Source of the DNA: Paraspadella gotoi
Taxonomy: Eukaryota > Animalia > Chaetognatha
Length of the DNA: 16,982 bases
Reading direction: 5' to 3'
NCBI GenBank assembly: GCA_051294375.1
Contig: CM119271.1
Location: forward strand, 5,055,340 to 5,072,321
The notes beneath the pieces are model-generated. The model was given only the letters and a program-made list of their open reading frames with translations. It searched no databases and was not told the DNA's origin. Below, piece by piece: positions 1-16,982 of this stretch. A program made the translations under genes and the position numbers. The number at the start of each line of letters is the position of its first letter. Within the stretch, counting starts at the first letter, position 1.

Positions 1-107
1 AAAAAATAAATTTCGAATTAAAATAAAAACCTCTTCACCCCGTCAGCTTTTAATTCCATGATTAATTGATGTTGCCCTGTTATCGACCAAATCCGTAGTT
101 TCTAAGC

Positions 108-385
108 AATTCTCCCGCCACCTGGCAATATCTACGGGGATTCCCTCACCGCCTGGCGATTTCCTCGAAGATTCTCCCGACACCTGGCAATTTCTTCGAC
201 GATTTATCGACCGCCTGGCGATTTTTTTCAAGGATTCCTCCATCGCCTGGAGATTCCCTCGAAGATTCCTCAACCGACTGTCTTTTTTTTTCAAAGATTC
301 CTCCATCGCCTGGCGATTTTTTCCAAAGATTCCTCCACCGGCTGGCGATTTCTTCAAAGATTCCCTCACCTCCTGAAATTCTCTT
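108..385. repeat. Degenerate ~31-bp minisatellite, about 9 units
   Basis: A CCTGG-like core recurs at 121, 152, 183, 214, 246, 277, 309, 341 and 372 (31-32 bp spacing). Unit is approximately CGCCTGGCGATTTYYTCRAAGATTCCTCCAC. Confidence 0.85.
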
Positions 386-1239
386 CCACGATTCGACGAA
401 TTTATTATTTATTTCGATTTTTTTTTNNNNNNNNNNNNNNNNNNNNNNNNNNNNNNNNNNNNNNNNNNNNNNNNNNNNNNNNNNNNNNNNNNNNNNNNNN
501 NNNNNNNNNNNNNNNNNNNNNNNNNNNNNNNNNNNNNNNNNNNNNNNNNNNNNNNNNNNNNNNNNNNNNNNNNNNNNNNNNNNNNNNNNNNNNNNNNNNN
601 NNNNNNNNNNNNNNNNNNNNNNNNNNNNNNNNNNNNNNNNNNNNNNNNNNNNNNNNNNNNNNNNNNNNNNNNNNNNNNNNNNNNNNNNAAAAAAATTTAA
701 TGTCTAACATTAAAACGTTATTTTTCCGTGATTTCGTTCGTTGTTCCAATTTTACACCTGGCTATTTCTGGCTATTTCTTTTTATACTTAAAAAAAAAAA
801 AATTACTACGTTATGGTCATTATTTGAATGGCTTAAGATTTATGTATTTTTTGTTTTTTAGTTCTTTAGCTGAGCTAAAAAAAATTAATGAGAGTTCAAA
901 GAGACTATCAATATTTTTAATCAGGATCACAAAAGCAACAAATATAATTTTCGCTCCAAAAAAAAATAAAGAAAAAATAACCAAAAAATTGTTTTGTAAA
1001 ATTTTTTCTCAAAATTCCACCTTGAAAAAAAAAGGTAAAAGAAAAAAACCAAATGTCTATTTTCCTTTTTCTTTTTTTTTTTCGCTTTCATCTTCATTTC
1101 TTCTCCTCCATCTTATTTTTTTTTGGCAAAGATTTTAACGAATAGAATTTCTTGGCGCGAGAGAAAAGAAAATGCATTTCTCCGACTTTTGTCTTTGGCT
1201 TAAAAAAAAAAATATATATATTTAAAGAAATCGGCGACA

Positions 1240-1291
1240 ATGACGACGACGACGATGACGACTAAAACGACGACACTGCCGTTGGTGGAAA
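1240..1291 (+). CDS. Putative exon 1 of the methyltransferase gene (MTTTTMTTKTTTLPLVE)
   Basis: ATG at 1240 in a GC-richer island, with a possible donor A|GTAAAA at 1292. The acceptor of the next exon lies in a gap, so phase cannot be verified. Confidence 0.35.
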
Positions 1292-1710
1292 GTAAAAAAA
1301 TAAAAAATCACAAACGGAAGAAAATGAATGGTTATTTCTTTTCTTTGTTTCTTCGGTTAACAATTAATTGCACGCGCGAGCTACTTTTCCAATTCGATTT
1401 TTTTTCTAAAGTTTTTAGTTATTATTTGATTTTTGGTTATTTCGTTCTAAGANNNNNNNNNNNNNNNNNNNNNNNNNNNNNNNNNNNNNNNNNNNNNNNN
1501 NNNNNNNNNNNNNNNNNNNNNNNNNNNNNNNNNNNNNNNNNNNNNNNNNNNNNNNNNNNNNNNNNNNNNNNNNNNNNNNNNNNNNNNNNNNNNNNNNNNN
1601 NNNNNNNNNNNNNNNNNNNNNNNNNNNNNNNNNNNNNNNNNNNNNNNNNNNNNNNNNNNNNNNNNNNNNNNNNNNNNNNNNNNNNNNNNNNNNNNNNNNN
1701 NNNNNNNNNN

Positions 1711-1719
1711 ACGAGCGGG
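1711..1719 (+). CDS. 3' end of exon 2 of the methyltransferase gene (remainder in N-gap 1453-1710)
   Basis: Donor G|GTAAGG at 1720. The noisy duplicate (about 4300-4451) shows the missing exon, reading ENNWDRIASS.. and ..WARDVL.. across indels, which resembles the N-terminal helices preceding motif I in this family. Confidence 0.5.
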
Positions 1720-2023
1720 GTAAGGAAAAGAAAAGGCGGACCGAGATTGGGGTGAAAGAGGATTGGGGTGAAAGAAGTATTGAGCTAAAAGAGGATTAGG
1801 GTGAAAGCAGACGCGAATCTATAGAGAAGGGAGGTAATTCTTTATTATTAGACTTCAACTCTATAAGACTTTAATATGCATTTATTAGAATTTAGACTAA
1901 TTTAGCTCCAATTCATTTGGTGAGACATATTACTCACGGTTATTATTATTACATTTATTATTATTACTATTATATATTGTAGTGGTAGTATTTCATACCC
2001 CACTACTCGTCCGAGAATCAGCA

Positions 2024-2091
2024 GCACCTATGGCGCCGGAGGTAGCACGAGCTCCTCCCAACCCAAAGGACTCGGGTTCGCGCCCTGCTGA
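2024..2091 (+). promoter_or_regulatory. tRNA-derived Pol III internal promoter (A and B boxes); pseudo-tRNA, Gly(CCC)-like
   Basis: A box TGGCGCCGGAGG at 2031-2042 and B box GGTTCGCGCCC at 2075-2085 (one mismatch to GGTTCGANNCC), with canonical tRNA spacing. CTCCCAA sits at the anticodon-loop position. D and T stems partly pair; acceptor and anticodon stems do not, so this is not a functional tRNA. Confidence 0.6.
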
Positions 2092-2093
2092 TT

Positions 2094-2176
2094 CACACAA
2101 GTAAAAGCGGGACGGGGCGTCTAACCCACCTGTAGTGTCGGACTACAGCCCGATCCGAAGTTCGGGACCTTGTGTG
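2094..2176 (+). ncRNA. Candidate twister ribozyme, type-P5 permutation with minimal P1
   Basis: P5 CACACAAG 2094-2101 / CTTGTGTG 2169-2176; AAAA linker; P2 GCGG 2107-2110 / CCC 2125-2127 (one bulge); GA 2111-2112; T1 CGG 2113-2115 / CCG 2155-2157; cleavage motif UAA 2122-2124; T2 AC 2128-2129 / GT 2160-2161; P3 CTGTAGT 2130-2136 / ACTACAG 2142-2148; P4 CCCGA 2149-2153 / TCGGG 2162-2166; L4 U-CCG-AA-GU. Confidence 0.75.
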
Positions 2177-2314
2177 CAACGGACGGTAAACTGCTCGCGG
2201 CATCTTCTTCCACAATATATTATTTTTATTACTTATTTCTTATCATTATACTCACTTATTACTCACGGTCGGTCAGTCCTGAAGAAAGGAAAGGATCGTA
2301 GAGAGGAAAGGATA

Positions 2315-2490
2315 GGAAAAGAGAAGGACAAGGAATGTAAAAGAGAAGGACAATGAATGGAAAAGAGAAGGACAAGGAATGGAAAAGAGAAGGACAAGGA
2401 ATGGAAAAGAGAAGGACAAGGAATGTAAAAGAGAAGGACAATGAATGGAAAAGAGAAGAACAAGGAATGGAAAAGAAAAGGACAAGGAAT
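2315..2490. repeat. 22-bp purine-rich minisatellite, 8 units
   Basis: GGAAAAGAGAAGGACAAGGAAT repeated tandemly with few substitutions; intronic. Confidence 0.92.
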
Positions 2491-2548
2491 GGAAAGTACA
2501 TCTACTTGAAAGAAAAAAAAAATCTTTCTTATGATAAAAATTTGGTAG

Positions 2549-2962
2549 ACGACGATCACGAGGTCGAGGACGACGAGGAGGAAGAGGAGGAAGAGAAGGA
2601 AGAGGAGGAAGAGGAGGAAGAAGATGAGGAAGAACATCTGGAGGACAAAACCTCGTCCATCATTCATCGCGAGAAAAACAAAAACAACAACAACAACAAG
2701 AAAAACAAAAACAAAAGACTCGGTCGGTCCAAAGAAGGAAAAACGACGAAGGGACAAGAGAGAGAGCGAAACGAGGGACAAGACTCTACGAATCAAGGAC
2801 AAAGTAGGACAAAGGGACGAAGAAAGGAGAGAGTACAAAGTCTCCCGCGGTTCGACGCCGTCGTCGACATCGGATGCGGCGTCGGCGACGTCACCGAGTC
2901 GCTCGTCAAGTGGGTCGCCGATGCTGAGGAGGAGAGAGGGATGAAGACGAGGAATGCGTCAG
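2549..2962 (+). CDS. Exon 3 of the JHAMT-like class I SAM methyltransferase: acidic/low-complexity tract, then motif I
   Basis: Open frame encoding FDAVVDIGCGVGDVTESLVKW (SAM-binding motif I, about 2860-2895). Acceptor TTTGGTAG| at 2548 and donor CAG|GTATGG at 2963, both phase 1. Confidence 0.8.
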
Positions 2963-2976
2963 GTATGGGAGAGGGA

Positions 2977-2980
<4 letters not shown>

Positions 2981-3031
<51 letters not shown>
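2981..3031. repeat. (GA)n microsatellite
   Basis: Pure GA run at the start of the intron. Confidence 0.95.
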
Positions 3032-3033
<2 letters not shown>

Positions 3034-3411
3034 TCTCTCAGTGTCCGTAACCAAAAACAAGAACGGGAAAATTCAAGGTGTTGCGCCGCAGTGACGTTAT
3101 TGTGTGAACGCATTTCCAGATGATCACGAAACTACACTAGTATGAGACATAATATGCACGAGAAGCATATTATGTTTCATTGCTTCTTTGTGAAGTATTA
3201 GGTTAAACAACTAAATGTTACATTTTCGGATCAGGTGAGCGTAAGATGGCGTTGTCAGGCGACTATACAAGTATGAAGCCCAGGCACAAGAAGCATCTAC
3301 AAGTCTACTACTAAAATGACTCAGTATTTTTTGGATCATTCTGCATTGAATTTCTGGCCATGTGTCGGATTTTTTAATTTGATCACATTAACCATATGAT
3401 TTGCTTTGTTC

Positions 3412-3546
3412 AACTAAAATCAAAACAAAAACCAAACGAACAAAAACCAAAACAACTAGAACCAAAACAACAAGAACCAATACAACGACAACCAAAACAA
3501 CAAAAACCAAAACAACAAGAACCAAAACAACAAAAACCAAAACAAC
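3412..3546. repeat. 15-bp minisatellite, about 9 units
   Basis: CCAAAACAACAARAA tandem units; the QPKQQ translation in ORF 3396-3764 comes from this repeat. Confidence 0.85.
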
Positions 3547-3564
3547 CTCCTTCTTCGACTCCAG

Positions 3565-3732
3565 ATCCTCCCAAACTCTTTTTCGGTCTCGACTCCTCTT
3601 CCTCCATGGTGGAGTTTTGTCGTCTCAACAGGAGCAGAGTCGTCGAGTCGACGGGAAGAAGAGCAGAGCTGAGATTCGTGATAGGCGACGCCGAGACTGG
3701 AGCGGGGTGGAGCGGCCAAGGGTGGGATGGAG
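3565..3732 (+). CDS. Exon 4 of the methyltransferase (post-I acidic motif and motif II region)
   Basis: DPPKLFFGLDSSSSMVEFCRLNR...LRFVIGDAETGAGWSGQGWDG matches the GxDxSxxM and FxxGDA pattern. Acceptor CTCCAG| at 3564 is phase 1, in frame with exon 3. The donor G|GTGAGG is visible in the duplicate at 5393. Confidence 0.8.
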
Positions 3733-3757
3733 NNNNNNNNNNNNNNNNNNNNNNNNN

Positions 3758-5392
3758 AGAATAAAATGTCTATTTATCCCTTTTTTTTCTTTTTTTTTTT
3801 CGCTTTCATCTTACATTTCTTCATACGTCTCCATCTTAATTATTTTTTTGGGCAGAAGATTTTAACGAAAGAATTTCTTGGGCGAGAGAACAGGAAAATG
3901 CCATTTTCTCTCGACTTTTGTCTTTGGCTTAAATATAAAGAAATAATATATTTTAAAGAAATGCGGCGACATATGACGACGACCGACGTATACGCTAAAG
4001 ACTGAACTAGGCGACCCCGTTATCTGTTGGAGGATGGAGAAATAAAGAAAATAAAAAATCACCAAACGGATAAGAACAGTTAGTGTTAGTTTCTTTTCTT
4101 TAGTTTCTTGCGTGTCTAAATTATTGCACGCAGCGATGCATACTTTACCATTCGATTTTTTTTCTAAAGTTTATCTAGTATATTATTTGATCTTTGTTAG
4201 CGTTATTTTCGTTCTAAGAGTACTATAATTATACGTTTCGAACTTATAAAAATCCTAGCAAATTCTCTTAATTATTTAATTTATACATTCAATTGGAGAG
4301 TTTGGGACTGAAAGATCTCAGAAAATAATTGGGATCGAATCGCGTCGAGTTTACGGCATCGTTCACAAGATCCGGAGGGTGGCAACTTGAAATTATTGGG
4401 CGAGAGACGTCCTGGGAGACATACTTACTTCGAGCATTCTGGAACGAGCGGGTAAGCGAAAAGAAAAGGCGGACCGAGATTGTTGAGTGAAAGAGGAAAA
4501 GTAAGTAAGGTTCAAGGCACTGGGAAAGTAACAGTCTTACTTAGTCAGACAATGAAAGAAAAAAAGATCTCTTCTTATGTTAAAAATTATGGACGACGAC
4601 GATCACGCAAGAAAATTCTAGCTGAGGTCGAGGACGACGTAGGAGCGCACCAACCGAGTGAGGTTAACCGAGTTGAGGATAGAGCAGGGAGAAGATGACG
4701 AAGAACATCTTGGAGACCAGCACTACTAATCGTACCACTACATTCATCGCGAAGAAACAGAACAACAACAACAGACAACAAGAGACAAAGCAGAAAGACT
4801 CGTCGGTCACGCAAAGAAGGAAGACGCGAGGGAGAGAGAGAGCACGAACGCAGGGACAGACTCTGGAACGAATCAAGGACGGAAGTAGGAAGCAAAGGTA
4901 AAAGAAAGAGAAGAAAGAAGGACAGGAAAGTATGACTCCGCGGTAGTCGAGCGCGTCGTCGACATCGATGCCGGCGTCGGCGAACGTCACCGGAGTCGCT
5001 CGTTCAAGTGGGTCGCTTGGATGGCTGTAGAGAGATGAGGGATAAGAGACAGAGATAGCGGTCAGGTATGGGAGAGTGAGATGAAGTAAAAGAGAGAGAG
5101 AGAGAGAGAGAGAGAAGAGGAGAAGAGAGAGAGATGAGAAGGTGATAGAGAGAGAGAGAAGGTAGAAGAGAGAGAGAAAACCATCCTTACTTCGACTGCC
5201 AGAATGCCTCCCAAACTCTTTAGTCGGACTCGACTCCATCTTACCTCCATGAACGGTGGAAGTTAGTTGTCTGCTCGGATTAACAGGGTAGCAGAGTACG
5301 TCGAGTCGACGGAAGGAAAAGCAGATACTGGATTCGTGGATGTGGCGACGCGGAGACTGGAGCGGGTTTGGAGCGCCAAGGGTGGGATGGAG
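3758..5392 (+). other. Indel-rich second copy of about 1049-3732 (likely raw long-read overfill or alternative haplotype)
   Basis: Collinear matches to the upstream region and exons 1-4, with dense single-base insertions. It starts directly after a 25-N gap and lacks about 1760-2468 and about 3032-3540. Confidence 0.85.
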
Positions 5393-5565
5393 GTGAGGTG
5401 GTGTGAGACTGGAAGCGGGGTGGAAGCGGCAATGGGATGGGATGAGAGGTGAAGGTGAGTGGAGACTGGACGGGGTGGGCGGCCAAGGAGTGGGATGGAC
5501 GTGAGAGTGGGTGGAGACTGGAGCGGGAGTGGAGCGGCCAGAGTGGGGCTGGAGCTGAGGTGGAG
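5353..5565 (+). repeat. ~52-55-bp tandem repeat (4 units) built from the end of exon 4 plus its splice donor
   Basis: GAGACTGGAGCGGGGTGGAGCGGCCAAGGGTGGGATGGAGGTGAG-like units start at about 5353, 5405, 5462 and 5514. Confidence 0.8.
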
Positions 5566-5901
5566 GATGGACCATGGGTTGGGGAGTGTTCAATTTGCAA
5601 TGAAGGAAATTTACTAGTAGTGTATTAACAGTGTACATAAAAGTGAGTATGAAGGAATATAGCAATGCATGTATTACGATAATTTGTGGATCAGTGAAGC
5701 TTAAAAGTCTAAAATATTCGCCTTTTGTCCAATGATTTACCTCTCTCTCTACTCCTCTCTCTCTCCATCCTCTCCTCTCATCATCCTCCTTCTCTCTCCA
5801 TCATACATCATGCCATAGTCTCTCTACAGAGGTCACGGGCTCTTTCTCTTCTTCTCTCTTCAGTCTCTCAAAGAGTGAGCTCACATAGACCCCTCGCACA
5901 G

Positions 5902-6094
5902 CCTTCGACCTGGCGACGAGCTTCTCCACCTTCCATCATCTCCTCGACGTCGACTCCGCCTTCGACCAAATCGCGCGCGTTCTCAAGCCCGGAGGTCGCT
6001 TTCTCATTGGCTGCTTTCTCGACCAATCCGCGTCGTTTCTTCGCGCCGAGCGACGTCTGCTCGACGGAGACAAATGGGCGGGCGTTTTGAGGAA
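5902..6094 (+). CDS. Exon 5 of the methyltransferase (not shown in the ORF track)
   Basis: Acceptor CGCACAG| at 5901 is phase 1, giving GWDG-AFDLATSFSTFHHLLDVDSAFDQIARVLKPGGRFLIGCFLDQSASFLRAERRLLDGDKWAGVLRK, with classic FDL..S...HH and ARVLKPGG motifs. The donor is uncertain (AA|GTTAAG at 6095). Confidence 0.85.
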
Positions 6095-6704
6095 GTTAAG
6101 GAGGAACGAGGAGAATGGGGAGGAAGAGAGGGAGGAGGAGAGGGAGGAAGGGAGAGAGGAGAGGGAGGAAGGGAAGGAGGAGATAAGAGAAAATACGAAG
6201 AAGGTTGCGGAACAAAAGAATCATATTTTGAAATGGAGGAAGATGGAGAAAGAGAAAGGAAAGAAGAAAAGGGAGGAAGACAGAAAGGAAAGGAAGGAAG
6301 GAGATCAAAGAGAGGAGAAAATAGAAGAAGAAGACGAGAAGGAGGAAGAAAGGAGAAACACGAAGAATAAAAGAGGAAAAGAAAAGAAAATCGAAAGGAG
6401 AAAAAAGAAAGAAAAGAAAGAAAAATCTTCTCTCAGGTTTGAAAACGTTTTGTACAATGAAATCCGATGTTTGTCCGAGGAGATTTTACATAATTCGTTT
6501 TGATATTGTTTTTTAATAATCTTACAATAAAATAAAATTATTTAACGCAATCTCAAAAAATGATATAGTACGAATGCATTTAAATTGATCACTGAGGTCT
6601 AAATCGGACTTCACTGTACTTGACTCTTAAATGCAATTCTTTCCTCATCTTATCTTCGTCACGAGTTATTCAAACTTATTTTTCTCCCCCTCCGGCCTCT
6701 CATC

Positions 6705-6714
6705 TCCTCTCTCT

Positions 6715-6764
<50 letters not shown>

Positions 6765-6772
6765 CTCTCTCT
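6705..6772. repeat. (CT)n microsatellite
   Basis: Interrupted CT run. Confidence 0.9.
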
Positions 6773-6861
6773 CACGTCTACTTTCTCGTTAACCTATCTC
6801 ATCATGCCTCTCTCTATTTCTACTCGGCTCAACCAACGACCCGCTCTTTCCTTTCCTCACG

Positions 6862-7100
6862 ACCTCTCTTTCCTCCTCACCTATCTTTGTCGCTCATCCC
6901 TCTTTTCTTTTTCACTTATCTATTCCTCCCCACCTATCTTTGTCGCTCATCCTCTCTTTCCTTTTCACTTCTCTTTTCCTCCTCACCTCTCTTTGTCGCT
7001 CATCCTCTCTTTCCTTTTTCACTTCTCTTTTCCTCCTCACCTCTCTTTGTCGCTCATCCTCTCTTTCCTTCCTCACTTATCTTTTCCTCACCCTCTTCTT
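6862..7100. repeat. ~53-bp pyrimidine-rich minisatellite, about 4.5 units, ending just upstream of a splice acceptor
   Basis: TGTCGCTCATCC recurs at 6888, 6941, 6994 and 7048. Confidence 0.88.
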
Positions 7101-7120
7101 ATCTTCTCTCTCTTCCACAG

Positions 7121-7186
7121 ATTTGACCGCGAATGCGTTCGTCCGAAAGAAATTCCCGGACAAAGAGGACATCACTCACGGAAACT

Positions 7187-7250
<64 letters not shown>

Positions 7251-7501
7251 CCGCCGCCTCCGCCCCAACGCCGGCGCGTAATCGTCTCCCTTCAGACTCC
7301 GCCCCCCGACGCCCGGCGAAGAAACGGCGCCGCGAGAGTCGAAAGTCGAAGCCGGCGTCAACGCCGCCGCTTGATTTATGCCGCTGGGGCGTCGCGGCGA
7401 ATGAAATTCCGGGCGTCGGCGGCGGCGTCAGGCGGCGTCGGCGTCAGCGGCGGCGAAAGAAGAAGCAGAGAAAATCCGCGATGACGAATCGTCGTCGTCG
7501 T

Positions 7502-7543
<42 letters not shown>

Positions 7544-8033
7544 TTTGACAGAAGTAAAAAGGAAGACGACGAATTTAAATCGAACGCATCGTCGTCGTCG
7601 TCGTCGTCGTCGTCGTTTATCGTCGTCGTCGTCGTCTTCTTTTCCTCGTCGTCGTCCTCCCCCCTTCTTCCTCCTGGATTGATTCCTCCTCTCTCCGCGC
7701 GACGAGCTTCAATCTCATTTGCATAAACGCGTCGTCGTGGAAACGATCGTCGATCGGTTTATGGCGGCGGCGGCGTCGGATAGCGGAGGATCGGCGGCGA
7801 CGACCGTTGGCGGTTTATCGGTAGAGGGCGCAGCGGTGCGGGCGACGGAGCTCCGATTCGATGCCGCATCCGAGTCGGAATTGAGAGGATTTTTGGCGGC
7901 GAGAATTCGTCGCAAATTGGCGGAGGAGGCGTCGCAACAGTGGGGGGGCGTGTCGGTCACGGACGAGGCGATTGATGGGAAGTCGGTGCGGCTGGAGGAC
8001 GCGAATCGATGCTGCGATATTTAAAGATGCTGC
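7121..8033 (+). CDS. Probable large low-complexity exon 6 of the methyltransferase; frame disrupted by apparent sequence errors
   Basis: Strong acceptor TCTTCCACAG| at 7120. GC-rich coding-like sequence with (GCC)n and (GTC)n runs. Segment 7719-8000 reads VETIVDRFM..GGLSVEGAAVRATELRFDAASESELRGFLAA, resembling the C-terminal beta-6 region of JHAMT-like proteins. Possible donor GC|GTGAGT at 8034. Several frameshifts are needed to link the pieces. Confidence 0.45.
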
Positions 8034-8280
8034 GTGAGTCGATGCGTTCGACTTCATCGCGGATGAGATCTTTATTTGACTTCGAAATGCTGTTGCCCGA
8101 GTTGAGTAAGCGGCCATCTTGGAATCTGCCTTTTTCCATCAGGAAAATGTGGATTTCGTCTCTTACGTCGAATTTCACGTCCCAGCCTTCGAAACTGTCA
8201 GTCTACGCTTTGCGACGAGCACAACTGTGGACAAAGTTTGTCAAATTAAAATGTCTTTCTTTTCTTAAGAACTCTTTTAG

Positions 8281-8764
8281 TCAACTTTCATACACTAGTT
8301 TAAAGACGCGCTTTATGCCGCAGTTTGATCTTGCAATGCTGCAACTATTGCCCCAATGCTTGCGTTCAAAGCCAACGCGACAGTCGGACCGTCAAATGCC
8401 GAATTTTCCGCATTCGCCGAAAAATCGAATGCCGCAACCTTCGGAGTTGATCGAGGAGCTGGTGGAAGATTTTCTTTTGGAGTATAGAAAGGAGATGAAG
8501 GAGGAAGAGAGGGAGTCTGAGACGAAGGGGGACGAGAGAGAGGGAGACGAAATGACCAAGAGGAAGAAGAAGAAGGAAGAAGGGAAGGAGATGAGCGAGG
8601 AAGATGGAGAGAAAGAAGATGAAAAGACTGAGAGAGAAGAGGCGGAGGAGAAGAAAGACAAGGAAGCGGAACAGAGAGAGAAGGAGATAAAGGATACAAT
8701 AACGTTAAGCCCTTTGACTCTGGTTATGTGGGGAATAAAGCGAGAAGAAAGTATAGCTATATAA
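8281..8764 (+). CDS. Probable terminal exon of the methyltransferase
   Basis: Possible acceptor TCTTTTAG| at 8280. The frame encodes PSELIEELVEDFLLEYRKEM, an E/K-rich insert, then DTITLSPLTLVMWGIK before the stop at 8762-8764, resembling the final helix and terminal beta-strand of JHAMT-like enzymes. The 5' boundary is uncertain. Confidence 0.55.
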
Positions 8765-9164
8765 CTATATATATATATTGTAGGAATATAACTATAAGTT
8801 AAAGAAAAACGAAAATAAAACTGTTTTATTTCTCGCAAAAATATAGACGTTAAAATTTTATTGAGCACCGAATGATAATCGTTTTATTATAAATTTTCCA
8901 ATTATCAACCAAATATGAATTTCAAGTAAAATTTCAGTTTTTGTTTGTTCGTTTTTTTAAAAAAATTTTCAAAAATGTTTTAAGCTTCTATTTTTCTCCC
9001 GCGATTTTTCATTCAAAAGAGAAAACAAGGACAACTTTTCTTTTGTGACTCTTTTCCTTTTCACTTTTTCCTTTAATCAAAAAAAACACTTTTTTTCTGG
9101 CAATTTTCTTTCTTTTAAACAAAGAGAAGTCAAAAGGGAAACTCAGAGGGAGGGAGAGTGAAGA

Positions 9165-9196
<32 letters not shown>

Positions 9197-9308
9197 CAGA
9201 AAAACAGACCGTCGGACAGTAAGACAGACAAGGAATTGGGTAAGGAAAACGGTGCTCGAGAGGAAAAAAAAAAGAAAAAGAAANNNNNNNNNNNNNNNNN
9301 NNNNNNNN

Positions 9309-10186
9309 TTGTATATTAAATAAAAAGTTTAGGAATAATCAAGGGTTATAATTTTTTTTTATTTCAATAACTGATCAGTTTCTTTAAATAAGTATAAAAT
9401 AATTTAACATAAAAAAATTAAAATAAAATTATAATTATCTAGCTTTGTAATTTTGAAAAGCTTCATTTTTCTGATTTTTTAAGATTCAGTTAAGTTCACT
9501 AATAAATTTAAATAAATTCATATTTACTTTTAAGATTCGCAGTCGGGTCCCACGACCTCGCATCTGAAACTACCGTCTGCTCGTCTCTCCGAATTTAGAC
9601 TCATTCTCACTACTTTTCAAGTGAATCTGAAATCAAGAATCTTCCCTGCTTTCTTATCAGAGAGGAAGAGAGAGAGAGAGAGAGAGAGAAGAGAGAGAAG
9701 AGAGAGAGAGAGAGAGACGAGAGAGTGAGATAAGTCAGTCAAACTATATATATTTAAATTCATGGGAAGTTTTCCTTTTTTATCGTATCAGAGAGAATTA
9801 TTTTAATTTGCAACATAAAATCGTTTTACGTAAAATCTTACCTGTTTTGGGTTCCAAATCGACGAACTCGAGTTATAATAATAAACTTATCAAAATTTAA
9901 TTCCTAATGAAAAAAAAATGTAAAATATTTTCTCAAATTACGGTAAAAATGAATAAGCTGTTCCGTTACAATTACTAATTAATAATAAACAGGTTTATAA
10001 TTAACAATACTTAAAAACGAAAAAAGGACAGGGGCGAAAAACGCGTCGTTTTTCAAAGGCGGGAAAAACTGAGTAATGAGATTAAATCGAACTAAGAAGA
10101 TTACGTATTGATTTATGGCATTTAATTTATGTTCACAGTCTGGTTCATCTCAATTCCTTTCTTTAAGCTCGCTCATTCGGGATCTC

Positions 10187-10217
<31 letters not shown>

Positions 10218-10265
10218 TCTCTCTCTCTCTCTCTCTCTCTCTCCTCTCTCTCTTCTCTCTCTCCC
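9309..10265 (+). repeat. Segment A (957 bp), repeated directly at 11804-12760 and inverted at 12761-13797
   Basis: Both direct copies begin TTGTATATTAAATAAAAAG immediately after a 25-N gap, end at CTCTCCC, and appear identical. Confidence 0.95.
10058..10066 (+). promoter_or_regulatory. E2F-type site GGCGGGAAA within a small GC island
   Basis: Matches TTTCCCGCC on the minus strand, next to the imperfect palindrome GAAAAACG-CGT-CGTTTTTC. Motif match only. Confidence 0.3.
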
Positions 10266-10513
10266 TCCTTTCATTCTCTTTTCTTTCTTTCGTTACTTCT
10301 ATCATCTTTTCCAATCTTATGTTTCTTTCTAACTCTACACACACATTACACAGCCTTACACACACAAGTTCTTTTCTCCCTCTGTTTATAGCAATTACGA
10401 TAAAGATAACAAACACTCTTCGAACTAAGGACCTCGGCTCGTCCCATGTCAGTCGAGATAGTAGATAGCGAGCTCTCTCTCTCTCTAGCTCTCTGTATAT
10501 TTCTCTATCTGTG

Positions 10514-10548
<35 letters not shown>

Positions 10549-10787
10549 CTATCAATTTTCTCCTCGTGAATTTTGCTTCTTTTTTTTCTTTCCTTCTTGT
10601 CCTTTTTTCCTTCTTGTCCTTTTTTCCTTCTTGTCCTTTTTCCTTCTTGTCCTTTATTCCGTGCCCAGAAAATTATTTCTTTCCTCTCCATTCGTAGCTC
10701 CTTTACTTTCTTTTGTTCCAGATGAATATCAGCAACGAGGAATTTTGACTGGAATTTGCATAAACCAATTCGAAGCGAAAGACAAAT

Positions 10788-10834
<47 letters not shown>

Positions 10835-10839
10835 GAGAG

Positions 10840-10929
<90 letters not shown>

Positions 10930-11073
10930 CAGAGAGAGAAGAGACGAGAGAGAAAGAGAGAAGGGAGAGAGAAAAAGTGAAATTGCAGGAGGTCGTTCAC
11001 TCTTTGGTTTTAAACCATTTTAAATTTTAAAAAACATGTTTTCCCTTTTTCTTTTACGGCAAACCCGAGAAGC

Positions 11074-11145
<72 letters not shown>

Positions 11146-11460
11146 AGGAGAGGAATTCGAAAGCCTGAAGCACAAATCAACAAGTAATGGTTTTGACAAC
11201 CAAACCCAGATTTCTACTTTTCATTTGTCTTTCGGCTTCGAATTGGTTTATGCAAATTCCAGTCAAAATTCCTCGTTGCTGATATTCATCCTGGAACAAA
11301 GAAAGTAAAGGAGCTACGAATGGAGAGGAAAGAATAATTTTCTGGGCACGGAATAAAGGACAAGAAGGAAAAAGGACAAGAAGGAAAAAAGGACAAGAAG
11401 GAAAAAAGGACAAGAAGGAAAGAAAAAAAAAGAAGCAAAATTCACGAGGAGAAAATTGAA

Positions 11461-11527
<67 letters not shown>

Positions 11528-11778
11528 CACAGATAGAGAAATATACAGAGAGCTAGAGAGAGAGAGAGCTCGCTATCTACTATCTCGACTGACATGGGAC
11601 GAGCCGAGGTCCTTAGTTCCGAAGAGTGTTTGTTATCTTTTATCGTAATTGCTATAAACAGAGGGAGAAAAGAACTTGTGTGTGTAAGGCTGTGTAATGT
11701 GTGTGTAGAGTTAGAAAGAAAACATAAGATTGGAAAAGATGATAGAAGTAACGAAAGAAAGAAAAGAGAATGAAAGGA
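10266..11778. repeat. Inverted repeat B (10266-~10787) / B' (~11223-11778) around a ~430-bp non-palindromic spacer
   Basis: For example, GGACCTCGGCTCGTCCCATGTCAGTCGAGATAG at about 10430 has its reverse complement at about 11578-11612. B' carries scattered 1-bp indels. Confidence 0.93.
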
Positions 11779-11803
11779 NNNNNNNNNNNNNNNNNNNNNN
11801 NNN

Positions 11804-12681
11804 TTGTATATTAAATAAAAAGTTTAGGAATAATCAAGGGTTATAATTTTTTTTTATTTCAATAACTGATCAGTTTCTTTAAATAAGTATAAAATAATTT
11901 AACATAAAAAAATTAAAATAAAATTATAATTATCTAGCTTTGTAATTTTGAAAAGCTTCATTTTTCTGATTTTTTAAGATTCAGTTAAGTTCACTAATAA
12001 ATTTAAATAAATTCATATTTACTTTTAAGATTCGCAGTCGGGTCCCACGACCTCGCATCTGAAACTACCGTCTGCTCGTCTCTCCGAATTTAGACTCATT
12101 CTCACTACTTTTCAAGTGAATCTGAAATCAAGAATCTTCCCTGCTTTCTTATCAGAGAGGAAGAGAGAGAGAGAGAGAGAGAGAAGAGAGAGAAGAGAGA
12201 GAGAGAGAGAGACGAGAGAGTGAGATAAGTCAGTCAAACTATATATATTTAAATTCATGGGAAGTTTTCCTTTTTTATCGTATCAGAGAGAATTATTTTA
12301 ATTTGCAACATAAAATCGTTTTACGTAAAATCTTACCTGTTTTGGGTTCCAAATCGACGAACTCGAGTTATAATAATAAACTTATCAAAATTTAATTCCT
12401 AATGAAAAAAAAATGTAAAATATTTTCTCAAATTACGGTAAAAATGAATAAGCTGTTCCGTTACAATTACTAATTAATAATAAACAGGTTTATAATTAAC
12501 AATACTTAAAAACGAAAAAAGGACAGGGGCGAAAAACGCGTCGTTTTTCAAAGGCGGGAAAAACTGAGTAATGAGATTAAATCGAACTAAGAAGATTACG
12601 TATTGATTTATGGCATTTAATTTATGTTCACAGTCTGGTTCATCTCAATTCCTTTCTTTAAGCTCGCTCATTCGGGATCTC

Positions 12682-12712
<31 letters not shown>

Positions 12713-12760
12713 TCTCTCTCTCTCTCTCTCTCTCTCTCCTCTCTCTCTTCTCTCTCTCCC
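11804..12760 (+). repeat. Exact direct copy of segment A
   Basis: Same length and ends as 9309-10265. Confidence 0.95.
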
Positions 12761-13218
12761 ATCCCGAATGAGCGAGCTTAAAGAAAGGAATTGAGATGAA
12801 CCAGACTGTGAAACATAAATTAAATGCCATAAATCAATACGTAATCTTTCTTAGTTCGATTTAATCTCATTACTCAGTTTTTCCCGCCTTTGAAAAACGA
12901 CGCGTTTTTCGCCCCCTGTCCTTTTTCTGTTTTTAAGTATTGTTAATTATAAACCTTGTTTATTATTAATTAGTAATTGTACGGAACAGCTTATTCATTT
13001 TTACCGTAATTTGAGAAAATATTTACATTTTTTTTTCATTAGGAATTAAATTTTGATAAAGTTTATTATTATAACTCGAGTTCGTCGATTTGGAGACCCA
13101 AAACAGGTAAGATTTTACGTAAAACGATTTTACGTTGCAAAATAAAATAATTCTCTCTGATACGATAAGAAAGGAAAACTTCCCATGAATTAAATATATA
13201 TAGTTTGACTGACTTATC

Positions 13219-13253
<35 letters not shown>

Positions 13254-13797
13254 NNNNNNNNNNNNNNNNNNNNNNNNNNNNNNNNNNNNNNNNNNNNNNN
13301 NNNNNNNNNNNNNNNNNNNNNNNNNNNNNNNNNNNNNNNNNNNNNNNNNNNNNNNNNNNNNNNNNNNNNNNNNNNNNNNNNNNNNNNNNNNNNNNNNNNN
13401 NNNNTCTCTCTCTCTCTCTCTCTCTCTTCCTCTCTGATAAGAAAAGCAGGAAGATTCTTGATTTCAAGATTCACTTGAAAAGTAGTTGAGAATGAGTCTC
13501 AATCGGAGAGACGAGCAGACGGTAGTTTCAGATGCGAGGTCGGTGGGACCCGACTGACGAATCTTTAAAAGTAAATATGAATTTATTTAAATTTATTAAG
13601 TGAACTTAACTGAATCTTAAAAAATCAGAAAAAATGAAGCTTTTCAAAAATTACAAAGCTAGATAATTATAATTTTTATTTTAATTTTTTTATGTTAAAT
13701 TATTTTATTACTTATTTTAAAGAGAACTGATCAGTTATTGAAATAAAAAAAAAATTATAACCCTTGATTATTCCTAAACTTTTTATTTAATATACAA
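12761..13797 (-). repeat. Inverted copy A', with indels and an internal gap at 13254-13404
   Basis: Starts ATCCCGAATGAGCGAGC (reverse complement of GCTCGCTCATTCGGGAT) and ends TTTAATATACAA. Confidence 0.93.
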
Positions 13798-14489
13798 TAT
13801 AATATATATTAAAATATAATTATACATAAAATATATTTTACAGCAAAGGACATTGAAGCTTTCCGGGCTGACCCCTCAAATGGAAGAAATCGAAAAAAAA
13901 TGGGATGAAGAGGAAACAGTAAAGACTAAGAAGCCTTAGAAAGAAGGGGAGAGAGGAAGAAGGAGAATGAGGAAGAAGGAGAACATGAAAATAAAAGAGA
14001 AAGAAGAAGAATTTGAAAGAAAAAGAGGGAAAAACAAAAAGATAATTAAAAAAAANNNNNNNNNNNNNNNNNNNNNNNNNNNNNNNNNNNNNNNNNNNNN
14101 NNNNNNNNNNNNNNNNNNNNNNNNNNNNNNNNNNNNNNNNNNNNNNNNNNNNNNNNNNNNNNNNNNNNNNNNNNNNNNNNNNNNNNNNNNNNNNNNNNNN
14201 NNNNNNNNNNNNNNNNNNNNNNNNNNNNNNNNNNNNNNNNNNNNNNNNNNNNNNNNNNNNNNNNNNNNNNNNNNNNNNNNNNNNNNNNNNNNNNNNNNNN
14301 NNNNNNNNNNNNNAAAGATAGAAAGAAAGAAAAAGATAGAAAGAAAGGAATGAAAGAAAAAAAAGATAGAAAGAAAGAAAAAGATAGAAAGAAAGAAAAG
14401 GATAGAAAGAAGGAAAGGTTGAAGTCGTCGGGTTCATCTTTTTCTCGGATCAACGATGTTGATGAAAACGAGTTTTTTCAAAAAAAGAG

Positions 14490-15082
14490 AATCGCAAATG
14501 GAAATGGCGTCGAGCGACGTTTATCCGACTCGAGAAAAGGGAGAGAAAATGGAAATGGTGAAACTCCAAGAAACGCTCGAAAAGGCAGGGAAAAGGACAG
14601 GAAATTGGAAATGCGAACTTCGAGCGAGCCGAAAATGGACCAGAAGAGACAGAAAAAAATGGAAATTTCAATCTCCAGGCGCGCTCGAAATGCAATCAAA
14701 AGTGACCAGAATAATCGAAATCCGGGGAATCTCGAAGAGCTCATAACTAGCGGAAAGAAAATGAGACAGAAAATGAAATATGACTGAATCCAATGAGCTC
14801 GCAAACAGGCCGACAGAAAAGACAGAAAATGGAAATGGCGAATCTCCAAGGAGCTCGAAATGGAGATAAAAGGGACAGAAAATGGAAATTGCGAATCTCC
14901 AAGGAGCTCGAAATAGAGATAAAAGGGACAGAAAATGGAAATGGCGATTCTCAAAGAAGCTCAAAATGGAAATAAAAGGGACAGAAAATGGAAATTGGGA
15001 ATCTCGAAGGAGCTCAAAATGGAAAGAAAAGGGACAGAAAATGGAAATGGCGAATCTCGAAGGAGCTCGAAATGGAACAAAA
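14490..15082. repeat. 53-bp minisatellite: 5 clean units (14821-15082) preceded by about 6 degenerate units
   Basis: GACAGAAAATGGAAAT recurs at 14821, 14874, 14927, 14980 and 15033. Unit is approximately GGGACAGAAAATGGAAATGGCGAATCTCCAAGGAGCTCGAAATGGAGATAAAA. Confidence 0.9.
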
Positions 15083-15504
15083 AGAGAGTCTTGCTCTCAG
15101 GTCAAAGATGAAGCTGAGATCATTAACGTAACTTATTAGAATTTAAGAAACTAGTGTAAATGTAAATATATATTAAACAAGAGCTTAATTGATATTTCTT
15201 CAGTGTTAACAATTTACAAACTTTAAAAGTTTTAAGATTCTTTAACTTCAAGCCAACATTCGTAGTCTATCACAAAAAACAAATAGGATTAATAATCTCT
15301 TGTTATTACAAAGAAAAAACCAACGGCACTTCATCGGCGTCTTATCACAAAAAAAGCCTCATTTCACTGGCATCTTATCACAAAAAAAAAGCGAGGCGCT
15401 CTATTCCCGACGCGGCGCCACGTCAAATCTCCGCGCCATCGAACCCTTTCAACTCGGCGCCATCTCGTTGGCGTCGCGGTTGTCGTTTTCGTCGGAGATG
15501 TTAC

Positions 15505-15568
15505 CGTCGTCGTCGTCGTCGTCGGCATCGTCGTCGTCGTCGTCGTCTTCATCGTCGTCGTCGTCGTC
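15505..15568. repeat. (GTC/TCG)n trinucleotide repeat in a GC-rich island
   Basis: Interrupted CGT run; possibly coding, but strand and frame are unresolved. Confidence 0.8.
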
Positions 15569-15686
15569 CACACCGCATTTTCTCTCTTCTCTCTTTTTTG
15601 CCCCATTTTCTTCTTTCCAGTGAAAAAGACAATTTGTTTTACATAATCCTTTTCTCTTTTAAATGCTAATGAAATGTTTTTTTTTC

Positions 15687-15688
<2 letters not shown>

Positions 15689-15732
<44 letters not shown>
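15689..15732. repeat. (CT)n microsatellite
   Basis: Pure CT run. Confidence 0.95.
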
Positions 15733-15735
<3 letters not shown>

Positions 15736-16554
15736 GATTCACTTTTCATTCTTTCCTCCTTAAATACGTTTTAAATATTTTTTTTGGGGGTCTTTTCTCT
15801 CACATTTTCTCATTTTCTCACATAATCTTTTTTTTTCCTACAGGATTGAAATCCTCTCTCCAAAATTTTAAATGCGTAGTTTGTAGTTGTAAAATGACAT
15901 ATTTTTAGAACAATACATTAGTCGTACTAATAGTAATTGTGAAGTTTCTTTTATCTTCACGCCCGTAAATTCTAACGTTTGAAGCGTCGCCCGTTCAAAT
16001 ATTTCAACGTGAGATTAACGAAGTAAAACGAATAATTATGAGTTTATAGACTTTATTTGTACATTATTAAACGCGAAAAACACTTTTTGAAACTCGTAGA
16101 AATTGAGTTTTCCCGTGGCGAGCGTTGTTTCTACTTTGCTTCTATAAACGCAACTGATTTGAGCCGTGAGTTTCACAGAGAAGTCAAAGTAACAAAGATT
16201 CTGGCCGGGATAATAACCAAATTAAAGGGAAGGGCGAGGCGTATCTTTGTACAGTAACACTGATACGTCAGCTCCTCCCTCTCTTAGATTTTTACGAAGG
16301 CACTCAGAAGCATAGGCATAGGCAAACATTAAAAAATAAATTCAAAACACGCTTTTGACATTTTTTAAGTGAAGAAATTATNNNNNNNNNNAAAATCAAA
16401 TTGAGGAACTTAAAAAAAACTTGTATTTTTTTTGGTGTGGTTTCCGCCGGACGTCAACGCCCGTTATGACGACGACGACGACGACGACGGCGAAGACGAC
16501 GACGGAATCAATTTTGGACGAAGATGAGCGCCCCCCCCCTCGTCAAAAAAAAAG

Positions 16555-16585
<31 letters not shown>

Positions 16586-16613
16586 AAAAAAGAAAGAAAG
16601 AAAGAAAGAAAAA

Positions 16614-16661
<48 letters not shown>

Positions 16662-16662
16662 A
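16555..16662. repeat. (GAAA)n microsatellite
   Basis: Tetranucleotide run with occasional A substitutions. Confidence 0.95.
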
Positions 16663-16803
16663 AAAATAAAAGAAAAACTGGCTTGGTCCGGAATCCAAGA
16701 AGAGTTCCGGATTGGAATTCATTAGCCGAAGTAGGCGACCTCCCCTTAATTGGGTTGCCCCTCGCAAAATTACGGGACGAGCATATTTTTCCGCTGACTT
16801 CGT

Positions 16804-16852
16804 CTTTCTTTTCTTTTCTTTTCTTTTCTTTTCTTTTCTTTTCTTTTCTTTT
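16804..16852. repeat. (CTTTT)n microsatellite
   Basis: Pentanucleotide run. Confidence 0.92.
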
Positions 16853-16982
16853 TTTTCTGTTCTTTTCTTTCCTTCTTTCTTAATTTTTTCTTTCTTTTTT
16901 ATGTTTCTTTTTATGCTACTTTACTAAATACTATAATACTATTATTTATACTATTATAGTGAAATATTTTCTCGTATCCAAT

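What the first reader, a model, noticed from the sequence alone, without database searches (positions are those of the whole stretch)
1928..2269. tRNA-head plus twister mobile unit: possible Pol III-driven ribozyme SINE/retrozyme family
Seen: a pseudo-tRNA with A/B boxes (2024-2091) abuts the twister candidate, and the unit is bracketed by a perfect 13-bp direct repeat (1928-1940 / 2257-2269) and (TAT)-rich flanks. Established: tRNA-derived heads define SINEs; hammerheads occur in some SINE-like satellites and retrozymes; twisters are linked to non-LTR elements in Schistosoma. Inference: a non-autonomous element combining its own Pol III promoter with an internal twister that processes its transcript. 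I do not recognise this exact architecture. An oddity is that about 80 bp lie between the left direct repeat and the tRNA head, unlike a simple SINE.
Basis: partly seen in the sequence, partly recalled or inferred. Interest (0 to 1): 0.8.

Follow-up and report, generated by a model that had tools for sequence, protein, structure and literature searches.

The report
Twister ribozyme in tRNA-bearing solo LTR
A 237-base, highly repeated piece of DNA carries a tRNA-like stretch followed by a conserved RNA fold of the self-cutting "twister" type; it is likely the leftover end repeat of a tiny jumping gene (not a SINE) whose RNA is predicted to cut itself and would then be copied through a circular form, a route described so far for plant elements with a different ribozyme.

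Summary
The mobile unit is real but is 1978-2214, not 1928-2269. Contigs of seven runs pile up on it and break off sharply at both ends. It begins TGT, ends ACA, has ATAT on both sides and no tail, so it is likely a solo LTR, not a SINE. The 13-bp repeat exists but lies 37-42 bp outside and is not its target duplication.

The head has degenerate A/B boxes, as in Helenus TRIMs (Kojima 2024). The ribozyme fits a circularly permuted (type P5) twister at 2094-2176 (descriptor: 0 of 300,000 shuffles). A sister subfamily changes three P5 pairs on both sides (unphased). Against: Rfam does not recognise it, P2 is short, P1 is replaced by a self-complementary linker, and cleavage, transcription and a two-LTR copy were not shown here.

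Best mechanism (inferred): Pol III transcription, cleavage at 2122/2123 in both LTRs, possibly by the two twisters pairing, then circularisation and Gypsy-driven copying, as in plant LTR retrozymes. Rival: a folding switch that cuts only the 3' LTR. Verdict: new variant of a known kind; interest 0.7.

The parts
1978..2214 (+). 237-bp repeated unit, TGT...ACA ends; likely solo LTR of a Helenus-type TRIM
   Evidence: Summed contig depth 27,000-57,000 inside versus 8 at 1844-1909 in X1; loose ends at 1977/1978 and 2214; MFE z -3.47, 0 of 200 shuffles
1974..1977 (+). ATAT, left copy of the putative 4-bp target-site duplication
   Evidence: such a match arises by chance in 95 of 1326 flank 4-mer pairs (7%), so weak alone
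2215..2218 (+). ATAT, right copy of the putative 4-bp target-site duplication
1979..2006 (+). Predicted 5' hairpin of the LTR
   Evidence: MFE and centroid
2015..2024 (+). 5' strand of a 10-bp 'lock' helix with 2085-2094; predicted to keep the head off the ribozyme in read-through RNA
   Evidence: duplex as good in 9 of 3000 shuffles
2031..2042 (+). Degenerate Pol III A box (2 mismatches)
2075..2085 (+). Pol III B box, GGTTC core kept, 1 mismatch; same 11 letters as in the sturgeon Helenus LTR
   Evidence: (read by eye)
2094..2176 (+). Type-P5 (circularly permuted) twister-like fold
   Evidence: descriptor 0 of 300,000 shuffles; no Rfam match
2094..2101 (+). P5 5' strand, 8 of 8 pairs with 2169-2176
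   Evidence: three pairs changed on both sides in a sister subfamily (unphased)
2107..2110 (+). P2 3' strand; 2 stacked pairs with 2125-2126, a third only past a bulge
2111..2115 (+). Predicted catalytic G2111, A2112 and T1 strand CGG (pairs with 2155-2157)
   Evidence: no variant listed at 1%; 2114 G>A in 1-3 contigs per run
2115..2122 (+). Self-complementary linker in place of a normal P1 hairpin; could pair two copies
   Evidence: 8-bp self-duplex -9.5 kcal/mol
2122..2124 (+). UAA; predicted cleavage U2122/A2123
   Evidence: position in the fold; not tested
2128..2129 (+). T2 5' strand AC, pairs with GU 2160-2161 (A-U where S. mansoni twisters have G-C)
   Evidence: compared with Table 1 of PMC8501958
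2130..2148 (+). P3 hairpin, 7 bp; its loop holds the most variable site of the fold (2138)
2149..2166 (+). P4 (5 bp) and L4 loop UCCGAAGU
2169..2176 (+). P5 3' strand
2180..2186 (+). Second CGGACGG; pairs with 2007-2013 (7 bp) or 2118-2122 (5 bp); basis of the rejected canonical-order reading
1928..1940 (+). 13-bp direct repeat, left copy; host flank, outside the element
2257..2269 (+). 13-bp direct repeat, right copy; host flank, outside the element

Best explanation
The 237-bp repeated unit at 1978-2214 is likely a solo LTR of a Helenus-type miniature LTR retrotransposon, and the type-P5 twister fold behind its tRNA-like boxes is predicted to cut the RNA in both LTRs of a full element, which would free a unit-length RNA that is likely circularised and copied by a Gypsy helper. 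Shown: high copy number, sharp ends, TG...CA, a 4-bp flanking match, the A/B-box remnant and a twister-compatible pairing pattern. Inferred: LTR status, Pol III transcription from about 2012-2024, cleavage at U2122/A2123, RtcB-type ligation of the 5'-OH and cyclic-phosphate ends (known for hammerhead retrozymes), tRNA-primed reverse transcription on the circle (which restores the terminal repeat that double cleavage removes) and integration with a 4-bp duplication. Predicted refinement: P1 cannot close as a hairpin (2-nt loop), but the linker is self-complementary, so the twisters of the 5' and 3' LTR would pair as a swapped dimer; a solo copy like this one would then cut poorly.
For: Ends: loose ends at 1977/1978 (7+13 contigs X1, 9 X5, 4 X9) and at 2214 (12 X1, 10 X5, 2 X8, 4 X9; 18 X2, 12 X5, 14 X6, 14 X7), with mixed flanks (agreement 0.45-0.63). 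Depth falls from 8,200-25,500 at 2205-2210 to 176-499 at 2217-2222, so no shared tail. A joint from 2214 back to 1978 in 2 of 4 runs fits LTR-internal-LTR or tandem copies. Animal Helenus have 4-bp TSDs and LTRs of 104-323 bp; one starts with the same 9 letters. Fold: T1, T2, P3, P4, P5 all pair; descriptor core in 30 and full P5 type in 0 of 300,000 shuffles. Sister subfamily in 4 of 4 runs (8-12 and 7-10 contigs): P5 strands read TGCTAGT / ACTAGCA, 7 of 7 pairs, three changed on both sides; its G2166>A is matched by 2149 C>T in 14-17 contigs. The commonest change in the fold is in the P3 loop (2138, 30-48 contigs). Dimer: unconstrained two-copy MFE -73.9 versus 2 x -31.5 kcal/mol, with swapped P5 and an intermolecular P1; 2117 G>A (17-26 contigs) and 2121 C>T (3-11) keep the self-pairing. 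Precedent: plant LTR retrozymes; a hammerhead-like motif behind the B box of the published Synergus Helenus-2 LTRs (by eye).
Against: No two-LTR copy, PBS or PPT was seen in my calls; the plurality flank behind 2214 has TGGT in only 3 of 8 rows, two from one sample. The 4-bp match has a 7% chance rate. Rfam gives no twister or tRNA match. P2 has a 3-nt 5' strand and only 2 stacked pairs, where 4 bp is described as important (PMC5408937); unconstrained folds prefer other partners for 2125-2127, and the ribozyme-ready fold costs 5.8-9.8 kcal/mol before pseudoknots. Core-breaking variants exist: 2123 A>C (4-9 contigs), 2157 G>A (5-17), 2160 G>A (2-4) and 2110 G>C (3-20). The descriptor was written after seeing the sequence. 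Sister-family covariation joins two loose-end consensuses that are not phased, and the 80% identity floor favours conservation. 13 of 232 hexamers of the element are self-complementary, so the linker alone is modest evidence. Relatives without the twister core exist, so it is not required for mobility.
Confidence: 0.55

Rival explanations
1. Same LTR and twister, but a folding switch lets only the 3' LTR cut. RNA that starts at the Pol III start in the 5' LTR folds the B-box strand (2074-2090) over the catalytic strand and cut site (2108-2127). In the 3' LTR the upstream lock helix frees the ribozyme. The cut would then act as the 3'-end former of a linear RNA with a roughly 100-nt R region and ordinary LTR replication.
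For: For RNA ending at 2214, P(P5) is 0.90-0.99 for all starts tested from 1900 to 2018, 0.51 at 2019 and at most 0.15 for 2020-2032; the flip holds at 15-37 C. The lock helix beats shuffles (9 of 3000). The LTR has no T4 terminator, whereas one twister-less relative ends in a T6 run plus ACA (1 contig).
Against: The masking helix is not stronger than chance (207 and 821 of 3000 shuffles). The cost of the active fold differs by only 1-3 kcal/mol and is not monotonic. The real start is unknown and starts up to 2018 are 'on'. 2117 G>A would break a masking pair. Fish Helenus LTRs lack a terminal T-run without any ribozyme seen (by eye).
Confidence: 0.2
2. The element is a Helenus-type LTR that captured a twister, but in this subfamily the fold is inactive or irrelevant and the element moves like any TRIM.
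For: Short P2, no hairpin P1, A-U in two places where G-C is described as nearly invariant, no Rfam match, twister-less relatives.
Against: Both G-C to A-U swaps are changed on both sides; P5 covaries between subfamilies; the commonest variant in the fold sits in the P3 loop. P1 is reported dispensable.
Confidence: 0.15
3. One reading: a tRNA-headed SINE or non-LTR (Penelope-dependent) retrozyme inserted by target-primed reverse transcription, with the 13-mer as target duplication.
For: tRNA-like head; AT-rich flanks; the 13-mer exceeds chance (5 of 2000); the 2214-to-1978 joint could be a tandem array; S. mansoni has Pol III hammerhead SINE-like repeats.
Against: Fixed ends at 1978 and 2214 in seven runs, TG...CA termini, no tail, head not at the 5' end, 13-mer 37-42 bp outside the unit.
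Confidence: 0.05
4. The ends come from a DNA transposon (Ginger-like TGT...ACA with 4-bp TSD; recalled, not tested) and the RNA features are passengers.
For: TGT...ACA and a 4-bp duplication.
Against: The terminal inverted match is only 3 bp (TGTAG versus TGTGG on the other strand); the conserved RNA fold and Pol III boxes point to an RNA intermediate.
Confidence: 0.05

Closest known systems
Helenus TRIMs (TRIMp3), Kojima 2024, PMC10886601 (read: main text parts 1-4 of 6; supplement parts 1, 5, 7, 10, 11 of 11 plus searches)
   Same: Short non-coding LTR, TG...CA, tRNA-like A/B boxes inside the LTR, 4-bp TSD as in animal families, length within the 104-323 bp range, solo LTRs common.
   Different: About 130 bp between B box and LTR end that hold a twister fold; no twister or ribozyme is described for Helenus in the main text. 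No sequence match to six 11-13-letter motifs in the supplement (line breaks could hide some). PBS/PPT not seen here. The Synergus Helenus-2 LTR consensus shows, by eye, an unannotated type III hammerhead-like motif in the same position.
Plant LTR retrozymes, Cervera et al. 2016, PMC4918200 (passages)
   Same: Non-coding LTR element, self-cleaving ribozyme in the LTR, 4-bp TSD, Gypsy helper, solo LTRs; model of double cleavage, circularisation and reverse transcription on the circle.
   Different: Ribozyme is a type III hammerhead there and a P5 twister here; no Pol III tRNA-type promoter found in the passages searched; plants versus a likely invertebrate; circles shown there, untested here.
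Twister ribozyme, type P5 (class of Roth et al. 2014, not held, not read; features from PMC5408937 and PMC6154101 passages and PMC8501958 Table 1)
   Same: UAA site, G-A before T1, T1 and T2 pseudoknots, P3, P4, U...AA loop spacing, termini in P5.
   Different: P2 short, P1 not a hairpin, two conserved G-C pairs are A-U; below Rfam detection.
Twister variants at the 5' end of Perere-3/RTE LINEs (PMC8501958: abstract, introduction, section 17) and Schistosoma Pol III hammerhead SINE-like repeats (PMC6765202 passages)
   Same: Ribozyme inside a retroelement; in the latter a Pol III promoter beside a ribozyme.
   Different: Non-LTR elements, TPRT insertion, canonical-order twister at the 5' boundary or hammerhead in tandem arrays.
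Cassandra TRIM (PMC7215508 passages)
   Same: Pol III promoter in the LTR of a non-autonomous LTR element; tandem LTR-internal arrays.
   Different: 5S-derived promoter with terminators, plants, no ribozyme in the passages seen.

Membership tests
Helenus TRIM | LTR with TG...CA termini and fixed ends | tested here: met
   TGT...ACA; sharp ends in seven runs
Helenus TRIM | tRNA-like A/B boxes in the LTR (TRGCY, YGG, GGTTC) | tested here: met
   TGGC, CGG and GGTTC present, the Y of TRGCY is G; motif in 96 of 20000 shuffles
Helenus TRIM | 4-bp TSD (animal families) | tested here: inconclusive
   ATAT on both sides in this one copy, 7% chance rate; other copies' flanks not available
Helenus TRIM | Two LTRs around a short internal part with PBS and PPT | tested here: inconclusive
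   This copy is solo; 2214-to-1978 joint in 2 of 4 runs with unknown letters between; TGGT in 3 of 8 flank rows. Unchecked earlier notes report 647-742-bp two-LTR elements in this genome
Twister ribozyme (type P5) | U/A cleavage site followed by A; conserved G-A before the T1 strand | tested here: met
   U2122 A2123 A2124; G2111 A2112
Twister ribozyme (type P5) | Pseudoknots T1 (3 bp) and T2 (2 bp), P4 and L4 spacing | tested here: met
   All Watson-Crick
Twister ribozyme (type P5) | 4-bp P2 | tested here: not met
   2 of 4 pairs in register; 5' strand 3 nt
Twister ribozyme (type P5) | P1 stem (conserved, reported dispensable) | tested here: inconclusive
   No hairpin possible; can form between two copies or with 2181-2185
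Twister ribozyme (type P5) | Termini in a P5 stem | tested here: met
   8 bp; three both-sided changes in a sister subfamily, unphased
Twister ribozyme (type P5) | Match to an Rfam twister model | tested here: not met
   No match at E<=10
Twister ribozyme (type P5) | Self-cleavage | not testable with these tools
   Needs an in vitro assay
LTR retrozyme | Hammerhead in each LTR | tested here: not met
   No hammerhead match; the ribozyme fold is twister-type, so it works like, but is not filed as, a retrozyme
LTR retrozyme | Unit-length linear and circular RNAs | not testable with these tools
   Only contigs available; none on record as RNA
tRNA-derived SINE | tRNA head at the 5' end | tested here: not met
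   About 45 bp of shared element sequence precede it
tRNA-derived SINE | 3' poly(A) or simple-repeat tail and long variable TSD | tested here: not met
   Fixed end at 2214, mixed flanks, 13-mer outside

The most novel reading that the evidence does not exclude
An animal LTR retrozyme of a new build: a Pol III-driven mini LTR retrotransposon whose two LTR twisters each lack a first helix and complete each other as a swapped dimer, so that only full two-LTR transcripts are cut to unit length and circularised while the many solo LTRs stay nearly silent. With the hammerhead-like motif in wasp Helenus-2 LTRs, ribozyme capture behind the tRNA promoter would be a repeated solution in Pol III TRIMs.
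Probability: 0.3. Interest if true: 0.85.

Novelty: new variant of a known kind. Interest (0 to 1): 0.7.

Why it matters
LTR retrozymes are described as hammerhead elements found mainly in plants, and animal retrozymes as non-LTR. A twister in the LTR of a Pol III-driven TRIM would extend the LTR-ribozyme-circle route outside plants and to a second ribozyme class. It would give eukaryotic twisters a role beyond 5' trimming of RTE LINEs. It would also offer a testable answer to how a Pol III transcript of a TRIM gets defined ends when the same LTR sequence must be read through once and ended once. Ten literature searches listed no paper whose title, abstract or the passages I read describe a twister in an LTR; the library lacks most subscription journals, and Repbase/Dfam could not be checked. 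Other unreviewed notes of this scan describe the same family from the same genome, so this window adds a solo copy, the P5 covariation, twister-less relatives and two competing mechanisms rather than a separate discovery.

Tried and rejected
No whole genome is held, so copy number, TSDs of other copies and full-length elements could not be read from the assembly. Rfam at gathering and at E<=10 over three stretches gave only unrelated weak hits. An 18-letter pattern in metagenome contigs gave 120 loci; BLAST of the element against all 120 found no alignment longer than 31 bp, so these are chance. A 27-letter pattern in viral contigs gave 0. No RNA holder listed; X9 is only guessed to be RNA, so it says nothing on expression. 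Stretch 2240-2272 had no cover; a hole is not used as evidence. Canonical-order (P1-type) twister reading with GACGG 2182-2186: rejected, since it fails the 2-bp P2 test and the sister subfamily changes its A to G. HDV-like, twister-sister and hammerhead readings were tried by eye and gave no consistent fold. Host identification failed: the methyltransferase exon found no homologue among longer proteins (0 of 152 candidates), PDB hits were generic and the Atlas gave no result; 'animal' is an inference. Sequence look-up in earlier findings gave nothing. Roth et al. 2014 is not held. Summed contig depth is not a copy number; I claim only hundreds of distinct contigs (727 laid in X1).

Full report
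Setting. The window is eukaryotic, rich in simple repeats and gapped. A methyltransferase-like exon lies downstream (Pfam PF08241, E 8.7e-10 at 5889-6122). No genome is held. Nine runs of coded 'organism A' from 3 studies hold the stretch or part of it.

The 13-bp repeat. It is exact at 1928 and 2257 and cannot be extended; 5 of 2000 shuffles of the two flanks give a shared word of 13 or more, and there is no third copy within 2 mismatches. It is real, but it does not bound the mobile unit.

True boundaries. Laying contigs on 1712-2700 (727, 424, 72 and 104 laid in X1, X5, X8, X9) gives summed depth 27,000-57,000 over 2009-2206 in X1 against 8 at 1844-1909. Contigs run off into unlike sequence at 1977/1978 and at 2214 (24 loose-end rows shown, 378 not). 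A second laying (403, 189, 203, 199 contigs in X2, X5, X6, X7) shows depth falling from 8,200-25,500 at 2205-2210 to 176-499 at 2217-2222, with 12-18 contigs per run leaving at 2214 into mixed flanks. The raised depth at 1910-1975 is attributed to the TAT-rich tract 1940-1973, where contigs enter and leave with unrelated flanks. The unit starts TGT, ends ACA and has ATAT on both sides; that 4-mer match has a 7% chance rate in these flanks. One contig each in X5 and X9 runs from 2214 back to 1978 with unknown letters between. The plurality flank behind 2214 has TGGT, as primer-binding sites do, in 3 of 8 rows (X1, X2 of one sample; X5 only), a weak hint. These features fit a solo LTR and not a SINE. 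The 13-mer is 37 and 42 bp outside; it is likely a local duplication in the AT-rich host flank, or the scar of an older insertion (untested).

The head. A box 2031-2042 and B box 2075-2085 carry 3 mismatches to the recalled consensus (54 of 1500 shuffles as good); a looser Helenus-style motif occurs in 96 of 20000 shuffles. ARAGORN and Rfam do not call a tRNA. Kojima 2024 (PMC10886601) defines Helenus as TRIMs with such boxes in the LTR, non-functional as tRNA, with 4-bp TSDs in animals and likely Gypsy helpers. In its supplement a nemertean LTR starts with the same 9 letters and the sturgeon LTR has the same B box, both read by eye. The main text mentions no twister and names retrozymes only as another group.

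The ribozyme. Rfam finds nothing. Mapped by hand on the S. mansoni domain table, the segment reads UAA, P2, T2 (AC), P3 (7 bp), P4 (5 bp), L4 UCCGAAGU. Two GACGG words could supply the catalytic G-A and T1. The downstream one (2182-2186) has no 2-bp P2. The upstream one (2111-2115) gives a type-P5 permutation closed by an 8-bp P5 (2094-2101/2169-2176). A descriptor finds the core in 30 and the full P5 form in 0 of 300,000 dinucleotide shuffles; in the whole window 2 cores occur and only this one passes. The descriptor was fitted after seeing the sequence, so the figure is optimistic. The whole unit folds at z -3.47, though the ribozyme part alone does not beat shuffles (z -0.27 and -0.50).

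Comparative evidence. In 4 of 4 runs a sister subfamily diverges before 2105 (8-12 contigs) and behind 2163 (7-10 contigs). Its P5 strands are TGCTAGT and ACTAGCA: 7 of 7 pairs, three changed on both sides. Its G2166>A is matched by 2149 C>T in 14-17 contigs; the partner for its 2164 change is not resolved. Its downstream GACGG becomes GGCGG. That the two loose ends belong to the same copies is inferred from similar counts. Of 21 variant rows at 1%, 6 fall in the P3 loop, including the commonest change in the fold (2138). None is listed at 2107-2116, 2122, 2124-2126, 2128-2135, 2142-2148, 2151-2156, 2158-2159 or 2161-2162. Against: 2123 A>C (4-9 contigs), 2157 G>A (5-17, a CpG), 2160 G>A (2-4), and 2110 G>C (3-20) and 2114 G>A (1-3). 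P2 has only 2 stacked pairs where 4 are described as important, while P1 is reported dispensable (PMC5408937 passages). I therefore call it twister-type, not a proven member.

Relatives without the twister. Joints 2105 to 2178/2181 replace the core by 27-32 purine-rich letters (X1, X5, X6). Head-only pieces 2004-2088 occur in X8, and one X5 contig joins the head to an LTR-like end with a T6 run. The twister is thus a module present in some lineages of the LTR.

Mechanism. Model A (preferred, inferred): both LTR twisters cut, giving a unit-length RNA with 5'-OH and cyclic phosphate that is ligated and reverse-transcribed as a circle, as modelled for plant LTR retrozymes (PMC4918200 passages; RtcB ligation of animal retrozyme RNA, PMC7229834 passages). 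The linker 2115-2122 is self-complementary (8 bp, -9.5 kcal/mol). Two copies of 2092-2178 fold unconstrained to -73.9 versus 2 x -31.5 kcal/mol with swapped P5, an intermolecular P1 and P2 one register off; the imposed swapped ribozyme structure scores -62.9 versus 2 x -26.4. The variants 2117 G>A and 2121 C>T keep self-pairing; 2119 G>A (CpG, 1-8 contigs) breaks it. The dimer idea came from earlier unreviewed notes on Naiad twisters. Model B: a switch. P5 forms with probability 0.90-0.99 for starts up to 2018 and at most 0.15 for starts 2020-2032, where the B-box strand masks the catalytic strand and cut site (stable at 15-37 C). The lock helix beats shuffles (9 of 3000) but the masking helix does not (207 and 821 of 3000). 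Neither model includes pseudoknot energies. Model C: an inactive relic.

Earlier notes. After I had recorded the LTR, P5 and Helenus readings (notes), look-ups showed four unreviewed notes from this genome describing twister-bearing LTRs, three of them two-LTR elements of 647, 663 and 742 bp. I could not check them and do not count them as support. One pointed to Synergus Helenus-2; in the supplement these LTRs show, by eye, GUC, a 7-bp stem, CUGAUGA, a 4-bp stem and GAAA with complementary loops behind the B box, a type III hammerhead pattern (not run through any tool).

What I read. PMC10886601: parts 1-4 of 6, supplement parts 1, 5, 7, 10, 11 of 11 and term searches; unread parts may hold other ribozyme-bearing LTRs. 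PMC8501958: abstract, introduction, section 17. Passages only: PMC7761336, PMC6154101, PMC6765202, PMC5408937, PMC4918200, PMC7229834, PMC7215508, PMC12859917, PMC13570524, bioRxiv 2022.07.19.500677, bioRxiv 2026.07.22.740005 (preprint supplements closed). Roth 2014 not read. Pol III box consensus and the Ginger comparison are recalled.

Verdict. Observation partly confirmed, interpretation partly supported. Identity as a Helenus-type solo LTR with a P5 twister-type fold is about 0.85 likely; the full double-cleavage circle mechanism 0.55. New variant of a known kind; interest 0.7.

Noticed in passing
Supplement of PMC10886601, Helenus-2_SyJa-LTR and Helenus-2_SyUm-LTR: Both published wasp LTR consensuses show a type III hammerhead-like motif with complementary loops right behind the tRNA-like part; the paper's main text does not mention it. 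Read by eye only.
   Followed up: partly
window 3760-5200 versus about 1060-1450, 1711-1780 and 2505-3000: An indel-rich second copy of the same locus; in it the stretch matching 1780-2505, which holds the element, is absent. Could be a noisy long-read gap fill, another allele or a paralog.
   Followed up: partly
window 9309-13800: Large direct and inverted duplications next to N gaps; likely assembly artefacts.
   Followed up: no
window 2845-2940 and 5889-6122: Exon-like pieces of a class I SAM methyltransferase gene on the + strand.
   Followed up: partly
window 1834-2277: AT-rich block from GT to CAG with a branch-point-like word inside the right 13-mer; the element may sit in an intron. 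By eye, untested.
   Followed up: no
runs X5, X8, X9 on window 2004-2088: A separate abundant family shares only the tRNA-like head (11 linked differences at depth about 5,500 in X5); may be a twister-less Helenus LTR or a SINE.
   Followed up: partly
runs X6, X7 at window 2157: One contig per run joins a sequence like the LTR's first 24 bases directly to 2157, a likely internal-deletion derivative.
   Followed up: no
window 2300-2495 and 14768-15140: Tandem repeats of 22 bp and 53 bp.
   Followed up: no

Follow-up and report, generated by a model that had tools for sequence, protein, structure and literature searches.

A predicted type-P5 twister in a 237-bp LTR-like repeat: a candidate LTR retrozyme of probable animal origin

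The window analysed here, the whole stretch of DNA of 16,982 nucleotides, is eukaryotic and microsatellite-rich and carries an apparently intron-split methyltransferase gene. Probable exons of this class I SAM methyltransferase gene are found at 2842-2931, 3606-3695 and 5904-6092 on the forward strand; the last matches Methyltransf_11 with an E value of 3e-9, the first matches it weakly and 3606-3695 does not match it. Upstream of this gene, or in an intron of it, sits a 237-bp multi-copy repeat, probably an LTR, in which a tRNA-like domain is followed by a predicted twister ribozyme (Table 1). The initial annotation described the ribozyme alone and overlooked the enclosing LTR-like repeat with its tRNA-like promoter region, and its interpretation is supported in part.

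Table 1. Features of the repeat and of the predicted twister within it, in window coordinates.
Feature	Position	Strand	Basis or remark
Multi-copy repeat, 237 bp, TGT...ACA ends, imperfect terminal inverted repeat (7/11)	1978-2214	+	Contig loose ends; ends rechecked
Left target-site duplication ATAT	1974-1977	none	6-bp ATATAT at 1972-1977 fits equally
Right target-site duplication ATAT	2215-2218	none	6-bp ATATAT at 2215-2220 fits equally
Predicted 5' hairpin	1979-2006	+	Fold
Outer stem, 5' strand	2007-2013	+	Predicted pairing with 2180-2186, enclosing tRNA-like domain and twister
tRNA-like domain	2015-2094	+	Closing stem 2015-2024/2085-2094; fold
A-box-like element (TGGC...GG at 2031)	2031-2042	+	Consensus from PMC10886601; deviates from it
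B-box-like element GGTTCGCGCCC (GGTTC at 2075)	2075-2085	+	Consensus from PMC10886601; deviates from it, without A58
Twister P5, 5' strand	2094-2101	+	Pairs with 2169-2176; MFE fold; complementary replacement in probable sister subfamily
UAAAA (2102-2106) and P2' GCGG (2107-2110)	2102-2110	+	Core layout, descriptor, phage-trained model
GA (2111-2112), predicted general base G2111; T1' CGG (2113-2115)	2111-2115	+	Core layout, descriptor, phage-trained model
Linker GGCGUC in place of P1, 6 nt, self-complementary; candidate intermolecular P1	2116-2121	+	Duplex calculation
UAA with predicted cut U2122/A2123	2122-2124	+	Position by homology to twister consensus
P2 CCC (2125-2127) and T2 AC (2128-2129)	2125-2129	+	Core layout, phage-trained model
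Optional P3 hairpin, 7 bp	2130-2148	+	MFE fold; loop contains the position that varies most within the twister
P4, 5 bp, with L4 UCCGAAGU (2154-2161) bearing T1 CCG and T2 GU	2149-2166	+	Closing pair A-U, not G-C
Twister P5, 3' strand	2169-2176	+	MFE fold
Outer stem 3' strand, small hairpin (2192-2202), putative LTR end	2180-2214	+	Fold

The stretch is contained in nine public sequencing runs, all of one organism, and contigs covering the repeat were present in six of the eight runs examined (69-1,372 contigs each). Loose contig ends cluster behind 2214 in all six covered runs and before 1977/1978 in five of them. Summed depth in run X4 is 13,000-58,000 inside the repeat and 8 on the flank; depth is not copy number, but gives a rough indication of thousands of copies. 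Runs X10 and X11, which are from other organisms, contained no matching contigs, which is not proof of absence, and none of the runs listed as containing the stretch is on record as an RNA run, which has no bearing on expression. The target-site duplication is known from the window copy only and is partly expected by chance, as the surrounding DNA alternates between A and T. A 13-bp direct repeat at 1928-1940 and 2257-2269 was considered as a longer duplication and rejected, the family ends being 1978 and 2214; it brackets TTA-rich tracts around the LTR and perhaps records an older insertion inside which the LTR landed.

The consensus behind 2214 begins TTGGT in X4, X5 and X7 (12, 20 and 20 contigs), TTTG in X9 and with other letters in X1 and X2, and the TTGGT signal consists of mixed consensus lines (agreement 0.44-0.49), which derive from two samples in a single study. 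It may represent a partial primer binding site (PBS) signal, similar to the PBS starts of animal Helenus elements. In one contig of one run (X9), 2214 leads back into 1978 across a spacer, which fits two LTRs, a tandem arrangement or a circle. No two-LTR copy, internal region or clear polypurine tract (PPT) was seen in the window copy and the run contigs, and the window copy is read as a solo LTR because neither PBS nor PPT lies beside it. Judged by these sequence features, the 237-bp repeat is probably the LTR of a Helenus-like TRIM.

A58 is usual in a B box. No tRNA gene was detected in the tRNA-like domain by ARAGORN, nor by Rfam in searches with the window and with 1950-2260, and the 237-bp element contains no T4 run. 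Segment 2034-2089 of the tRNA-like domain carries linked high-depth variants in X1, X2 and X9, and its depth in X2 and X9 is several-fold above that of the twister; this head is probably also part of another repeat family or tRNA-like element.

The initial annotation had laid a circularly permuted twister on 2094-2176, with a type-P5 core and a cut predicted at U2122/A2123. When the letters were rechecked, every element was found at its place, the catalytic G2111 and A2123 are intact, and the core and the predicted position of the cut are supported by homology to the twister consensus. The predicted cut falls at position 145 of 237, internal to the repeat. The catalytic GA and the cleavage-site NAA that type P5 requires are present as G2111-A2112 and U2122-A2123-A2124, the majority state in the runs. 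All pairs of pseudoknots T1 (3 bp, CGG/CCG) and T2 (2 bp, AC/GU) are Watson-Crick and identical to those of the phage twisters described below. The MFE fold (-31 kcal/mol, z -2.0) contains P3, P4 and P5, and P4 with L4 is present with 5 bp at a probability of about 0.73. P2 consists of 2 bp plus a bulged pair and is disfavoured in pseudoknot-free folding: its active-register pairs have a probability of about 0.01 in the nested ensemble, the CCC strand is captured by GGG 2114-2116 at about 0.64, and a nested fold compatible with activity costs 5.2 kcal/mol before pseudoknots. A P1 stem closed by a loop is absent, as the 6-nt linker forms no hairpin on folding. The bulged P2 and 5-bp P4 of the initial annotation are both found; a 3-nt P2 strand is shared with the phage subtype.

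According to two published studies, tested twisters tolerate defects in P1 and P2 but not changes in pseudoknots or catalytic letters (PMC11662667), and P1-less constructs cut at almost the wild-type rate (PMC5408937); the latter, a review, terms the G-C closing pair of L4 essentially invariant. With intact catalytic letters and pseudoknots on one side and a weak P2 and an A-U closing pair on the other, the common form of the family would be rather likely to cleave itself.

A descriptor that fixes GA, UAA, the AA of L2 and the L4 adenine and leaves the T1 and T2 letters free matched only the 2111/2122 site on the two strands of the window. In 386,452 strands obtained by dinucleotide shuffling of the 237-bp element there were one full match and 25 matches to the core alone; the descriptor tolerates the P2 bulge because it was composed after the candidate had been seen. 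The initial annotation had set a covariance-model search with Rfam beforehand as a test, and its outcome counts against that reading: no twister was reported at E<10 on the window or on 1950-2260, and the site is below the gathering score of RF02684 (37.6 bits). The lost P1 and inserted P3 probably account for this. A model trained on 16 phage twisters scored the site at 28 bits (E 5.5e-8); its training set was chosen by the candidate's own core letters, and the scoring is partly circular. As a control, 33 decoy loci that happen to share these core letters all scored 15.4 bits or less.

A chance likeness to twisters, which would be in keeping with the silence of Rfam and with a descriptor written for a site already known, is hardly credible in view of the single full match among the shuffled strands, the identity of 18 core letters with a phage subtype that passes Rfam and the score of the site above every decoy. 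Homology of 2094-2176 to twisters appears close to certain from its sequence. Elsewhere in the window, 16665-16700 matches the phage-trained model weakly (10 bits) and forms a hairpin with a similar loop; it was treated as a chance match.

When viral contigs were scanned for the core letters of the candidate, at least 121 loci were obtained, with 115 distinct ones among the matches listed, of which 17 combine a P2 of 3 bp with a P4 of 5-8 bp and a P1 of 6-10 bp. Sixteen of these 17 were submitted to Rfam, L217 being omitted as a near duplicate of L215, and all 16 of these examples from the matches listed passed the Twister-P5 gathering score (39.3-56 bits). The stems of the phage set covary in an alignment with one misaligned row. 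This phage P5 subtype (RF02684, clan CL00120), with its core GACGG / UAA-N3-AC / UCCGAAGU, has the same strand order and catalytic G and A as the candidate, and shares with it T1 CGG/CCG, T2 AC/GU, the 3-nt P2 strand and L4. Because CGG/CCG, AC/GU and the 3-nt P2 strand are common to phage twisters that pass Rfam, they confirm the identity of the candidate but are not new. The exchanged pseudoknots CCG/CGG and AC/GU of the initial annotation are therefore Watson-Crick as described, yet represent the phage-subtype core that Rfam Twister-P5 recognises and not new covariation.

The candidate differs from this subtype mainly around P1. The P1 linker of the phage twisters measures 16-28 nt and forms 6-10 bp in 17/17 structured examples listed (15-28 nt when 21 canonical examples, out of 108 matches, are taken with the 17 swapped ones), whereas that of the candidate measures 6 nt, without intramolecular P1. 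P3 is present in the candidate and in one of the 17 structured phage examples listed. The candidate further differs in its bulged P2, its A-U closing pair of L4 (G-C in 16/16 of the phage set), its closed 8-bp P5, its eukaryotic repeat setting and the lack of an Rfam match. On sequence comparison, the unusual feature of the candidate is the 6-nt linker.

The exact family pattern had no matches in viral contigs and none in metagenome contigs; 29 metagenome loci fitted a looser pattern, but not one of them combined P2 with a full P4. In viral contigs, scans for short linkers, in which a G-C closing pair was required, yielded 4 and 8 loci, and none of these 12 is a P1-less P5 twister: L250 and L253 were rejected as tandem type-P1 twisters, L249 as type P1, L248, L251 and L254 for their long P1, and the remaining six as lacking P2 or P4. 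In L250 (60-159) and L253 (40-139), both on phage contigs, two type-P1 twisters stand back to back, and both loci are under the Rfam gathering score. Loci L143 and L144 are two twister-P5 copies about 3 kb apart on one phage contig, and the phage contig of L208 has a second, truncated twister-P5 match about 340 bp away. The presence in a eukaryotic LTR of a twister subtype met here in phage contigs raises the matter of its route of entry.

Among the family copies, the majority form in each of the six covered runs has the catalytic and pseudoknot letters intact. In X1 and X5, every variant stays below 1% of depth at G2111, A2112, G2114, G2115, U2122-C2129, U2154-C2156, A2158, A2159 and U2161, and T2138A in the P3 loop reaches 42-55%. 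The low variation of the core may only reflect a young family. Damaging variants are G2110C (2-5%, 19% in X9), A2123C (about 1%, 4% in X2, 11% in X9), G2160A (up to 2.4%) and G2157A (up to 4.5%, 12% in X9). Twelve contigs of X5 diverge before 2105 and end in UGCUAGU, and contigs diverging behind 2163 (10 in X1 and 11 in X7, agreement 0.92) read ACUAGCA after four letters, at the position of P5. Since these arms, which come from separate contigs, are complementary over 7 bp, a sister subfamily with a fully exchanged P5 is probable. In twister-less copies 2106-2177/2180 is swapped for 27-32 A-rich letters, in three distinct forms (X1, X4, X5), and these copies keep the 5' strand of P5, which suggests secondary loss of the twister. 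Another 11 and 7 contigs diverge at 2105.

The linker GGCGUC can form a self-duplex of 6 bp (-6.3 kcal/mol) and no hairpin. The chance of self-pairing for a random hexamer is about 0.05 (13/232 hexamers of the element). Its commonest variant, G2117A (19 and 22 contigs, about 3%), is not at a CpG site and gives a perfect palindrome; full pairing is kept by 4 of the 18 single changes. Cofolding of two copies gives a strand-swapped dimer with a linker helix, in which P2 slips onto G2111. The gain on dimerisation is not linker-specific: the native linker ranked 22 of 60 permutations, and 11/60 permutations also give six linker pairs. A precedent for a two-copy ribozyme is provided by the dimeric hammerheads of amphibian retrozymes (PMC7229834). 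In this model the missing P1 might form between two LTR copies through the self-complementary linker, a tentative proposal that falls short of being likely. The description of the motif as a natural P1-less variant thus holds for intramolecular P1, which is absent, but the term 'P1-less' may be wrong if the linker pairs over 6 bp between two copies.

By analogy with plant retrozymes, the reading marginally favoured is that a non-coding, Helenus-like miniature LTR retrotransposon with a predicted type-P5 twister works as a retrozyme. Pol III would start near 2020 in the 5' LTR and, because the LTR has no T4 terminator, would read on through it. Cuts at U2122/A2123 in both LTRs would free a unit-length RNA, which would circularise when a host RtcB-type ligase sealed the cut ends, clasped by P5 and the outer stem. 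The circle would be copied by a Gypsy reverse transcriptase from a tRNA primer at the PBS, and integrase would insert the product; animal Helenus elements are thought to rely on Gypsy, according to PMC10886601. If P1 formed between two LTR copies, a possibility with less than even prospects, solo LTR transcripts and finished circles would be cut poorly. The proposal in its entirety, namely a Pol III-driven animal LTR retrozyme whose phage-type P5 twister without its own P1 is completed by the pairing of two LTR copies through a palindromic linker and excises a unit RNA replicating as a circle, is somewhat unlikely.

Other functions for the repeat and its twister would explain part of these data. 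The twister may be a passenger, namely a formerly active ribozyme that the LTR acquired and that, slow or inactive by now, is copied with the element. Absence of intramolecular P1, the weak P2, the A-U closing pair, the competing fold, the twister-less and damaged copies and the lack of an Rfam match would all agree with such decay. The catalytic and pseudoknot letters, however, prevail in 6/6 covered runs, P5 has apparently been fully exchanged and yet remains complementary in the sister subfamily, and defects of P1 and P2 are of the kind that tested twisters tolerate (PMC11662667); a passenger is therefore regarded as unlikely. Alternatively, an active twister could serve as a linear 3'-end former or silencer that stands in for the Pol III terminator in a Helenus-like LTR, with linear LTR strand transfer and no circle. 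The twister lies directly behind the tRNA-like domain, where 17/31 published animal Helenus LTRs carry T4 in a count by eye and this element carries none, and twister-less copies occur. But a cut in the 5' LTR would be expected to strip the terminal redundancy that linear strand transfer requires, and the outer stems, which would clasp the ends left by the cuts, suit circularisation, making this role rather unlikely.

The repeat may also not be an LTR at all, being instead a tRNA-derived SINE-like element, a tandem non-LTR retrozyme of the Schistosoma Sm-alpha type or a MITE, with a twister that processes tandem transcripts. A tRNA-like domain together with a ribozyme is the Sm-alpha layout, and the single head-to-tail joint, the TTA-rich flanks and the 13-bp direct repeat at 1928/2257 could be accommodated in this way. 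Both ends, however, break off sharply at TGT and ACA, and the flanks are unrelated; the tRNA-like part begins about 40 bp inside and there is no tail; the duplication measures 4-6 bp; a MITE would need a longer terminal inverted repeat; and the 13-bp repeat lies outside the family ends. An element of this kind is quite unlikely.

Like the repeat, Helenus/TRIMp3 elements (Kojima 2024, PMC10886601) have a short LTR with TGT...ACA ends, a 4-bp duplication and solo LTRs, together with tRNA-like A and B boxes in the LTR. Their PBS starts (T)TGG, to which the partial signal here may correspond. The repeat differs from them by about 130 nt, including the twister, behind the B box. In the text of PMC10886601 the word 'twister' occurs 0 times, and the twister core words in its consensus file have no twister context. 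Plant LTR retrozymes (Cervera et al. 2016, PMC4918200) resemble the repeat in being non-coding, with 4-bp duplications and with a ribozyme, predicted in the present case, inside the LTR; two cuts release their unit RNA, which is circularised, and the same would hold here. The repeat, in contrast, has a twister and not a type III hammerhead, a probably animal host, a tRNA-like promoter region and an LTR of 237 bp versus 300-400 bp. Rfam found no hammerhead in the window or in 1950-2260, and the predicted ribozyme of the LTR is the twister core.

The non-LTR retrozymes of metazoans, which have type I hammerheads (PMC7229834), are small animal repeats processed by ribozymes, as is proposed for the repeat, and some work better as dimers, but they form tandem repeats without LTR, PBS and PPT and carry hammerheads, unlike the repeat. 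The twister T-variants at the 5' end of Schistosoma mansoni Perere-3, an RTE element (PMC8501958), share with the candidate a place in a retroelement, of an animal there and probably also here, a poor P1 and a P3 starting CUGUAG; they are type P1 with a GAGGG/UCCCAAGC core, and their cut marks a non-LTR 5' end, while the predicted cut of the repeat is internal.

PMC4918200 and PMC7229834 describe LTR retrozymes as plant elements that carry hammerheads, and the retrozymes of animals as devoid of LTRs. A twister in an LTR or TRIM, or an animal LTR retrozyme, was not encountered in the literature covered (including PMC7761336, PMC6765202, PMC11722881 and PMC10085705); the roughly 1,000 new CHiTA candidates could include the present twister. 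If the proposed reading is true, the element would join LTR retrozymes with Helenus-type elements, the latter having no ribozyme reported in the accessible sources, and twisters would have a second role in retrotransposition besides trimming of RTE 5' ends. Similar elements have probably been overlooked, since Rfam misses the motif despite its many copies. With this element, a circular-RNA route for animal LTR elements and a natural two-copy twister could be tested directly.

Several duplications occur elsewhere in the window. The segment 3764-5600 is a noisy second copy of 1051-3720, with about 80% identity and lacking about 700 bp that include the LTR; it is possibly an unpolished other haplotype or a duplicate and not a clean empty site. 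Within 9300-13800, 9310-10250 is repeated at 11806-12760, and inverted arms such as 10322-10776 and 11235-11721 are present; these duplications adjoin gaps and are likely assembly artefacts. Tandem arrays are located at 2286-2495, with a period of 22 bp, and at 14768-15090, with a period of 53 bp.
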